Positions 1-64,000 of a stretch of DNA of 64,000 nt are shown here, one piece after another. The stretch is from positions 4,740-68,739 of the IMG/VR virus record IMGVR_UViG_3300002542_000006, one strand, 5' to 3'. The translations under genes were made by a program, and so were the position numbers. Under the pieces are notes generated by a model that did not search any database, had not been told where the DNA came from, and saw nothing but the letters and a program-made list of their open reading frames with translations. The stretch's first letter is position 1, and every line of letters begins with the position of its first letter. Origin of the DNA: a virus.

Positions 1-14
1 CACATAAAAGTCGA

Positions 15-1202
15 TTAACCTTCGTAACCTGCCGGATATTCCACATAGATATCATATCTCTTCTTCGTAGGTTTAAGATTTTTCATAATTTTAGGCAACT
101 CTACGAACTTTTCAAGGAATTCCTTGATAACTTCATCGTCAGGATTTTTATCCAAATACTTCTCAATAATATAGATATTATCATACACTCTATCAAGAAG
201 ACTTAAACGTTCATAGTTAGAGGACATATTTTGCATCTTAAATGTAATGATATCATATTCCTTTTGGAGAGAGGTCGGATTAGGCCGCTTTCTTTTAATA
301 ACACTTTCTATTACATAAGAAGCGTCGTCGCCTTTCTTACTCATAATGAATTCAATAGTTGATTCTTGAAGCATAGAAAGTTCATACGGTTTCATATACT
401 CAATTTCGCTAACTTTTTGCCCGAATAACTCTTCCTTCACTTCAATATCAATAGACGGGAAAAGTTTAAATATTTTAGTATCATAGAATTTTTCTACGTA
501 TTGTTTATGCCAATTATATTGTCTCATGATACCTTTCATTTTTTCCATAACGATTTTAATCATTACAGAAGCAATATAGGTGTCAGCAATATCTTGATGG
601 TCTGGATTTGAGAGATCGAACTCTTCAATTTGTTCAGAAATGGTTTTAATAGCCGAATTGAAGTTCTCGTATATATCCATTTCAATAAGAATACGATCAG
701 GTTCATATATTTCAATATCAGGAAGGACGGGTTCTTTATAAGTTCTATTTGCGATATCTAGTAATGCTAAATCCCTTATTTTATTATCCATATTATAGAG
801 AACCTCAATTACTTTCATATGAGTCATACGACAAGCATGATATAATGCAGCTTTGAACCTCTCAATTGCTGTATATGTCAATACATTATGTGAGAGATCA
901 TGAATGAGCAAGGCTGCAATTTGTTTACCGTCCAAAAGGTCTAATAAGCTTTTTTGAATTTCAACTGCATAGCTTCTTATCTCAATACCTTTTTGATTTG
1001 ACAGCACAGTTTTTGGAAATACTATCATTCCATAAAAAGTCTGCGCTCTTGTCGAATCGTTTATTATTACATCAATACAAGGAATTTTAATTTCATTATT
1101 TAAAATATTTCTAATTTTATTGAGATATTCCTTTCTATTCTCGTAATTGTTTTTCAGTTCATCAAAAGTTACGGCCAAAAAATTGAACACATATTTATTC
1201 AC
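15..1202 (-). CDS. Hypothetical protein, probable virion/head protein
   Basis: 395-aa ORF with GTG start and SD AAGGGAGG; directly downstream of the capsid gene; no recognisable catalytic motif. Confidence 0.55.
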   Translation of the reverse strand: MNKYVFNFLAVTFDELKNNYENRKEYLNKIRNILNNEIKIPCIDVIINDSTRAQTFYGMIVFPKTVLSNQKGIEIRSYAVEIQKSLLDLLDGKQIAALLIHDLSHNVLTYTAIERFKAALYHACRMTHMKVIEVLYNMDNKIRDLALLDIANRTYKEPVLPDIEIYEPDRILIEMDIYENFNSAIKTISEQIEEFDLSNPDHQDIADTYIASVMIKIVMEKMKGIMRQYNWHKQYVEKFYDTKIFKLFPSIDIEVKEELFGQKVSEIEYMKPYELSMLQESTIEFIMSKKGDDASYVIESVIKRKRPNPTSLQKEYDIITFKMQNMSSNYERLSLLDRVYDNIYIIEKYLDKNPDDEVIKEFLEKFVELPKIMKNLKPTKKRYDIYVEYPAGYEG

Positions 1203-1267
1203 ACCGAGGTTCCTCCCTTTAAATAGTAGAATTTATATTAAGTTCTGAAATTAAATTACAAAAGAAA

Positions 1268-1294
1268 CTCCCAGTGGTTTTTTACCACTGGGAG
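1268..1294 (-). terminator. Intrinsic terminator after the capsid gene
   Basis: 10-bp stem CTCCCAGTGG/CCACTGGGAG followed by a T-rich run on the minus strand. Confidence 0.8.
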
Positions 1295-1306
1295 CTCTGT
1301 TGTTTG

Positions 1307-2953
1307 TTAGCTGAGGTAGAACCCGTCATAATAGTCGGCGTAGTTGTTCTGCATTTCGATAACCGCCATCACCGGATAGTATTCCTTGGTTTGATAACGG
1401 CTCGAAACCATGATAGCCGGGAGCGCCGGGTTCACACTGCTCCGGTATTTGTTCGAAACGTAGTTCGCATACCGGTAGTGGTTGATCGTGATCATGTTGT
1501 TTTGGATCGAGTTCGGAATCAGGTTGACATAGATCTTACCCGGCTCCACGCGATCCGTGGACAGGTAGAAGATCGTATTTCCGGTGCTCATAACCGCAAA
1601 ATCGTAGTTGACTTGCGAGGTACCGGTCATATCTTGATTCCGGCGGAAGATATATTGCTCACCGGAAGCGTTCGGAATCCGAATATCGATCGGGTTTCCG
1701 ACAACGCGGAAGTGACAATCATCCAGTTGAAGTTCCGATTTCAGGCGGATACATACCCGTTCAATGAACGGATGGAATTCCCGCCGCAGCCATTCCTCAC
1801 GACCCAGACTGAATCCAGCATCCGGGGTTGCATTGAACTGCTTCGTCAGAATAGCCTGGGATTCGAGGTCTTTCAGGACTTCATAGATGGACCGGTCTTC
1901 GATTTGCTCGATCAGTTGACCCATTTGGTTGGTGTACTCTTCGAGCACGTTGACGCCAGTCATGCGAGACACATCGTCGATGAATTCGACGGACGGATTC
2001 ACTTCGATGTGTGCGCCATCCGGAATCGCAACGTTGGTGTGCTTGTGTTCGAAGCCCGTCACCAGAGCTTTGAGGTGAGTTTCGGACGACAAGCGAGCAG
2101 CGAATGTAACCGTTTTGACGCGCGGCGAAGTCGAGCTCAGGCTCGTAAGAACAGCAGCTTCAAAATCAATTTCACCCATGATCGTTGCTTTCTTCTGGTC
2201 GTCGCCGAATACAACATCTACGCTGAAGCGACCAGTTTCGATGTCGATTTGGCGAGAACGGCCAACGATCTTGAGCGTATCCGGATCTTCCGGAGTCGTG
2301 CCATCTTCTTTGACAGCAGTGAATGCTTTCACAGAGATATCAATCGCAAGCTTGTTGCGGGCGTCGATCGAATTCTCCGCGAAGATGTCATAGCTAGATG
2401 CCGGGCAGTCAACCGTAAAGTCGAATTTTTGATGCAGGTTGTTCACCAGATTCGAGTTGCGGTTGAAAGCATCGACGAAGTAATGCTTGTTGCCTTGGAT
2501 GTCGATCACGTATTGTTTACGTTCAGTGATCTTGAACGCAGGCTTCTCAGCCTGTACCGTTTTCACGGCGCGGTGCATAACAGCTTTCACATAAGAGCGA
2601 ATTTGGAAACCGAACGACGTCAGCGAAATCGGCTTCAGTGCAGCCAGACCTTGCTGAGTAGACTCAGTGAGCAGCTCGTTGACAACGTTTTGCATCGAAA
2701 CTGCACGGGCCGCAGCATCTTCCCGAAGAACAGCGTTAACCAATCCAGTGCCTTCAAATTGTTGGCGTTCAAGGATTTCATTGACGGACTCCAGGAACGC
2801 TTGTGCGGACTCCTTCGATTTGAAAATGCTTGCCATATCGTTGGCGACGTTGCTTCCATACGTTTCATACAACGCTTCATAGAAGCTCTGCACCTGGCGA
2901 TCGGAAGCGGTAGACATCCCCAACGTCAGCTCAAGATATTCCGGCTTTGACAT
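1307..2953 (-). CDS. Probable major capsid protein precursor
   Basis: 548 aa; strong SD AAAGGAGG; extreme codon bias (no TTA/CTA/TCA codons); own terminator; in the head module next to the prohead protease; candidate maturation site LTE|S about 97 aa in. Confidence 0.7.
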   Translation of the reverse strand: MSKPEYLELTLGMSTASDRQVQSFYEALYETYGSNVANDMASIFKSKESAQAFLESVNEILERQQFEGTGLVNAVLREDAAARAVSMQNVVNELLTESTQQGLAALKPISLTSFGFQIRSYVKAVMHRAVKTVQAEKPAFKITERKQYVIDIQGNKHYFVDAFNRNSNLVNNLHQKFDFTVDCPASSYDIFAENSIDARNKLAIDISVKAFTAVKEDGTTPEDPDTLKIVGRSRQIDIETGRFSVDVVFGDDQKKATIMGEIDFEAAVLTSLSSTSPRVKTVTFAARLSSETHLKALVTGFEHKHTNVAIPDGAHIEVNPSVEFIDDVSRMTGVNVLEEYTNQMGQLIEQIEDRSIYEVLKDLESQAILTKQFNATPDAGFSLGREEWLRREFHPFIERVCIRLKSELQLDDCHFRVVGNPIDIRIPNASGEQYIFRRNQDMTGTSQVNYDFAVMSTGNTIFYLSTDRVEPGKIYVNLIPNSIQNNMITINHYRYANYVSNKYRSSVNPALPAIMVSSRYQTKEYYPVMAVIEMQNNYADYYDGFYLS

Positions 2954-3050
2954 GTTTCTTTTCCTCCTTTAGTAGAGTAAGTAAAATATTTATTCTTTGT
3001 TGGGTTTTTATAAAACCTCGATTTTATGTTGATTCTTGAAAATTAATTTT

Positions 3051-3698
3051 TTATTTATCTTTAGAAGACATTTCTACGATGTTTTTATAAAGTTCATCTA
3101 AATATCGTTTTTCTAGCACAAATTGCATAAAATTATGGTAATTTATCTCATAGGAATTATCAGCATATTTATATAGAATATAATCATTAAGCTTCTCCAA
3201 AAGATCTGAACCCTTCTCAATAGCTATCGTCAAATAATGCCTTACATGATCAGAAGTTGGTACAAATTCAGATAGTTCATTAATAAGTCTTGAAGTGTCA
3301 TCTCTTAAATCTCTATATTTATTAAAATTTTTGAAAGCAAGTATACTTCTGGTTTTTGGGTCTATATTTAACAGACTGCCAGGTTTGGGTTCATTAGATA
3401 TTGAAGATGACTCACCTCCCGAATCTTCGCCAGCTTCAGGTTCAGTAGATGAAGAGTCATCTTGATCGTCTGAATCGTCTTCGTCTTCTAAACCATACTT
3501 ATCATCTTCAGAATCATCCTGATTCGGATTATCCTCAGCGGATTCATCCCCTTCAGGTTCTTGATCGCTAGTTGCAGGCTGTTCTTCTCCACTAGCAATA
3601 TCTTCTTCATTTTCAAGATCATATTTATCCTCTTCTGCTTCCAAGAGAATATTATTTCCTTCCAATATCATCTTGAGTCTTTCTTTAATAGATGACAC
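3051..3698 (-). CDS. Acidic head-associated protein (scaffold/internal protein candidate)
   Basis: 215 aa with a long D/E-rich disordered segment and N-terminal ERLKMILEG motif; adjacent to capsid gene. Confidence 0.5.
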   Translation of the reverse strand: MSSIKERLKMILEGNNILLEAEEDKYDLENEEDIASGEEQPATSDQEPEGDESAEDNPNQDDSEDDKYGLEDEDDSDDQDDSSSTEPEAGEDSGGESSSISNEPKPGSLLNIDPKTRSILAFKNFNKYRDLRDDTSRLINELSEFVPTSDHVRHYLTIAIEKGSDLLEKLNDYILYKYADNSYEINYHNFMQFVLEKRYLDELYKNIVEMSSKDK

Positions 3699-3711
3699 TG
3701 TAATCCCTCCT

Positions 3712-4410
3712 TTAGTCCTTTATGTTATACTGTATTCGATCCATTGCTCTACCAATTTGATTTTCAATTCTCATAAGTTTATATTTAGCCTTAATATCTC
3801 CTCTGGCCTCAGCATCCTTGATTTTTTCTTGCACAACCCTCAATTCAAATTTCAGGTCGTTAAAAATAAGATTCTTATATTTTGCATCAGTTCTTTTATC
3901 AATAGCAGTTTGAACTAAAATTGCTAATATAGTAGAAATAATTTTTACAGGAATTCCCCCAGGAATAAGAAGTCCTATAATAAAAGACCTTATAAGATTC
4001 TTGAGCATTCTTGAAAGATCTATGGTTCTTTTAACCACAGTATCATAGGTTGCATTTCTTTTACTTTCTCTATGAAGTTTAATAAATCTATTGAATTTCT
4101 CATTTAACCTTTCGGCCATTTGTTTTTCAGCAAGAGTAAATTTGACAAGAGTTTTCGATACTTTATCTTTAGCCTTTCTAAATGTCTGAGCTATATTTTC
4201 ATTTAATTGCGCCTCATCAATTTCTTCAATAATAATAGATTCTTGAATAGTTTCTATAAGAGAATCGATCAAGGCTTCCAGTTTTAAATCTTGATCAATC
4301 CCATCATCTTTATTTTCCAGCGTATCTTCAAAATTCAATTCATTTATTGATTCAAGTATTTTCATCTTGTGCTCGGATATAAACTTACTATTGTAAAAGC
4401 TTGTATCCAT
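3712..4410 (-). CDS. Probable internal head protein
   Basis: 232 aa; late-type promoter at 4443-4454; several [LI]xE-S sites; hydrophobic segment followed by basic helices. Confidence 0.5.
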   Translation of the reverse strand: MDTSFYNSKFISEHKMKILESINELNFEDTLENKDDGIDQDLKLEALIDSLIETIQESIIIEEIDEAQLNENIAQTFRKAKDKVSKTLVKFTLAEKQMAERLNEKFNRFIKLHRESKRNATYDTVVKRTIDLSRMLKNLIRSFIIGLLIPGGIPVKIISTILAILVQTAIDKRTDAKYKNLIFNDLKFELRVVQEKIKDAEARGDIKAKYKLMRIENQIGRAMDRIQYNIKD

Positions 4411-4489
4411 GAAAATTCTCTCCCTTTATGAATATATTAGATTATTCAAATGTTTCAAAATATACATTAGTACAGCGTTTGGTAATTCA

Positions 4490-4501
4490 AACACTACAAT
4501 A
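4490..4501 (+). promoter_or_regulatory. Late-type promoter AACA-N6-TA (representative; other exact copies at 4443-, 9733-, 16045-, 20328-, 22338-, 39284+, 47673-, 61842-, 62935+)
   Basis: Matches the published AR9 late consensus; located upstream of protease, head, tail and recA genes. Confidence 0.8.
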
Positions 4502-4529
4502 ATAGTAGACTACTTTTTTGAGAAAGGAT

Positions 4530-5414
4530 ATGATGAAAAATATGTTTACCACCAAAACAAAAAAAGAGTTTCCTATCTACTATATAGTAGAAGCAGCAAT
4601 CAACCCAGACGACATAAAGACTGAGATTATAAGAGAAAATGTAGTAGATACGGCAGATGGGAAGAAAGTGAAGACTGTTACTGCCGAATCTGTTCTTCAA
4701 AGCTTCGAAAGAATTAATTGGAATGGTCGTAGTTATCCTGGAAATATTGTTATGAGAAGTCTTAATGAAGACCCGAAAATTCAAAACGATATTCGTATGA
4801 GACAATGGGCAGGGGAATGGTGCCATCCGGACAGCACAAGCCCCGTTCGTCAATCTCAAGTTCTTGATCCTTTCGTGTCTCATTATATTGATAAGTATTG
4901 GCAGGATGGAAACCTTCTTAAGGCACATGTAACCACGGCACCTTTTGGCTACGGTTTGGATATGTATAACAAACTTATGGCAGGTCGTCCATGGGGCTTC
5001 TCTCTCCGGGCATTTGGGGCTACTGATTCAAACAATGTAGCTATTTGGCCTCTTAGAATTATCACCTATGACCAGGTAAACAGACCTTCACATAAAGAGG
5101 CATATTCTACAAGACAAAACGTCATTTCTAAAAACGAATACACTGATGATTTCTTACAGGAATGTTCGGTTATGTATCCCGTAGATCAATCTACTCTACA
5201 AAAAGAAATTACAAACTTCGTTCTTGAAAAATCCGATAATGTAAAGATCGCTAAAGAATTGTTTGGTCTCCAAGAATCTCAAGGAGAGTTTAATGATAAA
5301 GGCCAAGTAATGCTTGAAGGATCTTATCTTGGTACTACTATTAGAGTATATCTTCCAGTGGAGTCATATATTCGAGAAAATTATATGAATATGCTCCGCA
5401 GTCTTAAGCAATAA
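4530..5414 (+). CDS. Prohead core protease (T4 gp21/phiKZ gp175 family)
   Basis: GEWCHP (cf. GELGHP) and WGFSLRAFG (cf. GVSSRG) catalytic His/Ser motifs; late promoter 4490-4501; start refined to the ATG after SD GAAAGGA. Confidence 0.85.
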   Translation: MMKNMFTTKTKKEFPIYYIVEAAINPDDIKTEIIRENVVDTADGKKVKTVTAESVLQSFERINWNGRSYPGNIVMRSLNEDPKIQNDIRMRQWAGEWCHPDSTSPVRQSQVLDPFVSHYIDKYWQDGNLLKAHVTTAPFGYGLDMYNKLMAGRPWGFSLRAFGATDSNNVAIWPLRIITYDQVNRPSHKEAYSTRQNVISKNEYTDDFLQECSVMYPVDQSTLQKEITNFVLEKSDNVKIAKELFGLQESQGEFNDKGQVMLEGSYLGTTIRVYLPVESYIRENYMNMLRSLKQ

Positions 5415-5443
5415 TATTGAAATATAGTTCTCTTTGAGGAGGG

Positions 5444-6166
5444 TTGTTAATGAATATCAATACAATACTGGATATACTCCTCAACCAAAGGCTTGGTCTT
5501 GTTGAATATAAATTGGATTATTTATATCCAGAGATTCATAAAAATCTTCTTACTAACACATTACCTATCTTCTCACAATACTTTCCATATTATAGAAGAT
5601 ATTTATTCAATCCCAGTGAAAATAAGTCAGACGTCGAAAATGAATATTATCTGAATATACCGGAGGTCCAAGCAAATAAATTACATGTTATTTCAGTAGC
5701 AGATGTGAGGGCTAAATCCGGGGTTGAAGGTAATGCATTTATGGATAGCTATAGACCATTTGCAATGACGATAGAGGACGTTCTTATTAACTCTGCGTCT
5801 ACAAATATTGCATCCTTGACTAACTATAGTTACAGAATGTTTAGATTTATACCTCCTAATAAAATACGTCTAAAAGGTTTTGGAGAATATGAGGTATATA
5901 TCACATTAAAATTGACATACCCATCATTCTCATCTATACCAGAATCTATAATAGAGCAATTCCTCGACTTGGCGGAATGTGATATAAAAATCTTCATATA
6001 TAATAAGCTGAAACATTATGATCAGCTTAGTATGCCTATGGGTAATATGGATCTCAAACTTGGAATATTCGAGAATGGCGAATCCGAACGTAGAGATCTT
6101 ATAGAGAAATTCAATACGAGAGGATTTGCAAATAAGGCTCGAAGATTCTATCATCGTTACGAGTAA
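5444..6166 (+). CDS. Hypothetical virion protein (head completion/neck candidate)
   Basis: 240-aa ORF with SD GAGGAGG, co-oriented with the protease; function inferred from position only. Confidence 0.45.
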   Translation: MLMNINTILDILLNQRLGLVEYKLDYLYPEIHKNLLTNTLPIFSQYFPYYRRYLFNPSENKSDVENEYYLNIPEVQANKLHVISVADVRAKSGVEGNAFMDSYRPFAMTIEDVLINSASTNIASLTNYSYRMFRFIPPNKIRLKGFGEYEVYITLKLTYPSFSSIPESIIEQFLDLAECDIKIFIYNKLKHYDQLSMPMGNMDLKLGIFENGESERRDLIEKFNTRGFANKARRFYHRYE

Positions 6167-6192
6167 TTTTCAAATTAAGCAAAAAAAAAAAT

Positions 6193-6225
6193 AAATCCAG
6201 GGAAGGTGTATTCTTCCCTGGATTT
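6193..6225. terminator. Bidirectional terminator between convergent genes
   Basis: 13-bp stem AAATCCAGGGAAG/CTTCCCTGGATTT with a flanking poly-A run. Confidence 0.8.
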
Positions 6226-6226
6226 G

Positions 6227-6439
6227 TTATCCATTTATTTCTCTTGCCACTTCTTCAATTACTCTGAAACTCCCATCTACATATTCCGCACCTTCAATGG
6301 GAAGATAATCAATATTCTCGGCGATTTGTAAAGCCTCATCAATATCCCGAGCCTTGATTCTCACATAGTTTCCTACTTCCCAGGTTATCGGAATTGTATA
6401 TTCCTTCTGTAACCATACTTTGATTTTACTTTTTGCCAC
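6227..6439 (-). CDS. Small hypothetical protein (~70 aa)
   Basis: GTG start at 6439 after GAGGAAGG, overlapping the end of the RNAP subunit gene. Confidence 0.6.
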   Translation of the reverse strand: MAKSKIKVWLQKEYTIPITWEVGNYVRIKARDIDEALQIAENIDYLPIEGAEYVDGSFRVIEEVAREING

Positions 6440-8348
6440 CGAACGGCCCTTCCTCATTTAGTTCTATTTTTATAAGCCCATTTTTGTTTCTCACATACGA
6501 CCCTGGGCTATAATCAGGTCTCGGTCTAGCTGTTATCCTGATAAGATGGAAGTTCCTCTTAATTACAATAAACCCTTTAGAATTACGCACATAAGCAGAC
6601 GAGTCCAAATTTCTTTGAACTTTTATCAGTCCACTAGATGTACGCACATACTCTGGTTTGACAATTTGAATGTAACCTTCATCATTCCTAAAATCTCTAT
6701 ACTTCAGATTGAACTTACGTTTATCATGTTCTTCTCTAATTGCCTTATAGTGAGCTTGTATCATTCCATAATACTGCTCATTTTCTTTAATTTGCTTAAT
6801 ACGTTTTCTGAGTCTCTTAGCATATGGTCTTTCAATAGACTCAGAATCCCCGAAATATCCGCCATCATAGATCTTACAGAACGGTGTTAACATACCAGAA
6901 ATTCCAGGTGAGCTCGATGAAATAGCATTAAGCTCAAATCTTCCAAGATAGCTAGGATAAATATCTCGTTGTTCATCCTTAACCTTATCAGAGGGTAGAC
7001 CCTGAATCCCTGTGAATGAAAACTTCAAGCCATTTAGCGCTTGAAGATCATTGATATCAATATTGTAACGGAATAGAGGAGAAGGTTTCCTCCCTCTGAA
7101 TAGTGACTTTATCAAAATGTGCTCATCAAATTTGAAGATTCTAGAAAGTTTTTCTTTGTCATACGGCCTCAAATTGAGGGCATAATTGACCTTATCTTTC
7201 AAGAATCTACTAAAATGAGCAGCAATATATTCATTGGTCCTTATTCTCTTATTGAGAAGAGAATTATTATCCATATTTCTCAGTTCGTTAAACTCCCTCA
7301 TCATCCAACGCAATACACAATAGATATCTGCTTTATCTTTATAGTCTATTCTCAGAGAATTCTGAGTTGCAGAATCAAGAACATTTCTAAATGATTTTAG
7401 TACATCATATCCTTTATTCAACTGATTTTTTGCAGCGGACGTGAAAAGAGAACCAAGCCTCTTTACCCATAACTCATTATCATAGATATCCTCAATTTTA
7501 TTTCTAGTATTGAAGATCTGGATAAGCATTCCGGTAAATGATCTAAAGAACGCATCATCTTCAAATAAAGTCTTTTCCGCTTCTAGAAGTATATTCGAGT
7601 TTACTTTGAAGTAATAGAATAGTTCAGGGTTTTTCACTTCAGTCACTACGTTTAGAAACTTATCATAACCAAAGAACTCGATTGTTCCCAATATTCCCTT
7701 TTTAGCAGCAAAATAGAAAATAGGATTGAATTTCTTTTTGAATAAATTTACCACGAGATTACTAATCCTAAATTCTTTACCGGAATCTACACATATAAGA
7801 ATAAATCTTTTACGCTTATCTTCTCTACTAAGTCTGAGTTGAATTCTTGACTTTAGAATCACCTCACCTTTCCGGTTATAGGTAGCATTATCAACTACCT
7901 GGAACATGGCAAGAGTCTTGTTTCCGGAAATCATGAAGTGATATCTATCTATATATTTTGGAAGAAGGATAGTATTTTCAACTTTTTCGCCACCGACAAT
8001 ATCTACAGTAAATTTTATAGCATCATAGATATCCGGTTGAACCGGAATGAGTTTTTCAATTCTATTCTTAATAATCTTCCTATTCTTGATATTCCTCAAA
8101 TTCAGACGAATATCAAGTTTTGAAGGATCTCGAATATATTCAACATCTCTTACAAAGATATCAGGAAGCATTTCGATAGATTTCAGATCTTCAGCAATAA
8201 ACTCCCAGATTTGTTTCCCTTTTCTTCTATCAAAGAGATCTTCATTGACACCAGCTTCAGTGGCCATTCTGTCTGACATCATTGCGACCATTTGGCTCAC
8301 ATAGTTTTTCGCCAATCCTATCTTCCTTCCTTTCCGCTTATAGTACAC
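6426..8348 (-). CDS. RNA polymerase beta-like subunit, N-terminal half (probably non-virion RNAP)
   Basis: 640 aa; RDIYPSYLGRFELNAISSSSPGISGMLTPF matches the beta region RDVHxSHYGRxCPIETPEGPNIGLI; C-terminal repeat tail. Confidence 0.8.
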   Translation of the reverse strand: MYYKRKGRKIGLAKNYVSQMVAMMSDRMATEAGVNEDLFDRRKGKQIWEFIAEDLKSIEMLPDIFVRDVEYIRDPSKLDIRLNLRNIKNRKIIKNRIEKLIPVQPDIYDAIKFTVDIVGGEKVENTILLPKYIDRYHFMISGNKTLAMFQVVDNATYNRKGEVILKSRIQLRLSREDKRKRFILICVDSGKEFRISNLVVNLFKKKFNPIFYFAAKKGILGTIEFFGYDKFLNVVTEVKNPELFYYFKVNSNILLEAEKTLFEDDAFFRSFTGMLIQIFNTRNKIEDIYDNELWVKRLGSLFTSAAKNQLNKGYDVLKSFRNVLDSATQNSLRIDYKDKADIYCVLRWMMREFNELRNMDNNSLLNKRIRTNEYIAAHFSRFLKDKVNYALNLRPYDKEKLSRIFKFDEHILIKSLFRGRKPSPLFRYNIDINDLQALNGLKFSFTGIQGLPSDKVKDEQRDIYPSYLGRFELNAISSSSPGISGMLTPFCKIYDGGYFGDSESIERPYAKRLRKRIKQIKENEQYYGMIQAHYKAIREEHDKRKFNLKYRDFRNDEGYIQIVKPEYVRTSSGLIKVQRNLDSSAYVRNSKGFIVIKRNFHLIRITARPRPDYSPGSYVRNKNGLIKIELNEEGPFGGKK

Positions 8349-8452
8349 ATTATCATATTCTCTATATACTTTTTATAGATAAAAAATTTTTAATAAACGC
8401 CATAGGCCGAAACCGGATTGATGTCCGGTTTCGGCTTGACGTATAAAGGTTA

Positions 8453-9157
8453 TTAAACCAATGCTTCGATAAGGCGGTCGTTCTTGATCGTTTGTTTGAA
8501 TTCTTTGCTGGGAACAAATCCGACTTCCCACTTGTCCTTCTTACGCTCAATCGTATAAGTTCCCTCTCCGGGAACTTCATACTTCACAACTTCATCCGCC
8601 GACTTGCTGTTTGCAAGTACGTGAATGATGGCTGCAATGTGAAGCGCAATGAACAGTTGAGCCGACGTCTCATCCAGTTCTACGCCACGGTCCGCCTCTG
8701 TTTTCTTTTCAACCCATTCGCCTTCCTGGACATCATATTCATCCAGTTTGCAGCAATGGATGACCGTATCCAGCAGAAGCTTGCTGTCGATAGAAGAAGC
8801 AATGGATTCAATCAGCGACACATTGTTGTACAGCTTATCTTCGAAGCTGTCCAGTTCGCTCAAGAACTTCTTCTCGTTCGTGAGACTGAACGTCGGATTC
8901 AGCGACAGAGACTCGCCGGACTTCCGTGCGACGACTCCATAAGTAAACGGGCCGATAACCAGCTGTACTTCTTCCCTGGGCTCCTGATCCATCATCAGGT
9001 ACAGCGTGCGCGGGATTGCATTCGAAATCCCCGTATCAATAATCGCCTGAAGTGCAAGGTCGATTTCTGCCTTTTTCGTTTCGCCGTTGATGTTGCGTTC
9101 GCAGTGAAACGCTTTCGAAGATACAGAATTTGTTACCTCGATAAGTTTCTTTGCCAT
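8453..9157 (-). CDS. Highly expressed early hypothetical protein (234 aa)
   Basis: ATG at 9157 after SD AGGAGGAG; early promoter and 5' stem-loop upstream; codon bias as in capsid gene. Confidence 0.75.
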   Translation of the reverse strand: MAKKLIEVTNSVSSKAFHCERNINGETKKAEIDLALQAIIDTGISNAIPRTLYLMMDQEPREEVQLVIGPFTYGVVARKSGESLSLNPTFSLTNEKKFLSELDSFEDKLYNNVSLIESIASSIDSKLLLDTVIHCCKLDEYDVQEGEWVEKKTEADRGVELDETSAQLFIALHIAAIIHVLANSKSADEVVKYEVPGEGTYTIERKKDKWEVGFVPSKEFKQTIKNDRLIEALV

Positions 9158-9232
9158 TCTAAAACTCCTCCTATTAATGAAGTTTTTATTGTAAAGACAC
9201 ACTTAGTATAAACTAATAATGTGTCTTTCACA

Positions 9233-9250
9233 CAATAATAATATATATTT
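9233..9250 (-). promoter_or_regulatory. Early-type promoter motif TATATATTAT (representative; other copies at 9336, 12005, 14636, 19111, 20365, 27562, 28203, 30943, 45885, 49294, 50703, 62864)
   Basis: 13 intergenic copies found by eye, all on the minus strand upstream of minus-strand genes; resembles the phiKZ early TATATTAC core. Confidence 0.8.
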
Positions 9251-9403
9251 GACAATTACGACGACTACAAATAGCTTATAGAAAAAATGCTACTGCATAT
9301 TACCACCTCTCGCTCGATAATATTGTTTATTAGTCAATACAATAATATATATTTGTCTTTAGTTTGCTTCAATAACTATAATTTTGAAAAATAAATATAA
9401 GTA

Positions 9404-9433
9404 GCCAGAGGGTATCATTTATAACCCTCTGGC
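9404..9433 (-). terminator. Intrinsic terminator downstream of the structured RNA
   Basis: 10-bp stem GCCAGAGGGT/ACCCTCTGGC followed by a T-rich tail on the minus strand. Confidence 0.75.
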
Positions 9434-9448
9434 CATGATATATATTAA

Positions 9449-9733
9449 GGACATGACTGCGAGATGAGCCTGATCATCAAACCCAAATTTATTTTCGCCT
9501 ACCATTCCTGAAAACCTCTTTCTGAGAGCACAGCAAAATCCTCTTCACTCTCTGCGACGGTTAATCCAATGCGATAGGATTAACCCAGACAGAAAAATCC
9601 GAGGAAATATCGCCGATTACCCCTAATATGATAGTGGGATAATTTGTGACCTCAGTTTTTCAAAGAGGCCGAGGAATGGACTCGACGATTTCATTAATTC
9701 TTGCATAATACGACTCTCTCGCAAATCATTCCC
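9449..9733 (-). ncRNA. Uncharacterised structured non-coding RNA (~285 nt)
   Basis: No convincing ORF; AACA-N6-TG promoter places +1 at 9733; 5' end pairs with 3' end (about 17 bp with bulges); further long-range helices, hairpins and a pseudoknot; G-U wobbles favour the minus strand. Confidence 0.75.
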
Positions 9734-9778
9734 AATATATTGTTCATAAATTTCCAATATTTTGCTTTTGACCCAAAG

Positions 9779-11977
9779 TCAAGAGTATTGACTGATAAAC
9801 TCTGATAGTAGCATCACAGGGATGCCTTTTTTCCTTGCAATTAATGCTTTCTTACCATCGAGTCTATCAGGAGTCACTACAAGCAAATCATATTTACTTC
9901 CTGTTTCAATAATCTTAAAATTTAATGCTTTGCATATTTTTTCAAACTCAGGATTATTCCTAAATCCTGACACCAATATTACTTTATCATAATCCTTTTT
10001 AGTATCAACACAATTTAGCAGATTCTTCAATTCGACAAATTCTTCATAGGCGTTAATAAGACCTTTGGAGAAATCTTTGGCCTTCTTATCAATACCTTTT
10101 ACCGTCTTCAATTTTTTATAGAGAACATTTTCATCTTTGGATGACATCAACTGCTCTAATTCTTTTATAGAAATTTTATCGAGAATTTTTTCAGCAGTCT
10201 TCGTCCGAAGACCCGGTATTCTCAAAAGATCTATAACTTTTGGATATTCGATAGGTGCCTTTATTTTATTTTGAAACTCATTCCAGGCTTTTTCCAAGTT
10301 TAGACCTTTGAGAACTTTAGAAAGATCTTTATATCCCATTTTTATAAACTCGATTGCATTGGATATGCCTACAATTTCCACCAAGTCATTCGCGATTTCT
10401 TCCCCAAAGAAATCGAGATTCAGAATCCGTATTGCTTCCAGGATTCTTCCTACTTTATGACCAGGACAATCTTCATTGATACATTTTAACATATCTTTAG
10501 TTACAATAAGCTCAAAATTACATTTTATGCAATGTGTTGGAAGCATAAGAGGTTCTCCATTCTTAGCCGGTTTACATGTATCATCTTTATAGATGTATCC
10601 CATAACGTCTGCATTGTAGGATACAATAACTTCATCCCCAATATGAGGATTAAGTTCTTTAAATCTTGTAATATTGTTAACCGGAGCTTTCTCATATCGA
10701 ACACCATTAAATTCAATTGGCTCGAATGTTATATTAACTCCGATAAACCCCTGCTTCCCCATAGATGGAAGTATCCCAGTGATTTTCGTTCTCTGCATCA
10801 TTGCATCGAATTTATAGGCAATTTGCCACTTGTTCTTATTACTGGATCTTCCAAGTTCATTCTTTAAAGTATGGTTAACTATACTTATAACCAATCCATC
10901 TATACTATATGGAATCTGAGATCTTTTAGATGAATATTCCTGTACTGTTTTCTCTATCTCAGAAAGAAGTTCATCAATATTTCCATACAAATAAGTATAT
11001 TCATATGGGAATTTTTCAGAACTATCAAAAAATACACAGGAGTTTCTCATTCTAATAAAGATATTTTCAAATGTTGCATCGCGATTTTTATCTAGTTTCC
11101 CATACAGATCTATAATTCTATCATCTGTAAGTAGCGGAACTAAAGTTACACACTTGTTAATCTCTATTAATTCATCTTTAGGCGTTTTCGGATTAGAGAT
11201 ACGTTTTAGGGCTGATGCAATTGCCGCCCGTCTTGTAGAGTAATTAATATTCACAATTTCACTGAGTCTTTTTCTTCCATACTCAGTCACAATTGCTTCA
11301 TATTGAATTCCCACAGTTTTAGGAAGTAATACAGTGTCAATCCAACGTATAGGATTTCTTCCAATCAAAATATTGGAGAGATCTACACCCTTATTTTCTT
11401 CAAAATTACCCCTGGTTACTGCCTTTACAGGGGTCAAAATATTTTCATTATTTCTAAACGTTATAGTTACGGATGTACCGTCGAACTTAGGGGCTATAAT
11501 AATCCCAAGTTTCTTTCTAGAAGTTTCTTTCATTATTTTTCTTAACCATTTTTCCACAGAGGGCTTATCGCTAACATTATAAACAGTATAAGCCTTATCC
11601 AAAGTACCAGCAAGTTCAGGGAAATCCTGCTCAGTACTTCTCATACCAGCTGGGATGAATGATTGAAACGGCTCTTTCCCATCATTGAGATTTTTATATA
11701 TCTCAATAAGCCTATCATACATATCATCCGGCATCAATCTATACAGAATTCCACTCATGTACTGATTTAGCTCATAAAGCGACTTAGATACTTTCAAGAT
11801 ATTCTCTAAGCCCTTTAATTCATCCACGGTTATAGATTCATCGGGTTTGAAAACTATTTCATGTAGAGTCAGCACGATCTCAGGATCTTGTAATCCTACA
11901 GCCGCTGAAGCATACTGTCCATTATCAATGTAGTTTAGTAGTCGTCCTGTTATCTTACTGAATTTAGCCATCCTCAT
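9779..11977 (-). CDS. ligA: NAD-dependent DNA ligase
   Basis: KFDG adenylation motif, DGLVI, WQIAYKF, C4 zinc finger CIKC..C..C, HhH region and C-terminal BRCT-like domain. Confidence 0.93.
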   Translation of the reverse strand: MRMAKFSKITGRLLNYIDNGQYASAAVGLQDPEIVLTLHEIVFKPDESITVDELKGLENILKVSKSLYELNQYMSGILYRLMPDDMYDRLIEIYKNLNDGKEPFQSFIPAGMRSTEQDFPELAGTLDKAYTVYNVSDKPSVEKWLRKIMKETSRKKLGIIIAPKFDGTSVTITFRNNENILTPVKAVTRGNFEENKGVDLSNILIGRNPIRWIDTVLLPKTVGIQYEAIVTEYGRKRLSEIVNINYSTRRAAIASALKRISNPKTPKDELIEINKCVTLVPLLTDDRIIDLYGKLDKNRDATFENIFIRMRNSCVFFDSSEKFPYEYTYLYGNIDELLSEIEKTVQEYSSKRSQIPYSIDGLVISIVNHTLKNELGRSSNKNKWQIAYKFDAMMQRTKITGILPSMGKQGFIGVNITFEPIEFNGVRYEKAPVNNITRFKELNPHIGDEVIVSYNADVMGYIYKDDTCKPAKNGEPLMLPTHCIKCNFELIVTKDMLKCINEDCPGHKVGRILEAIRILNLDFFGEEIANDLVEIVGISNAIEFIKMGYKDLSKVLKGLNLEKAWNEFQNKIKAPIEYPKVIDLLRIPGLRTKTAEKILDKISIKELEQLMSSKDENVLYKKLKTVKGIDKKAKDFSKGLINAYEEFVELKNLLNCVDTKKDYDKVILVSGFRNNPEFEKICKALNFKIIETGSKYDLLVVTPDRLDGKKALIARKKGIPVMLLSEFISQYS

Positions 11978-12024
11978 TCCCCTTCTTCTATTTACTTCTA
12001 TATGAATAATATATACTTTCTAAA

Positions 12025-12069
12025 AATATTATTAGGAGTGCACAGAAATCGTGCACTCCTAATAATATT
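12025..12069 (-). terminator. Long hairpin/terminator after the RNAP beta C-terminal gene
   Basis: 19-bp perfect inverted repeat AATATTATTAGGAGTGCAC / GTGCACTCCTAATAATATT. Confidence 0.7.
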
Positions 12070-12070
12070 T

Positions 12071-14158
12071 TTATCGTCTCAGTTTATCCCATCCATCAAA
12101 GAATATTTTTATAGATTTCTTATCCATACTTTTAATTTCATCCAAAAGAATATCTCTAACCTCTTCATCAGATCCTCCATATTCAAACTCTAGGGCCATA
12201 CCACATACCATAAATGTAGCATTAAATAGATCAACTACCCTAGATTTTGGATTCTTCATCTCTATACGAAGATCTTCGGAGAAAATATTTGTATGAAGAA
12301 GTTGAGAAAATTCACGCCTTCCAGTTACAGAAGTACAATAAAGTCTTGTAAAGAAATTGATGGCCGCAGGATCGTTACAGAGATTCAAGATATCCATCTC
12401 CATATTACCAATCCTGATAGCTTGGTTATTAAACAATGCTGTACCTCTGCTATATGCATGAGATTTAATAGGCAAAAATGTTCTAGGATTAATTGTACCT
12501 TTAGATCTTACAGAGAATTTCGTTATTGGCTCATGTTTAAGTCTGTAGATATACGTATCAGACATAATCATCTTACGTTGAATATTATAAACCCCTCCGG
12601 ATTTATCCATAAACGTAAACCTTTTCTTCTTAGGTTCAAATCTCTCTATAAGTTTTGAATAGTTCTTAAAGCTAATAGACATACTTGGGGGTTGGAATAT
12701 AACAAATTCTTTAGTAATTTGTGATAGGAATTCTTCCTTCTCCTCTTTATCGAGGGATTTATAGAACTCCCTTACCATTTTTTCTTGGTCGGGGTTACAT
12801 ATCGACAAGAAATCCAGAAGTGCTTCGAATTTCTTTTTCTTAGGAGCATCCCCTTCCAGAATCTGATCCACAATCCAGTTCAATTCAAGTTCATATAGCT
12901 GAGATGGATTCAGACGTCCAATGACGCTCAGAGCACTAAAGATGACTTCTACATATTCACCATCTTCACTTCTTGGCATGTATTTTTCTGGAACTATCTC
13001 GGAAACAACACCTTTATTCCCATGGCGTCCAACAAGTTTTGTTCCGACTACAGCCTTTTTCTCATTAACTACAGTTATATAGATGATTATGTCATCAAAA
13101 ATCGATCCATCATCATCCCACTTGACATGCTTCCCGATGCTCATCACATCTTTAGCGCGAGAATATGTTATACCAATTTGATCCGAATATTCATTTTCCG
13201 GGTTCCCAACAATTTCTTCAAGTGTTTCTTTAAGCTCGCGCCAATAATTGTTAATCAACTTCATATATTTCAAAATTTGGTGATTGACCTTATCAGTGGA
13301 AATTTCATCAATTGGTATATTAGAATAAATATCAATATCTACTACAGTTCCTTCTGCATAATATAGAGTATCACCAAACATCTCTTTTCTAAGATTTTTA
13401 CTTTTTAGCATATATTGTGCGTTATTATAATCAATTCTCCGTCTCCCACACAATACTTTATTTCTAACTTCCTCTCCAATATCCGGAAATGCCTTATAGA
13501 CTTCACTATTTCCGTAAAGATTGAGTAGGATATCGTTAGTATTCTTTGGGATCTTGTAAGTATTTACGTTCGTGACTTTCAATCTTTTTGCAAGTTTGTC
13601 AGAAATCCTGAATGCGTCCTCAACAATTGCTGGATCTACCATATATACGGTCTTTGCATTTATACCTAAGCGATAGTTCATATTATCATCATAGGAGCGG
13701 GATCTGTATAGGATCTCCCCCGATTTTACTTTATCTCCAACTTTCTTAGAATCAATAATTTTATTATTCATTTTTACACCAGTTGCTTCTGCAAAAGCTT
13801 CAACTTCATTCCTAAATACAATATCGTAATAATTTTTGCCAGCTTCTTTAAGAATCAAAGCATAAACAAAATCATTGTCAAATTTTCTAATCTTCTTTAC
13901 AACTTCAAAATTTTTATCAGATCTATAGTAGGAAGTCGACCTATCTCCAAACAATTTCTCATATCCAGTCACGATTCTCGGAATTTCCGGATTTTCAAGA
14001 TTTTTAGATTGTGCAATCTGTTGGAAGATCAGAGCCGCCCGAGAAGAGTTTACTTTATTCCCAATCGGTATAAATAAACCGCTTCCGAGAGCGTGGTCAA
14101 TATTTTTAATCTCACTAGCTATTCTATCAAGTTCTTCCATTTGTTCTGGTTGTAACAT
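12071..14158 (-). CDS. RNA polymerase beta-like subunit, C-terminal half (probably non-virion RNAP)
   Basis: GTKLVGRHGNKGVVS, YRLKHEP and RIGNMEMD are hallmark beta-subunit motifs. Confidence 0.92.
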   Translation of the reverse strand: MLQPEQMEELDRIASEIKNIDHALGSGLFIPIGNKVNSSRAALIFQQIAQSKNLENPEIPRIVTGYEKLFGDRSTSYYRSDKNFEVVKKIRKFDNDFVYALILKEAGKNYYDIVFRNEVEAFAEATGVKMNNKIIDSKKVGDKVKSGEILYRSRSYDDNMNYRLGINAKTVYMVDPAIVEDAFRISDKLAKRLKVTNVNTYKIPKNTNDILLNLYGNSEVYKAFPDIGEEVRNKVLCGRRRIDYNNAQYMLKSKNLRKEMFGDTLYYAEGTVVDIDIYSNIPIDEISTDKVNHQILKYMKLINNYWRELKETLEEIVGNPENEYSDQIGITYSRAKDVMSIGKHVKWDDDGSIFDDIIIYITVVNEKKAVVGTKLVGRHGNKGVVSEIVPEKYMPRSEDGEYVEVIFSALSVIGRLNPSQLYELELNWIVDQILEGDAPKKKKFEALLDFLSICNPDQEKMVREFYKSLDKEEKEEFLSQITKEFVIFQPPSMSISFKNYSKLIERFEPKKKRFTFMDKSGGVYNIQRKMIMSDTYIYRLKHEPITKFSVRSKGTINPRTFLPIKSHAYSRGTALFNNQAIRIGNMEMDILNLCNDPAAINFFTRLYCTSVTGRREFSQLLHTNIFSEDLRIEMKNPKSRVVDLFNATFMVCGMALEFEYGGSDEEVRDILLDEIKSMDKKSIKIFFDGWDKLRR

Positions 14159-14177
14159 TTACTTTTCCTCCCTTTAG

Positions 14178-14582
14178 TTATTTTAATATATAAATTTTAG
14201 CTATTTTTTCATCCCTTATGTCAATTAATATTTTTATTATTCTAATAATAGAACCTTCAGTCGTGTCATCAAATTTCTTTTCAGCTTTTCTTTGTTTCTG
14301 AATCAGATCAAAGAGACCCAATAATCTAAAATTTTTTAACTCAATTACAATATTATGATTTTGAGTTTTAAATCGTTCAAGTAGATTTAAATAAATCATG
14401 TTAAGATCTTTGGCGTCTATAATCATAGACTCACTATCTTCTAATTTTTGAAGTTTATAGCCACTCAAATAAACCTCATTAACAATTTGAATACAGCTAA
14501 GGAGCGGTAATTTATAATTAGACTTTTCTTGCAAATAACTAACATCGTTAGTAACACTATCAATTCTAATTCTAAATGACAT
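14178..14582 (-). CDS. Early hypothetical protein (134 aa) carrying a copy of the RecA N-terminal peptide
   Basis: ATG at 14582 after GGAGG; contains LGLFDLIQKQRKAEKKFDDT. Confidence 0.65.
   Translation of the reverse strand: MSFRIRIDSVTNDVSYLQEKSNYKLPLLSCIQIVNEVYLSGYKLQKLEDSESMIIDAKDLNMIYLNLLERFKTQNHNIVIELKNFRLLGLFDLIQKQRKAEKKFDDTTEGSIIRIIKILIDIRDEKIAKIYILK
14262..14323. repeat. 62-bp direct repeat, copy 1 (inside the 134-aa ORF)
   Basis: 61/62 identical to 15956-16017. Confidence 0.95.
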
Positions 14583-14662
14583 GAATAGACCTCCTAGCAA
14601 TAATAATAGGTGGATAGGAATTTATCCTATCCACACTAATAATATATATTTTTGTCGGAAAT

Positions 14663-16024
14663 TTAATAATTTTTAAACCAATATTTCTTTCTATTGAAGT
14701 CTGAATTTCCTTTAAGGAAATCCGTCCACCCTTGATTTTTGTAGAATTCAATATCCTTCTCATGTTCCTCAAGAGCCAAATACATTGAATCCAGTTTTTG
14801 AGTTTCACTTTCCGCGCCCCCCAACCGTCCAGTATCAGTTGAGAGCATTGCTTCAAGATGAGGCTTACATGCTTCATATAAAGCCTCGAGAATTTCAGGA
14901 GATTTCATTACTACATCTTTAAATGTTTTCTTAGTAAATTTCACGCTTTCTAGACCTGGTAAATAATGAGCTCGGTTGTTTCCCAAGAGAACTCCATTTC
15001 TCACTGCAAAATTAAATAGCGTTAAAGTCTTTGAAAAGCCACCCTTACGGTGATCAAACACAAGCTCAATAGGAATATTTGAGGCATTTGTGCGGGATTT
15101 AATATATTTTGCCTCTACAAGAAACCCAGGAATTCCGTATTCCATAGTATCAGGTTTGTCAGCCAAATACTTCTTAATGAGTCTAAGCTTAATAATATTA
15201 TTAGCAAGATAAAGAGATGCCATACCACCAGGCATAGATTCACCTTGAGAAAGATACATGTGTTGATTCGCCTTGGGTAAAAATCCTGTATTAACATCTT
15301 GGTTAATATGATTTACCGCAATAATTCCAACATTGGCCTTCTTACCGTAAGCCAACATTTGAGTCAATATAGCTTTATTGAACTTTGCGGATGTTGCAGC
15401 TTGCATATTGTTAGTAACATCTTCAATTTTTTTGGTTGCGATGTCAATTTCTCTACTCTTAAACATTGCAAATGAGTCTATAAGAGCGAATGAGGGATAG
15501 AGCTCCTCAATCTCTTCTCCATAAATATCATAAATTCCCGTCTTATAAGTAAACATTTTTCTATTATTAAGTTTTATATCACAGTGAGTCTTAAAAATGT
15601 CTACCACATCTTCTGCCCCTCTATCGCGATAAATCTCATATGTTTTTCTGATAATAGAGGGCTTCAATCTAGTAATAGTCAACGGGCGCTGGATAGTAGA
15701 TGCCAGCTCAAGATCAAAATGAGTTACCGCAGACATTTCACCAAATTTATGAATTCCAGAGACTGCAAGATCAATCGCAAGAGCTGTTTTACCTGTACCA
15801 GAAATTCCTATAACAGTAGCAAATGTTCCACCTACAATTCCAATTGAATCGGTTCTGGCAATAGGTCTATCATTTTCATCATATGATGTGATACGAATAC
15901 CATTAGCATAATCCAACGGAAGATGACCCGAGGGATAACTTATTTCAGTGACAACCGTGTCATCAAATTTCTTTTCAGCTTTTCTTTGTTTCTGAATCAG
16001 ATCAAGGAGACCCAATATTATCAT
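14663..16024 (-). CDS. recA: RecA/UvsX-like recombinase
   Basis: YPSGHLPLDYANG (cf. ISTGSLSLDIALG), Walker A GISGTGKT, Walker B LIDSF, AVNHI, PGG motif. Confidence 0.88.
   Translation of the reverse strand: MIILGLLDLIQKQRKAEKKFDDTVVTEISYPSGHLPLDYANGIRITSYDENDRPIARTDSIGIVGGTFATVIGISGTGKTALAIDLAVSGIHKFGEMSAVTHFDLELASTIQRPLTITRLKPSIIRKTYEIYRDRGAEDVVDIFKTHCDIKLNNRKMFTYKTGIYDIYGEEIEELYPSFALIDSFAMFKSREIDIATKKIEDVTNNMQAATSAKFNKAILTQMLAYGKKANVGIIAVNHINQDVNTGFLPKANQHMYLSQGESMPGGMASLYLANNIIKLRLIKKYLADKPDTMEYGIPGFLVEAKYIKSRTNASNIPIELVFDHRKGGFSKTLTLFNFAVRNGVLLGNNRAHYLPGLESVKFTKKTFKDVVMKSPEILEALYEACKPHLEAMLSTDTGRLGGAESETQKLDSMYLALEEHEKDIEFYKNQGWTDFLKGNSDFNRKKYWFKNY
15956..16017. repeat. 62-bp direct repeat, copy 2 (5' end of recA)
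   Basis: 61/62 identical to 14262-14323. Confidence 0.95.
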
Positions 16025-16072
16025 CCTCTCTATACATCGGTATCTAATTGCGTGTTCGAAATGAAATAAATA

Positions 16073-16110
16073 AATAAGAGAGATAGGAGAAAACTCCTAT
16101 CTCTCTTATT
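16073..16110 (-). terminator. Intrinsic terminator
   Basis: 17-bp perfect stem with AAAA loop, A/T flanks. Confidence 0.75.
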
Positions 16111-16121
16111 TATTACTACTC

Positions 16122-16811
16122 TTAAGTTTTAGGGTTCACACATACAGTGGATAAATCAAATTTAGGAATCTCTAATCTCCTGGCAGAAATTTTTTCTACC
16201 TTTTCATGAAAAGTTTCAATAGTAAAATATTCTACATTATTTTGCCTAAAACGTGCTTTAGGTTGTTTCATACCCTCTACAATTGTATTATAATTGGCAA
16301 ATACGATTCTTTCAACTTGAACAACTTTGCCGCCGTTAAATCCGTATCGAATTTCAATACCGAAATCTTTATTGTTATCAACGTCAATAGCTGCGATAGT
16401 AACTCTTGTTCTAAAGTCTTTATTGGTTATAAAACTAGAAATCGCTTTCATATTTATAAAATTGATATCCGTAATCACTTCACCATTTTTAGTTTCATAG
16501 TTAAACATAAGAATATTTCTATCTTCACTTTTATCTTGAGCAGCTGTTATTACTGGCAGATATCTATCAGGATCAAGTTGAACCGAGTACAGCTTAGTAA
16601 ACTGATTTATATTTGGGAAAACTCTTCCCGCTTCTACGACTGTAAGATCCTCATATTTATTTTTATCAATAGCGAGAAAAACCCCTCTATCCACCCCAGA
16701 GAGGGAAATTGAGTGGCTTTTTCTTTTTGGGTTTTTATCATTAGTCTTGGTAAATACTTCCCAACCTTCAATAACACTATCTTCCGGCACATGGTTATAT
16801 AATCTTATCAT
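16122..16811 (-). CDS. Hypothetical protein
   Basis: 229-aa ORF, SD AAAGGA, AACC-N6-TA upstream. Confidence 0.7.
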   Translation of the reverse strand: MIRLYNHVPEDSVIEGWEVFTKTNDKNPKRKSHSISLSGVDRGVFLAIDKNKYEDLTVVEAGRVFPNINQFTKLYSVQLDPDRYLPVITAAQDKSEDRNILMFNYETKNGEVITDINFINMKAISSFITNKDFRTRVTIAAIDVDNNKDFGIEIRYGFNGGKVVQVERIVFANYNTIVEGMKQPKARFRQNNVEYFTIETFHEKVEKISARRLEIPKFDLSTVCVNPKT

Positions 16812-16914
16812 AATTCACGGTTCCTTTCCCTTGGATTATTTTACCTATTTAGGGGTTAATTAAATAATAAAAAGAAAAAAATAATCGGAGGGAGCTTATT
16901 TCCCTCCGATTATC

Positions 16915-17838
16915 TCATATGTCAAGATAAACACGGTACATTTTATTCTTCTTAGCAAGTTTCTTCATAACCTTCCAAATTTTCTTATAGTCTTCTTTGT
17001 TAATAGTGGAGAGATTAATTCTTCTCCGGATATATTGTTCAAACTCAGATTTTCTTCTTTCATTGCAGTATAGTTTCAGAAGTTTCTTGATTTCATCTTT
17101 TTCTTGAATATTTATCTCATCCAAAGCTATTCTCGTTAATACAGAGTATAGCTCGGGATTTATCCAACTCGATTTTGAAAAATCTGGCTTTTTCTCAAGG
17201 AGGATATAAACCGCAACTTTGGGAATATCCTTCTTTCCATAAAGCTTGATAAGGAGTTTCCTCATACTTTTGTAGTCTTTAAACTTACAAACACTGTAGA
17301 TCATTTTCAGTGTGTTGTTCATAGTATGGCTAGGTGAGCCATGTGAAACAATACAGAGTTTCAATGCCTCGTTCCAGTCAATGCCATCAAGACCCAGATT
17401 GACAATCTTCTTGATTCGTCTCTCGTTGAGGTCTTCATAGATGCTTGAGTAAATGGAGATCATTTCTTTATACCTGTTTCTCCGAACTCGGCTAAGTTCA
17501 GACACAGCATTGGAGATGATCTCACTAAACTCTTCTCCATGTTTGATTATAAAATCATAATTCTTCCTAACGATCTTAGGAAGAATAGAAACGAACCCGA
17601 AATCTTGTGTCATGTTGAATATATAGTCAGGCCGTTTCCTATGACCGCGCTTCCATTCAATATAATCATTGAATAGAGTCTCAAGATGTTGCTGTACTGA
17701 AATCTCTATCACCTCCAACGGTTCACGTAAAAATGTTTTAGGAGATTCATAGAGTTTATCAAGTTTTTTAGCACGGGTCGACCTTTTGGCCGACCCGTTT
17801 TGCTCCCTATTTTGTACATTTCGAAATTTAATTTTCAT
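16915..17838 (-). CDS. Hypothetical basic helical protein, co-transcribed with tubulin
   Basis: 307-aa ORF starting 21 nt downstream of the tubulin stop. Confidence 0.7.
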   Translation of the reverse strand: MKIKFRNVQNREQNGSAKRSTRAKKLDKLYESPKTFLREPLEVIEISVQQHLETLFNDYIEWKRGHRKRPDYIFNMTQDFGFVSILPKIVRKNYDFIIKHGEEFSEIISNAVSELSRVRRNRYKEMISIYSSIYEDLNERRIKKIVNLGLDGIDWNEALKLCIVSHGSPSHTMNNTLKMIYSVCKFKDYKSMRKLLIKLYGKKDIPKVAVYILLEKKPDFSKSSWINPELYSVLTRIALDEINIQEKDEIKKLLKLYCNERRKSEFEQYIRRRINLSTINKEDYKKIWKVMKKLAKKNKMYRVYLDI

Positions 17839-17858
17839 ATCTTCACCTACTCCAGTTG

Positions 17859-19049
17859 TTAAAATGCATCAAACACAGAGGAACCTCTGCCGGTTCCGTC
17901 CGACTTCCCATCCCCAGCAAGTTTCAGCGGGGAATCAGATTCCCGTTCAATCACCGGGATTCTTTCTTTCTCTTTGGCATTTTCATATTCAGCAATCCGA
18001 CGCTCGATCATTTTGAATCGATCAATCGGAGCCGCCATTCCCGACATAATCATTGCAAATTCAGGCCCTTGACCACTGTTATTCTGAAGATGTCTGAATA
18101 CGAGGCCGCTTGTCGGGATACCAGCAATCGAATTCTGCACATCATCGAATGTGGTATCAATCAGATGATAAACTTCCGGATCTGTGTTCATAAAGAATCC
18201 ATAAGCATCCGGAGAATTGGTTGTTACAGCAGTGGAATTCTCAATTGCATTTTGAATTCGCCCAATGAGATCCACATTTTCTTCAGAGACACTGATATTA
18301 AGCTTCGGAATCGTGATAACCGACATCAACCCTTTGAAGGAAGTGAGTCGAGCATAGTCACGACCGTCAATATTGCTCCGAGAGTTCTCAATAAAGAATT
18401 CTTTGGAGAGAACCCGAATAGCAGTCACAACGTCATGATTGACTTTTTCATATACCTCATCTCCGACCTTATTCCGCACCCTGTTATTATCAAACAGGAG
18501 GTACGGGATATCCAATTTGTTTTCAAGATCAGACATGAACTCCCGCATATTCTTTTGCGAGACAAGGTCTTCCTTGATCGAGCCGAGAATTCCAATCATG
18601 AAGATCATCTTGTTTGGGTACTCGGTCTTCAAGTAGGCAGCGGTCATCGGAGAGATAATTGTTCCAGTACCTCCGCCGCCGGTTCCCACGATGAAGATAA
18701 GATCGTTCTTCATCAATTCTTTAATTCCATCATGTTCAAAGAATGACTTATAAGAGCGTTTGAATTCATTTGCCGAAAATGCGCGATCTTTACCAGACCC
18801 ATTCACATTTTCGATGGCGACTTTATGATCGACATTCAAATCGACCATGTCGGCTTGGGTTGTGTTGAATGCTGCCGTTGCATAACCATCGTAATAGCTC
18901 ATCAGATGAGCAATGTTGCCGCCACCGGCCCCGATTCCAATAACACTAGCAGTCATCTTCATTTTGTAATTCTCCTTTTTAGATTGAATTTTCGAAAGAT
19001 TTTCCTTTAAGGATTGAGTCAGAATTTGACCTGCTTCTTTTTTGGACAT
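17859..19049 (-). CDS. Tubulin/FtsZ-family GTPase (PhuZ/TubZ-like)
   Basis: GIGAGGGNIA, GSGKD, GTGGGGTGT signature, T7-loop-like NIDGRD; acidic/flexible C-terminal tail. Confidence 0.92.
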   Translation of the reverse strand: MSKKEAGQILTQSLKENLSKIQSKKENYKMKMTASVIGIGAGGGNIAHLMSYYDGYATAAFNTTQADMVDLNVDHKVAIENVNGSGKDRAFSANEFKRSYKSFFEHDGIKELMKNDLIFIVGTGGGGTGTIISPMTAAYLKTEYPNKMIFMIGILGSIKEDLVSQKNMREFMSDLENKLDIPYLLFDNNRVRNKVGDEVYEKVNHDVVTAIRVLSKEFFIENSRSNIDGRDYARLTSFKGLMSVITIPKLNISVSEENVDLIGRIQNAIENSTAVTTNSPDAYGFFMNTDPEVYHLIDTTFDDVQNSIAGIPTSGLVFRHLQNNSGQGPEFAMIMSGMAAPIDRFKMIERRIAEYENAKEKERIPVIERESDSPLKLAGDGKSDGTGRGSSVFDAF

Positions 19050-19161
19050 TTTTTAACAACCTCCAGTATAGTAATATAAAAAATGATGACTACTAATTAG
19101 TAGTCATCACAAAATAATAATATATATTTATAACCCTTTTCGGGACTATTGTGGAGGTATA

Positions 19162-20028
19162 TCAAATTTTCCTGTCTTTGTTAATACTGGACAAAGTTAA
19201 ACCGCTATTCTTCTTAAGATTGGAACTTACAATGCTCACATAACGTTGACCCAATTCATTGCCGTTATAGCTGATCAGGGCTTGTTCAACACTACCCTTC
19301 TCTTCTATAAGCATTGCCAGATAATGGATCGACATTCTTGCGTTTATTTCTTTATCTATACTCATTCGGGAGTGATTATATTTCCCAAGATTAAGAGATT
19401 TTTCGTACAGGAATTCTCCTGTGTCCCTAAGAACCTGACCCCATCCAGACGCCGTTGATTTGTTGGATCTGGCAGTGGATTTATACCCACTTTCTAATTC
19501 AACTAGGCTCAGCCAAAGATGAGGATTAACCCCCTCTTCTTCGCAAATTTGGATAATCATTTTTATGTCATCCAAAGTCATATCAGACCCTGGATATTCA
19601 ATTGCGTAGGAAAACTCGTTATATATTTGAACATCCTTCTTGGTTACTTCTTTTACCTGTATAATATCCATTGCATACTTCTCTTCCAGTGCTTCAATGG
19701 CTTCTTGTTGTTGGTTAATTATTCCATTTTTCTCATCCAAAATAATTTTAATTTCAGAAATGAGTTTACCTAATGCCTCATCGGCGCTCGTAGCTTCAAT
19801 ATTAATATCTGCCACAGTAAACGAATATTTTTCCTTAAGAACTTCCAATTCTTGTTGTTGGCGCTCATATGCTTTTTGTTTATTGACAGCGGATACATAA
19901 TCAATTACCGTGACTGATGCATAAAATAATGCTGTAGAAATAATTGCAAGCATAAAAAGAGTTGAAAATATAAACTTTGTTTTGTTAGTGACGCGGTAGC
20001 GTCTACTTCCTATAGTATAAGTAACCAT
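19162..20028 (-). CDS. Membrane-anchored lytic transglycosylase (SLT)
   Basis: N-terminal TM helix, coiled coil, then ELESG..A..N..STASGWGQV and ALISYNG motifs. Confidence 0.85.
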   Translation of the reverse strand: MVTYTIGSRRYRVTNKTKFIFSTLFMLAIISTALFYASVTVIDYVSAVNKQKAYERQQQELEVLKEKYSFTVADINIEATSADEALGKLISEIKIILDEKNGIINQQQEAIEALEEKYAMDIIQVKEVTKKDVQIYNEFSYAIEYPGSDMTLDDIKMIIQICEEEGVNPHLWLSLVELESGYKSTARSNKSTASGWGQVLRDTGEFLYEKSLNLGKYNHSRMSIDKEINARMSIHYLAMLIEEKGSVEQALISYNGNELGQRYVSIVSSNLKKNSGLTLSSINKDRKI

Positions 20029-20152
20029 AAAAAGACCTCCTAAAAAAGGAATAAATTAAATAAATAATAGCACAAATGAAAGACTGAAAAAATTAAAATA
20101 CTTCTATAGAATGCACCTCCTAAAAAATAAAAGAGGCTAAAGCAAAACTGCT

Positions 20153-20299
20153 TTAGCCCTTTTTAACTTGAGTTTCAGTCAGCTGTTGTTCAGCCAATAA
20201 CGGACCAATCGCCACTTCTTGAATAAGCCCGCCATGTATAGGGAAATTATTTTCAGCAGCTTTGCTTTGTTGATTTTTATCTTGTTTCTTGGAGTCCAT
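20153..20299 (-). CDS. Small ORF, 48 aa (not in ORF track)
   Basis: SD AAAGGGAGG then ATG; MDSKKQDKNQQSKAAENNFPIHGGLIQEVAIGPLLAEQQLTETQVKKG; both promoter types upstream and a terminator hairpin at its 3' end. Confidence 0.65.
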   Translation of the reverse strand: MDSKKQDKNQQSKAAENNFPIHGGLIQEVAIGPLLAEQQLTETQVKKG

Positions 20300-20388
20300 G
20301 CAACTTCGCCTCCCTTTAATAGGTTTATAATATACTGTTTGCAGGATTATTAATATTTCATTACAAAATAATAATATATAATTGTAGT

Positions 20389-21120
20389 CTATTCATATAG
20401 TTTACCGCCTCTCTCGATAACAATCGGAAGCAGCCCTTTATCATTTATCAAATCCGTTTGATAACCCGCTGCTAATAATAAGAAATTCATGTAGTTTAGT
20501 GCAACTTTATCTTTAGGAAGGTTAGGAAGTTCATCAAGAGACACTGTTCCCTTTCTCTGAATCTGATAGAGCATTTCGTTCTTAGCTACCAGATTATCAG
20601 ATTTGGGGCCGAAATCTTCCTTTAGCTTATTAAACGCCCCTTGAAGTACCAGTTGATACATCTCTGGAGCTGATGTCGATGAGTTTTTATCATCGTCAAT
20701 AACCTGGCCAACTTTGGGATTGCGTTTATCAATGGATGTAGATACGTGGTTTTTAACAGAAAGAGTTTGTTGAACTCGTCTCTGGTTCAGATATAATAAA
20801 AGAACCTTTTCATTGGATACATATGGATTTTCAGGATCATCACTTATATCAGGTCTTACCAAATAGTCTTCGATAATAACATTAGCCACATCAGCCGCAT
20901 GTTTTATCTGTTCTATAGTCACATTTTGGTCAAATTGATCCATTTCAACCGTGAAATGGTCTTTCTCATCCGTAAGAAAATTTTTTAGAAATTTTTGGAA
21001 CTCTTCGTCGGTCATTTTATCAAAATATTCCTTATACTTCTCTGTATTCTTTCCAGTAGGATCTATAGCATCAATTGATGCATAAATATAATCAAGGATT
21101 TTCTGATGTTTTTTAGCCAT
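20389..21120 (-). CDS. RNA polymerase beta extreme C-terminal fragment (probably virion RNAP)
   Basis: RNPKVGQV...SAPEMYQLVLQGAFNKLKEDFGPKSDN aligns with beta QQP..GQRFGEMEVWAL..YGA...LQEMLTVKSDD; in a late operon. Confidence 0.65.
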   Translation of the reverse strand: MAKKHQKILDYIYASIDAIDPTGKNTEKYKEYFDKMTDEEFQKFLKNFLTDEKDHFTVEMDQFDQNVTIEQIKHAADVANVIIEDYLVRPDISDDPENPYVSNEKVLLLYLNQRRVQQTLSVKNHVSTSIDKRNPKVGQVIDDDKNSSTSAPEMYQLVLQGAFNKLKEDFGPKSDNLVAKNEMLYQIQRKGTVSLDELPNLPKDKVALNYMNFLLLAAGYQTDLINDKGLLPIVIERGGKLYE

Positions 21121-21135
21121 TATATCACCCCTCTA

Positions 21136-22314
21136 TTAAGATGGTTTACTTTCTTTATTTATTGCATGTACAAAAATTGTAAATATAGCTTTACGGTAAG
21201 CGTAAATCGTTGCCTCCCGTATAAATCTTTGACCATTCAGTCTCGAACCCTCGTCTATCCACTTATCCAATGTATTTTTAAGAAATACAACCCTTGGTTT
21301 GCTTGAATTGGATTTGTATAGATAGAGGCAATCATTTACAAATTTCGATGAATTTATAGTCTTTATGTTATTATTACCATCAATAATATAAAGTTCTATT
21401 ATAGTGCTTACAAACTTATCAATTTCAGCCCTAAAGTTATCAATTACAGTATTCAATATATTTTCAAGAGTTACTGGATGTACGTTAACATCAGTATTTG
21501 CTATATTTCTAATCAAAGTTCTGCTAAATCTATAACTTATAATATTCATGGTTGTTTTTGTAGCAAGTTTAGATATATAGAGAATTGTGCTATCGGCAGT
21601 TCTAAAGTTCTCTTCATCAAAGTTGTCTGCCTCTCTATTAAAGAAATGGCCAGCTTTATGATCTTCAAGATATCTATCCATAATATTTTTAAGCAAAGAG
21701 TTTAATCTAGTCCGTATTGAGCCTATATAATCATTAACCATTTTATCGGTTTTCTTGGTTCTAAGCTCATTGATATAGTTTTGGTGAGAAATTTTTGACA
21801 AATGTTTGAAGGAATTAAATAACGAGCCTTCTTTTTTGAATATGAAGTTTCCTGTCACCTTAGGGTTTTTTGTTAAAGTATATTCCATAATAGACGGATT
21901 AGGAGGATATCTAAAAATCTTCGGGCTAAGTAAAGAGTAGAAATAACACGTCAAAAATATCTGAAATAGTTCCATATCCTTATCCATCTTTTTCTTATCA
22001 AAGTAATAGATACATAAAAAAATTGCCACAGTGATTGGGTTCATAACCCAGGCAATTTTCCCAAAAGGAGAGTTTTTTAAAACTCCCTGTATTTCCTTTT
22101 CACTTAACCCTATTACATCAAAAAATACCGATTTGTCAGAATCGAATACAATTAATCTATCAGAAAAATTCAAAGAAAAAAGAATATGGGAGTTTCTATC
22201 AAAGTACTTAGACAGATATTGTTTCAACTTATTAACGTTTGAAGGATTGCTTAAAGCCTTCTCAACTTTCGGATAGAGGGTATCTATAATTAGCGTTTCC
22301 GTCAATTTTATCAA
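21136..22314 (-). CDS. Late hypothetical protein
   Basis: 392-aa ORF; AACA-N6-TA at 22338-22349. Confidence 0.7.
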   Translation of the reverse strand: MIKLTETLIIDTLYPKVEKALSNPSNVNKLKQYLSKYFDRNSHILFSLNFSDRLIVFDSDKSVFFDVIGLSEKEIQGVLKNSPFGKIAWVMNPITVAIFLCIYYFDKKKMDKDMELFQIFLTCYFYSLLSPKIFRYPPNPSIMEYTLTKNPKVTGNFIFKKEGSLFNSFKHLSKISHQNYINELRTKKTDKMVNDYIGSIRTRLNSLLKNIMDRYLEDHKAGHFFNREADNFDEENFRTADSTILYISKLATKTTMNIISYRFSRTLIRNIANTDVNVHPVTLENILNTVIDNFRAEIDKFVSTIIELYIIDGNNNIKTINSSKFVNDCLYLYKSNSSKPRVVFLKNTLDKWIDEGSRLNGQRFIREATIYAYRKAIFTIFVHAINKESKPS

Positions 22315-22425
22315 CCTCTCTCGACTAATTCTAGTATTATCTGTGTGTTTCGGATTAAAAAATAAATTTTATATACATTTAGAGAAAAAAATAAAAGGGA
22401 AGGACATCTCCTTCCCCTTTATATC

Positions 22426-24837
22426 TTATCTCTCCTTGATAATTATTTCACCACGGCGCCTAGCTCGAAGGAGTTTATCTCCTTTAGACAGCCGTGTGAC
22501 CGATTTAAGTTCTTCCAGGACGATTTCTTCTATACCATCCAAGGATACAAGGAGAATTTTCGAGATTTTAGGCCCTACGGTAGTTGCTCGATAAAGTCTT
22601 TCATCAGAGGATATTATCGAAATACCATAGGAGCCTCTCTTCATATTATTAAATGCATTTTCAATCGAGAATTTCTTTATATGACCACTCTCAGAGATTG
22701 TGATCATAAATTCATCAGAAGGTTTTACAATATCTGCACCAATTACATAGTCACCATCTTCGAGCTTAATACCAATGCTACCCATTGTAAACCTCGAAGT
22801 TGGTTCATTAGGTTGGAATACTGCACACTTTCCATCTTTAGTATATATAAGAACTTTCGATGTCCTAAAATCGTTAGGAGTAAAGTCCAGTACAGATACT
22901 AGCTCATCATTCTTAGATAGTTTAATACCGTAGCTACCTTGAGATGAGATAAAGTAATCTGCGAACTTACTATTCTTAATAATACCATTCTTAGTTATAC
23001 ATATCACATAATTCGGGGTATTTTCTTTGCCAATCAAAGATCCCACTACGTGATACTTACTTGGATCATATTTATTTGAAATAATACTCCCAATGCTATG
23101 CTCTTTAGATGTCCTGATATTAGAGATAACATCACTAAATACTAAACCTTTATTTGTAAATATGAACAACTTGTTTGTATCGCCAATATTTTCATAGAAA
23201 TCTACCAATATAGCCTCTTCATTATTGAGAGTAATATCGGAACCGTGGTTAATTTTACGAACATGTCCAGTGTTGAGAACTTCGATATCAAAAAATTGCT
23301 CTTCTTTGTTTGAACTAGCTTCGATAATTCTCGACTGTCTTGGACGATAATACTTCTTTATACCTTCTTCCATCTGAGATATAATGATTTTATCCAAAGC
23401 CTTTTTGTCCCTAAGAATAGCTTGAAGTTCCTTAATCTTCTTTAGGTTCTCCTTTCTCTCCTTCACATATTCTTCATATGCATCAGGAGAGAGATCACTG
23501 AATCTCATTTCAGATATCTTCTTAGCTTGGTAATCACTAATCCCATACTTCTTGATAAGAATTTCAGGAACATCTGATCTTTTATTTTTCTTAAAGATAT
23601 TGATTACAGTGTCAATTTGATTATTATCGAAAAGGTAAATCAATGCATCAAGTACATAATTTCTTTTAGACTTTTCAGTCAGTTCAGATCTAAACATTCG
23701 CTTGAGAACTTTGCGTCTTATTTTTATCCAGTACAGAATGCCATCTCTGAGATTAAACTTAACATTTTTATTCATATCAACGTAGACGCAATTCAAAGAG
23801 AATGTAGACTCTAATTGAGTGAGCTTATACAATTTCTCCATCAGAATATGCGGATCTACACCTTTAGCATACTCGATAATTATATTCATGGTATCCTCTT
23901 TAGATCTGAGCTGAGGGATTTTACCTGGTTTCAGCTCAACTTCCATATCAATAATACCATCAATTTTCTTATCCTGTTTTAACTTTACAATTTTGTCAAA
24001 TACGGTTTTAGGATGAACTTCATACGGAGTATTGAGAATTCTTATAATTCCATCTTCTACTACGTAATCAGCCCTTACTCTAAATTTCAAGTTATCGTCT
24101 TTTTTATTGAAATCATAGTCCACAAATTTTTGGAATACTTTCTTTCCAATTATTGTACACCCCAATGGATCTTCAGGATACAATACAATCTTAGCCTTAG
24201 GATCTTTTATAAGATCAATGACTGCTTGCATTGCATCCTGGGGGAGAAATCCAGGACTGGACGTTGAGAGTCCGAATCCCATACCACTCCCCCAATTCAT
24301 GAGAAACAAAGGATATTTTGCCGGAAGGTACAGAGGCTCCATGTCTTCTCCATTGAAAGTGGGCCTCATATCTACCATATCAGATTTCAAATCCCATTCA
24401 CTGAAGAAGCAATCCCAAGCAAATTCGCTGAGTCGACATTTTACATAACGCATTTGTGCATATTCATCTGGACCTTCTGCATTCCCATAGTTGCCGTCAA
24501 CCTCAACTAATGGCATTATATTTCTCCATGGCTGGCTCATGAATATAAGAGATTCATAAGCAGCAGCGTCACCATGAGGGTGATATTTTTCTATAGTTCT
24601 ACCAATGACGCCCGCCGCCTTGGAAAAGTTCCGATCAGGTCTAAGCCCCATTGTCGCCATAGCATAAAGAATCCGCCTATGGACAACTTTCAGGTTATCA
24701 TAAAACAGAGCGATATTTCTCTGTAGGTTTCTGTTAATTCCGTGAAGGGACATTCCCTCTTCATCAAACTCTGCGATGTTCATTTCTTCAATATTTTCAA
24801 TATTGAAGAAACCTTTCTTTGGACGTACAATATACAT
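22426..24837 (-). CDS. gyrA: Type IIA topoisomerase subunit A (GyrA/ParC family)
   Basis: KYHPHGD, catalytic AQMRY, YLPAKYPLFLMN, C-terminal beta-pinwheel-like repeats. Confidence 0.92.
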   Translation of the reverse strand: MYIVRPKKGFFNIENIEEMNIAEFDEEGMSLHGINRNLQRNIALFYDNLKVVHRRILYAMATMGLRPDRNFSKAAGVIGRTIEKYHPHGDAAAYESLIFMSQPWRNIMPLVEVDGNYGNAEGPDEYAQMRYVKCRLSEFAWDCFFSEWDLKSDMVDMRPTFNGEDMEPLYLPAKYPLFLMNWGSGMGFGLSTSSPGFLPQDAMQAVIDLIKDPKAKIVLYPEDPLGCTIIGKKVFQKFVDYDFNKKDDNLKFRVRADYVVEDGIIRILNTPYEVHPKTVFDKIVKLKQDKKIDGIIDMEVELKPGKIPQLRSKEDTMNIIIEYAKGVDPHILMEKLYKLTQLESTFSLNCVYVDMNKNVKFNLRDGILYWIKIRRKVLKRMFRSELTEKSKRNYVLDALIYLFDNNQIDTVINIFKKNKRSDVPEILIKKYGISDYQAKKISEMRFSDLSPDAYEEYVKERKENLKKIKELQAILRDKKALDKIIISQMEEGIKKYYRPRQSRIIEASSNKEEQFFDIEVLNTGHVRKINHGSDITLNNEEAILVDFYENIGDTNKLFIFTNKGLVFSDVISNIRTSKEHSIGSIISNKYDPSKYHVVGSLIGKENTPNYVICITKNGIIKNSKFADYFISSQGSYGIKLSKNDELVSVLDFTPNDFRTSKVLIYTKDGKCAVFQPNEPTSRFTMGSIGIKLEDGDYVIGADIVKPSDEFMITISESGHIKKFSIENAFNNMKRGSYGISIISSDERLYRATTVGPKISKILLVSLDGIEEIVLEELKSVTRLSKGDKLLRARRRGEIIIKER

Positions 24838-24862
24838 TAATGAATTCCTCCATTTTCCAATA

Positions 24863-25135
24863 CTACAACGTTAGTCTTTTAAATCGTTTCTTTTCTTCTT
24901 CGGCCTTTCTATCCCTTTCTCTGGCCTCAGTGAGTATTTTTCGTATTTGTCTAATATATTCCTCAGAACCAAGTTCTACCACATCAACAATAGTGAATTT
25001 TACTTCGGCTCTATTAAGTCTAGCATTTGCTCCCTCAATAGCACCAGTGCGGGTAGGTGCTATTTGGATAATAGTATACAATTGAGAGTCAGCATGATTC
25101 AAATACTTGATTCTGAATTGTTTTCTTTTACCCAA
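24863..25135 (-). CDS. Small hypothetical protein between the topoisomerase genes
   Basis: 90-aa ORF with SD AAGGGA, fills the gyrB-gyrA gap. Confidence 0.6.
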   Translation of the reverse strand: MGKRKQFRIKYLNHADSQLYTIIQIAPTRTGAIEGANARLNRAEVKFTIVDVVELGSEEYIRQIRKILTEARERDRKAEEEKKRFKRLTL

Positions 25136-25162
25136 ACAGCACCATTCCCTTCTTAAATTATT

Positions 25163-27550
25163 TTAGGTGTCGATGTCCATAATGTCGAACTTCAGATTTC
25201 TCATAAATTCTTTACGCTTTTGGGAATATATTGGCTTCTTAGAATGCATAACTGCCATGCGTTCATAATCTCGTTCAATATCATTCATTGTCAAACGGAT
25301 GCTATGGCGAACTTTTCTATCGACAACAGTCCTCTCAAGATCTTCAGATGACATTTCGCCAAGACCTTTGAACCTATTGATTATTTTAGGTGCATATTTA
25401 GAAACTTCATTCATTACACCATAAAGACTCAAAGGCTTCCCGTCGATAGAATAGCCATAAAATTCTACATCAGGGTTAATTTGATATCTTTCAGTCACAT
25501 CTTCAATAAATTCTTCATTAAATTCAAATAAATTATATTCAGAACCTACCATACCTTCAATTTCAATATAACCATTTTCCCCAGGTCTTGCTCTGAGAAA
25601 TCTATATTTAGACGGAAGAATCTTATTATTCCAAAGGTCCACCTTATCATTTTCAAATCCAACTTTCAGGTTTGCTATAAGAAACTCAACAAATTCTGGA
25701 GTCAGTGCATATTGATCGGAAAGGTATCTAAGATTATCTCTATATTGGTGGAATTCTACCAAGAAATCTAAAAGTTCTTCCCGATCCATTTTCTTTCCAT
25801 TTAACTTCAAATCATGAGTTTTTGCAAACCTTTTTTGAGTATATCTCATATACTCCTTAATAGTTGGAATAAATACGGATTCTCCGTTGATTCTAGCCTC
25901 ATAAAGAGGAGGTACAACTTTATAAAGACGACCATCCAAAACAATTTCTGGAAAGAACCTTGCAAATATCATAGCGATTTGACAAGAGATCTCATCACCA
26001 TCTGTATCAGCATCTGTTACAATATTTATGCGAGTGAACGGCATTTTATCAAGATCAAAATTTTTAATATCGTCATTTTCACATTCAAAAATTTGTACCA
26101 AATTCGACAGGAACGTAGAAGATTTTACAGCCTGTGATGGAGAGAGGTCAAAAATATTTTCAACCTTGCCTCTAATAGTCAACACAGCCATCTCATCCTT
26201 ATTACGAACAGCCTTAAATCCGCCTTTCGCACTAAGTCCCTCTACGATACACAATTCTCTAAATTTACTTTTGGAGAATTTAGAGATTGGTAAATATTCA
26301 TCAATTTTATCTGCTGAAAATGCATTGACAATATCTTTCTTTACTCTCTTTCTGGTACTCTCAGCAGCCATCCTAGCCTTAGCATTCGCCTTGATGATCT
26401 GTGCGAATTTATTAAGCATGCTTTTATCGCAACCTCTAAGGAACTTTCTCACTGAACTAAACACAAAATTTTTTAATGTATTATCATCAAGACCTTCTTT
26501 GTATTGTCCTTTATAGCTAGGATTAAGTGCGTATACAGATACAATACCAACCAACCCTTGTTTTACATCTTCGGTAAAGATTCTTATGTCATTCTTTTCT
26601 TTTTCAGTAAGATATGACTCCATCATGTATTTCCTCATAAAAGAGGAAAGACCTTCAATAAGACCATTAACATGAGAACCACCAATTTTATTATAAGATC
26701 CATTAGTAAACCCTATAACTTCAGCTTCTTCACTTTCCACATCATAGCCAAACACAAACTCAACCTTGGAGTTTCCAGTTTGATTTTTATATTCAGCTAT
26801 AGGGCTAGAGATTTTGAACTGGTTTAAATAATCTTTAAGTTTACCATTTTTGAATTGCTTGGTAATTTCTTCCCCATTTTTCTTCTTACCATGGAAGATT
26901 ATTGTAGATTTACCAAGAACATAACTTTTCTTTTTAATTTTATCTAAGATATGCTCACACTTAATTTTCGTATCCGAAAAGAACCTTTTATCAACTTTCC
27001 ATTCAATAAAGGTTCCGCTATGTTTAGACTTACCCTCATCGACGGTTTTACGGATTCCATCTTCATATAGAATCTCCATGTATTTACCGTCACGTTCAGT
27101 CCTAATTTTCATATACTCAGATAAAAAGTTTACGAGCTTCAAACCCATTCCAAACGCACCAGTGGAATGGTTATAAGCCCTATTTGTTGTACCCATCTTA
27201 CCAGATGAGCTAAGTACTTCGCATAGATCGAAGATTTTCCCGAAAGGAATTCCCCGACCATCATCTTGTACCGTAATAATCCCAGTTGTTTCATCCAGAG
27301 TTACAATAATTTCAGATCCACATGAGTCCGGTGCTGTAATCTCATCAGCACTATTTGCAAAAATTTCTTCAAATAAATGTATAGCACCTTCAAGATCAGT
27401 ACTGGGCAAATATACTTCAGGAGATTGACGAACTCTGGAGCGATCGTCATAATTTACGGTTATCTTATCTTCGGTATAATCAAAAATATTTTTATCCTTT
27501 CTCATATACCACAAGATGCGCACAGTCACGAGAGTTATCATTCCTTTCAT
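25163..27550 (-). CDS. gyrB: Type IIA topoisomerase subunit B (GyrB/ParE family)
   Basis: GHKL motifs E..ANSADE, DDGRGIP, GAFGMG; TOPRIM VEGLSA, DADTDG; RFKGLGEM; exact start uncertain. Confidence 0.93.
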   Translation of the reverse strand: MKGMITLVTVRILWYMRKDKNIFDYTEDKITVNYDDRSRVRQSPEVYLPSTDLEGAIHLFEEIFANSADEITAPDSCGSEIIVTLDETTGIITVQDDGRGIPFGKIFDLCEVLSSSGKMGTTNRAYNHSTGAFGMGLKLVNFLSEYMKIRTERDGKYMEILYEDGIRKTVDEGKSKHSGTFIEWKVDKRFFSDTKIKCEHILDKIKKKSYVLGKSTIIFHGKKKNGEEITKQFKNGKLKDYLNQFKISSPIAEYKNQTGNSKVEFVFGYDVESEEAEVIGFTNGSYNKIGGSHVNGLIEGLSSFMRKYMMESYLTEKEKNDIRIFTEDVKQGLVGIVSVYALNPSYKGQYKEGLDDNTLKNFVFSSVRKFLRGCDKSMLNKFAQIIKANAKARMAAESTRKRVKKDIVNAFSADKIDEYLPISKFSKSKFRELCIVEGLSAKGGFKAVRNKDEMAVLTIRGKVENIFDLSPSQAVKSSTFLSNLVQIFECENDDIKNFDLDKMPFTRINIVTDADTDGDEISCQIAMIFARFFPEIVLDGRLYKVVPPLYEARINGESVFIPTIKEYMRYTQKRFAKTHDLKLNGKKMDREELLDFLVEFHQYRDNLRYLSDQYALTPEFVEFLIANLKVGFENDKVDLWNNKILPSKYRFLRARPGENGYIEIEGMVGSEYNLFEFNEEFIEDVTERYQINPDVEFYGYSIDGKPLSLYGVMNEVSKYAPKIINRFKGLGEMSSEDLERTVVDRKVRHSIRLTMNDIERDYERMAVMHSKKPIYSQKRKEFMRNLKFDIMDIDT

Positions 27551-27715
27551 AATATTTCATTAAAATAATATATATTTGCCTTATAAAAGGGTTGGTAGAC
27601 TTATCGAAAATTAAATTTTTAATACTATCAAAGAGGGGAGGTACTTTAAATTTACAAAAAAAAAATAGAGGCGATGAGCTTTTCAACTCATCACCTCCAA
27701 TTACGGACCGATGGA

Positions 27716-28171
27716 TTAATTCCATCTCTTCCGTTTGTTCTCTTTCTTCTTTTTCTTTTTCTTCTTTTTCCCGCCAACTTGAGTGATCTGACTGAGAGTC
27801 GACGGAAGATCCCGAAGAATCTCCGCGTCGAACTTGCTCATCATTTGCATGGTATCATCATCCAGACGAACCTTGCCAACGCGAGCAGCGGCACGAATTT
27901 CGGCAAGAGCCGATTTAATGATGTCAACGGACGAGGACAACATATCCTCGGTCAGGTATTCACGATCCATGATGACAACGTCGCCGCACTTGCGGCAGCG
28001 ACCTTTTACAACGTCGCCGTCCTGGTAAATTTCAAGCCAGGTTTTCCCCTTCTTGCTGACATGGGGACAGGACGCCTGCTCAAGCCGAATCATCTCATTC
28101 AGTCGTTGCTGCTGGCGTTGAATTTTTTTCATTTGTTTCTTCCAATTGCTCATTGCAAAAACTCCTTTCAA
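27716..28171 (-). CDS. Early zinc-ribbon-like protein with poly-Lys tail
   Basis: CPH...CRKCG ligands; C-terminal KKKKKKKKKENKRKRW; high-expression codon bias. Confidence 0.65.
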   Translation of the reverse strand: MKGVFAMSNWKKQMKKIQRQQQRLNEMIRLEQASCPHVSKKGKTWLEIYQDGDVVKGRCRKCGDVVIMDREYLTEDMLSSSVDIIKSALAEIRAAARVGKVRLDDDTMQMMSKFDAEILRDLPSTLSQITQVGGKKKKKKKKKENKRKRWN

Positions 28172-28222
28172 TTATTTAAGATTATAAATCTGTCTTATTC
28201 GATATAATAATATATATTTCCT

Positions 28223-28735
28223 TTACTGTTCAATTTCCCTTTCAGAATTATCTTTAAAGATATAATTAATAGAGCCATTATATTCAATCTCGTAGAAAAC
28301 ACCAATAACTGCATCCAAACCTTCTTCTTTGGTTGGATATTGATACTGGTTAACCATTCTATTCAAAATAGAAACGTCCAACCTTTTAAGAAGTTCATTC
28401 CTTTTACAGCATTCTTCAAACGGAGTTGCGATAACATATGCAGCAATAGTTTTATTAAATTCCTTTGCAAGCCTAATCCATCTACTCCTCGCATTTTTAT
28501 GAGTGTTCGTAGCATCAATAATTATTCTATTTTCTTGAAGGAGAAATGTTCTAGCCATTGTGTCAACTGTTGCCCATACGTAGGGTTCTGCCGAATGGAT
28601 AAATTGATTTCCATGGATAGCAATCCTTACAGTGTCTGGACAAATAACCACGTAGCCTTCTTTTTTAGAATAAAATTTTGAAAAGGTGGACTTTCCCGAG
28701 AGCGGAATTCCTACAGTGATGATAATGTCATACAT
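28223..28735 (-). CDS. P-loop kinase (polynucleotide kinase-like/AAA_33)
   Basis: GIPLSGKST, D..R, IIDATN, R..W, CCKRN..R motifs. Confidence 0.85.
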   Translation of the reverse strand: MYDIIITVGIPLSGKSTFSKFYSKKEGYVVICPDTVRIAIHGNQFIHSAEPYVWATVDTMARTFLLQENRIIIDATNTHKNARSRWIRLAKEFNKTIAAYVIATPFEECCKRNELLKRLDVSILNRMVNQYQYPTKEEGLDAVIGVFYEIEYNGSINYIFKDNSEREIEQ

Positions 28736-28788
28736 AGAGTCTCCTCCAAATAAAAGTTATGGATATTTAAAATAACGAGTGTAACTCG

Positions 28789-29268
28789 TTACTCCTCCCT
28801 GATTATATTCCAAATCTTTATAAAGGCAGTTAGGGCAAAAATAATTGCTTGTGCTGCGAATACTGAAAGCTTCAAGTGATCTTTCAATATATCGTGAAAT
28901 TTTTCGGTCTTTAACTCCTGGTTTGTCTCAATCAGTGTGTGTAGTGTAATATCTTTAATCCTCGAAAATAAACCTGTACGATATAAAGAATCTTTTAACT
29001 TGTCTTCTCCAACTTTTTGAAGCATAAATAGAAGATACAAAGATTCGTCGGTTATTGTTACACCCACCGAATCTAAATATTTAGTAAATATTTGTCTTGT
29101 ATCTTTATCAATCCCAGATCTAAAATATTTTCTATGAACACCATCAATATATTTTCTTGATAGTTTTTCGGGTTTATAGTAATAAAATCTTGCAAGTATT
29201 TCCTCTTTACATCTATCATGAAAATTCTTATCAATAGGCTTAAGATTACATGAGTGTATTTTAATCAT
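28789..29268 (-). CDS. Hypothetical protein
   Basis: 159-aa ORF with SD AAGGAG. Confidence 0.65.
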   Translation of the reverse strand: MIKIHSCNLKPIDKNFHDRCKEEILARFYYYKPEKLSRKYIDGVHRKYFRSGIDKDTRQIFTKYLDSVGVTITDESLYLLFMLQKVGEDKLKDSLYRTGLFSRIKDITLHTLIETNQELKTEKFHDILKDHLKLSVFAAQAIIFALTAFIKIWNIIREE

Positions 29269-29315
29269 TGCGCATCTCCTTTGTTGTATATTGAATAACC
29301 TCCCTATATGATAAT

Positions 29316-29936
29316 TTATCCACAGATAGTATACCTATCAAGGGATTTGTTTATTTTTCTCCATAGAGGGAGGAAATTATCTCTGGCAAAAATGTCACAC
29401 TGGGATTCGATCCCATTAACTAATTGTGGAAGCTCACTGTTGTTGTGATAAATCTCCCATCTTACAAGGCTTTCTTTTCGCCTTTCGAAAATATTAGAAA
29501 GTGATTCTGCCATAGAGTCAAAAATAGTATAGTCACAAATAAGCCCTGCGTCATAAAAAAGCTTTACCAGATTACCATGTCCTAATTCATGTAGTAGTAC
29601 GATAAGAAAAAGAGAGTATTCATTAACTGGTACATTTATTGATTCAAGGAATTTTTCTCTTCGATCTTTTTCCCCTGGAAGTTTTATAGAGTAATATTCT
29701 TTAATATTTCCAGAAATATAAATTTCACAGGAGATAGAATTTTTACTATACTTTATTTGACATAAAGCACCTCCTGTGTCCTCCAGGAGTTGACTATTTT
29801 CTTCAGTATTATCTAAAATGTGTACTTTTTTAACCCGAGGAATAGAATCTCCGAGAAAAATTATACACTCATCAACACAAACTCTCTTAAAAAAATCGAA
29901 TCTGGGGTTTATGTTATTCTTAGATATTTTTAACAT
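29316..29936 (-). CDS. HExxH zincin-like protein (paralog 1)
   Basis: IVLLHELGH with downstream E..CD.FA. Confidence 0.6.
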   Translation of the reverse strand: MLKISKNNINPRFDFFKRVCVDECIIFLGDSIPRVKKVHILDNTEENSQLLEDTGGALCQIKYSKNSISCEIYISGNIKEYYSIKLPGEKDRREKFLESINVPVNEYSLFLIVLLHELGHGNLVKLFYDAGLICDYTIFDSMAESLSNIFERRKESLVRWEIYHNNSELPQLVNGIESQCDIFARDNFLPLWRKINKSLDRYTICG

Positions 29937-29955
29937 AGGCTACATCTCCTCTAAT

Positions 29956-30696
29956 TCATGATGTGGAAAACTCTAACTGACGAATGGCATTGAGATGTTT
30001 TCTCTCTTTATTTTTTACCCCTATTCCATATCTCGTTATCCAGCAATTGCTTTCATGGTATAGATCCGATCTTATAAATTTCTCAACCTTTTTCCATATA
30101 AGTAGAAAATTTCTATACGCATACGCATCTGCATAATTTTCCATTAAATCTATAGTCTGAGAGAGGGATAATCTATAAATCTTTTGCCATTTCTCCTCTA
30201 ATTCATATGAGCCAATTACCCTTACAATTGTTTTCGATAGATGATATAGATTATCAAATTCTTTTCCTAGCCCAAGTTTTAGAAATAAAGACATTAAGTT
30301 ACAATGCCCAATTTCATGTAGCAATACTATTGTAAAAATAGAATACATATTAACCTTGACACCGGTAGACTCTATAAAGTTTAAAAACCTTTTCCTAAAA
30401 TACTTTTCAAAATATGAATTTCCGAGCAATTTACGAATATCTTTACTTACACTTATTTCAGCTATAATTTCATTAATATATGGAGGCCTAGAGCCATCAA
30501 AATCGTCGTCAACAATTTTTATTTCATGAGCTGCCCCACCAGCTTCAAAAAGAAATTCCGACTGTTCAAGTGGGACTATATTTACAACGACTCGGTCGAT
30601 AATATCGTCTTCCAAAACTTCCAAGCAAGTGTCTACACAATTCACGCAAAAGAAATCTAAGGTTCCATAACGAGTACCACTATTTATATAAATCAA
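29956..30696 (-). CDS. HExxH zincin-like protein (paralog 2)
   Basis: IVLLHEIGH with downstream E.YAD.YA; TTG start. Confidence 0.6.
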   Translation of the reverse strand: MIYINSGTRYGTLDFFCVNCVDTCLEVLEDDIIDRVVVNIVPLEQSEFLFEAGGAAHEIKIVDDDFDGSRPPYINEIIAEISVSKDIRKLLGNSYFEKYFRKRFLNFIESTGVKVNMYSIFTIVLLHEIGHCNLMSLFLKLGLGKEFDNLYHLSKTIVRVIGSYELEEKWQKIYRLSLSQTIDLMENYADAYAYRNFLLIWKKVEKFIRSDLYHESNCWITRYGIGVKNKERKHLNAIRQLEFSTS

Positions 30697-31007
30697 AATT
30701 CACACCTCTTAAACGTCATTTCTACATCCATACAACACACTCTAAATATTCAAGAGGTATTGTTTCAATTGAATAAACTTCATCTTCACAATGATCAACT
30801 ATATATTTTGAACAAATTCATCTGGAAGACTAACTTCCAATATAGATTCTTCATTTTTCTCATAGGTTACATGATAAAACTCAATAGGTATAACGAACCT
30901 CCTTTATTAAATTCTTTTTTATAATGCAAATATTTTATCTTTAAAATAATATATATCCAAAATAAAGTTCAATCCATACCAAGCAATTCTTGGTATGGAT
31001 TATCCTT

Positions 31008-32207
31008 TTAAAAAGCAAAAACTAAAATATCTTTAGCCCTTGTAGCACCAGTATATCTTAATCTTCTAAGAAATTCTTGATCAGAAAATATTTCATCCCA
31101 ATAGAGAACCGTGTCAAAATCAGAACCTTGGGAAATATGGGTTGTGATAGCATAGGACAATTCCATTTTGACTGCAAATCCCTTATGATATTCATTTCTA
31201 TCGTCCTCATGTGCCCCGCAATCTTCTTGAAAATATTTAATATCAATAGGAAGATTCATATAATAATTATTACTAGAGTACTCTGGCATGAAGTCTATTT
31301 TTACCGTACCAGATTTTAAATCTACGGAAGATTTTGTTACATCATGAATAACATGCCCGATTACTCCATTGGTTAAGGGTATGTCGTCCAACATTTTAGT
31401 CCAATAATTATGTCTGCAAACCAGTTTATCTCCCTTTACAGGGAGTTTGGACTTTATTCCAAGAATGTCGTTTCTTATTCTTTTATTAAAATAATTTCTA
31501 GTTTTGTTTTTTGCACACAGAATAATATCAGTATTGAGCAAAATAGTATCAGTAATTTCTTCTTTAGGAACTAAAAATGCATCTTTCTTAAACATCATCT
31601 TCTTTCTAGGAAGTTCTTCACCATTCCGGATCAATGTTGCAAGTTCCACTATTCCTGACTCTTTACCCTGTCTGGTTATTTCATTTATAAAGAAATCAGG
31701 TTTTAAGAGATACCTTGGCTTTCCATATATAGGTCCCAATTGTCCCGGATCGCCGCATACGCAAACAGGTAAACCAAAAGATTCAGCAATCTCTCCTAAC
31801 TCATTAGGTAAAAAGTAACCCTCATCAATAAAAATCAATTTTATATGTCTAGGAAGAAACTTTTTTCGTCTAAAAGACCATGTTTTGAGAATTTTCCCGT
31901 TCTTTTTAAGAATATTTCCATCCTTATCTGTCTTTGGAACTTGTACAGTCTCCATAAATCCAGAGTGGGCTGATGTTGCTGGTATTCCTTTGGTGGTTAG
32001 ATTGGAGGCAGCTCTCCCAGTGAAAGCTACCGCCAATACCTCATCCATCTCAAGACCCATTTTTTTAATCATGTGTGGAACTATAGTAGTTTTACCAACA
32101 CCAGCCCATCCCGCATATTCAAACACCTGTTTGGGCTGTCTTTTATACCATTTAACAGCCTCGTTCATACATTCTCGTTGATCATCAGTCCATTCATAGC
32201 TGGTCAT
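31008..32207 (-). CDS. SF1B helicase (Dda/RecD2-like)
   Basis: GWAGVGKT, IDEG, GDPGQL, YAITTHISQGSDF, YTGATRAK. Confidence 0.9.
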   Translation of the reverse strand: MTSYEWTDDQRECMNEAVKWYKRQPKQVFEYAGWAGVGKTTIVPHMIKKMGLEMDEVLAVAFTGRAASNLTTKGIPATSAHSGFMETVQVPKTDKDGNILKKNGKILKTWSFRRKKFLPRHIKLIFIDEGYFLPNELGEIAESFGLPVCVCGDPGQLGPIYGKPRYLLKPDFFINEITRQGKESGIVELATLIRNGEELPRKKMMFKKDAFLVPKEEITDTILLNTDIILCAKNKTRNYFNKRIRNDILGIKSKLPVKGDKLVCRHNYWTKMLDDIPLTNGVIGHVIHDVTKSSVDLKSGTVKIDFMPEYSSNNYYMNLPIDIKYFQEDCGAHEDDRNEYHKGFAVKMELSYAITTHISQGSDFDTVLYWDEIFSDQEFLRRLRYTGATRAKDILVFAF

Positions 32208-32691
32208 CTTTTCTCTCCGTTATTTTATTATCAAGATGAATAATGTTACCTATATTGTTTTTGAAGACATCATGAGGTAGAATCATCTTTGAAAGAGTTC
32301 CCGCCATTAAGATATTTAAATTCTTAACACCATAGAACTTAATATTTTTTGTCTCATCTTTAAAGGTTAATTTCATGACGCCCCGTAATAATTGCTTTTC
32401 GTCTTCCATATTACTATATTCAAATAAAGTTTCACAGTCATAAATATCTGAAAACAAGTTAATGAGGTACTGACAATGATTAGTATTGACAAAGGGCCTA
32501 ATCGGAATCATTTCCTCACTTTTGAACAATTTCATTTTTTTATATGGGACTAATGTAAAAAACTTAGTCTTATGCTTTAACGGAATAGTTCCATAGTATA
32601 ACTTTCCGTCATCCTCTATATCTACATCCATGTAATCAAGTATCAATTTCGTAAGTTGATATTCCTTGATGTGCACATATCCTTTTTTCAT
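32194..32691 (-). CDS. Hypothetical protein
   Basis: 165-aa ORF with SD AAGGAG, overlapping the helicase start. Confidence 0.7.
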   Translation of the reverse strand: MKKGYVHIKEYQLTKLILDYMDVDIEDDGKLYYGTIPLKHKTKFFTLVPYKKMKLFKSEEMIPIRPFVNTNHCQYLINLFSDIYDCETLFEYSNMEDEKQLLRGVMKLTFKDETKNIKFYGVKNLNILMAGTLSKMILPHDVFKNNIGNIIHLDNKITERKDDQL

Positions 32692-32739
32692 TCCAACCTA
32701 ACTCCTTTTTAAATATAGATAAATAGGTGGTGAATATAA

Positions 32740-33108
32740 ATGGCTGACTTTAGACGACCCGAAACAAAAGAATTTATGATCGGATACACAGTAGAGGACT
32801 ACAACTATACTGCATCATCTATGAAGTTGTATATTCCTGAACTTATGATGGATAGGCCCGCTTCGGGAAATTCAACAACTATTCAAATACCCCCCAATAT
32901 CTTTAAATCAAAGGAAAACATTTTTGTATCTACTACAGTGTCCAACAATAATTTTATTTCTATTAAAGTTAGCAGAGCTTTCACTGCAACATTCAAAACA
33001 CTTAACTATGACTCAGTACCTTATCCACACTTCCCAAAAGGAAGTAAGATGGTCGTATTTATACCGAATAATAATATAAATGATGCTGTAATAGTTCCAT
33101 TCATTTAA
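32740..33108 (+). CDS. Probable baseplate/spike-associated virion protein
   Basis: 122 aa, beta-rich; co-transcribed with the gp53-like gene. Confidence 0.4.
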   Translation: MADFRRPETKEFMIGYTVEDYNYTASSMKLYIPELMMDRPASGNSTTIQIPPNIFKSKENIFVSTTVSNNNFISIKVSRAFTATFKTLNYDSVPYPHFPKGSKMVVFIPNNNINDAVIVPFI

Positions 33109-33126
33109 AGGAGGAGGTGGGAGCCG

Positions 33127-33504
33127 ATGGCTGCCAAGACACTTACGGAATATGCTAACTCTATAGACAGAGACTTTTTTAATTTAAGAAAAGCAAGCAA
33201 AATAGCTGTTCATGAGGGATTTGAATATCTTTCATATATTGTACTTGAAAACTATTTAGACATTCTTTTAGAAAATGCTGAATATGTTACACTCAGTGAC
33301 CAAGAAGTAAAAAGGTTTAGTTACAAACCAAAAGCGCTATCTAAATTTCTTTATGATACAGAAAATCTTTATTATCTTTTACTTCTATTGAATAATATGA
33401 CTGTAGAGACATTTGTTCCTAAAAAAATTTATGTGTTAAGCGCTTCTAATAGAACTCTTATAGAGGATATCATAAATCTTGAAAAAAAATTAAAAAATAT
33501 CTGA
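33127..33504 (+). CDS. Baseplate wedge protein, LysM-like (T4 gp53-like)
   Basis: KPKALSKFLYDTENLYYLLLLLNNM pattern typical of gp53/LysM-like baseplate proteins. Confidence 0.55.
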   Translation: MAAKTLTEYANSIDRDFFNLRKASKIAVHEGFEYLSYIVLENYLDILLENAEYVTLSDQEVKRFSYKPKALSKFLYDTENLYYLLLLLNNMTVETFVPKKIYVLSASNRTLIEDIINLEKKLKNI

Positions 33505-33539
33505 ATGGAATGGCGGGTCAGAAATCCCGCCATTCCATT
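33504..33539. terminator. Bidirectional terminator
   Basis: 14-bp stem AATGGAATGGCGGG/CCCGCCATTCCATT between convergent genes. Confidence 0.8.
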
Positions 33540-35449
33540 TTGTTTTTGAAGAAATTATGATTTATATGAATAGGTATAAAACCTTTCTCATTTCTCACAT
33601 ACTTATCATCTTTATTATAATTCTTGAAAATAGTATCCAATTTTTTCTCTTCATCAATATTTTGAGTTCTTTTCTCCACTTTTTCCTGTACAGCTTTTCT
33701 TCCATTAATAATTTCCCCTAAGAAATTAAAGTCCTTTACAACATCTCCGCCTATAACTTCATTAGTTTGAGTTTTAGTAGGAAGTTCCTTAACTTCTCTT
33801 TTCTTTGGTCGTCCTCTACTTATGACATCTTTTTCAGCTTTAAGTTCGTCAAGAGTTTCTCTGGACAAAGGTTCATCCAGATGAATATCATACATAAGTT
33901 TTATCCCATTCTCGGGTTCTAATGGATGGGCGAAGTAATCACTAAACTTATTTTTTCTATTCTTACTTCTACTCGTCCGTTGTTTCATATTTTTAAATGT
34001 CATATATTCATAACCATTATCATCAATTTCTTTATTGATGGCAATGGCAGAGTCTACGTTCTTTAGAATAGCATATGCTTCAGACACATGTGCTTTTCCA
34101 AGAAGTCTACCTATATCATATTTATTGGAGTCACCTTCGATAGCGTCCGCTGCTTTTCTATTAAATTGACCTGCCCCAATTACAGGAATTTCCAATCTCT
34201 TTGCAAGTACTGAATAATCATTTGCAACTTCGGCTAATTCGAATCTAATTTCCTGATGATTCTTTGAAGATCTGATCCGTTCAATATAGTCATGGATAAC
34301 GACAATAACTTCACGACCAGTATCTTCAATATCACTAATAATAGAATACAAGTCAAGAGTCGAAATTTCTTTATCGTCATAATATTTGATAATAATATCT
34401 ATATCTTCCTCAGTTTTAAGAGACAATTCCCCTTTAGTTCTCAGAAGTTTAGCAACTTCTGAAGGAGTGTAATTCCGGATGTCATCTCCGGTAACTTCCA
34501 TATTAAATATACGCTCAACAGTCTCATCAACTGTATTTTCTTGCGAAATATATAATGCAGCCGGTCTTTTAGATGGATCTTTTGGCTTCACCAAATTACA
34601 TTTCTTAATAGCAATCAAAAGATTAAGAAGTAATACAGATTTACCTACACCTGTAAGACCGAAAAACAAATAAGAACGTTTCTTCTCAAATCCACCATTT
34701 AGCATTATATTTAATGCTTGGATGCCTGTAATAAGTTTATTGCTCGGATCTCTTAATTTCTTTACAATCTGCTTTACTTTATCCTCGAATGAACCATCTG
34801 TTAGATCCAATGTAGTTGTATCATCCGAAAAATTCTCAGCATTTCTTATATCAAAAAGTAGATTCGTAAGTACTTCCTTGATTCGATGATTTATTTGACT
34901 AAGATTTTTATAATTATGGGATTCAAGATCTTCAAAAATCTCAAACAATTCGTCTTTATATGAAAATACGAACCCATGAATTAACCTATCGACCACATAT
35001 GAATTCAAATATTGAGTCATCCGTGAATTCAATTTTATCTTATTGAATTCCGGAATAATCTCCTCTCTAGCCAAATTCGAATTCTCACAATTTTCTAAAG
35101 CATAATTCATCAAAATTTTCTTATTATCAAATCCCATATGCAGACGAGCTTCTAGCATATGGGATAAAAGATCAATTCTTGCCCTAAGTGCAGGATTGTT
35201 CTTATAAAGATTTTTATTACACATCATTATTAAGGTATACATATTATTAAGAGCAGATCTAGTTATAAATTGATTATCTACATCGTAAGCATAAGCAAGA
35301 AATAAATCTAATATCTCTATATCAAATTTAATCGGGATTTTTTTATATTTAACCCCCGGATTTGGTTTCACATTCCCTACAGTTCCTTTAGAGATATTTG
35401 TATCCTCTGGATATTCATGAGGAAGGTTCTCTTCAATAATATCCATCAT
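33518..35449 (-). CDS. DnaB-like replicative helicase
   Basis: Walker A GLTGVGKS, ISQEN, Walker B IHDYI, AGQFNR; long C-terminal tail. Confidence 0.88.
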   Translation of the reverse strand: MMDIIEENLPHEYPEDTNISKGTVGNVKPNPGVKYKKIPIKFDIEILDLFLAYAYDVDNQFITRSALNNMYTLIMMCNKNLYKNNPALRARIDLLSHMLEARLHMGFDNKKILMNYALENCENSNLAREEIIPEFNKIKLNSRMTQYLNSYVVDRLIHGFVFSYKDELFEIFEDLESHNYKNLSQINHRIKEVLTNLLFDIRNAENFSDDTTTLDLTDGSFEDKVKQIVKKLRDPSNKLITGIQALNIMLNGGFEKKRSYLFFGLTGVGKSVLLLNLLIAIKKCNLVKPKDPSKRPAALYISQENTVDETVERIFNMEVTGDDIRNYTPSEVAKLLRTKGELSLKTEEDIDIIIKYYDDKEISTLDLYSIISDIEDTGREVIVVIHDYIERIRSSKNHQEIRFELAEVANDYSVLAKRLEIPVIGAGQFNRKAADAIEGDSNKYDIGRLLGKAHVSEAYAILKNVDSAIAINKEIDDNGYEYMTFKNMKQRTSRSKNRKNKFSDYFAHPLEPENGIKLMYDIHLDEPLSRETLDELKAEKDVISRGRPKKREVKELPTKTQTNEVIGGDVVKDFNFLGEIINGRKAVQEKVEKRTQNIDEEKKLDTIFKNYNKDDKYVRNEKGFIPIHINHNFFKNKMEWRDF

Positions 35450-35506
35450 GAGTAGTCACACATCCCCTCTCACCAATCATTTAGTAGTTTAGACCGATAT
35501 AAATTA

Positions 35507-36688
35507 CTAATCCCTAGTGAGAAGCTCATCGCTCATAAGTAATATTTGAAGCTTTTCTATTGGTATAAGTTCCCCATATTCCTCTTTAATAAATCTCTGA
35601 AGTTTTTCATCAAATCTAAGAGATTTATCCCTTAAATACTCCTTTGAATTTTGAACTTGCTCATCTTCGAAGTCGTCAAGTATCTCAACTTCTTTCACTG
35701 AAAGGGATTTAAATTTCATCTTATTTACTACTTTACTTTTACCATAATAGTTTCTAAGAACTTGTATTTTGGCAATATTTGCAGGAGTGTTCATATATTG
35801 AATATCCAAGCAAAGCCTATCAACCTTACTTTTATCAATATACTTATCAATCTTTTCTACAATATCATTTATATCAGTATTTTCAAACTCATTATGTTTC
35901 ATATAGAATGTATTAAATTTGAATGCCAATGTATTTTCAATTCTTTCAGCAAGATAATTTGAAGTTTCTCTGTCATATGCTGTAACCATAAATCCTTTTG
36001 GCTCTTCTTCACTATGAGCAAATCTTGTAAACGAATTTATATAAAAAATTCTCCCTCTATATCTAAGATTTTGATGTATATGACCAAAGAGTATAGGACC
36101 TTTACTCATCCGAATTAACTCTTTACTATCATAGATGATATTTTTAGATATAGAGTGCTCCGTTTCTTGCTTTATAAATTGGGTCTCAGTAATCGATCCG
36201 TGGCCCAATATATAATCAAAATATCCATCAGGATACTGATAAAGTTTCTTCTCTTCCTTCTGATTTTTTATATAGATATCAGGAAGACAATATATTTTCA
36301 TCCCTTTTACTTCTATTGCTGTAGGTTCTTCTATGAAATGAATATCAAGATCTTTATCATTTAAATAAAACTTAACGTTGTTTAAATGATCACATTCGTG
36401 GGATAAAGTACCCTTAATGACTATAACAGATGAATTCTTTTCTTTTGCTATATTTACTACAGAATCAAAAAACCAAAGATACACTTCTGCTAACTTCGAG
36501 TTAAAAGAAAGTGGACAATCTGAAATATCACCATTTATGGTAATAATATCTATGAACATCATTTTTGAAATTGGTTTTATAAATTGCTCGTAGAGTTGAT
36601 ATTTAAATTCATCAGCAGATATAGGCCTTACGCCTATATGTATATCTGCACAATGAACTCCTATTCGTATCTTATCTCTATAAGTCAT
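35507..36688 (-). CDS. SbcD/Mre11-family nuclease (T4 gp47-like)
   Basis: Metallophosphoesterase motifs ADIH, GD, GTLSHE, GHGS, GHIH. Confidence 0.88.
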   Translation of the reverse strand: MTYRDKIRIGVHCADIHIGVRPISADEFKYQLYEQFIKPISKMMFIDIITINGDISDCPLSFNSKLAEVYLWFFDSVVNIAKEKNSSVIVIKGTLSHECDHLNNVKFYLNDKDLDIHFIEEPTAIEVKGMKIYCLPDIYIKNQKEEKKLYQYPDGYFDYILGHGSITETQFIKQETEHSISKNIIYDSKELIRMSKGPILFGHIHQNLRYRGRIFYINSFTRFAHSEEEPKGFMVTAYDRETSNYLAERIENTLAFKFNTFYMKHNEFENTDINDIVEKIDKYIDKSKVDRLCLDIQYMNTPANIAKIQVLRNYYGKSKVVNKMKFKSLSVKEVEILDDFEDEQVQNSKEYLRDKSLRFDEKLQRFIKEEYGELIPIEKLQILLMSDELLTRD

Positions 36689-36846
36689 GGATTTAACCTC
36701 CTACTTTTTTGATCTATAATAGATCGTATTAATTATATATATTTTTACACCATATATCTTAAAGATTGTATTAATTGTCTACTTATTATACGCAAATTCC
36801 ACCTAATTATAAATTAAACGGAAAATAATACAGAGGTGGAGCGTCA

Positions 36847-37077
36847 ATGAATGAAAGAATACAAATAGCTTTACAATGTATGCTTGAAGGGACTATGGTT
36901 CTAAATGAGTCTAAAAAAGATGATGATTTGGATTTAAAGAATGAAAAATGGTGTTCTTGTAAAAATCCTACTGGGTTTAGATTTGTAAAAGTTGAAGGCA
37001 GTGAACAAATATGGAGACATATAACGTGTGGTGGTCTCGTAGTTAAATCATTTATAAACCGTGACAGTTATCGTTGA
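36847..37077 (+). CDS. Small late protein, possible processed head protein with Cys/His zinc site
   Basis: SD GAGGTGG; N-terminal MLEG/LNES; CSC...H..C; flanked by a terminator. Confidence 0.55.
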   Translation: MNERIQIALQCMLEGTMVLNESKKDDDLDLKNEKWCSCKNPTGFRFVKVEGSEQIWRHITCGGLVVKSFINRDSYR

Positions 37078-37100
37078 TGAAGAAAAATAATATAATAATA

Positions 37101-37128
37101 TACTAATGAGAGAAATCTCTCATTAGTA
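37101..37128. terminator. Bidirectional terminator
   Basis: 12-bp stem TACTAATGAGAG/CTCTCATTAGTA. Confidence 0.75.
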
Positions 37129-37136
37129 TATTTATT

Positions 37137-37847
37137 TTAACTTGTTAATTCTTTACCCCAATATTTTTGGTTGATATAGTAGTAATCATAATAAAAGTCC
37201 GCTAATTTTTTGAAGCATTCTCTATAGAATTTCATCTCTTCTTTATCATCTATTAGTTTTATTTTTGCTTTATTACCATTTTTCTTGTCCAAAAGAATTA
37301 CCATATAGCCATCAATTTTCATCTTCTCAGTCTCTTTCAATAATAAATCATAAGCAGCCAGTTGTAGAAACATCGAAATGTAAAAATCTTTACTGGTCTT
37401 AAAGTCACATAAAATTAATTTATTCTTTTTGTATTTTGCCAATAAATCTATGGTTCCACCAAATTTTTTTCCAGAAATGGACTTTTCATTTTCAATTATT
37501 TCAAAATCTTTCCTATTTTCAATAAAATATTTAGAGAATGATATAAATGCGTTTTTTATACAGATATTTTCTGTGATACGCCTTTCATCTATTATGGAAT
37601 CAAGATCAATTTTTCCAGTTTTAAAATATTCATCAATAGCATAGTGTACACAAGATCCTATATATGCATGAGATTCTAATTCTGACCTAACGGATATTCT
37701 CTTATACCCTAAAGAATTTGCCCAATATAATAATTCTTCTTTATTTATTATTTTAAGAATGGTAGTAACTGAAGGAACTACCATTTCTTCATCATTTCTA
37801 TATACAGTATGATCTTTTGGTTCCTTAAAAATAGGAGTAGCCGCCAT
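37137..37847 (-). CDS. PD-(D/E)xK exonuclease (Cas4/AddB-like phage nuclease)
   Basis: PSVTTIL, GSCVH, GTIDLL, DFKTS, QLAAY. Confidence 0.87.
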   Translation of the reverse strand: MAATPIFKEPKDHTVYRNDEEMVVPSVTTILKIINKEELLYWANSLGYKRISVRSELESHAYIGSCVHYAIDEYFKTGKIDLDSIIDERRITENICIKNAFISFSKYFIENRKDFEIIENEKSISGKKFGGTIDLLAKYKKNKLILCDFKTSKDFYISMFLQLAAYDLLLKETEKMKIDGYMVILLDKKNGNKAKIKLIDDKEEMKFYRECFKKLADFYYDYYYINQKYWGKELTS

Positions 37848-37915
37848 ATTAGTTCTCCTCTCTATACAACTATTAATTAAAGGTCTATTAAAAAATAAGA
37901 AAGGATTGATATCGA

Positions 37916-38572
37916 ATGTTCGACGTGGAAGCTCGTCTTAAATCTATCTTGGAAGGGTCGACCGATGTAACATACCCGGTACGAGATCATGATGATGAGG
38001 GTGGAATGGACGATCAAATGATTATGATCGAGTCCGCTCTTGGTATCCTTTTGGTTGAGTCGGAAATTTTCGGCGAAGATGAACTGGATGAGTCGGTATT
38101 CGAAAATGCGACTCTGGCCCAGCTCCTCAGAGAAGTTACTGAGGAAGAAATTCGTGCAGATATTGAAAAGAAAAGAAGCCGGTGGCAAAAATTCAAGGAA
38201 GCGTTCAAACGTTTCCTGGCATCGCCATTTGATCCGTATGGTGGCTTGAAAGAACTGAAGGCCGTTAATGAACTCGTAAAGGACAATACCAGCGATACCA
38301 TTTATGCCGCGCTTCCTTTCTTCCTCGGCATACCGTTAATTATTATGAACCGCGCGCGGAAGTATAAGAACTTCCCGGAAAATATTGCACGTCAATACAT
38401 TGATGAAGCAAAGAAACATGAAAAACATCTTGAGAAAATTGCTTCTAATTTGGAGAAAGAACCTGATAAGAAATATAAGAAGGCTGCAAAACGTGTTCGC
38501 AAGCAAATTGAAGTTCTCAATGATATGATCAGAACATTTGAGCGTCGTGCTATCGACAAGGCGATACTTTAA
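37916..38572 (+). CDS. Probable internal head protein
   Basis: N-terminal ARLKSILEG, multiple LxE-S sites, AACT-N6-TA promoter, high-expression codon style. Confidence 0.5.
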   Translation: MFDVEARLKSILEGSTDVTYPVRDHDDEGGMDDQMIMIESALGILLVESEIFGEDELDESVFENATLAQLLREVTEEEIRADIEKKRSRWQKFKEAFKRFLASPFDPYGGLKELKAVNELVKDNTSDTIYAALPFFLGIPLIIMNRARKYKNFPENIARQYIDEAKKHEKHLEKIASNLEKEPDKKYKKAAKRVRKQIEVLNDMIRTFERRAIDKAIL

Positions 38573-38623
38573 TTAATTAAAGAGAGAAGACTTTTTTGTC
38601 TTCTCTCATTTTATTTTTTTTTT

Positions 38624-39253
38624 TCAATCATCAATCTTGACATATTTCTTTACTCTATCCAAAATTTTAAATATTCCATTATCTACATATCCATACTTTT
38701 TAGAATCTTTCAAATAATCCTTTATTAAATAGTAATGCTCGTCCTGAATACCTTTTCTATATTTTGAAATGAATTTATCAATATTACCAAACCCCATTTC
38801 AAATGGGATAAAATGAGAGTTATTCTCGACAGCTTGATGACAAGTTTCACAAAGCATAACTACTTGTATATTATGCTTCTCATGTTCCTCAAGAACTTTA
38901 TTTGCAATCATAAATGTATTAACCTTCTCTCTCTCATGGAGAAGGTGATCAGTTACAATCATACAAATAGTAAACAAATCAAATATCGGACCATGATGCT
39001 CTTCAATAGGAGCCATATCTGCTGTAATACCAGAATGGACTTGACATCTATTCAGCCCAAGTTCATATAAATGATGCTTATAATTATTATATCTAGGGTC
39101 TCTCCGAACCATAGATTTTACACCATTAATAAAATTGCAAAATATTTCATAATCGTTGAGATCCTCTTTTGAAAGATAGTATTTCAATACAGTATCATCA
39201 GATAAAGATTTAATTTTTGGGTTTTTGTTGCCTTTAAATTTGAATTCGCTCAT
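38624..39253 (-). CDS. HNH-fold-like protein
   Basis: C..H, EEHH, MLCETCH..VE pattern; start refined to ATG at 39253. Confidence 0.55.
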   Translation of the reverse strand: MSEFKFKGNKNPKIKSLSDDTVLKYYLSKEDLNDYEIFCNFINGVKSMVRRDPRYNNYKHHLYELGLNRCQVHSGITADMAPIEEHHGPIFDLFTICMIVTDHLLHEREKVNTFMIANKVLEEHEKHNIQVVMLCETCHQAVENNSHFIPFEMGFGNIDKFISKYRKGIQDEHYYLIKDYLKDSKKYGYVDNGIFKILDRVKKYVKIDD

Positions 39254-39339
39254 ATATCTAACCCCCTTAAATATAATCAAAAAAACAGCTTAATAACTGA
39301 TTATCTCTTTGTTTAATACGAAAAGAGGTGTAATAAACA

Positions 39340-41562
39340 ATGGACCCGTCCATAGAGTTAAGTTATGTCACAGAACTGGGAAATTCGCTAATAAAATATC
39401 TTAAAGAGCTGGTTGTCAAACGAGAAGATCTTGCAAATAAATATGAAACATTGGAATCTGCAAGAGCATATGATGAATACATTTCAGCAGTAACTGAAAC
39501 TGATACTTTTGAAGGTTATGAGGATTATAGTGATGAAATTTATATTCAGGCAGGACTCACAGAAGAAGAGATACGTCGTGCTCGTATTTATAAAATGAAT
39601 GTCCCCCCTGAAAAAAGAGAAGCCTGCCTTTTATTAAAACGGGCGGAGATTCTTGAAAACTACGTGGAAACTAATGATTATTATAGGATGCTCATGGGAT
39701 TACCTGCTATGAATGATAATACCCCCATCTTTATAAATGAAGATATATCAGGGGTAGATAGAACAAAGCCCGTCCATGAGATGACTAACGACGAGATTGC
39801 AATTCTTGAATCTATGGGATATATAAATAGACTCATTAAACAATATCCTACAAAACCATATTTGAAATACCTCGGAGCTAAGAAAATTGACCACATTTTC
39901 GCCAGATCTGCAAGGAGATTTGATATAATTAGATCTGGCACATTCGATATCGAACCTATAAAGAAAAGATTTGAGGTAAATTACGAGATTTCTAAAAATT
40001 ATATCCTTAATAATTACTATAAAAAAAGAATCGCATTGGATCAGGAATACTACGATTCTTATATTGGTTTTATAATACTAATGAATTCCATTATTATGAC
40101 CGTAAATGATTCTATAGAAATCTTTAATAATAAAGAGTATTATAATGAACTTATGGTTCGCCAGATTCTCCAATCACATGATCTTAATATCTATGATGAT
40201 ATTCCTTTGACTTATAGAAAAGAGGTAGCAAATAATATAACCTCTCTCATTGTATCAAAGGGAACCGATGAGGTTATATTTAAAATCTTTAATATATTTG
40301 GATTTGAAAACGTTTCTGTTAAGAAATATTATTTGGTAAAAGAACATCGTAAAGACCCTAGCGGTAACTATATATTCAAATATGATGAAGATGGTAATCC
40401 TCTCTATGATGAAATGTACGATGTAAGTTTCTCTGCGGTTGATGTAACTACTGACAATATTGATGCAGAAATCCGCAAACCGGAGAACAAATTGGCTTAT
40501 ACTGACGTGGTAGTATCTGATATTTACTGGGGCGGATATGAATCTGATGAAGAAATAAAGAAAAAATTGCTCAGAGAAGATTTTAACTACATTGACACTG
40601 ACTATGTAACCATTGGAACTGCATATTTTCTTGCAGATATTGTTACAGAAATGTCCTATGTTTTCTCCACCACATTCGCAATGAAAGATTATATAAAGAA
40701 TTTCACATTTATAGAGCCTATATTTGGATTTACAATAGACGTATTTTATTCTTTAACTATGTTGGCTGCCCTCATAAGTAAGAAAACAGGACTTATGGGA
40801 GATATAATAACAGATCCAGATAATCTGGCATATTTATATAAATTTAACTTTGAACGGTCCCTGACTGAAATTCAAAATATCATGGATAAATATAACTACA
40901 AAGGAGAAGCCTCTGACTATCTTATAAAGAAACCGGTAGCTGAACTTCAGAATCCTGCGGCTCTTGTTTCACTATATTTTGATAATAGAGAAATATACAT
41001 TAAATTGCTGGAACTTCGTCAGAAGACTAAAGACCTCAATGAATATTTGGTAGTAAAAGAGTTAATAGACTATCTAACAAAATCAAAACTGTTATCTAAT
41101 ATATTTAGGAAACAAAATGGAGAAATTGCAGAAACCTTTTTAGATTATTTGGCAGATTATAATCCAACAATCGCTGAATATATTGAGAATCTACCAATTG
41201 ACGAGGTGGATTCTGTCGCGTTTAAGATTCTTAATAGCTTAGAGGATTACTTTAGAACAGATAGATTTACGTTTCTATTCCTTAAGATTCCTACATTGTC
41301 TGGAGAAAACTCCTTGAAGCGTTATATGCTTAAAGTCATAAATACATTTAAAGCATTTACTATCAATATTCTATCACTTACTATAACCTATTCTGTTGAT
41401 GATAAAAATAACTTCATAAAAACAATTGACACTGTTAACTTTGATGGCACTATCCATCCAATAAATAATATACCGATGGTTGACACTGTTGGTCTTCATT
41501 ATGAAGATAATATACGGTCCGACATTAAATTAAGGGATGAATTGATAATAATACCTGAATGA
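39340..41562 (+). CDS. Virion structural protein (baseplate/tail candidate)
   Basis: 740 aa, late promoter 39284-39295, first gene of a plus-strand late operon. Confidence 0.55.
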   Translation: MDPSIELSYVTELGNSLIKYLKELVVKREDLANKYETLESARAYDEYISAVTETDTFEGYEDYSDEIYIQAGLTEEEIRRARIYKMNVPPEKREACLLLKRAEILENYVETNDYYRMLMGLPAMNDNTPIFINEDISGVDRTKPVHEMTNDEIAILESMGYINRLIKQYPTKPYLKYLGAKKIDHIFARSARRFDIIRSGTFDIEPIKKRFEVNYEISKNYILNNYYKKRIALDQEYYDSYIGFIILMNSIIMTVNDSIEIFNNKEYYNELMVRQILQSHDLNIYDDIPLTYRKEVANNITSLIVSKGTDEVIFKIFNIFGFENVSVKKYYLVKEHRKDPSGNYIFKYDEDGNPLYDEMYDVSFSAVDVTTDNIDAEIRKPENKLAYTDVVVSDIYWGGYESDEEIKKKLLREDFNYIDTDYVTIGTAYFLADIVTEMSYVFSTTFAMKDYIKNFTFIEPIFGFTIDVFYSLTMLAALISKKTGLMGDIITDPDNLAYLYKFNFERSLTEIQNIMDKYNYKGEASDYLIKKPVAELQNPAALVSLYFDNREIYIKLLELRQKTKDLNEYLVVKELIDYLTKSKLLSNIFRKQNGEIAETFLDYLADYNPTIAEYIENLPIDEVDSVAFKILNSLEDYFRTDRFTFLFLKIPTLSGENSLKRYMLKVINTFKAFTINILSLTITYSVDDKNNFIKTIDTVNFDGTIHPINNIPMVDTVGLHYEDNIRSDIKLRDELIIIPE

Positions 41563-42410
41563 AAGGAAATGATAATACCATGAATATTCAAAGTTCTGAC
41601 AAGATGAAGGTTGTCGATGAACTTTATACGGAAGACGGAAAGTTATTGATTCCGGGTTTCAACACTAAAGAACCTAAAAAAATTATTGGACAACTGGAGA
41701 TTGTTAATGATATAACTGGAAAAAGAATTTTCAGATATAATGATGTAATTATTCTTGGCTCTACCTATATTCTTGAAAAATTCTTTAACAGAAGGTCCAC
41801 ATTTGGAATGACAACACTCTCTGTTGACCTTGGAATCAATGCAGATGTTCAACCAACTCAATCTAACCTTAAAGATGAATTTGTATTCGGATTTATCGTA
41901 GGTAAAGGTGGATCTGAATCATCGGACTTGGTCCGTGCCGTGAGGTTTAAAGATAGAACAGTTGCCGATATTATTCCTTTCCGTGTAGTAGATGTTTCTG
42001 ATGATCTATCTCCTCTTGAGCAAGCAAAATATGCTCTGAAAAAACAAGTTGGAGATAAATACTACTATTACGCAAAACGTTTTGATACTGATGTGGTAAT
42101 CAGACACTTGTTCACAGACGGAACTGAAATTCCTTCAAATATTGACCAGACCGAGACAACTCTTGGACTTCTGGTCTTTGGTGAGGCTGTTCTTAAAGTG
42201 AGTAAGGAAGACCTTAGAGAATACTTCATGCAAGAATATGGTTCTATTGACAATTGTCGGTTTAACTCTATTGGTCTTGTAGCTGGATTCTTACATGAAA
42301 ATAACGAGTTTGCAGGAGTGCGAACCGTCACAAAAGTTAATTTCCCGAATCTCTTTTTAAGGGATACAGAATCCAGTTATACTCTTATTTACAAACTCTA
42401 CAGTATTTAA
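41559..42410 (+). CDS. Virion structural protein (baseplate candidate)
   Basis: 283 aa, translationally coupled (ATGA overlap) to the upstream late gene. Confidence 0.5.
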   Translation: MKGNDNTMNIQSSDKMKVVDELYTEDGKLLIPGFNTKEPKKIIGQLEIVNDITGKRIFRYNDVIILGSTYILEKFFNRRSTFGMTTLSVDLGINADVQPTQSNLKDEFVFGFIVGKGGSESSDLVRAVRFKDRTVADIIPFRVVDVSDDLSPLEQAKYALKKQVGDKYYYYAKRFDTDVVIRHLFTDGTEIPSNIDQTETTLGLLVFGEAVLKVSKEDLREYFMQEYGSIDNCRFNSIGLVAGFLHENNEFAGVRTVTKVNFPNLFLRDTESSYTLIYKLYSI

Positions 42411-42484
42411 TTAATACCAGATGGGGAAACCCATCTGGTATTTTCTATTTTAGAAACCTATTATAAATTAAATTCCGTTACGAG

Positions 42485-43693
42485 GTGAATAAATTGAGAC
42501 TTTTGAATGAAGAAGAAGTCGATGAGATACTCTCACTAAAATTTGAAGATATTACTATGACTAAACTTAAATCTTATTTTGCTAGAACGATAAAACAGCC
42601 TGAGCCGAGATTCAAGATAACTGATTATTTCTTTTTACCTGAAAACACATGCTCGAATAATCTTCCAGGGTATACTACCTTAGGCCTCTATTTCTTTAAT
42701 AAATTGGTGACAGATAGGCATTTTAAGGACGTTACTGGCTATATAAATGTGCCTATTACTAATAGTAACCTGAAAAAGTTATATAACCTTGTATCACAAG
42801 CAAGGTTTGATGATAAAATCAGTCAAGATGATTTTTATTTCTTGATAGATATTCTCGAATGGTTGGGAGGAGGAGATTTGGCGGAATTATTAAATCCATC
42901 CCTCACAACCAATCTTCTAATCTTACCCCCTGAACTGAAGAAGCTTCGAGAAGATCTTTTCAAAAAATATGAAAAGGAAATTGAAGCCGGGGATGTAAAC
43001 GTTGGAGCTAAGATAGAAGAGGAGCTTATTAAATTCGGTAAGAAATATTTTTCACAGTTTCCTGAATGGGATAACTTTGCTAGTGGAGCAAAGTTGGATT
43101 ATGATAATGCAATGAAAACAATGACTTTGATGAAGGGTCCCATCCTTGATACCCTCACAGATACATGGAAAATCTTAAAATCTAACTACAATGAGGGTAT
43201 TAGTAAGGAAGAATACCCTGCATTTGCAGGAAGCTCAGTTTTTGGGGTTTATTCTCGGGCACTTGGTGTTGCACAAGGTGGATATGCGGTTAAAAAATTT
43301 GTTGCAACTCTTCAAGATATTGAAGCCGCTGATGATGGAACAGACTGTGGTACCAAAGATTATTTAGATATCTATTTAGACCCTTATTTCAAAAATGAAT
43401 TCTTATATATGAATATGGTCAGTGATAATGAAAAACTTATTATGCTTTTACCTGAAAATATTGATAAATATTTAGGACGACGGGTTAAACTTCGTAGTCC
43501 TATGTATTGTAAATTTGATCCGCCTAAATTATGTAGTAAATGTCTCGGCTTACACCCTTATAAAATGAATATAAAGATGATAGGGCTTGCTTCAACTAAA
43601 ATTGGATCTACGCTTATGAATAAACGATTAAAAGCATTCCATGTTAAGAAAGTCCATATGTATGAAATAACCGTTGATGATTTATTTGGTTAA
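42485..43693 (+). CDS. RNA polymerase beta-prime C-terminal fragment (probably virion RNAP)
   Basis: DCGT, LRSPMYC, CSKCLG zinc site, and IGLASTKIGSTLMNKRLKAFH matching the trigger loop GEPGTQLTMRTFH. Confidence 0.85.
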   Translation: MNKLRLLNEEEVDEILSLKFEDITMTKLKSYFARTIKQPEPRFKITDYFFLPENTCSNNLPGYTTLGLYFFNKLVTDRHFKDVTGYINVPITNSNLKKLYNLVSQARFDDKISQDDFYFLIDILEWLGGGDLAELLNPSLTTNLLILPPELKKLREDLFKKYEKEIEAGDVNVGAKIEEELIKFGKKYFSQFPEWDNFASGAKLDYDNAMKTMTLMKGPILDTLTDTWKILKSNYNEGISKEEYPAFAGSSVFGVYSRALGVAQGGYAVKKFVATLQDIEAADDGTDCGTKDYLDIYLDPYFKNEFLYMNMVSDNEKLIMLLPENIDKYLGRRVKLRSPMYCKFDPPKLCSKCLGLHPYKMNIKMIGLASTKIGSTLMNKRLKAFHVKKVHMYEITVDDLFG

Positions 43694-43752
43694 TATAAAT
43701 AAGGTGTATAGTATTACTATACACCTTATTTATTTATAAAATAAACCATAGA

Positions 43753-44253
43753 ATGAATATAAAATGGAGGGATATTATGTTAAGAGCAAATCCTGATACT
43801 ATATTTACAATATCAGTAATACTTTTTATATTTCTATTAATTACAGTAAATAGATATATAAGTATAATTAAAAAGAAAAATAAAAAATTTATCTTTAACC
43901 CAAAAATATTAGAAAATTTCGAAATCTGGCTAAATGGTAGCATTGGTTTAAATATAACTAAATATATTGAGGAAATTCTTGGTTCTGAACTTAAACAAGA
44001 AGAGGAATTAAATTTATCAGTAGAATTTGTACAAAATGGTATTAATATAGTATGTACAAATATAATTTCACAAATGCCTATATTTTATAAGAATTATATG
44101 ATGAGTTTTTATGGCGAAGAACGTTTAGTAATGTATATACGCGAAAAAACAAGACAAGTATTTGTTAAATTTGTAGAAAATGTTGTAAAGAAAAGATCTA
44201 GCGAAGATTATAAATTAAATAAAGAAGAAGAGGTAAATACTAAAATTATATAA
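43753..44253 (+). CDS. Single-pass membrane protein (holin/antiholin candidate)
   Basis: N-terminal TM helix followed by a KKKNKK cluster; very AT-rich. Confidence 0.45.
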   Translation: MNIKWRDIMLRANPDTIFTISVILFIFLLITVNRYISIIKKKNKKFIFNPKILENFEIWLNGSIGLNITKYIEEILGSELKQEEELNLSVEFVQNGINIVCTNIISQMPIFYKNYMMSFYGEERLVMYIREKTRQVFVKFVENVVKKRSSEDYKLNKEEEVNTKII

Positions 44254-44273
44254 AAAAAAAATAAGGAAGAGTC

Positions 44274-44630
44274 TTATGCAGACTCTTCCTTACTTCTTAA
44301 ATTCATTTGAATTTGATTTACAGCTTTTTTAATTTCTTCCTCATCAGGACCTACCAGAATAATACCTACATCAATGTCTTTGTATATATACATATATTCT
44401 GCCAGGTCCTCATACAAACATTTCAAATTCCCCCGTTCGTTAGAACACTGCCAACAATCAAAAGAAATAATTACACCAACAGGGTTTTTTTTATTCTTTT
44501 TGTAAGTCATTCCAAAAATTGTATTTGCTCCAACAGTATGCTCATATAATTCAATGAAAGCATACTCTGGATTCTTTTTATAAATGTCAATTGCAAGATC
44601 ATGTTCGCCAATCAGATAGTCCAGATACAT
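44274..44630 (-). CDS. Hypothetical protein
   Basis: 118-aa ORF with SD AAGGAGG. Confidence 0.7.
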   Translation of the reverse strand: MYLDYLIGEHDLAIDIYKKNPEYAFIELYEHTVGANTIFGMTYKKNKKNPVGVIISFDCWQCSNERGNLKCLYEDLAEYMYIYKDIDVGIILVGPDEEEIKKAVNQIQMNLRSKEESA

Positions 44631-44701
44631 ACATATCCTCCTTAAAAATATTAAAAAAATAAAGAGTGATGGTTATTTACCATCACTCTAATTATTTGAT
44701 T

Positions 44702-44790
44702 TGGTACCGAGGACGGGAATCGAACCCGTACGGGTGTCACCACCCACAGGATTTTAAGTCCTGTGCGTCTGCCAGTTCCGCCACCCCGGC
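44702..44790 (-). tRNA. tRNA-Leu (anticodon UAA)
   Basis: GCCGGGGTGGCGGAACTGGCAGACGCACAGGACTTAAAATCCTGTG...GGTTCGATTCC...ACCA; long variable arm, encoded CCA. Confidence 0.95.
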
Positions 44791-44810
44791 ACGTAACCAA
44801 TCCATGATAG

Positions 44811-44884
44811 TGGACCCGGAGGGACTCGAACCCCCGACCAACCGGTTATGAGCCGGCAGCTCTGACCATCTGAGCTACGGGTCC
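44811..44884 (-). tRNA. tRNA with CAU anticodon, most likely tRNA-Ile2 (lysidine; reads AUA)
   Basis: GGACCCGTAGCTCAG...GGCTCATAACC...GGTTCGAGTCC; resembles Bacillus tRNA-Ile(CAU); CCA not encoded; Met identity not excluded. Confidence 0.85.
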
Positions 44885-45015
44885 ATAAATAAAATAAATT
44901 ATATATATCTAATAGTTAATTAGATAGTATTTTTTAATTAGTTAACTTTTTATATTAAAAGAATAAAGGAGAGAGCAGAACATAAAAAATCCGCTCTCCC
45001 CAAAATATGGTAAAA

Positions 45016-45834
45016 TCACTCAGAAGCAGAAACTTCCTCGGTCTTTTCCATTGTCGCCGCAGTCTCTTCTTCGACCGAACCGGCTTGATCGAGATATTTG
45101 CAGGCCTCGGCGATTTCCGGCTCGATCGAGAAAATGTCATAATCAGTCACAACTTGCCGCAAAATGAACGGTTCAATATCGGCATCGTCGCGACGATACG
45201 CAATTTGCTCGAATACCACGAAAGATGCGTCACTGACATTGATGAACGTTGTTGCCTTGTTCATAGCAACAACTGGATCTTGACCCATCCTCAATTGAGA
45301 GGATTCAGACTCGACCCACTCGCCGTCCGTGGCAAACCGGAAAATCGAGACTGTATTTTGATAAACGTCGTTCCGACCTTGGTATTCACCATTCGGGTCC
45401 TTGTATTGAACCCGATGAATGCCATACCGCTCCAGGAACTCCTGGAATTTGACTGTATGGAAATACGCATAGCGCGCTTTAGGTTTGTTCACCAAGAACA
45501 CAAAGCCGTCAGCGAATTCGAACTGATAGTACCGTTCGTTCTGACGACGATTTTCCGGCATGACAACCAAGTTGTCGTTCACGCCGCGCCAGATAAGCCA
45601 TCCGTCAACCTTCAGCGGACTAGCCTTCGTGTATTCGAAAGAGTCCGTTTTGATTTCAACTTTAGTCGTTTGATTAGCAGCAGGCTTCTGCATCTTCTTC
45701 TTGAATTCCCGCAGTTGGTTGCGGAAATCCTTCCGCTCATACTTCTTCTTCTTGTCTCCGCTGGATTCAATCTTCACCACCATGGGCTTTTTCGAAGCGG
45801 CCTGAGTTTTAGTGATTTTCTTCATAGTGAACAC
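45016..45834 (-). CDS. Highly expressed early hypothetical protein
   Basis: 272 aa; early promoter 45885-45903 with 5' stem-loop; no TTA/CTA/TCA codons. Confidence 0.75.
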   Translation of the reverse strand: MFTMKKITKTQAASKKPMVVKIESSGDKKKKYERKDFRNQLREFKKKMQKPAANQTTKVEIKTDSFEYTKASPLKVDGWLIWRGVNDNLVVMPENRRQNERYYQFEFADGFVFLVNKPKARYAYFHTVKFQEFLERYGIHRVQYKDPNGEYQGRNDVYQNTVSIFRFATDGEWVESESSQLRMGQDPVVAMNKATTFINVSDASFVVFEQIAYRRDDADIEPFILRQVVTDYDIFSIEPEIAEACKYLDQAGSVEEETAATMEKTEEVSASE

Positions 45835-45930
45835 TCCTTTAGAATTATTTTAGATGCACAAACACTAATTTATTGTTTGCGCTCAATATAATAATATATA
45901 ATTATATTTTCGTCGATCTACACCAAGGGC

Positions 45931-46740
45931 TTAGACTCTCAATGTGAAAAATCTTTGTATTAATGGGAGTATATATACAATATAGTTATATGAGATATCA
46001 ATATCAAATCCAGTTAAATAATTCTCCGATTTAAATGACTTTCCATCATCCGTCATTAGAGTATAATACGAATCAGGGTTTAATTCTCTATAATATTGAA
46101 ATTCTAAACTTCTCGATTTATAGAATTTAGAAAATTGTTTTAACTTAGATATTATTCTATCATTCGATGATGTTTCTAAAAGATTAAATATATCCTTCAA
46201 GAATTTACACATATAGTCCTTATGAGATTCTAATTTCTCTTCCCGTATTCCTTTAACATCCAAAACTTTACCTCTATTTCTATAATAGAATTCAATATTT
46301 GAAAATCTATGGAATGAGGTGTATCTATTCTTCAAAACAAATTCAACATTCTTAAATTTAGTCTCTTCGCATGTTTTATTGACTAAAAATATGGCATCTT
46401 TCTTTATAGATAATATCTGGTGCTCCTTTATATTATTAGCCACAAAGAATTTTTTTCTCATTTTAGAAAATGATTCAGATAAATCTCTATTGAGAGTTTT
46501 ATTATCTCTCATCATTTGACCTATTTGAATGGTTCTAGCATGTTTAGGCATTGCCTCTAAATACTCTATAGTTTGGCTATCCAATAATTCATAATACTTT
46601 ATCAGATTTAATCCAGCATTCTTCATATCATACTCATAAATATTAGCATTAATAATATAATCAATATCTTGAGTCCAAAGATCTCTTTTATATAGAGTAT
46701 AACCAATATCTTTATCTTTATCTATCAGACGCACTCTCAA
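45931..46740 (-). CDS. Possible minimal family-B-like polymerase palm protein
   Basis: YEYDMKNAG (motif A-like), IKKDAIF (motif C-like), KNRY and DVKGI. Confidence 0.45.
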   Translation of the reverse strand: MRVRLIDKDKDIGYTLYKRDLWTQDIDYIINANIYEYDMKNAGLNLIKYYELLDSQTIEYLEAMPKHARTIQIGQMMRDNKTLNRDLSESFSKMRKKFFVANNIKEHQILSIKKDAIFLVNKTCEETKFKNVEFVLKNRYTSFHRFSNIEFYYRNRGKVLDVKGIREEKLESHKDYMCKFLKDIFNLLETSSNDRIISKLKQFSKFYKSRSLEFQYYRELNPDSYYTLMTDDGKSFKSENYLTGFDIDISYNYIVYILPLIQRFFTLRV

Positions 46741-46835
46741 TTACACATCACCCACATATTTTCTTTTTTTGCTTAAAAAAATAAAGAGAGAAGGGATAAC
46801 CCTTCTCTCTAATGAGAGCGCCGATGTAGCGTTAT

Positions 46836-47639
46836 TTAGTTATCGGATTCGTCGTCAAGATCATGGATGTCGTTATAGATTGACAAAACGAGATTGAACG
46901 CATCCTTCTTGCTCCAACGCTCCGACTTCTTCGAAATACCAAGAGTCTTTACATGGCGCTTAATGAGCTTCTTGCCCTTCTTTGTTTGGGCAAATGAATC
47001 GATGGATTGGAGAACAGCTTTCTTGCTGATTTCATTCATCGGGTCTTCGGATTGATTGATCAGAAGAGCAATCCTGTCGATTGCAAACTTCCGGTCAGCA
47101 AGTTCCAGCTTCTCCAAGCCTTTGATATCGATTTGGCAGGTATCTTTCACGAAATCCCGCATTCCTTTGATGAATGCTTTTTTCCGTTTCTTGGACTTCT
47201 TGGTATCCTTGGAGACGATTTTGATAGCCTTCAGATATTGTTTCAGCTTAATCGTCCGCATTCCATAGGACTTCTCCAAGAACTTCTTCAGAACTTTCAT
47301 GAAGCCGAGTTCATACTCGGTATCAGAGCATACGAAAATCGGAAGATAACGACGCTCATTGAAAGAACGAGCAATAGTATACGTCAAGAAACGGTTTTGA
47401 TAAGATTTCAGGGAATCTTTGTAGTTGCGAAGGAAAGTCTGCTTATCCATATCCCCGTTGATAACCGCCTCCATGTCATCTTTAGAGGGAATCAGGGATC
47501 GGAAATTGTTGTCGCCGATTTCATCGTCGCCGATTTGCATGTTCTCATGGGAAAGGGAAATGACATAGGCATTTGCGAGAGCCTTTTTGCCACCCTTCTC
47601 CAAAAGTTGTTCAAAACGAGATTGGCTGAGGAACAACAT
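46836..47639 (-). CDS. Late hypothetical protein
   Basis: 267 aa; AACA-N6-TA at 47673-47684; high-expression codon bias. Confidence 0.72.
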   Translation of the reverse strand: MLFLSQSRFEQLLEKGGKKALANAYVISLSHENMQIGDDEIGDNNFRSLIPSKDDMEAVINGDMDKQTFLRNYKDSLKSYQNRFLTYTIARSFNERRYLPIFVCSDTEYELGFMKVLKKFLEKSYGMRTIKLKQYLKAIKIVSKDTKKSKKRKKAFIKGMRDFVKDTCQIDIKGLEKLELADRKFAIDRIALLINQSEDPMNEISKKAVLQSIDSFAQTKKGKKLIKRHVKTLGISKKSERWSKKDAFNLVLSIYNDIHDLDDESDN

Positions 47640-47732
47640 TTAAAACACTCCTTTTATTATTTTGATTTAAGTTACTGATATGTTTCCAGGGTATATTTAA
47701 ATATACCCTGGAGTATTATTGTTTGCGACACA

Positions 47733-49250
47733 TTACTCATCGTCGTCTTCGTCGCTGCCAAAATACTCCTTCTCGTAGTCTCCGTTGAAGTCATTGAGAG
47801 GGGTAGTATTCATGCAGGTAACGATCAGCTCAGTCTCTTCGTCATGATCGACTTCCAGAATATTCTTCATATGCTCTTTCAGATTGATATGAACAATAGT
47901 TTCACCCATCGACATTACAATCCATGGATCTTTCTTAACCTCTTCAAACTGAAGAGCAATGTGAACTTCATTGTCATTAGTCCCAGATCTGTAGATTTGA
48001 ATATTGTTTTCAGTACAGATAGAAACCATATCTCTGATTTCCTCGTCATCGCCCAACTCCTCAGGGCTAATTTTCTGTTTGACATCCTTCAGAGCATCAA
48101 CAACATGAGGAAACCTTGCAAAGAACAAATCCCTTACAATTTTATCAGATTCTTCAGAATTGTCAGAATTAATGAGATTGAAAGCATCTGTTAACTCCAT
48201 GAGTTTTCGTTCTCTTTCAAGACTCTCATCCTTCTTCAAGACATCTATCCCCCTAGATGTAGAATAATAGGTGGAGATAGGTCTTTTGGGACGGTTACGA
48301 ACCGGTGGAGTTTCTTCCGGGACGGATTTTTCTATTTCCTGATCCTCAGGAACATAGAGTTTTTCCTCGGATGATACGCCACCAGAGAGCCGTTTAAGCT
48401 TCTGCAGAACAGATTTGTTCAAATTCTCCTCTTCTCCTTTCATATTAGTTCTATTGGATATAGCCACGAACTGTTTGAGTGTGGCTCTATCTCTATGCTT
48501 ATTAAAATTCTTATAAAACTCATCCAATTCTTTGGATGGTTTATACTTCGGAATCTTGACATTGTCTTTGTATTTAGTTTCAGTATATCCTTCAAGGACA
48601 ACATCAATCCGAAAGACATTTTCACATTTATCACATTCCAGCATAGTAAAATCGTTATTATAGCGAAGTTTACCTTTACAATATTTCTTCTTCTCCCCAT
48701 CTCCCTTATACCGAACATGAGGACAAGAGAAATTGCCCAATGACTTCAGTTCTACATAACCGAAGTCGATAATTCTAATCCTTCCTTTTCTATCGACTCC
48801 GTAGTTTTTATGCTTATCGAGACCAAGGTCGATAAGAATGAAACCTTCTTCATCCAGTCTTTCGAGCATCCGACGGATCTTCTTTTTGGTCTCTTTTTTC
48901 TGAAAATAGTCGAAATCAATAGTCGGACACTTTTCCTGAACCAGGATAAGGCCCTCTTCATCGAGCTCATACGAGGTTGCGAAATCCTCGCTCAAACTCG
49001 ACTTGTGGAATTCATTCAAATTGTCGAGAATTCCCTGAGGATCAAAACCGACCTTGAAAACCACCTTCGGATAGTCTTTATGCGTATAACATACCCGGTT
49101 AGTTCCCGAATCAAGCGGCTTCAATCCATTTTTCTTCATGAGCTTATCAATCTTATCCGCCTTCTCTGGATAATTCATGGACGAGTCGGCCCATTTGAGA
49201 ATTTTCTCAAAGACTTCATCGGGGAAAACGTCATTCAGAATTTTTCCCAT
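47733..49250 (-). CDS. Protein kinase-like protein with zinc finger and acidic C-terminal domain
   Basis: LDSGTNRVCY (Gly loop), VVFKV, LIDLGLDKHKNYG and IIDFGY; CPH..C..CDKC; early promoter 49294-49309; start refined to 49250. Confidence 0.78.
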   Translation of the reverse strand: MGKILNDVFPDEVFEKILKWADSSMNYPEKADKIDKLMKKNGLKPLDSGTNRVCYTHKDYPKVVFKVGFDPQGILDNLNEFHKSSLSEDFATSYELDEEGLILVQEKCPTIDFDYFQKKETKKKIRRMLERLDEEGFILIDLGLDKHKNYGVDRKGRIRIIDFGYVELKSLGNFSCPHVRYKGDGEKKKYCKGKLRYNNDFTMLECDKCENVFRIDVVLEGYTETKYKDNVKIPKYKPSKELDEFYKNFNKHRDRATLKQFVAISNRTNMKGEEENLNKSVLQKLKRLSGGVSSEEKLYVPEDQEIEKSVPEETPPVRNRPKRPISTYYSTSRGIDVLKKDESLERERKLMELTDAFNLINSDNSEESDKIVRDLFFARFPHVVDALKDVKQKISPEELGDDEEIRDMVSICTENNIQIYRSGTNDNEVHIALQFEEVKKDPWIVMSMGETIVHINLKEHMKNILEVDHDEETELIVTCMNTTPLNDFNGDYEKEYFGSDEDDDE

Positions 49251-49336
49251 AGTATTCTTCCTTTCTCTTTCCAAATTCGTCGTTCTTTACATTACAATAA
49301 TATATATTTCAATAACAGTTGGAATTTTACTAATAT

Positions 49337-49951
49337 TTAATAGCCATACATATTGAAGAATCCTTCTTTGCCCCAGAAAGCATCCATAACTGCTTCATTA
49401 ACAGATTCATTCTTCATTAATTCTTTATGAAAATTCTTAAGAGTACAATCAAGTTCCACAGGATGGTCTTTTTTCTCCTCTTCCACCAATTTCTTTAGAT
49501 ATTTTCTATAATCCTTTTTACTTAAGAGTGTTTGATCATAAGCTTCAGGGTTTAATAAATAAAGAAGTCCCTTAGAACCTTTGAGAATATTCTTCAATTT
49601 TTTAGCACGCTTTTTCTCATATTTCTTTTTCTTCTCAAGCTCTTTAAGAACACCTGCAAGATTCTTAGCAGGTTTCATTTTATATTCATGATAATCTGAG
49701 TCATCTCTTACAGTTGCATATTTTTCAAGAGACTGTTCTCTTTCATAGTCTTCCTGTTTTATGATGTATTGAACAAATGCCTTCTTTCTTTCTTCAGTTA
49801 AAGAATTATAGTATCTTTTTACAGGTTTAGAGAATTTAGATACAATAAATTCTTCTCTGGACACATATTTATTATTCTCGTAAAGTTCCTTTTCCAGCTT
49901 CTTAATATTTTTCTTCAAAGATTTTTTAAATTTTTTATTCTTTTTAGACAT
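49337..49951 (-). CDS. Very basic hypothetical protein
   Basis: 204 aa, Lys-rich. Confidence 0.65.
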   Translation of the reverse strand: MSKKNKKFKKSLKKNIKKLEKELYENNKYVSREEFIVSKFSKPVKRYYNSLTEERKKAFVQYIIKQEDYEREQSLEKYATVRDDSDYHEYKMKPAKNLAGVLKELEKKKKYEKKRAKKLKNILKGSKGLLYLLNPEAYDQTLLSKKDYRKYLKKLVEEEKKDHPVELDCTLKNFHKELMKNESVNEAVMDAFWGKEGFFNMYGY

Positions 49952-49966
49952 ATGCCCGCACTCCCC

Positions 49967-50668
49967 TCATATCGCTTCTAATTGGGACAATCCCTGGCTC
50001 AGGCATTTGCTTGCAAGTCCATCCACATATTTATTATATACCAAAAGCCTTAATAGTTCCTCATTAGAAATTTTCATTTTATTTACTTTAGCAAACTTGT
50101 CCCTGGCCTTTCTAAATTTCTCATTAGTAAATAACTCTTTAGGTATATCAAGTTTAAGTTTCTTTTTCTTATGCCGATTTTCAAAATAGCAGCAGATTTC
50201 CTCTATATAATTAGAGTATATATGGTGGTCAATTGCATGGGAATTAATATGATAAAATCTGAGATCGTACATATCATTTATAAGATAATTTTTATAGATC
50301 TTCTTAAAAACATCTTGATTTGCAACCTGTTCACCATTTGAGTTTTTCAATATCCCATTCCGCGAACGTTTTATCCATTTATAAATCCAATCCCTACACG
50401 ATTCAACAGTTATCAGTGAATCTGAGTATACTGCAACGTGGACCGGAATACTTATATATTTCTTATCAACTTTCTTTATCATTTTATTAATTTTATTCAT
50501 ACCAAGTAATATTGCAGACGATTCAGCAAGGTTATTAGTTCCGTTATTAAAAAATTCAGTCCCATCTTTTATCAATGTATCCTTTAGGTAAATAGCATAC
50601 GCCGAAGCGCTTGCTTTAAATTTATCATTTAAAACTGATGATCCATCTGTGAACAGTTCCAGAATCAA
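49967..50668 (-). CDS. rnhA: Ribonuclease HI
   Basis: FTDGSS, TNNLAE, YSDS, HINSH, N.YVD.LA catalytic pattern. Confidence 0.88.
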   Translation of the reverse strand: MILELFTDGSSVLNDKFKASASAYAIYLKDTLIKDGTEFFNNGTNNLAESSAILLGMNKINKMIKKVDKKYISIPVHVAVYSDSLITVESCRDWIYKWIKRSRNGILKNSNGEQVANQDVFKKIYKNYLINDMYDLRFYHINSHAIDHHIYSNYIEEICCYFENRHKKKKLKLDIPKELFTNEKFRKARDKFAKVNKMKISNEELLRLLVYNKYVDGLASKCLSQGLSQLEAI

Positions 50669-50785
50669 AATTCACACTCCTCTCAGGTTATTAATATCAC
50701 ATCAATAATATATATTTTTTCGAGATAAGTGAAAAAAGTCCCATATACAGCATTGTTGCTGTATATGGAAGTGTTTTGAGCAAAA

Positions 50786-52504
50786 TTAATATTTAAACGT
50801 ATTGCGTACAGCCTGAGTGAATCTATCTTGAATAGCCCCGATAACGTTAGCAGGAATATCTGCAAATTTATTAATCTTACTTGCAAGGAATAAGCTAAGT
50901 TTACGGGAAATATCAGGCTCATTGAGGTTAATTGCGGCCATATTAGCCAGAAAATCCAGTAAGCCGATATTATTAACAAACATGCCGTAGTTATTAGCAT
51001 TTCCCACTGTCAATGAATTATATAAACTTCTTATGGTTAAGGATACTTGAACTTCGAGAGGAAGTCCATTTCTGGACATAGAATCACCAGAACCAAATCT
51101 CGATATTGAAACATAGTCGACTAAACCCAAATCGCAGTTAAATACACCTTTAGCGTTTGCCTGTATCAAAAATGGCGAGTAATAACCATTTGGTCCAAAT
51201 TGTCTTGGAAAGGCAAGAGCAATAATCATATTAAGAGGGACCATCACATTTAAGTAGAACGCCTCAGGATCTCCATATGGAGAATGTAAGTGGATATCAA
51301 TCGTAAACGTTCTATTAAAAGCCGAGTCAGTCCAAATTTCCGGAAGAAGCATATTCGCTCCAGTTATAACAGTTCTAAACCCCACATTCAAGTTATTCAT
51401 TATACCCTTAAACATCCCGATATTAGGGTTGTCGCCGTCTTGAAAATTTTTGATCATCATTTCAGTAGTATTCATAACCTGCGTCTCATAATTTGCAGGG
51501 TTCATGGCATCCAACTGTCTACCTGCACCTACGCCCATTATAAATGCGGCTTCTCTTGCTTGTGAAGATGCTTTATTTAAGATGCCATCTAACATAGATT
51601 TTGTTGTAGAGTTAGAGCCCGTTTCAGACATACCAGATGATTGTTTATTGAAATATAGTGATAGTACTCCATGATTTTTAGCAAAATTTAAAACGCCTTT
51701 ACCGCCATCTGATTCAACACGCTCAGAGGACCAATTGAAGAATTCATATGTGCTAGAACCTGGACGTAGTCTTTTATCTTTTATTCCCAAGTAAATGGCG
51801 GATGTTCTATTTAATGCATTTACAATTTTAATCCATTCATTATATTGGGTCTGAAAAGTATAATATCTTGCAATTTTTCCATCTAATATTTTTTGAATCA
51901 TATCAGAAACAGCTTCAGAAGATTGTTCAACCATGGACTCTAATAAATTTACTAAGCTATCCCTAGTCTTTTTATCTACACCTTTACCCGAAAGAAATCT
52001 CGGGCCACCAGGTATAATATAACATACAGGCATATCCATCAAAACATTTTCAGTGTACATCCTGCCAAAACTCGACCCACTAGGCCTCATATCGGCAGTC
52101 CATAAAAACTGTGAAGGTAAACCATATATTGATCTGAGAGAGGTCAATTTAAATTCTGCCATCTCAGAATAATTTTGATATAAACTTCTTATTTGCTCCA
52201 AATCCTCACTAAAATCGAGTCCATCATCAGGAGCCTGTGTTGCTGTATCTTCCTTAGTAGGTGCCGGGGCAGGTTTATTAGGAGGTGTATCAGAAGAAAC
52301 TTTCTGCATATAAGTATTGGATGATGATTGTATTGTGGACCACCCAGAGCTATGTTGACCCCACAATCTACCATCAGCATCTTTTTGAGTATTTGTAACA
52401 TTAACAACCTGATTTTTGGTTAATACTCTACCTGTTTTACTTGCGCTTAGACTTGGCCCTGAACGAACATTTAAGGCATCGACCAATACTTTATATTCAG
52501 CCAT
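50786..52504 (-). CDS. Tail/baseplate hub protein with N-terminal SH3b domain
   Basis: ALNVRSGPS...WG SH3b motif; immediately follows the tape-measure/lysin gene; AACC-N6-TA upstream. Confidence 0.65.
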   Translation of the reverse strand: MAEYKVLVDALNVRSGPSLSASKTGRVLTKNQVVNVTNTQKDADGRLWGQHSSGWSTIQSSSNTYMQKVSSDTPPNKPAPAPTKEDTATQAPDDGLDFSEDLEQIRSLYQNYSEMAEFKLTSLRSIYGLPSQFLWTADMRPSGSSFGRMYTENVLMDMPVCYIIPGGPRFLSGKGVDKKTRDSLVNLLESMVEQSSEAVSDMIQKILDGKIARYYTFQTQYNEWIKIVNALNRTSAIYLGIKDKRLRPGSSTYEFFNWSSERVESDGGKGVLNFAKNHGVLSLYFNKQSSGMSETGSNSTTKSMLDGILNKASSQAREAAFIMGVGAGRQLDAMNPANYETQVMNTTEMMIKNFQDGDNPNIGMFKGIMNNLNVGFRTVITGANMLLPEIWTDSAFNRTFTIDIHLHSPYGDPEAFYLNVMVPLNMIIALAFPRQFGPNGYYSPFLIQANAKGVFNCDLGLVDYVSISRFGSGDSMSRNGLPLEVQVSLTIRSLYNSLTVGNANNYGMFVNNIGLLDFLANMAAINLNEPDISRKLSLFLASKINKFADIPANVIGAIQDRFTQAVRNTFKY

Positions 52505-52560
52505 TTTTTATCACCTTCTTTTCTAAAAAATATTCTATTATTTAAAGGTTTTAAATAAAA

Positions 52561-52587
52561 AGGAGGATGGAGAATTTCCATCCTCCT
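52561..52587 (-). terminator. Terminator after the tape-measure gene
   Basis: 11-bp stem AGGAGGATGGA/TCCATCCTCCT then T-run on the minus strand. Confidence 0.7.
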
Positions 52588-52593
52588 TCATTT

Positions 52594-55500
52594 TTATAAC
52601 ACAGTTCCTTTAGCAATCTGGGCTATGATACCACTTTTATCATTACGTTTCCTATTAGCTCCTGACCCTGAGCTCAATGGATTAATAGGAGGTGTATTTG
52701 TATTAGAAACAATGGGCCTAGAAGTAGATGTGGTCCCTCTTTGATTATAGGCCTGTTCTATACTCTCAAAATAATTCTTAAGAATTTCCTTAGCTTCATC
52801 AGATATACCAACAAGGTTTTCCAAAGAGCTTGCTATTACGGTAAGAAGTTGTATAATCTTATCGAAATTATTATTAGCATTCCCACTACTTGAAGTGACA
52901 GCCTCGCTAACCCTCTGAGTATATTCAGAAATGTCAGGAGGACCAAAATTATTGTCGTAGATAGGATCTCCGCCACCAGTCTGACCCATTATTGGTGGAG
53001 TAAAGCCGGAAGTATAAGTTACACCACCTATAGTTCCTTTAAACTCAGAAGAAATGTATCTAGCAAGATTAGGATTAGGTTCCATAGGTGTGCCGAATAA
53101 AGGCATCAATTCACTTCTAGATCTACCATATAGCTTAGTTTCAATAGGCTCAAAATGCCATGGCTCCCAGCTCATCGGACGATACAGCCCGAATTTCGCA
53201 AGTTCAGCCTCAGACAGATTTTGAATCCAACCACTTATATCAGCAGCTATACCTACAGCGTGATTACTTCTACCGGGGTCAGCAACCCATTTTCTACGCT
53301 CAGCTTCAGATTTGCCAGGGTTTTTAGCTCTCCACTCATTAATTAGCTTGATCTGTTCTTCGTCTGAACGATAACCAGAATTAATTGTAATAGATTTACC
53401 ATATGCTCTAGATATATTATTGAGTCTTTCAGCAAGAAATTCATGAACATCATTATCTCCGCGCACCAGGGGGTAAAGCTGTGAGTTTCTCGCTTTAACT
53501 GCATTAATATCAGAACTTGAATAAGTCTTATTAGCAGCATTGAAAGTAGCTCCCACTCCAGTTGAGCTGGTATCGACTATAGCGGCATAGAACGGGTCAG
53601 TTTGTTTCATAAGTTCTGCATCGAGAACAGATGTCAGCTCAGAAGGATCAAATCCGAACATCTCTTTTACTTTATCGCCAGCAAGGAAAGTTCCTAAAGC
53701 ACCAAGTGTAGATGCCATAGTGTATTCCTTGACTGAGCCGCTAGTTGCTGCATCCATTCCAGCAAGCCCTGTGATGCTAGCAGCGGCGGCAAGGTCTATA
53801 GGAGTCATTTTAGACGTATCTACCACATCTTTAAGATCCAGACCAGTATTTTCTTTAAGATTTCTTACAACTCTTTCAAGATATTCTCTGCCATGTCCTC
53901 TTCCATAACCACCAGTATCATATAATCCTATGCCCTTCTTAACATTTCCAGGACCTACATTATATGCAATAATCGCTTTAGTTGCGTCTCCTCCAAACAT
54001 ATCAAACATTTGTCGGAGATAAGCCATAGACATTGTGGCGTTAATGTTTTTATCGAACGCCATATTATGGTTATACTTACCAAGTTTCAAAGTATTTTCA
54101 TATATTCCTCTAGCCGTATCCTCTAAGAGCTGACCCCATCCTCTTGCGCTTGAGACAGGGTTAACAGCCTTAGAGTAAAGATTACTTTCGGTTTCAGCTA
54201 ATGCCAGCCATAAGTGTGGGTTTATTCCAAATCTTTCAGCAATAGAATTTATCATAATTAAATCCGATGCAGTGGCGTCGGTTCCGGGTATAGCACCCCT
54301 TATAGCATATGATAAATCATCATATACTGGATCGCCGCCACCCTTTTCATCGGGCACCGCTATAGAATCTAACCATCTTGCAACTTTTCTACCAACATTT
54401 CTTGCACTTTCACCAGTTTCCTTACCAGCTTTGGACATTTTCTCTTTTGCGGTTTTACCTCGATCACCAAAGATCGAGTTCCATATATCTGATGCCCAAT
54501 CAGTAGCTTTATTCCAAAGATTCTTTATACCAGTACCAAAATTCTGAAGAGGTTCGACTACCCAGTCGTCCCACTTGTTTCCAACCCAATCACCAACAGC
54601 TTTAAATCCTTCTCTAACTGCACCAACCGCTCTATTTAAAGGATTGACGATCCATGATTGCCACTTATCGCCAACCCAATTTCCTATTTCAGTAAATTTA
54701 GTTTTAAGCGTACCGAAGAAATTCTTTATAGGTTCAGGTACGTATTCTTCCCATACTTCCCCAAACCAATTTTTGACATTGGTCCATTTCTCAGAAACAA
54801 AGTTTCCAAAATTGTTAAGCGGGTCGACGACCCAACTATTCCATTTTTCAGCAGTCCAATCTTTAAATTTACCCCAAGATTCCTTTATCCATTCCATTCC
54901 TCTTTGGAATGGTTCAACAACCCACTCATTCCATTTTTCGTTAAGAGTTCTTTTAAAGTTATTCCACAATCTTCCCACAAGGGCACCAAGAGATTTCAGT
55001 ATCTCGGCACCACCATCTATTACACCAGAAGTTATCTCAGAGATCATTGTGATAAACCCAGTAGAAAGGTTTCTTACTGTTTCAACAGGTGCGCTATTCC
55101 AGAACTTAGTTGCTGCTTCAATCGTGAAGTTTTTAGCTTTATTATATTTATCTTTAGCCCATTCGGCAATTTCATCTTTCTTCTCATAAAGACGTCTTAC
55201 GCCCGCTTCACCTATTATGGCTCCACCAATACCACCAATAGTCGCACCAACAATATTTCCAATACCAGGTACTATCGTACCACCAGCTGCACCAAGAGCG
55301 GCACCAGCTGCAAATCCTCCAGCAATTCCACCAAGGGTTCCGAATAGACCCTTTTTAGCTTCATCTTTTTCCTCTTCAGTTTCAGCAGAATATACATTAT
55401 ATGCATCATAGCCAACAAGTCCTAATCCAAGAAGAGATCCAATTACGGGTACTCTTTTGGCACCTCTAGCTAAATTGGCTAATCTAGAACCAAGAGTTGG

Positions 55501-58500
55501 TTTAGCTCTATACGTCCCATCTCTGCCCCGAACCATTTCAATAGATTGGCCTCGCCCAGGTCCTCTACCGTCTGTAGGTCCAGGTAAAGAGAGGGTTCCT
55601 CCTCTGCCACCTCTTCCTCTACCTTGTGTGCCACCACCAGGAGGTAACAATATGGTGCCACCGCCAGCCGGAGGACGGACTGAACCTCCGCCCTTTGTAG
55701 TAGCCCCACCGCCTCCTCTTTTTCCACTAGAAGGTGTATCTACACTCGGACCTCCACCGAACCATCTTCCAAGTCCTGTGGTAAGTCTTTTCATTATATT
55801 ATAAATATCCCTTAGGAACGGTGCAAGAAATGCACCAAGAAGAGGCCACATATTCTTAATAGCGCTACTTATGTTTCTAAGTGTATCAAATATACTTTTA
55901 CCTTTCTCATCAGTAGTGGCTTTATTAGTTACATCCAATAATTGAATATTGGAAACTACAAGTTCATTTAAAAGACCTAAAGATGCATTACGATAATCTT
56001 GCTCAGTCCTTACCCTCTTAGTCAGACTTTCAATAGCCATAATACGAGGTATCGGACTGATCCATTTACTTCTGCTCATACGAGCTATAAATGAACCAGC
56101 TCTAGAGAATATGTTACTGGCTTTTCTTGTGCCTGTCTGTGTAGCAGATGCGTCTCCTGGACGCCCCTGAGAAGTGCCGGTTGTTCTACCATCACCTGTG
56201 GCTTGAGCTGTTTTAGATGACGCAAATGTCTGTAAATCTAAACCTAATCTTCTTTTAGCTGTAATAGTATTAGTTTCATCTCCGCCACCACACGGAAGTG
56301 TTTTTATACATTCCTCAATTTTATTAAGGATATCAACTTTTCCAACATCCTCTACTTTATCCAAGGTGCCACCAACTACATACACAGGTTTACCTGAGAG
56401 TCCAGTGAGGCTCCCTTGAATTTGACTCATTCGTCCGATTCCAAATAATCTGCCAACAGCCCTAACTCCTCTACCAATAAGACCAGCAGCGAATTTGGCC
56501 ATACCCATTACGGCTTTACCAACTTTTACCGTGAGATTCCCTATGCCTTTAGCAAGGTTCCATAACCCTTTAGTGACAGCAGGAATTGCTTTTCTTGTTA
56601 AGTTGATCATGCCAAGGGCTGCATCTTTAGCCAAGCCACCGATTCCCTTGGCTATTTGCCACATCCCTTTGGCCACATCTCCAGTCACCTTAAATAATGC
56701 TTTAAGGGGTTTTACAACTACCCCATCTAACAGAACTTTAGAAAAATTCACTAACGATTTAAAGAAATTAGATCTAAAGAAGTTTGCTATGCCCTTAACA
56801 ATTCCTCCCATTGCTCTGAATGGGAGTTTTACAATTCTATATAACGATTTTCCAAACCAGGTTACAGCTCTTCCAATCATTCTAGGAATTTTCATAAATG
56901 CTTTAGTTGTGAAATTCCAAAGACGCCGGATTGGTTTAAGAATCAGGGTCTTGGTAAGGTTTTTCATAAACGTAAATGGGCTTCTGATAATGTCCATTAT
57001 ACGTCCAAATATTCCTCTACGTTTACGATTACCTCTTTCTCCCTTGAGACCCTTAGCCTCTTCAGAAGGAGCCCCAAAGGCATCAAGCATTATATTAGTA
57101 ATAGTCTCAACATTATAACCCAGACCATCAAGTTGACCGTGAACTTCATTTCTGATATCTCTTACATATTGGAGAAGAGTAGAATTATGAGCTGTAAATT
57201 TATCATAGTCAAAACTTCCCACAAGCTCAAGAGCTTTGGACTTCCCTTGTGCATTAAGTCTTTCTTTTACAGTGATACCATCAAGTAATTGATGATTTAT
57301 ACTTTGAGTAGACTCATCAATATTTTTAAGTTTCTTTCCAAAAGATACTAATACTCCAAATATTTTACTAAGTATCGATCCATCATCTTTAGATTTCCCG
57401 ATTCCGCCACCTAAATCGAGTTTTAATCTGCCGTTACCAGCAGATGCGGCAGGACTTCCTGCTGCAAAGAATTGTAGAAATCCATATTTCTTAAGTTCGT
57501 CACCATATTTACCTTCTTTAATATTCTTATTCAAACGATCCATGAAGGACCCTTTAGATTCTTCCCTAGGAGCGGGAAGTAAACCCGCAACATTAGCTTT
57601 AGAAATTGCATCTTTGGTTTGCTCTATAATAGAAGATCCCTGTTTACTTAAAGACTCATCTTTATCTTCTCTACTGGAACCATATTTTTCGAGAATTTCA
57701 TCCCTACTCATTCCAGTTTTTTCAGCTTCAGAGTCAATAATAGAATTTGCAAACAGAGTTAATCCCTTGATAGGTGCCGTAAGAATCATTGATAATCCTT
57801 TTCCTAGGAAATTGAAGAATCTATCGAGGGTCTTCTTCAAGGGATCAGTTATATTTTCTTTAATAAAATTCTTAAGAGGAATTCCAACATTTTTCGTGAA
57901 TACTTCATGAAAAGCATTTACGAAAGATTTCTTCATATCAGCCCATGCGTCTTTGATATTCTTTCCAAGAATACCAAATGCCGCCCTAAGAGGTTGCATT
58001 GCATGGAACAACGGGGCTTTAATAGCACTATCAAACCATTCACCAATAACTTTACCTTTATTTCTTAACCATCCTTTAAACGGGATCAGAAATTCATCAC
58101 GAACAAAATCTCTTACACTTCCAAGCAACCCACCGACTCTTCTACCAGACTCGGGGTCCACTTTACCAAACATAAATTCTTTAAATTTCTCAGATGTGGA
58201 CAGTATAGACATGGAAGCACCAACCATTGCGCCTACAAGAGGTCCGCCTGGTAATAACCCTCCGGTCACAAGACCAGATAGTGCTCCAAATATACCACCA
58301 GCAATACCTCTAGGAAGATTTTCTTTAATTTTATTGCGCATTTCAGGAGTAATCAGACCTTTAGTGATTATATTGCCATCTTTATCAGTCTGACCAAACA
58401 GCATATCCTGAACCTTTTTAGATTTAGCAGCAAAGCCTAAAGCCGATCCAATTGTCAAACCAATTAACGGACCTCCAGGTAAGAAGAAGCTTGCCCCCAT

Positions 58501-61500
58501 ACCTAGAATACCGCCAGCTCCCATAGAAGGAAGATATTCTTTCATCTTGTCCTTGAAGTCAGGACCAAGAACTCCTTTAGTTATAATATTTCCTTTTTCA
58601 TCAGTTTTACCAAAAAGCCATTCTTGCATAGTTTTGGATTGAGAAGCAAATCCTATAGCTGAGCCCAATGTAAGGCCGAGTAATGGACCTCCAGGGAGAA
58701 GGAGACTTGCTCCTAAACCAAGTATTCCGCCACCCAGTATAGAAGGTAACGTTTGCTTAACTTCATTTAAAATCTTTTTATAGTGAGGAGGAATAATTCC
58801 AGGTCTACCCTCTTCATCGTTACCAAAGAGAAACTCTCTAAATTTCTTTGAATGTCCAGCGAATGCGATAGTGGAACCTATCATAGCCCACATCATAGGA
58901 CCGCCAGGTAAAACAGCACTAGATATTGCACCCAAGGCACCGCCAGCCAAGCCTTTGGGTAAAAATCCTTTAAGCTCTCTCTTCCATTGATCTATACTTC
59001 TTTCTACATCCTCATCAGATTCATTTTTCTTAGATTTGAAGAGATTATCGAAGATCTTGTAAGTCCTCTTAAGCTGATCCATTATTCCGGAAAGTAATCC
59101 GTCATCTCTTCTCTTAGTGACTTTTCTTACTTCCCCAGTTTCAGGATCTACTTCATCAATCTCATACTTTGTGCCGAACAATCCAGTTTTAACAGATTCC
59201 ATTATATTTTTAGAATATTTCTTCACATAAGCAAATACAGAGGTTTCTTTATTTTGCTTAACGACTTCACCAGTAGATTTTACATAACCTGAGCCGGTGA
59301 AGAAGTGTCTAAGTTGGTTAGAATAATCTTTAAACGAATTTGCAATATCGGCAAGAATACCGCCAGTGTAAAATCCTTCTTTGTTTAATGATCCAAGGAA
59401 GAATTCCTTCATTTTTTCATATTTAGCTTTAGCAAAATCTTTAAATCTATCAAGGAATGGGGTTAATTGCTGTTGAAATTTCGTGAATATACCATCTTCC
59501 CCAAAAAACTTCTCATGGAGTGGGGATAATATATTCTTATCGACCCACTTCAAAGATTTATCAATAGCATTAGAAATTCTTTCAGTCATCCGAGCGAAGA
59601 AGCTGTTTCTACTAGGGCCGTCACCACCGCCATCATCACCATCCTCTGATGACTCTTTTCCGTGACGACCAAAAATAAGAGCATGGGCAAATTCATCTAT
59701 TTTATTTGCCACTTTTGTGAAAATATTTGAAGGTGAAAATCCCTGTTTTATAACTCTAAATTTATCCCTTAAAGAAGATTGTTTTGTAACTTCTTCAACA
59801 AATCTCCTGAATCCAGTATGTTGGTAGCCAACACTTCCTGAGATGGCCATTGACCTCAGAAGCTGTTCTTCACTTTGTTGGAAGCTTTCTTCTAAATCCT
59901 TCTTTCCCTGGAGTGTGGACGGACCCTCACCTCCAGTGATAGGAGTTGATGGTTGCATAGCTACCGACACTTTACCTTCTCCGTAATTAGTAGAATCAAT
60001 CTTTCTACCCATAATTCTTTTAAGAAGGGAAGGTCTAGAAGGCATAGTCCCTATTTGAACAACTTTTATTCCTTCAATAAGAATATTTTTAATATCCCTG
60101 AGAAGAGTATTCGTAGTAGAATATCCCGAACCTGCTTTAACAGTAGGAGCCTCAAGACCAGAATATGCTATTCCTAATCCAGATTCAGCAAGCTCTTTCT
60201 CAATATTCTCAACAGTTCTACTTGCCCCCATGCGCCCCTTAATGATTCCCTGGGCTATTCTGTTTTGAACAGATTTGGGCATACTCATAAATGCTGCACG
60301 CAGTAAGTTATATGATCTTTCATCCTTTAATTGTAGCCCGCTTAAATCTTTAGCAGATTTAGTGGTATAAGGGTTATAGTTTCTACCAGAAGTAATTAAG
60401 TAATCGAGAAACGTATCGAGTTCTTCGATCATAAATTCAGAAGTTCCGCCTTTAATTTGGGCAAGCCTGCTCTTCATTCCTTCACGGATATCGTACATCT
60501 CGTAAACTCCACCCTGACGGATTCTCTTCTGATGATCTTTAGTAAGACCCACAGTTTCTACAAATTTACCAGAGGAATAGTTATAGATCATAACTTTATT
60601 AGAGCCTTGTACCGCCGATAAAATATGGGATAATAGCGTAGGAATTACTTCAGTTATCGCTTTATCGGCTCTTCCGTTATATTGCATTACACCTTTATGG
60701 AATTTAGATGGATCAATTTTTCTTCTTCCATCAATTTCTAATCCAAAAATAGATCCTAACATCTGTTTGAAAGGGCTAGAAAAATCCCCCTTCATTCTAT
60801 TCAGACCTAAAATTAGGCTTGAAAATAGTCCTGTAACTGAATTATCTAAACTTTTCATAACTAATTTAAGAGACTTGGGCATAAGCCCAGCTACCATAAA
60901 ATCAGTTAAAAACCCAAGAGGGTTATTTTTAATCATTCCAAGAATTCCGCCTTCGCCACCTCCAGCCATTTTGGACATAGAGGCGGCCAAGCCAAGGCTT
61001 GTTCCGCCAAACCATGTTGAGAAATTCTTCTTTATAGCTTCGCCATATGCTTTAAGATCTAACCCGCCGCTGCTCAATATATCCTCGAAAGAAGTAGGTG
61101 TAGATCCAGGCTCCTCTTTCTTCGGAATAAGACCTTCTTTAATCTCGCGCAACTCCTGTAATACATTATCATAAAATGTAAGAGTTTTATTCATATGATC
61201 CACAATTTGATTATTGTGGAATTCTACTATAGATGTAAGAAGATTATTTGTATCAGTAATTGTCTTTATCGTCTCCGTATGCATTTGAGACGAAAGAGTC
61301 ATAAACATCGAAGACAGCTTTCTATTATTTCCAACAATATAGTTAGCAGAACGATCAGAAGCTTCTACAATCGTTTCCATTAAAGCTTTAGTTCTCAGAT
61401 TAGAACCAGCTTCCCTTATTTTAGTCTGCTCAATAGTTATAGACGTATCATCTTCACGGATACTAAATTCCACATCATCAAGATCTCCAGAGTCATCGTC

Positions 61501-61830
61501 TAAATCTAATCGTCTTTCAAACGCTTCATATTCTCTTTCAAAGTTATTTATTTTTCCGGTCTTCAAGTCTTCAAAGGCATTTCTTTTTATATCGTCTAAA
61601 TCCTTCAAAAACTGAGAGACCATATTATTTACTCCGCTTGCGCTAGCGGAGCCTTTTGTTGATGCGAATCTCTTTACATATTGCACGCCAGAAGAAAATA
61701 TTTCTTTATTTTTCTCATAAGTGCCACTAAGCACTGGCATTTCATTCTTAACAACGTTTTTAGCTGAATAATAAAGCGATTTGCCCAAATTGGACAAATA
61801 CGACTTGGATAAAGCCAACTTTTTCCACAC
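52594..61830 (-). CDS. Tape-measure protein/tail-associated lysin with SLT and M15 D-Ala-D-Ala peptidase domains
   Basis: 3078 aa; hydrophobic Gly-rich repeats; ETES..SARGWGQL..AYNVGPG (SLT); SGYRS..SNH..G.AADI..EPWHFE (M15); late promoter 61842-61853. Confidence 0.88.
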   Translation of the reverse strand: MWKKLALSKSYLSNLGKSLYYSAKNVVKNEMPVLSGTYEKNKEIFSSGVQYVKRFASTKGSASASGVNNMVSQFLKDLDDIKRNAFEDLKTGKINNFEREYEAFERRLDLDDDSGDLDDVEFSIREDDTSITIEQTKIREAGSNLRTKALMETIVEASDRSANYIVGNNRKLSSMFMTLSSQMHTETIKTITDTNNLLTSIVEFHNNQIVDHMNKTLTFYDNVLQELREIKEGLIPKKEEPGSTPTSFEDILSSGGLDLKAYGEAIKKNFSTWFGGTSLGLAASMSKMAGGGEGGILGMIKNNPLGFLTDFMVAGLMPKSLKLVMKSLDNSVTGLFSSLILGLNRMKGDFSSPFKQMLGSIFGLEIDGRRKIDPSKFHKGVMQYNGRADKAITEVIPTLLSHILSAVQGSNKVMIYNYSSGKFVETVGLTKDHQKRIRQGGVYEMYDIREGMKSRLAQIKGGTSEFMIEELDTFLDYLITSGRNYNPYTTKSAKDLSGLQLKDERSYNLLRAAFMSMPKSVQNRIAQGIIKGRMGASRTVENIEKELAESGLGIAYSGLEAPTVKAGSGYSTTNTLLRDIKNILIEGIKVVQIGTMPSRPSLLKRIMGRKIDSTNYGEGKVSVAMQPSTPITGGEGPSTLQGKKDLEESFQQSEEQLLRSMAISGSVGYQHTGFRRFVEEVTKQSSLRDKFRVIKQGFSPSNIFTKVANKIDEFAHALIFGRHGKESSEDGDDGGGDGPSRNSFFARMTERISNAIDKSLKWVDKNILSPLHEKFFGEDGIFTKFQQQLTPFLDRFKDFAKAKYEKMKEFFLGSLNKEGFYTGGILADIANSFKDYSNQLRHFFTGSGYVKSTGEVVKQNKETSVFAYVKKYSKNIMESVKTGLFGTKYEIDEVDPETGEVRKVTKRRDDGLLSGIMDQLKRTYKIFDNLFKSKKNESDEDVERSIDQWKRELKGFLPKGLAGGALGAISSAVLPGGPMMWAMIGSTIAFAGHSKKFREFLFGNDEEGRPGIIPPHYKKILNEVKQTLPSILGGGILGLGASLLLPGGPLLGLTLGSAIGFASQSKTMQEWLFGKTDEKGNIITKGVLGPDFKDKMKEYLPSMGAGGILGMGASFFLPGGPLIGLTIGSALGFAAKSKKVQDMLFGQTDKDGNIITKGLITPEMRNKIKENLPRGIAGGIFGALSGLVTGGLLPGGPLVGAMVGASMSILSTSEKFKEFMFGKVDPESGRRVGGLLGSVRDFVRDEFLIPFKGWLRNKGKVIGEWFDSAIKAPLFHAMQPLRAAFGILGKNIKDAWADMKKSFVNAFHEVFTKNVGIPLKNFIKENITDPLKKTLDRFFNFLGKGLSMILTAPIKGLTLFANSIIDSEAEKTGMSRDEILEKYGSSREDKDESLSKQGSSIIEQTKDAISKANVAGLLPAPREESKGSFMDRLNKNIKEGKYGDELKKYGFLQFFAAGSPAASAGNGRLKLDLGGGIGKSKDDGSILSKIFGVLVSFGKKLKNIDESTQSINHQLLDGITVKERLNAQGKSKALELVGSFDYDKFTAHNSTLLQYVRDIRNEVHGQLDGLGYNVETITNIMLDAFGAPSEEAKGLKGERGNRKRRGIFGRIMDIIRSPFTFMKNLTKTLILKPIRRLWNFTTKAFMKIPRMIGRAVTWFGKSLYRIVKLPFRAMGGIVKGIANFFRSNFFKSLVNFSKVLLDGVVVKPLKALFKVTGDVAKGMWQIAKGIGGLAKDAALGMINLTRKAIPAVTKGLWNLAKGIGNLTVKVGKAVMGMAKFAAGLIGRGVRAVGRLFGIGRMSQIQGSLTGLSGKPVYVVGGTLDKVEDVGKVDILNKIEECIKTLPCGGGDETNTITAKRRLGLDLQTFASSKTAQATGDGRTTGTSQGRPGDASATQTGTRKASNIFSRAGSFIARMSRSKWISPIPRIMAIESLTKRVRTEQDYRNASLGLLNELVVSNIQLLDVTNKATTDEKGKSIFDTLRNISSAIKNMWPLLGAFLAPFLRDIYNIMKRLTTGLGRWFGGGPSVDTPSSGKRGGGGATTKGGGSVRPPAGGGTILLPPGGGTQGRGRGGRGGTLSLPGPTDGRGPGRGQSIEMVRGRDGTYRAKPTLGSRLANLARGAKRVPVIGSLLGLGLVGYDAYNVYSAETEEEKDEAKKGLFGTLGGIAGGFAAGAALGAAGGTIVPGIGNIVGATIGGIGGAIIGEAGVRRLYEKKDEIAEWAKDKYNKAKNFTIEAATKFWNSAPVETVRNLSTGFITMISEITSGVIDGGAEILKSLGALVGRLWNNFKRTLNEKWNEWVVEPFQRGMEWIKESWGKFKDWTAEKWNSWVVDPLNNFGNFVSEKWTNVKNWFGEVWEEYVPEPIKNFFGTLKTKFTEIGNWVGDKWQSWIVNPLNRAVGAVREGFKAVGDWVGNKWDDWVVEPLQNFGTGIKNLWNKATDWASDIWNSIFGDRGKTAKEKMSKAGKETGESARNVGRKVARWLDSIAVPDEKGGGDPVYDDLSYAIRGAIPGTDATASDLIMINSIAERFGINPHLWLALAETESNLYSKAVNPVSSARGWGQLLEDTARGIYENTLKLGKYNHNMAFDKNINATMSMAYLRQMFDMFGGDATKAIIAYNVGPGNVKKGIGLYDTGGYGRGHGREYLERVVRNLKENTGLDLKDVVDTSKMTPIDLAAAASITGLAGMDAATSGSVKEYTMASTLGALGTFLAGDKVKEMFGFDPSELTSVLDAELMKQTDPFYAAIVDTSSTGVGATFNAANKTYSSSDINAVKARNSQLYPLVRGDNDVHEFLAERLNNISRAYGKSITINSGYRSDEEQIKLINEWRAKNPGKSEAERRKWVADPGRSNHAVGIAADISGWIQNLSEAELAKFGLYRPMSWEPWHFEPIETKLYGRSRSELMPLFGTPMEPNPNLARYISSEFKGTIGGVTYTSGFTPPIMGQTGGGDPIYDNNFGPPDISEYTQRVSEAVTSSSGNANNNFDKIIQLLTVIASSLENLVGISDEAKEILKNYFESIEQAYNQRGTTSTSRPIVSNTNTPPINPLSSGSGANRKRNDKSGIIAQIAKGTVL
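58125..58975 (-). repeat. Four tandem ~60-aa repeats within the tape measure protein
   Basis: Unit GGxLG...LPGGP..G..IG....F...SK...E.LFG..D..G; boundaries approximate. Confidence 0.85.
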
Positions 61831-61891
61831 CTCCTTATGGTTATTAAAGTGTTTTTATTTAAAAAGAATGATTTTTCAAAAAAAAAAAATA

Positions 61892-61919
61892 ACCGCAGAA
61901 GGAGAAATCCTTCTGCGGT
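61892..61919 (-). terminator. Intrinsic terminator
   Basis: 12-bp stem ACCGCAGAAGGA/TCCTTCTGCGGT followed by a long T-run on the minus strand. Confidence 0.8.
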
Positions 61920-61925
61920 ATTCGA

Positions 61926-62483
61926 TTAGCTGAGAAGATCTTTCACTTTCGGGTTGTACCGAGACTTCATGGCAATCTTCCGGTGCTTATTGAACTTGAT
62001 GTTCTTGATCATCGGTCGACCACTGCCGTCCTTTTGATTCGGTACATGACTGCGACGTACGCGCTCGTCGAAATCGCGCATGAAGAACGTTTGTTCGACG
62101 TCGCCAACTCCAAAGAATTTCACTGCTTTGCCGACCTTATCCATGTATAGATGGTCAGCATGATGAACAGCGTCAATTACGACAGCTGCCAAAGATTTCG
62201 GAACTTTGTAGTTCTCCAGAGCAGCAAGTGCTTCATTGCTGTTAAGGCCGAGTTGTTTCAGGATATCGGCAACAGCTTTCTTGAATTCTTTACCGAGAAA
62301 ACGATCTTCGGTGATGAATTCACCCTTCTTGACCTTGGTGTTCTTTGCGACATAGTTCGGATCGCTGAGCAGTGCTTCAACAATGGATGTCAGTTCCGAC
62401 TTGTTGAACACTTTGCGCGGAGAAGGATTCTTCTCCTTCAGACGTTGGATAACGTCGTCAACAGCAACGATTTTCGTTTTCAT
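61926..62483 (-). CDS. Abundant basic protein, possibly HU/IHF-like DNA-binding protein
   Basis: 185 aa, basic, helices followed by a beta-arm-like segment; high-expression codon bias; HU call is tentative. Confidence 0.45.
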   Translation of the reverse strand: MKTKIVAVDDVIQRLKEKNPSPRKVFNKSELTSIVEALLSDPNYVAKNTKVKKGEFITEDRFLGKEFKKAVADILKQLGLNSNEALAALENYKVPKSLAAVVIDAVHHADHLYMDKVGKAVKFFGVGDVEQTFFMRDFDERVRRSHVPNQKDGSGRPMIKNIKFNKHRKIAMKSRYNPKVKDLLS

Positions 62484-62561
62484 GATTTAATCGCTCCTCA
62501 TTTGATATTTTGATAAATTTAATTCATAGTTTGCAAAATGTTTTTTAATTATACTCAGAGA

Positions 62562-62819
62562 TTACTTCTTTTTACTTTTAGGAGATTTTGAAGGTTTTTG
62601 ATGAAAAAATCCATTATAGAAGATAGCAATATGACCACTATCAGTTCTACCATAACCGCCAATTATCTTAGTGGTTACAATATCATCATCTCCATTTACT
62701 ACAATATTATGCACTTCTTTCGCTTTTTTCTCAATATCTTCAGGAGAGAAACCAAACACATCTGTTTGAAGCATCTTCATAATAACACTCTTATTCACAT
62801 CTTTAACAGCTACAGACAT
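62562..62819 (-). CDS. Small early protein with YxRxxxGxIxI motif
   Basis: SD GGAGG; early promoter 62864-62882; YGRTDSGHIAIFYN; basic tail. Confidence 0.7.
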   Translation of the reverse strand: MSVAVKDVNKSVIMKMLQTDVFGFSPEDIEKKAKEVHNIVVNGDDDIVTTKIIGGYGRTDSGHIAIFYNGFFHQKPSKSPKSKKK

Positions 62820-62977
62820 TTCAATCTTCCTCCATTAGTTTATTAATATCGAGTTTGTGGCCCAATATAATAATATATATTTAAGCCGCATTTTTCATTA
62901 TTGTGGGCATATATTAGCTAAATTAAATAATGGAAACACCAAAATAATGTTATCATAATACGAAAGGAATGATATCT

Positions 62978-64000
62978 TTGATAGATATCAGGTTTCTTAA
63001 GCCTAATATTATTTATAGAAATAACTCGAAATTTATACTCCCCTTAAATGTAAAGGAGAGAACAAAGGGCACAGTCTATGTACCTATAGTAAAAACCGAA
63101 AAGGATACTTTGAATTTTTTTACAGATCCTATGTGGGTTATGAGAAATATACGATTTTATTACCATGAAAAGCTGTTTAATTACAAGATCTATAATAAAG
63201 TAATAAGATACCGTATCAAAGATACTGAACTTAGGGAAATGTTTGAAGAAAAACTGAGTCCAATTTTGCCGGAATTAAAATTGGCCATTAATTATTCAAT
63301 TATGAAGGGAAGAAACTATATCCACGATGTTAGTTTCTTCACCAAAGAATTCTTCAATATTGAAGATTCAAGATTTGGTATGCTTAGAGTAAATGAATAC
63401 TTTAGATTGTTTAAAGAATTTATTCCAAAGAAAATAGATGATACTCTCTATAATAATAAATGTATGTTTATTCCTATTGATTACTGGATAAATGACGTAA
63501 AAGACTTTTCGATCTTTAATTTGAGAAAGACCGATAATTTCATCTCATTATTCTTCCATAAACTCAAAGACGATCCTTCATATTTTTCTGAAAATTTTAG
63601 CGGATGGAAGTTTTTCTTCACATATAAAAACCAAATGTTCTTTATGATGCCTGAGACGTTTGATGAAGATACTCATAAAGAGTTTAGAAAACTTTGGAAC
63701 AAGCTTCGTCCGGTAAAGGGTAGTGAAGTAAAGGATATTGAATCATTTGCTACCGAAGAAGAACTCGAAGAGATTATTGAAGCTAAAAACCGTACAAAAA
63801 TTCAAGAGAAAATTGATGAATTTATGAAAGATGATGAACTTGATGAGGAGATTTTCAATACCCTTATTGATAAAACTGCTAAAAAACTAAATGTATCTAT
63901 AAGAGATGAGGATTTGAAAGAGGTTCCAGATTCCATTGTAACTCCATTGGAGCTTGAGCTGGAGAAGGTTAACTCTGAGCTCAATGAAACGCTTCCTAAA
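62978..64000 (+). CDS. 5' part of a large late gene running off the window (not in ORF track)
   Basis: TTG start after SD GAAAGGA; reads MIDIRFLKPNIIYRNNSKFILPLNV...; apparently open to the window end (consistent with its absence from the stop-terminated ORF track); AACA-N6-TA at 62935-62946. Confidence 0.75.
   Translation, partial: MIDIRFLKPNIIYRNNSKFILPLNVKERTKGTVYVPIVKTEKDTLNFFTDPMWVMRNIRFYYHEKLFNYKIYNKVIRYRIKDTELREMFEEKLSPILPELKLAINYSIMKGRNYIHDVSFFTKEFFNIEDSRFGMLRVNEYFRLFKEFIPKKIDDTLYNNKCMFIPIDYWINDVKDFSIFNLRKTDNFISLFFHKLKDDPSYFSENFSGWKFFFTYKNQMFFMMPETFDEDTHKEFRKLWNKLRPVKGSEVKDIESFATEEELEEIIEAKNRTKIQEKIDEFMKDDELDEEIFNTLIDKTAKKLNVSIRDEDLKEVPDSIVTPLELELEKVNSELNETLPK

What the first reader, a model, noticed from the sequence alone, without database searches (positions are those of the whole stretch)
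6460..6695. Peptide motif YxRxxxGxIxI shared by the RNAP beta-N tail (x4), the DnaB tail and an 85-aa early protein
Seen: the RNAP subunit ends in four spaced copies, FRNDEGYIQI, YVRTSSGLIKV, YVRNSKGFIVIKRN and YVRNKNGLIKI. The DnaB C-terminal tail has YVRNEKGFIPIHIN (33569-33601). The 85-aa early ORF 62562-62819 has YGRTDSGHIAIFYN. All sit in flexible tails outside the catalytic folds. Inference: a phage-specific docking motif, analogous to clamp-binding or SSB-tail motifs, that brings transcription and replication machines to a common partner (clamp, DNA or a compartment-import factor). The small early protein could act as a competitor or adaptor.
Basis: partly seen in the sequence, partly recalled or inferred. 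Interest (0 to 1): 0.72.

Follow-up and report, generated by a model that had tools for sequence, protein, structure and literature searches.

The report
Shared beta-hairpin motif on phage DNA machines
A short peptide that probably folds as a beta-hairpin (about Y-V-R-N-x-x-G-F/Y-I-x-I) is really there, far above chance, in the tails and linkers of the phage RNA polymerase, the replicative helicase and several other DNA-handling proteins of one group of uncultured giant phages related to Bacillus phage AR9; it looks like a shared tether, but what it binds is unknown.

Summary
All six copies lie at the stated coordinates. Shuffling predicts 0.06 regex matches and 4 occur in long ORFs. A profile built only from relatives' polymerase tails scores the window's DnaB tail at 15.6 bits, against 8.9 for the best background hit.

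The motif is conserved in orthologous tails down to 27-29% protein identity. It is absent from AR9 and four other cultured relatives. An exact-pattern scan of all IMG/VR viral contigs found it in long ORFs only in this clade.

The 85-aa ORF scores at background against the profile. It is still a diverged member, because its orthologue in a more distant relative carries a canonical copy (25 bits).

Whole relatives show more carriers: an SF2 helicase (a clean 28-aa insert), an 'HNH'-type DNA-binding protein, a PC4-like protein, and K/E-rich and coiled-coil proteins. All carriers with a recognisable function handle nucleic acids.

AlphaFold2 gives isolated hairpins at low confidence, inside strongly basic tails. 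No family, solved structure or paper matches the motif.

Best reading (about 0.45): a modular hairpin that docks on one common, unidentified partner. Main rival (about 0.3): an auxiliary nucleic-acid-binding hairpin. No phage clamp gene was detected. A tubulin-like gene shares the motif's distribution, which counts as one contrast only.

The parts
6426..8348 (-). Gene for the N-terminal half of the non-virion RNA polymerase beta subunit (640 aa), orthologue of AR9 gp105
   Evidence: tblastn best cultured hits are AR9 g105 and Staphylococcus jumbo-phage nvRNAP beta. phrog_2943 covers residues 266-520.
6429..6788 (-). Clade-specific C-terminal extension of beta-N (residues 521-640): a helical hairpin followed by four motif copies; net charge about +10 over the last 95 aa
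   Evidence: AR9 gp105 is 496 aa and has no such tail. AF2 gives helices at pLDDT about 80-92 and the motif region at 44-63. Charge.
6663..6695 (-). Motif copy 1 (DFRNDEGYIQI)
   Evidence: Positionally conserved in all 18 orthologues.
6618..6650 (-). Motif copy 2 (YVRTSSGLIKV)
6561..6593 (-). Motif copy 3 (YVRNSKGFIVI), the best-scoring copy
   Evidence: 19.7-21 bits.
6465..6497 (-). Motif copy 4 (YVRNKNGLIKI, followed by ELNEEGPF..KK); present only in the nearest subclade
33518..35449 (-). DnaB-like replicative helicase gene (643 aa)
   Evidence: Pfam divDNAB and DnaB_C, phrog_19.
33569..33601 (-). Motif copy in the DnaB C-terminal tail (YVRNEKGFIPI)
   Evidence: 15.6 bits against a profile that contains no DnaB copy. 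Conserved in DnaB orthologues of near, middle and far clades.
62562..62819 (-). 85-aa protein: two predicted helices, a hairpin, and a lysine-rich SPK-type tail
62622..62654 (-). Diverged motif copy (YGRTDSGHIAI)
   Evidence: Background profile score. Aligned with the canonical copy of the G006 orthologue, with Y, R, G and I invariant. AF2 predicts a hairpin at 53-58/64-68.

Best explanation
The motif [YFH]-[VI]-R-[ND]-x-x-G-[FY]-I-x-[IVL], often followed by x-[RK] or by x-L-N-x-x-G-x-F, is a small autonomous beta-hairpin module. One strand carries Y-V-R. The turn is N-x-x-G, a type often seen with Asn or Asp first and Gly last. The second strand carries [FY]-I-x-I.

The inferred geometry puts an aliphatic face (V/I, I, I/L) on one side and an aromatic and cationic face (Y, R, F/Y) on the other.

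The module has been inserted as a cassette into flexible tails and linkers of several DNA-transaction proteins of one clade of uncultured AR9-like jumbo phages. The most likely job is to dock all these proteins on one common partner, either a phage protein or the hairpins of each other. That would gather the late RNA polymerase (3-4 copies, so multivalent), the replicative helicase (one copy per subunit, six per ring if it is hexameric like other DnaB-family helicases), an SF2 helicase and small DNA-binding proteins at the same place on replicating phage DNA. The 85-aa protein would then be a small client or competitor.

Shown: the motif exists, is non-random, is conserved, is restricted to the clade, and has a defined set of carriers. 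Inferred: the hairpin geometry, the docking function and the existence of one partner.
For: Enrichment and profile separation from background.

Conservation across orthologues from 97% down to 27% identity, with variable spacers and indels around invariant R, G and I.

Carriers in complete relatives. G001: nvRNAP beta-N x4, DnaB, SF2 helicase, a 125-aa 'HNH'-PHROG DNA-binding protein, the 85-aa orthologue and a K/E-rich protein. G006: RNAP x3, DnaB, the 81-aa orthologue, a PC4-like protein, a coiled-coil protein and the K/E-rich protein.

Modular gain and loss. The SF2 helicase has a clean 28-aa insert in the near clade only. The fourth RNAP copy is near-clade only. The PC4-like tail is canonical in G006 and degenerate in G001.

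Copies are kept at the protein level, not by recent DNA copying: 41-67% nucleotide identity, and 42 of 86 identical residues use the same codon.

The aliphatic positions are conserved, and the turn is neutral to acidic (mean charge -0.04 near clade, -1.27 far clade). That fits docking on a protein better than insertion into DNA.

The consensus shifts in parallel in RNAP and DnaB of each clade: N/I in the near clade, D/L in the far clade.

AF2 models the copies as isolated hairpins at low confidence rather than as a domain.

The motif is absent from five cultured relatives and from the rest of IMG/VR. About 13 real clade-restricted conserved genes, the tubulin-like and kinase-like genes among them, could supply a partner.
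Against: No partner was identified and no binding test could be run.

Every carrier with a recognisable function already binds nucleic acid. The hairpins sit in strongly basic sequence (+10 to +18 over the last 95 aa of the RNAP tail, and basic flanks on both sides). Both facts suit direct DNA or RNA binding equally well.

The parallel N-to-D and I-to-L drift could partly reflect base composition, 35% against 41% G+C.

Other replication proteins in the window lack the motif: ligase, two topoisomerase II subunits, a UvsX-like recombinase, an exonuclease and other RNAP subunits.

The structure models are of low confidence, with alignments of only 6-18 sequences.
Confidence: 0.45

Rival explanations
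1. The motif is an auxiliary nucleic-acid-binding hairpin. In this reading the aromatic and arginine face (Y, R, F/Y) contacts bases or a groove, and the basic flanks contact the backbone. It would work like an AT-hook, or like the RNP1-type strands of cold-shock and RRM domains. It would give extra grip on DNA or RNA to enzymes that already act on them. No protein partner is needed.
For: All carriers of known function are nucleic-acid proteins: RNAP, DnaB, SF2 helicase, an 'HNH'-PHROG DNA-binding domain, and a PC4-like protein at Pfam E=0.002.

The tails are strongly basic with basic flanks.

The 85-aa family follows its hairpin with a K-rich, SPK-type tail.

Copy number varies from 1 to 4 and the position is free, as with AT-hooks.

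By eye the motif resembles K-G-[FY]-G-F-[IV] of RNP1 and cold-shock strands (sequence reading only).
Against: The turn is neutral to acidic; E is the commonest residue at +2, and far-clade turns read DED or DDD.

Three aliphatic positions are as conserved as the polar ones, which is unusual for a lone DNA-binding hairpin.

Pfam finds no CSD, RRM, HU or AT-hook match, even at E up to 1.

The information content, about 11 constrained positions, is much higher than in known low-specificity DNA hooks.

In the PC4-like protein the hairpin follows an acidic linker, the usual layout of a protein-binding SSB tip.
Confidence: 0.3
2. The motif is a local structural or oligomerisation element with no shared target. 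Each hairpin packs in cis on its own protein, or several copies form a small sheet or barrel (four in the RNAP tail, six in a helicase ring). In that case the similarity reflects reuse of one stable building block.
For: Strands in the RNAP tail are joined by short turns with an invariant proline, compatible with a beta-meander.

The copies at tail ends continue with a second N-x-x-G turn and an aromatic residue, suggesting a three-stranded unit.

The Atlas feature search gave weak look-alikes among Rpb2 domain 4/5 fragments, at 0.85-0.90, which is lead level only.
Against: AF2 does not assemble the RNAP copies into a domain; pLDDT is 44-63.

Single copies occur at extreme N- or C-termini after flexible or acidic linkers.

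Beta-C of this phage is collinear with AR9 gp089 from its first residues, so the tail is not a displaced piece of the canonical beta fold.

The same precise sequence kept in eight or more unrelated host proteins argues for a common constraint.
Confidence: 0.12
3. The matches are chance or compositional look-alikes with no shared function.
For: The 85-aa copy taken alone is at background by profile score. A further regex match somewhere in the contig has about a 6% chance.
Against: Observed counts exceed expectation 60-fold. Profile scores of 11-25 bits stand against about 9 at most for background and about 7 at most for reversed controls. The motif is conserved to 27% identity. A canonical copy sits in the 81-aa orthologue.
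Confidence: 0.02

Closest known systems
C-terminal sliding-clamp-binding tails of phage T4 gp43, gp33 and gp55 (and the Mu late activator)
   Same: One short peptide shared by replication proteins and RNA-polymerase-associated proteins. It sits in flexible tails and ties late transcription to the replisome through one hub (PMC2988020, PMC7892883, PMC12867686).
   Different: The sequence differs and is predicted to be a hairpin, not a hydrophobic C-terminal tip. Here it is on the polymerase subunit itself and in 3-4 copies. No beta-type or gp45-type clamp gene was detected in the clade. The partner is unknown.
Acidic C-terminal tips of SSB proteins and of T7 gp4 and gp2.5 (from my own knowledge of these systems)
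   Same: Tail motifs after flexible linkers that several replisome proteins use on a common binding site. The PC4-like carrier has an acidic linker followed by the motif.
   Different: The motif is not acidic, is not confined to the extreme C-terminus, and also occurs at N-termini and in a helicase linker. In those systems the hub carries the tail; here the clients do.
AT-hook and SPKK-type DNA hooks
   Same: A small unit in disordered basic regions of many unrelated nucleic-acid proteins, in 1-4 copies at free positions.
   Different: There is no G-R-P core. Information content is much higher. A conserved aliphatic face and a neutral to acidic turn are present. There is no Pfam match.
BRC repeats of BRCA2, hairpin peptides that dock on RAD51 (from my own knowledge)
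   Same: Tandem short hairpin repeats in a disordered region, with an aromatic residue and two aliphatic residues at similar spacing, and with multivalent binding to an oligomeric ATPase.
   Different: There is no F-x-x-A signature. No test against the phage UvsX-like recombinase was possible. UvsX is also present in AR9, which lacks the motif.
Protein import into the chimallivirus phage nucleus (PicA/Imp1)
   Same: Selective gathering of replication and transcription proteins in jumbo phages.
   Different: In chimalliviruses, targeting is reported to depend on surface residues of the folded cargo, not on a terminal signal sequence (PMC12908238). Whether this clade builds any compartment was not tested here.

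Membership tests
Sliding-clamp-binding peptide (T4 gp45-binding tails; bacterial QL[SD]LF type) | A clamp is available as hub (phage-encoded in T4) | tested here: not met
   Pfam DNA_pol3_beta (PF00712) and DNA_PPF (PF02916) gave no match at E<=1 in G000, G001, G006 or G005. PF00712 rang in 11 of 14 control genomes; PF02916 rang in only 1 of 14, below its cut-off. A host clamp cannot be excluded.
Sliding-clamp-binding peptide (T4 gp45-binding tails; bacterial QL[SD]LF type) | Short hydrophobic consensus (Q-L-x-L-F, or a C-terminal L/F-rich tip) | tested here: not met
   The consensus from 56 copies is xxY[VI]RNxxG[FY]IxIxR. It has no Q-L-x-L-F pattern.
SSB-type acidic C-terminal tip | Acidic run ending in a C-terminal aromatic or hydrophobic residue | tested here: not met
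   Mean motif charge is 0 to +1.2, and copies occur internally and at N-termini. Separately, the near-clade DnaB ends in E-W-x-[DE]-F after the motif.
AT-hook (Pfam PF02178) | G-R-P core flanked by basic residues | tested here: not met
   The motif has no GRP. Pfam gives no match at E<=1.
Cold-shock domain / RRM RNP1 strand | Membership of an OB or RRM fold detectable by profile | tested here: not met
   Pfam at E<=1 gives no CSD or RRM match on P0001-P0003. The PDB profile search gives only chance hits at E>1. The resemblance is by eye only.
Canonical RNAP beta 'external' domains (Rpb2_4/5, Rpb2_45) | The tail corresponds to a canonical beta segment moved across the split site | tested here: not met
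   Atlas look-alikes score 0.85-0.90 with few shared features. Own beta-C (12071-14158) aligns with AR9 gp089 from residue 15/5 to 657/647, so the split site is the same and AR9 has no counterpart of the tail. The tail gives no significant BLASTP match to either beta-C.
BRC repeat | F-x-x-A followed by a hairpin; binds a RecA-family recombinase | not testable with these tools
   Position +3 is N or D, not A.
Short linear docking motif (general class) | Lies in disordered regions; is conserved while flanks vary; occurs in unrelated proteins; is gained and lost quickly | tested here: met
   Low pLDDT. Invariant R, G and I amid indels. Eight or more carrier families. Gain and loss between clades. 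The class also requires a partner, which was not shown.

The most novel reading that the evidence does not exclude
The tandem hairpins are a linear localisation signal that tethers the late (non-virion) RNA polymerase, the replicative helicase and accessory DNA proteins to a clade-specific hub. The most striking candidate is the phage tubulin-like filament, in the way microtubule-binding repeats tether cargo. That would build a replication and transcription factory and couple late transcription to replication. The tubulin-like gene is present in all three motif-bearing clades and was not detected in the cultured relatives that lack the motif. This is a single phylogenetic contrast, and about a dozen other genes share it.
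Probability: 0.1. Interest if true: 0.85.

Novelty: new variant of a known kind. Interest (0 to 1): 0.55.

Why it matters
Shared docking peptides organise replisomes and, in T4 and Mu, tie late transcription to replication. Almost nothing of this kind is known for jumbo phages that carry their own multisubunit RNA polymerases. In nucleus-forming phages no linear targeting signal has been found.

Here one well-defined peptide marks a small set of proteins: the late polymerase, two helicases, and proteins that bind ssDNA or dsDNA. That gives a concrete handle, a peptide bait, for finding how these phages bring transcription and replication together.

If the rival reading is right, the motif would instead be a new compact nucleic-acid-binding hairpin that evolution has used as a portable add-on.

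Tried and rejected
1. phmmer of the tail (residues 535-640) against 1.84 billion representative proteins found only orthologues and one spurious repeat protein.

2. Pfam and PHROGs found nothing on the tails. A PDB profile search gave chance hits only, such as papain-family G-Y-I-K-L at E>1.

3. My first profiles scored the 85-aa ORF at background, and I nearly dropped it. The canonical copy in its G006 orthologue reversed that.

4. I considered a shifted split site, with the tail being a piece of canonical beta, prompted by the Atlas hits. Collinearity of beta-C with AR9 gp089 rejects it.

5. I checked whether copies 1-2 are simply the canonical G-F-[IL]-E-T-P-Y-R-K-V segment of beta. By eye that segment is already present at residues 497-513 (GYF...RPYAKRL), upstream of the tail (and my own knowledge of the E. 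coli beta sequence).

6. Recent DNA duplication as the source of the similarity is not supported.

7. No phage-encoded sliding clamp was detected as a possible hub.

8. The clade's structured RNA (window 9449-9733) as co-occurring partner: a homologue lies next to the beta-N gene in G001 but was not detected by nhmmer in G006 or G005. This is inconclusive.

9. AF2 models of the RNAP tail and of the 85-aa protein were too weak (pLDDT 62 and 58) for a fold search, so none was run.

11. The search of earlier findings by sequence returned nothing.
Full report
WHAT IS THERE

The window is 64 kb of a 78.7-kb contig with 35% G+C, estimated 37% complete. It comes from an uncultured jumbo phage related to Bacillus phage AR9.

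ORF 6426-8348(-), 640 aa, is the N-terminal half of the non-virion RNA polymerase beta subunit. Its best cultured matches are AR9 g105, annotated 'non-virion RNAP subunit, beta N-terminus', and the Staphylococcus jumbo-phage nvRNAP beta. The PHROG model ends at residue 520.

The DnaB-like helicase 33518-35449(-) matches Pfam divDNAB and DnaB_C up to residue 538. It has one copy at 33569-33601, 27 residues before its end. The 85-aa ORF 62562-62819(-) has YGRTDSGHIAI at 62622-62654.

IS IT MORE THAN CHANCE?

The regex Y.R...G.I.[IVL] matches five times in all six frames of the contig, and only in these three proteins. Shuffling the ORFs of 100 aa or more gives 0.063 expected matches against 4 observed.

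I built a 16-column profile from copies in relatives' RNAP tails only, with no sequence from this genome and no DnaB copy. It scores the window's four RNAP copies at 11-20 bits and the DnaB copy at 15.6 bits. The best other hit in 86,000 six-frame residues scores 8.9 bits. Reversed-sequence controls of G000, G001 and G006 reach about 6-7 bits.

At the DNA level the copies are 41-67% identical. Identical residues share a codon in 42 of 86 cases. So the likeness is maintained at the protein level and is not a recent DNA duplication.

CONSERVATION

Orthologues of beta-N from 97% down to 54% identity keep three copies in register. Those nearest to the window keep the fourth as well. Two more distant orthologues at 29% identity also keep three copies. 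In the 18-sequence tail alignment the invariant columns of the repeat region are R, G and I of copy 1, a proline, R and G of copy 2, and R and G of copy 3. The spacers vary and carry indels.

DnaB orthologues keep their single copy while the flanks change. In the most distant genomes RNAP identity falls to 27% and DnaB identity to 31%. Both tails there still carry hairpin-like copies with a shifted consensus, such as .RD[ED].G[FY]I.L or [RT]D..GF..L.

Position +1 is N in 19 of 23 near-clade RNAP copies and D in 9 of 12 far-clade copies. Position +8 is I or V in 23 of 23 near-clade copies and L in 10 of 12 far-clade copies. DnaB follows its own clade. This parallel shift is suggestive of a common constraint. 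Part of it could be compositional, because G+C is 35% in the near clade and 41% in the others.

THE 85-AA ORF

Against the profiles the 85-aa ORF scores 0.2-1.9 bits, which is background. Its close orthologues keep Y-G-R-[TS]-x-x-G-[HN]-I-A-[IV].

In the complete, terminally redundant genome G006 (215.8 kb) the orthologue is an 81-aa protein. It matches at 48% identity over 66 residues with the same N-terminal region. At the aligned position it carries YVRNENGFIRLTR, which at 25 bits is the best-scoring copy in that genome. Another G006 protein ends in YARTESGHIKLVRRR, so the R-T-[DE]-S-G-H-I variant recurs. I therefore accept the 85-aa copy as a diverged member.

AF2 on the six-sequence family gives two helices and a hairpin at 53-58/64-68. 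Mean pLDDT is only 58, and the hairpin is the best-scored part at about 70.

WHO ELSE CARRIES IT

I fetched three whole relatives and scanned all frames.

- G001 (246.9 kb, near clade): RNAP beta-N x4; DnaB; an SF2 helicase (ResIII/DEAD), with the motif in the linker before the second RecA-like domain; a 125-aa protein matching 'HNH endonuclease' PHROGs only over an N-terminal DNA-binding-type region, with the motif at its C-terminus; the 85-aa orthologue; and a 429-aa K/E-rich protein with a copy near its N-terminus.
- G006 (middle clade): RNAP x3; DnaB, with the motif at the very end; the 81-aa protein; a 138-aa PC4-like protein (Pfam PC4 E=0.002, below the curated cut-off) with an acidic linker and the motif at its C-terminus; a 180-aa basic coiled-coil protein; and the K/E-rich protein.
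- Far clade: RNAP, DnaB, and two proteins of unknown function with N-terminal copies.

The SF2 copy lies in a clean 28-aa insertion that the G006 and G005 orthologues lack. Nothing new appeared after one round of profile iteration.

In the window, the following have no copy: the ligase, two topoisomerase II subunits, the UvsX-like recombinase, an exonuclease, a polynucleotide kinase and the other RNAP subunits.

RANGE

The same profile search finds nothing at E<=10 in AR9, Staphylococcus phage MarsHill, Listeria phage LPJP1, Yersinia phage phiR1-37 or Bacillus phage BpSp. It found 1-7 copies in each of the eight relatives' records searched, though only one weak hit (E=0.015) in the far-clade record G005.

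An exact back-translated pattern for YVRN..G[FY]I.I was scanned over all IMG/VR viral contigs. It returned 14 stretches. The five that lie in long ORFs and read Y-V-R-N all belong to this clade.

A phmmer search of the tail against 1.84 billion proteins found only orthologues. Pfam, PHROGs and a PDB profile search gave nothing. I found no paper on it.

THE RNAP TAIL IS AN ADD-ON

AR9 gp105 has 496 residues and ends shortly after the conserved G-x-L-T-P-F segment. The window's beta-C (12071-14158) is collinear with AR9 gp089 from residue 15/5 onward. The split site is therefore the same, and the tail is not a displaced piece of canonical beta. That tests, and does not support, the weak Atlas look-alikes among Rpb2 domain 4/5 fragments.

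AF2 on the 18-sequence tail alignment gives a confident helical hairpin with pLDDT up to 92. After it come small isolated hairpins at pLDDT 44-63.

ANATOMY AND MECHANISM

The column statistics and the AF2 strands fit a two-stranded hairpin with an N/D-x-x-G turn. By inference this gives an aliphatic face (V/I at -1, I at +6, I/L/V at +8) and an aromatic and cationic face (Y at -2, R at 0, F/Y at +5).

Copies at tail ends continue with x-L-N-x-x-G-x-F-x-x-K or a shorter form, which may be a third strand.

The RNAP tails carry +10 to +18 net charge in their last 95 residues. The flanks of each hairpin are basic, while the turn itself is neutral in the near clade and acidic in the far clade.

WEIGHING THE READINGS

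The carrier set and the basic context favour direct nucleic-acid binding. Four things favour docking on a structured partner: the conserved aliphatic face, the non-basic turn, the high information content, and the layout of acidic linker plus terminal motif in the PC4-like protein. I put docking on a common partner at about 0.45, which includes hairpin-to-hairpin association or recognition by a phage enzyme such as the kinase-like protein. I put direct nucleic-acid binding at about 0.30, a purely local structural role at about 0.12, and chance at about 0.02.

CANDIDATE PARTNERS

No beta-type or gp45-type clamp gene was detected in four genomes of the clade.

Seventeen G001 ORFs have homologues in both G006 and G005 but no BLASTP match in AR9, and about four of them look like antisense shadows. 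The rest include the tubulin-like gene, the kinase-like gene, a Cas4-like exonuclease, a transglycosylase, a crotonase/ClpP-like protein, the K/E-rich carrier and several unknowns.

The tubulin-like gene is present in all three clades and was not detected in the cultured relatives. That amounts to one phylogenetic contrast only.

COMPARISON WITH KNOWN SYSTEMS

In logic, the closest known system is the set of T4 clamp-binding tails shared by the DNA polymerase and the late-transcription proteins gp33 and gp55 (PMC2988020, PMC7892883). In form, the closest are SSB-type tails, AT-hooks and BRC-type hairpin repeats. The motif meets none of their defining sequence features (see the membership table). 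In nucleus-forming jumbo phages, cargo targeting is reported to use surface residues rather than a terminal signal (PMC12908238).

VERDICT

This is a real, conserved and clade-restricted hairpin module shared by the late RNA polymerase, the replicative helicase and other DNA-handling proteins. Its sequence is new. Its kind, a shared tether peptide, is known. Its partner is unknown.

Noticed in passing
window 33521-33535 (-): After its motif copy, the near-clade DnaB ends in a conserved E-W-[RQ]-[DE]-F tip. It is acidic and aromatic, reminiscent of SSB and T7 gp4 tails. The tip is absent from the G006 and G005 orthologues.
   Followed up: partly
window 17859-19049 (-): The tubulin-like gene has homologues in all three motif-bearing clades (72%, 58% and 28% identity). 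It was not detected in AR9, MarsHill, LPJP1, phiR1-37 or BpSp, either with the protein itself or (BpSp excepted) with Pfam Tubulin.
   Followed up: partly
window 6426-16024 (-): The gene order UvsX-like recombinase, small ORF, nvRNAP beta-C, NAD ligase ... nvRNAP beta-N matches AR9 g086-g105. The beta split site is the same as in AR9.
   Followed up: yes
window 14178-14600 (-): The 140-aa ORF next to the recombinase gene matches the N-terminus of the G001 recombinase (81% identity over 21 residues).
   Followed up: partly
L098:14157-14570 (G006 166157-166570): A 138-aa PC4-like protein (Pfam PC4 E=0.002) has an acidic linker and a C-terminal motif copy. AR9's PC4-family protein g093 is only 78 aa. 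The G001 orthologue has a degenerate tail ending in ..K-K-N-G-L-F.., like the end of the RNAP tail.
   Followed up: partly
L027:364-1959 (G001 179379-180974): The SF2 helicase (ResIII/DEAD) of the near clade carries a 28-aa insert with one strong and one weak motif copy, between its two RecA-like domains. The G006 and G005 orthologues lack the insert.
   Followed up: yes
window 9449-9733; G001 148012-148239: The clade's structured RNA has a homologue in G001 (nhmmer E=1e-9) just upstream of the beta-N gene. It was not detected by sequence in G006 or G005.
   Followed up: partly
window 62562-62594 (-): The 85-aa protein ends in K-P-S-K-S-P-K-S-K-K-K, an SPKK-like lysine-rich tail. Orthologues end in ..K-G-K-K-K.
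   Followed up: no
window 47733-49274 (-): The kinase-like gene is among the few genes conserved in all three clades without an AR9 homologue. Its G001 orthologue gives a weak PHROG hit to a T7-type protein kinase (E=5e-4).
   Followed up: partly
window 6227-6457 (-): A 76-aa ORF overlaps the end of beta-N by 32 nt and matches no family. AR9 has a 72-aa ORF (g106) in the same position. Homology between them was not tested.
   Followed up: no

Follow-up and report, generated by a model that had tools for sequence, protein, structure and literature searches.

Evidence for a new family of late-type structured RNA genes in an uncultured lineage of AR9-related jumbo phages

AR9- and phiKZ-type jumbo phages transcribe their genes with two unusual RNA polymerases of their own, and in a 2026 review of jumbo-phage biology non-coding RNAs are mentioned only in passing, with almost nothing recorded. 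Several described RNAs share features with the RNA reported here. 6S RNA (RF00013 and related models) is likewise a stand-alone, highly structured RNA with paired ends and a less stable AU-rich middle, and both have a plausible link to RNA polymerase, which in the present case comes from the gene neighbourhood. Yet 6S RNA is ~150–200 nt long, whereas the present RNA is ~285 nt, phage-encoded and preceded by an AR9-type late promoter. GOLLD (RF01998) and ROOL (RF03087) are also orphan phage-carried structured RNAs with their own promoters and no assigned function, but they are longer (450–800 nt), occur in bacterial islands as well and are frequently present in several copies; the present RNA is single-copy, restricted to one phage lineage and without a match to either model. 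The phi29 pRNA (RF00044) is a phage RNA that combines a 5'/3' helix with a three-way junction as seen here, but it belongs to another phage type, its model gives no match, and its ring-forming loop-loop pairing is not conserved in the present RNA. Finally, adenovirus VA RNA I is likewise virus-encoded, with its two ends joined in a terminal stem, several helices in its central domain and a stem at the apex. It differs in being a ~160-nt Pol III transcript of a eukaryotic virus with no sequence or model similarity, so that the likeness is one of form and not of ancestry. VA RNA I and similar viral RNAs are thought to act through protein binding rather than base pairing.

The window, which is the whole 64,000-nt stretch of DNA analysed here, is part of a 78.8-kb IMG/VR contig with an estimated completeness of 37%. 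The RNA gene lies on the minus strand in a 575-bp gap between an NAD-dependent DNA-ligase-like gene and the next open reading frame (Table 1), directly 3' of the ligase gene and inside a gene cluster for recombinase, RNA polymerase subunits and ligase. The neighbouring genes encode a UvsX/RecA-like recombinase, the C-terminal half of an RNA polymerase beta subunit (Rpb2_6), the ligase, a 234–249-aa protein of no assigned function and a 640-aa protein whose PHROG family is annotated "polymerase". The nearest cultured phages by ligase (25–27% identity) are the Bacillus phages BpSp, AR9 and PBS1, the Staphylococcus S6-like phages and Yersinia phiR1-37. In AR9, compared with the window, the gene for the C-terminal half of the non-virion RNA polymerase (nvRNAP) beta subunit is found a few genes upstream of the ligase, and the noncoding gap 3' of the ligase is absent. 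The lineage is one of uncultured jumbo phages distantly related to AR9 and PBS1.

A reading of the DNA made from the sequence alone (the sequence-only reading) had described a structured RNA of ~285 nt on the minus strand, and all the helices it proposed were found in place. The folding energy of the RNA body is −109.3 kcal/mol against −75 ± 4.8 kcal/mol for dinucleotide shuffles (z = −7.16), which is beyond chance. The opposite strand reaches −78.5 kcal/mol against −111.3 kcal/mol for the minus strand, and each full-length member, of which there are four, has 11–15 G-U pairs in the consensus structure; the asymmetry and the G-U pairs together argue for structure at the RNA level and on the minus strand. 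No conserved open reading frame was found among the homologues. The overall shape is that of a 22-bp clamp joining both ends, an irregular rod of ~45 bp and an apical three-way junction. The clamp strands pair with each other, the second helix is formed by CCAUUCCU (9679–9672) with AGGAAUGG and by GGCCUCUUU (9670–9662) with AAAGAGGUU, and both apical hairpins, AUUAUCCC/GGGGUAAU and GGUUAAUCC/GGAUUAACC, could be identified. Folded singly, the five close members all give one architecture, which runs from the ~22-bp 5'/3' helix through an invariant GAGUC/GACUC helix, an AU-rich weak zone and a second long helix, which bears the conserved six-base bulge (GAAAAN), to the three-way junction, an apex of ~130 nt with one short hairpin and one long arm.

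Table 1. Coordinates of the RNA gene, its parts, the flanking elements and the corresponding loci in related contigs (strand as given for the window).
Feature	Sequence	Position	Strand	Remarks
Structured RNA body	window	9449–9733	(−)	~285 nt; rod with apical three-way junction; from z-score, covariance model (CM) matches and covariation
AR9-type late promoter AACA-ATATAT-TG (AACAATATATTG)	window	9733–9744	(−)	matches the published consensus; predicted +1 is the G at 9733
P1, clamp 5' strand	window	9712–9733	(−)	pairs with 9449–9471
P1, clamp 3' strand	window	9449–9471	(−)	pairs with 9712–9733
AU-rich weak zone, 5' side ("bubble" of the sequence-only reading)	window	9688–9711	(−)	mean P(unpaired) 0.42; short helices partly covary
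AU-rich weak zone, 3' side	window	9471–9495	(−)	mean P(unpaired) 0.44; least conserved region of the RNA, 34% identity
Six-base bulge GAAAAA	window	9656–9661	(−)	GAAAAN in all seven members; opposite 3' strand unbroken
Hairpin P5, first junction arm	window	9616–9643	(−)	helix 10
Long second junction arm	window	9531–9614	(−)	apical hairpin 9559–9585; several of the best-conserved sequence blocks
GC-rich hairpin, 10 bp	window	9404–9433	(−)	15 nt past the rod; probable terminator or 3' end-protecting hairpin
AR9-type early promoter AAATATATATTAT-(6N)-G of the next gene	window	9335–9354	(−)	exact published consensus; outside the RNA, marks the end of the unit
NAD-dependent DNA-ligase-like gene	window	9779–11977	(−)	5' border of the 575-bp gap
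Gene 3' of the RNA	window	8453–9202	(−)	conserved ~234-aa family (234–249 aa)
Gene of the 234-aa family	L002	6729–7436
Tandem paralogue pair of the 234-aa family	L007	5712–6428, 6542–7246
Inverted repeat, 16 nt	window	9325–9340 / 9785–9800		15 of 16 positions complementary
Duplicated early-promoter region	window	9214–9251, 9318–9355		two 38-nt copies, 76% identical, 104 nt apart
Near-consensus AR9-type early promoter	window	9435–9454	(+)	linker past the RNA
Homologue found by sequence	L002	6173–6474
Homologue found by sequence	L005	5450–5742
Homologue found by sequence	L006	~3911–4212
Homologue found by sequence	L127	~3748–4045
Positional counterpart	L009	5212–5493		group B
Positional counterpart	L013	5180–5465		group B
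Positional counterpart	L010	5230–5567		group B
Positional counterpart	L130	3626–3930		group B
Positional counterpart	L008	5204–5479		group C
Positional counterpart	L154	~5237–5500		group C
Extra small ORF between ligase gene and noncoding unit	L012	5189–5473		94 aa, two CxxC pairs
Extra small ORF between ligase gene and noncoding unit	L154	4713–5237

Conservation within the RNA is block-wise; it is the GAGUC/GACUC helix and short invariant motifs of the apex, not the bubble, that are conserved best. The clamp is free to vary in sequence (39% identity), and its outer part (helices 1–2) shows two-sided changes in 15 of 16 pairs. Its five innermost pairs form the GAGUC/GACUC helix, which is 76% identical and almost unchanged among four members. 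The motif UGAAAA..CU is invariant in six of six aligned sequences and is present in L014 too. At the junction, helix 10 (P5) has two-sided changes in four of its eight pairs with 95% of the cells paired, and helices 11–14 of the second arm are 86–100% paired. The second arm consists, in order, of GGCGA/UUGCU, CCUC/GAGG, a conserved 4 × 4 internal loop GGAU/UGAA, UUUUCUGU/GCAGAGAG and the apical hairpin.

Two elements of the proposed structure did not hold up. What had been read as a 17/15-nt AU-rich bubble is indeed an AU-rich and weakly paired zone, with a mean unpaired probability of 0.35–0.57 against 0.31–0.40 for the whole RNA, but it is not a clean open bubble, as it holds two short helices that partly covary. 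A pseudoknot had also been proposed between UAUCGC in an apical loop and GCGAUA, and this complementarity exists in the window. The other members show either no match or only shifted 4–5-nt AU matches, so there is no consistent counterpart among the homologues, and four of the six partner bases lie in the GGCGA helix, where the pseudoknot would compete with the conserved GGCGA/UUGCU pairing. It was rejected as a feature of the family and is regarded as particular to the window.

Related contigs were reached via the ligase protein, and each one that extends past the ligase gene has an ORF-free stretch of ~270–375 nt there. Six homologues of the RNA were found, each directly 3' of the NAD-ligase gene in contigs of uncultured jumbo phages, and they share the fold with compensatory changes in its base pairs. 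Four were recognised by sequence (Table 1). L007 was matched by a single-sequence covariance model (E = 2e-10) and by a core covariance model of 196 positions (E = 2e-21), and L014, whose membership rests on E = 0.001–0.004, was matched by the core model exactly in the expected gap. The family has seven known distinct members, these last two being the distant ones, and it is present as a single copy in one complete 246.9-kb genome. Pattern scans of viral, metagenome and genome collections gave only identical copies of known members and chance matches; the 16 pattern matches in cellular genomes all failed the covariance model. No match was found by blastn among the INPHARED phages or with the covariance model in AR9, BpSp and phiKZ. 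As far as public data show, the family appears confined to one uncultured lineage of AR9-related jumbo phages.

The alignment fitted by the covariance model, with six sequences, gives the best covariation figures and leans towards the structure: 93.4% of the cells are paired against ~45% with slid partners, 84% of the changed cells still pair against 18–25%, and two-sided changes are seen in 60 of 101 pairs (89 cells). These values were reached by no shuffle. Because of this bias, we also used blind tests, in which the window's own minimum free energy structure was projected onto structure-blind MAFFT alignments. For the core, with six sequences, 85% of the cells are paired against 40–48% with slid partners, and 69% of the changed cells pair, with 51 double-change cells. 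At full length, with five sequences, the corresponding values are 73% against 39–48% and 51%, with 52 double-change cells; they are lower since the clamp helix, at its low identity, cannot be aligned by sequence. At the level of sequence comparison, these figures show that the fold is maintained by compensatory substitutions.

A late-type promoter AACA-ATATAT-TG with its +1 at the first G of the terminal helix had been proposed, and it is found exactly there, equal to the AR9 late consensus AACA-(6N)-TA/G, in which the last base is the start site (PMC5312081). Among 14 related loci, L014 alone has no clear late motif bordering the noncoding unit on its 5' side; the other 13 have one. Across the window, where intergenic DNA makes up 9.4% of the bases, 17 of 59 late-type motifs are intergenic, a ~3-fold enrichment, as are 13 of the 14 early-type motifs of the AR9 consensus AAATATATATTAT-(6N)-G (PMC5312081). 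Many of these intergenic early and late motifs lie 12–150 nt ahead of genes on the same strand.

The terminator that had been proposed past the RNA turned out to be a more complicated case. Its hairpin is present, and one is seen 3' of the clamp 3' strand at the equivalent place in every homologue, but in the window the tight U run is missing and a terminator scan did not call it. L005, L006 and L127 have a clear U run following the hairpin; that of L002 and the window is interrupted or not tight, which could let some transcripts of the latter two continue into the downstream gene. In L005 a strong terminator directly past the ligase gene is followed by a spacer of ~190 nt up to the RNA promoter, which shows that the RNA is not simply a 3' UTR. 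The late promoter with its +1 on the first G and the hairpin in every homologue point to a gene of a new RNA family that is transcribed late and independently, and the RNA is predicted to be a late transcription unit of its own with its own promoter and 3' hairpin. On the plus strand, the linker past the RNA also holds a sequence that agrees with the AR9 early promoter at 10 of 13 positions, followed by 6N and G, and that is directed antisense into the RNA gene. This site is not conserved in L002, and the AR9 virion RNA polymerase (vRNAP) has been reported to be intolerant of mismatches; the site is therefore probably inactive.

The more distant relatives, with ligases 43–52% identical, have AACA-N6-TR, a noncoding stretch of 275–345 nt, a hairpin, an early promoter and a gene of the 234-aa family at the equivalent locus (positional counterparts in Table 1). 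The four group B sequences are alike among themselves, and their own alignment gives only a weak consensus fold. The two of group C appear alike, judged by inspecting the sequences. One distant group has GUGAAKAGUG-hairpin-CUGAAGA in common. The distant counterparts have z-scores between −0.3 and −4.8. By covariance model, neither the group B nor the group C RNAs are detectably homologous to the family, and the complete genomes of the distant group hold no family copy elsewhere. These units are therefore treated as positional counterparts of unproven homology, and they may be fast-evolving counterparts of the RNA. Late units of similar length but unrecognisable sequence suggest a fast-evolving RNA gene in which position, and perhaps shape, is kept more than sequence. 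In L012 and L154 an extra small ORF lies between the ligase gene and the noncoding unit (Table 1).

Known RNA families were searched with Rfam 15 (4227 models). At the gathering threshold only two tRNAs elsewhere in the window pass and none in the RNA region, and at E ≤ 10 a 700-nt region of the window and the six homologous loci gave no relevant match, those obtained in the region being short, at chance level and far below threshold. The absence of tRNA and tmRNA signatures had been pointed out from the sequence, and neither ARAGORN nor Rfam found any in the region. For Y RNA and YrlA (Ro60-associated) there was no Rfam match, and no TROVE domain was found in the window's record or in the complete related genome. 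A retron, DRT or group II template RNA was looked for through RVT_1, without a match in G000, G001 (complete) and G002, and no phage RNase III was found in the related genomes searched. With no family matched and homologues that share the fold, what the sequence-only reading had offered as a fallback, a new RNA class, agrees best with the data in the form of an undescribed family.

The main suggestion of that reading was a 6S-like RNA, in which the melted middle of the rod mimics an open promoter and sequesters either the host sigma-A holoenzyme or a phage multisubunit RNA polymerase. In overall shape the RNA, a long irregular duplex whose AU-rich middle pairs weakly, resembles 6S RNA, and the ~30 bp on one side of the weak zone and ~35 bp on the other are close to 6S dimensions; the gene also sits between RNA polymerase beta-subunit-like genes in a phage lineage that uses its own polymerases. 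However, no Rfam 6S model matched the window or the six homologues at E ≤ 10, and the weak zone, partly paired and partly covarying, shows on its 3' strand the lowest conservation of the whole RNA. In place of the simple hairpin of 6S RNA the apex forms a large three-way junction, the total length exceeds that of 6S RNAs by ~100 nt, and a late transcript would be poorly timed for host shut-off. Nor do any of the five close members contain YA-N6-UGUU, the template-strand late-promoter motif read by the AR9 non-virion RNA polymerase. The promoter-mimic claim is not supported, and we regard the 6S-like reading as an analogy of overall shape and as distinctly unlikely.

Other readings keep the structure and change its role. 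The late promoter and the RNA could form a long cis-acting 5' leader with an attenuator hairpin for late expression of the 234-aa gene, as AR9 genes expressed throughout infection bear both promoter types (PMC5312081), the order of ligase, RNA, early promoter and 234-aa gene is constant in every locus reaching that far, and the poor U run in the window and L002 makes read-through plausible. Possible read-through keeps this reading alive, but it is unlikely, given the good U-run terminators past the RNA in L005, L006 and L127, the ~800 nt and another small ORF between the RNA and the 234-aa gene in L005, the lack of a conserved antiterminator pairing (one candidate spotted by eye in the window is missing from L002) and a 22-bp clamp unsuited to switching. 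An aptamer or a ribozyme core, built from the three-way junction, the invariant bulge and the internal loop, would account for the clustering of invariant unpaired nucleotides round a multi-helix junction, which is typical of ribozymes and aptamers; no Rfam ribozyme or riboswitch family matched, however, an expression platform is absent and no hammerhead-type core was found on inspection, which makes a catalytic or ligand-binding RNA very unlikely. The late promoter and the junction with a 5'/3' helix, a combination that phi29 pRNA has as well, would also suit an RNA that is built into or used by the assembling particle. Against this, neither the pRNA family nor any other gave a match in the window and the six homologous loci, loop complementarity of the kind that forms the pRNA ring is seen in the window only, and the present phages are myovirus-type jumbo phages, which to our knowledge package DNA without an RNA component; a virion or packaging RNA is highly improbable. 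Hardly credible, and already disfavoured, is a DNA-level element (an origin, a packaging site or a protein-binding palindrome) or a chance structure, even though promoter-like repeats and the 16-nt inverted repeat flank the region, which is itself AT-rich: the G-U pairs of the full-length members would be A-C mismatches on the other strand, the energy is strand-asymmetric, RNA pairs are preserved through compensatory changes, the unit has its own promoter and probable terminator, and the flanking repeat is absent in L002.

We are highly confident that the locus is a genuine RNA gene, that its product is structured and transcribed on its own, and that it represents a new family in one uncultured lineage of AR9-related jumbo phages. 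On balance, the best explanation is a gene that stands alone and encodes a stable structured non-coding RNA of an undescribed family, probably made late and acting in trans by binding protein. The phage's own non-virion RNA polymerase would make the RNA late in infection, the clamp would protect its ends, and the RNA might then serve in trans as a protein-binding scaffold or decoy. Likely contacts would be the GAGUC/GACUC helix, the GAAAAN bulge and the GGAU/UGAA loop with the GUGAAGAG and UUGCUG blocks, as the invariant motifs look like binding sites. A protein-binding RNA is the most likely reading in a generic sense, drawn from invariant unpaired motifs, and RNA polymerase is only one candidate partner. 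There is a slim chance that the RNA binds and regulates one of the sigma-less multisubunit RNA polymerases encoded by the phage itself, for example as a late-made lock that would keep the virion polymerase inactive through assembly and packaging and be released on the next infection. If true, RNA control of a jumbo-phage RNA polymerase would be without precedent, and a 6S-like principle would have evolved independently of sigma factors. Being compact and strongly structured, with clear boundaries, a defined promoter class and one locus across the phage lineage, the RNA is a concrete object for asking about RNA roles in giant-phage infection.

The protein encoded 3' of the RNA was also considered as its partner and rejected, as it has no recognisable fold and no Pfam or PHROG family. 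Its AF2 model is confident (pLDDT 87), yet no informative fold match was obtained in PDB or BFVD. The family occurs as tandem paralogue pairs in several relatives, such as L007, and the true start of the window's gene is suggested to be the ATG at residue 16 of the listed ORF.

A few further observations concern the surroundings of the RNA gene. The 16-nt inverted repeat brackets the RNA gene together with its hairpin and the first early promoter, with one arm within the last codons of the ligase gene, and it may be due to chance or be the trace of a local rearrangement. The early-promoter region of the downstream gene is duplicated (Table 1). Finally, the promoter grammar of the whole window is that of AR9, with the exact early consensus and late AACA-(6N)-TR, and the DNA of this uncultured phage might thus contain deoxyuridine as well.

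Follow-up and report, generated by a model that had tools for sequence, protein, structure and literature searches.

The window, i.e. the whole stretch of 64,000 nucleotides that was analysed, is part of a 78.7-kb piece of the genome of an uncultured jumbo phage; CheckV estimated this piece to represent ~37% of the genome. The closest cultured relatives are the Bacillus phages AR9 and PBS1 and related Staphylococcus jumbo phages, with an identity of ~32-35% at the level of the recombinase. The features relevant to the locus are the following:

12071-14158, minus strand: gene of the C-terminal part of the non-virion RNA polymerase beta subunit (one half of a split beta), assigned by PF00562, phrog_3295 and synteny with AR9 g089
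14178-14582, minus strand: gene of a putative early accessory protein of 134 aa (113 aa in the empty-site strain) from a small, fast-evolving family
14256-14261, minus strand: candidate junction microhomology ACTGAA, directly 3' of the insert, native to the recipient gene and also present in recA (15944-15949)
14262-14324, minus strand: insertion of 63 nt (21 codons) in the small early gene, corresponding to residues 87-107 of the 134-aa protein, with boundaries taken from the empty-site allele L030
14610-14634, minus strand: perfect 10-bp stem-loop in the 5' leader of the predicted early transcript, its stem being kept in close relatives
14639-14651, minus strand: AR9-type early promoter motif, a 13-mer with 12/13 matches to the early promoter annotated after the UvsX gene of AR9
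14663-16024, minus strand: UvsX/RecA-like recombinase gene (recA), with an ORF of 453 aa from the ATG and of 450 aa from the probable TTG start at 16015
15956-16017, minus strand: donor segment, comprising 2 nt before the probable TTG start and codons 1-20 (the N-terminal helix region), defined by the repeat and the start-codon comparison
16045-16056, minus strand: late-promoter-like motif AACA-N6-TA upstream of recA, kept as AACAC-N5-TA in relatives
17859-19049, minus strand: gene of a PhuZ-type (PhuZ-like) tubulin

The predicted recombinase matches the UvsX-like profile phrog_97 (E=2e-28, residues 8-407), the profiles of the solved phage recombinases 7z3m and 9gbg and that of RecA; in the Pfam search of the protein the Pfam RecA family was not reached. 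It shares an identity of 33% with the UvsX-like protein of AR9 and carries the Walker A motif GISGTGKT. In the AlphaFold2 model (mean pLDDT 68.9) a detached N-terminal helix (residues 6-16) and a short strand (29-30) precede the core, and the model superposes on E. coli RecA (7jy6_A) with a Z of 26.5 and an rmsd of 3.7 A over 322 residues, model residues 1..397 being aligned to chain residues 5..333. Judging by this model, the donor is a true RecA-fold recombinase with an N-terminal helix, a P-loop ATPase core and a C-terminal domain, and the donor segment corresponds by its position in the structural alignment to helix A of RecA. In E. coli RecA the main contact between protomers is made up of helix A (D3-F21) and strand 0 (I26-R28) (PMC6237804). 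A preliminary description of this DNA had identified the copied segment with the N-terminal helix at the subunit interface of the RecA filament, and the superposition, which starts from the N terminus, bears this out.

The recombinase very probably starts with the TTG at 16015 rather than with the ATG at 16024. The Shine-Dalgarno sequence GAGAGGA abuts the ATG, the TTG follows 9 nt on, and this layout is kept in close relatives; in L011 a stop is found in frame ahead of the TTG and the ATG farther upstream is in another frame, and the recombinases of more distant relatives begin directly with M-G/S-L. With the TTG as the start, the copied block begins 2 nt ahead of the start codon and spans codons 1-20. 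The figure of about 20 codons following an initial MII, as first described, is right in number, the probable start being the TTG after MII and not the ATG.

Based on its likeness to the AR9 promoter, the early motif (14639-14651) can reasonably be predicted to drive the small gene together with the RNA polymerase beta-C gene (12071-14158), which is the next gene of the early transcription unit. A good Shine-Dalgarno sequence is located after the stem-loop and ahead of the small gene. The stem at 14610-14634 is swapped for different stems in two more distant relatives. Early motif and stem-loop are kept in position among the relatives even where the small gene is missing and the polymerase gene follows directly. 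Ahead of recA we detected a terminator-like hairpin (16069-16114) and the AACA-N6-TA motif (16045-16056), which presumably matches the published late-promoter consensus of AR9. An early promoter for the 134-aa ORF itself and a late promoter for recA had both been proposed in the preliminary description; as predictions they hold, each motif being kept in relatives.

The corresponding AR9 locus shows the same order, i.e. the UvsX-like gene g086, an early promoter, g087/g088 and the nvRNAP beta-C gene g089, and the early promoter occupies the same position. It differs in that the small hypothetical proteins g087 and g088 have no detectable similarity to the small protein of the window and in that a copy of the UvsX N-terminus is absent there.

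A repeat search revealed that positions 14262-14323 and 15956-16017 form a direct repeat of 62 nt with one mismatch, both copies lying on the minus strand at a distance of 1694 nt. No further copy is present anywhere in the 78.7-kb record. The repeat is the sole long one in the window, and its exact core of 50 nt is the longest exact direct repeat there, compared with 15-21 nt in 30 first-order Markov simulations. Both copies are translated in one frame, as (L)LGL[L/F]DLIQKQRKAEKKFDDT. The mismatch (14312 vs 16006) is non-synonymous, with CTT (Leu) in recA and TTT (Phe) in the copy, and 20 of the 21 inserted residues are identical to recombinase residues 1-20. As to the forward frames of the inserted block, the native frame is open and the other two contain stop codons. 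The 62-nt extent, the single mismatch, the coordinates and the shared reading frame had all been given correctly in the preliminary description; the extent applies to the copied sequence, but not to the inserted block, which the empty-site allele shows to be one nucleotide longer.

This allele was found in a homologue search with the 134-aa protein, which returned two clusters. One of them (P0001) is identical to the protein of the window. The other (P0002) has 113 aa and differs, apart from the insert, in three residues, reading ...ELKNF-G-TEGSIIR... vs ...ELKNF-R-[21 residues]-TEGSIIR... in the window. Its contig (L030; Logan, SRR28776671, 1356 nt) aligns to window positions 15133-14325 (98.6%) and 14261-13718 (98.9%) and lacks exactly positions 14262-14324. 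The event is therefore an insertion of 63 nt, or 21 codons, between two codons of a 113-aa gene, as seen against a strain that differs by ~1.2% elsewhere. The recA-derived share of the insert amounts to 62 nt (14262-14323) including the one mismatch at 14312. Taking the divergence of this strain as a measure, the age of the insert would correspond to at most about 1-2% divergence. From the near identity of the copies the preliminary description had concluded on a recent origin or gene conversion: the recent origin is confirmed by the empty site in a strain that is 98.7% identical, and gene conversion is not needed, since youth suffices. Short recombinase N-terminal fragments that would polarise the Leu/Phe difference in the empty-site strain were not found.

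The filled allele with the same mismatch is also present in two other assemblies, with 100% identity over 6423 nt in ENA ERZ795070 NODE_223 (100.7 kb, 77x coverage) and over 1992 nt in ENA ERZ777003 NODE_28338 (2.7x coverage), although the three assemblies may stem from related samples and their independence is unproven. At 77x coverage the filled allele is the consensus in one sample. Exact-junction searches of IMG/VR with the filled and the empty allele yielded nothing further. Since the sequence is derived from metagenomes, the insert might have arisen in assembly or in a chimera and exist in no real phage genome. Such an artefact is very unlikely, however, given the complete identity in two other assemblies, one of them at 77x, and the recurrence of the mismatch in three assemblies that differ in contig size and coverage. 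Moreover, the 50-nt exact core is shorter than typical reads, and exactly 21 codons placed in frame between two codons are an outcome that assemblers do not favour.

For the recipient protein no family was found in Pfam and PHROGs, and a profile search against 1.84 billion representatives recovered only about ten true members of its family. All members with available context are encoded between recA and the RNA polymerase beta-C gene. The AlphaFold2 model of the small protein (mean pLDDT 77.8, pTM 0.68) consists of three helices (7-20, 27-39 and 57-73) and a three-stranded sheet (77-86, 112-122 and 125-133). The inserted residues 87-107 are located in the turn of the beta1/beta2 hairpin, where they are modelled as a short helix (90-98) and coil with a pLDDT of 44-55, the remaining fold being confident. 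According to this model the insert appears as a flexible excursion from the hairpin turn which leaves the host fold intact; this placement, modelled at low confidence, would be consistent with exposure. With Foldseek no structure in PDB or BFVD matched the model at E<=0.001, and in the ESM Atlas feature search no score exceeded 0.85. In comparison to L030 the ratio of non-synonymous to synonymous differences is 4:1 in the small gene, 2:4 in recA and 3:3 in the RNA polymerase gene, all of these being small numbers. On this sequence basis the data would fit a fast-evolving accessory gene.

The interval from recA to the polymerase gene was compared in IMG/VR, JGI, ENA and Logan contigs with recombinase identities from 83% to ~28%. 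A second copy of the recombinase N-terminus was detected in none of more than 20 related loci, neither at the DNA nor at the peptide level. Most relatives carry one small gene of 113-137 aa in this slot; L004 and L006 have a tandem pair of paralogues, L038 and L013 a different gene (148-aa or 202-aa), and L012, L039 and L040 no gene at all. The N-terminal segment of recA is kept in all recombinase relatives and is absent from all other members of the small-protein family, so that the comparison of these sequences indicates copying from recA into the small gene. The insert itself was seen in one lineage only, i.e. it is not maintained across relatives as selection would have it. A check of relatives for the same arrangement had been advised in the preliminary description, which named their lack of the insert, combined with a failure of the protein to bind RecA, as speaking against its interpretation; the first half of this is what we found, the insert being absent from all relatives examined including the 98.7%-identical strain.

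In three- and five-sequence alignments the homologues in L003 and L007 had given a hint of a degenerate RecA-like stretch. An ancient graft that was refreshed by gene conversion had been considered as an explanation and was dropped, as this stretch vanished once the empty-site allele and ten sequences were aligned.

Taking these observations together, we favour a recent templated insertion from recA that was guided by microhomology and is tolerated by the small protein (probability roughly 0.7, mechanism and near-neutrality being inferred). At a break or a stall in the small gene, a 3' end would have primed for a short time on the 5' region of recA, 1.7 kb upstream on the same strand, before going back, in the course of break repair or of a restart of replication. 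The switches may have been guided by short microhomologies, GGA/GA at the left junction and ACTGAA at the right one. The insertion would have landed in the turn of a beta-hairpin, whereby the fold of the small protein was kept, and its present effect would be tolerated or near-neutral, with the small protein carrying the RecA N-terminal helix as a floppy surface loop.

The alleles allow the junctions to be compared. The empty allele reads ...TTTT GGA ACTGAA..., the donor ...GA GGA TGATAA [62 nt] GTTGTC ACTGAA... and the filled allele ...TTTT AGA T [62 nt] ACTGAA.... The GGA of the recipient matches the GGA of the recA Shine-Dalgarno sequence. In the donor 6 nt separate the copied block from ACTGAA (15944-15949), the chance of such a hexamer within 12 nt being ~0.006. 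An exact switch at GGA and ACTGAA, however, predicts an insert of 74 nt with an in-frame TGA, and this simple product differs from the observed 63 nt, in which 5 nt are missing at the left junction and 6 nt (GTTGTC) at the right one, with a G-to-A change at the left edge. Against a simple templated insertion, extra steps or a more complex event are thus needed; the event may have been complex, or its product may have been trimmed afterwards.

If the phage depends on the small gene, products that are out of frame would be lost, and since the native frame alone is without stops, a surviving in-frame product must spell the RecA peptide. Frame retention, taken alone, is not evidence of selection for the peptide. 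On the other hand, the recA start codon is found right at the 5' end of the copy, and the block amounts to the whole N-terminal helix. Together with the consensus at 77x, this speaks against a near-neutral reading and would fit selection for the peptide.

The event resembles the templated insertions at repaired breaks and stalled forks in its short, nearby template of the same orientation, its precise site and the candidate microhomologies near both junctions. It differs from them in that the junctions are 5-6 nt off the microhomologies and in that a complete interaction helix has been transplanted in frame. In the literature searched no documented templated insertion of this kind was found in AR9-like phages. 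A mobile element was rejected as the source: the junction alignment revealed no target-site duplication, terminal repeats or element genes, and the 63-nt insert is identical to the phage's own sequence.

Among the readings that assign a function to the insert, the preliminary description had proposed a RecA filament capper, loader or inhibitor. In this view the early 134-aa protein would display the N-terminal polymerisation helix of RecA and dock by it on the helix-binding face of the phage recombinase core or on host RecA, thereby capping, slowing or tethering filaments before or while the late recombinase accumulates, in the manner of BRC repeats but derived from a copy of the gene of its target. 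The near-complete match of the insert to recombinase residues 1-20 (20/21), the superposition of the recombinase model on bacterial RecA from the N terminus (Z 26.5) and the role of helix A (D3-F21) and strand 0 as the major inter-protomer interface in E. coli RecA (PMC6237804) would all agree with it. So would the length of the block, i.e. the entire interface helix from codon 1, the presumably exposed and flexible loop in which it is modelled (pLDDT 44-55), the predicted early promoter of the small gene vs the predicted late promoter of recA, and the 77x consensus. The change from Leu to Phe is a natural variant at the same position in the recombinases of L007 and L038, and a peptide taken from the N-terminal helix is reported to act as an inhibitor of RecA (Cline et al. 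2007, as listed in PMC7843400). Against this, the insert occurs in a single lineage, neither the 98.7%-identical strain nor any other member of the family having it, and the graft contains the helix but not the following strand (TEISY) that completes the RecA interface. Furthermore, the family of the small protein is tied to recombination by gene position alone, evolves fast and is frequently absent at this position. Compared with shuffles, the peptide has an unremarkable helical hydrophobic moment, which yields no argument from amphipathicity, and we saw no positive evidence of a function for the insert. A docking role of this kind seems unlikely to us. That the birth of a mimic has been caught in the act, an early protein having just gained the filament-interface helix of the recombinase by templated insertion and binding the recombinase core or host RecA in order to cap, time or tether filaments, we regard as rather improbable.

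The same preliminary description had offered the repeats as a recombination substrate, a crossover between them deleting recA or giving an N-terminally extended RecA fusion. As a device they would serve the programmed deletion or amplification of the recA segment or a fusion of recA and the small gene. Direct repeats of such kind can recombine, and with two 62-nt copies at a distance of 1694 nt and a recombinase encoded by the phage itself a crossover is physically possible; in this respect the proposal stands. Its role as a device is very doubtful, since a deletion would remove the recombinase core together with the early promoter (14639-14651) and the 5' portion of the small gene, and only a late promoter would be left ahead of the RNA polymerase beta-C gene, a state that is probably not viable. 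As the essential beta-C gene would be stripped of its early promoter, the repeat looks like a liability and not like a device. In addition, the repeat is found in no relative, and the homologues retrieved include no contig with a deletion junction. Also very improbable is a common targeting signal that directs both proteins to one location, or a decoy made early against a host defence by which the phage recombinase is sensed. The phage does encode a PhuZ-like tubulin, and host and satellite systems directed against phage recombinases are known (PMC11846896), but there is no sign here of the N-terminus serving as a signal or as a sensed epitope, and the occurrence in a single lineage speaks against an established system.

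The 134-aa protein and its insert can be compared with several known systems. The BRC repeats of BRCA2, which imitate the FxxA strand motif of RAD51 oligomerisation, are ancient and conserved, and their binding is proven. The likeness lies in the display of the recombinase's own subunit-subunit interface peptide by another protein, whereas the peptide of the window is a near-exact copy of a RecA-type N-terminal helix, occurs in one strain and is a candidate binder. RecX, DinI and PsiB are protein regulators of RecA; the 134-aa protein is likewise a small protein for which an action on RecA filaments is proposed, and it differs from them in having no sequence family and no significant match to solved folds. 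The synthetic N-terminal-helix peptides, reportedly designed as free peptides against E. coli RecA in order to compete for its filament interface (Cline, Holt and Singleton 2007, as cited in PMC7843400), represent the same part of a RecA-type protein. In comparison with the peptides described there, that of the window is a natural loop graft in a phage protein and lacks the following beta-strand.

Templated insertion as an event is already known, and so is recombinase interface mimicry, in the BRC repeats. It is the combination that stands out here: a RecA-type helix, copied almost exactly from the phage's own gene, in the loop of a neighbouring gene's product, with the pre-insertion allele still circulating. 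If the insert is a tolerated accident, it would provide a clean and datable example for which the filled and the empty allele are both at hand, and it would mean that break repair in a giant phage can move a ready-made interaction peptide into the loop of another gene while neither gene is destroyed. If the helix binds the recombinase, the locus would offer a simple model for the origin of interface mimics and a one-step route to BRC-like regulators, and it would be, to our knowledge, the first known natural regulator of a RecA-type protein made from RecA's own N-terminal helix. In either case the natural alleles of 113 aa and 134 aa represent a matched pair, by which the functional question is directly testable.

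The genes around recA, the UvsX/RecA-like recombinase gene, follow an order that is constant throughout the clade: tubulin, a 307-aa protein, a 229-aa protein, recA, the slot between recA and polymerase beta-C (the C-terminal part of the non-virion RNA polymerase beta subunit), polymerase beta-C itself and ligase. The features considered here are the following.

Window 16122-17838, minus strand: between the tubulin gene and recA, a 229-aa and a 307-aa protein, both conserved and without assigned function
Window 14663-14860: C-terminal extension of the recombinase past the RecA fold (residues about 400-453, structure model)
Window 14610-14651, minus strand: early promoter motif followed by a leader stem-loop

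Based on sequence comparison, the recombinase gene (window 16013-16024, minus strand) probably starts at TTG 16015 rather than at ATG 16024. The latter is directly abutted by the Shine-Dalgarno sequence on the minus strand of the window, and in the related phage contig L011 the upstream ATG is out of frame and lies behind an in-frame stop. The recombinases of distant relatives start with M-G/S-L. At the other end of the protein, the structure model places a helix at residues 407-430 of the C-terminal extension with low confidence, and the EFY..QGWTDF motif of this extension is kept only in the close clade, being absent from distant relatives.

Across the whole window, the minus strand carries 14 copies of the early promoter motif core, ATATATTAT, and the plus strand one, a bias that agrees with the gene orientation. 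A comparison of the intergenic regions of the window, L003, L004, L007, L011, L036, L012 and L013 revealed that the leader stem GTGGATAGGA/TCCTATCCAC is kept in close relatives. In L012 and L013 different stems, again complementary, take its place, which points to an element conserved as RNA or DNA where the polymerase beta-C transcription unit begins.

Some relatives (L004 7433-8108; L006 7433-8108) carry the small early accessory gene of the slot twice, as diverged 113-aa paralogues in tandem. The gene is missing from the slot in L012, L039 and L040, and is replaced by an unrelated ORF of 148 aa in L038 or of 202 aa in L013. These gene arrangements mark the slot between recA and polymerase beta-C as a hot spot for the turnover of accessory genes.
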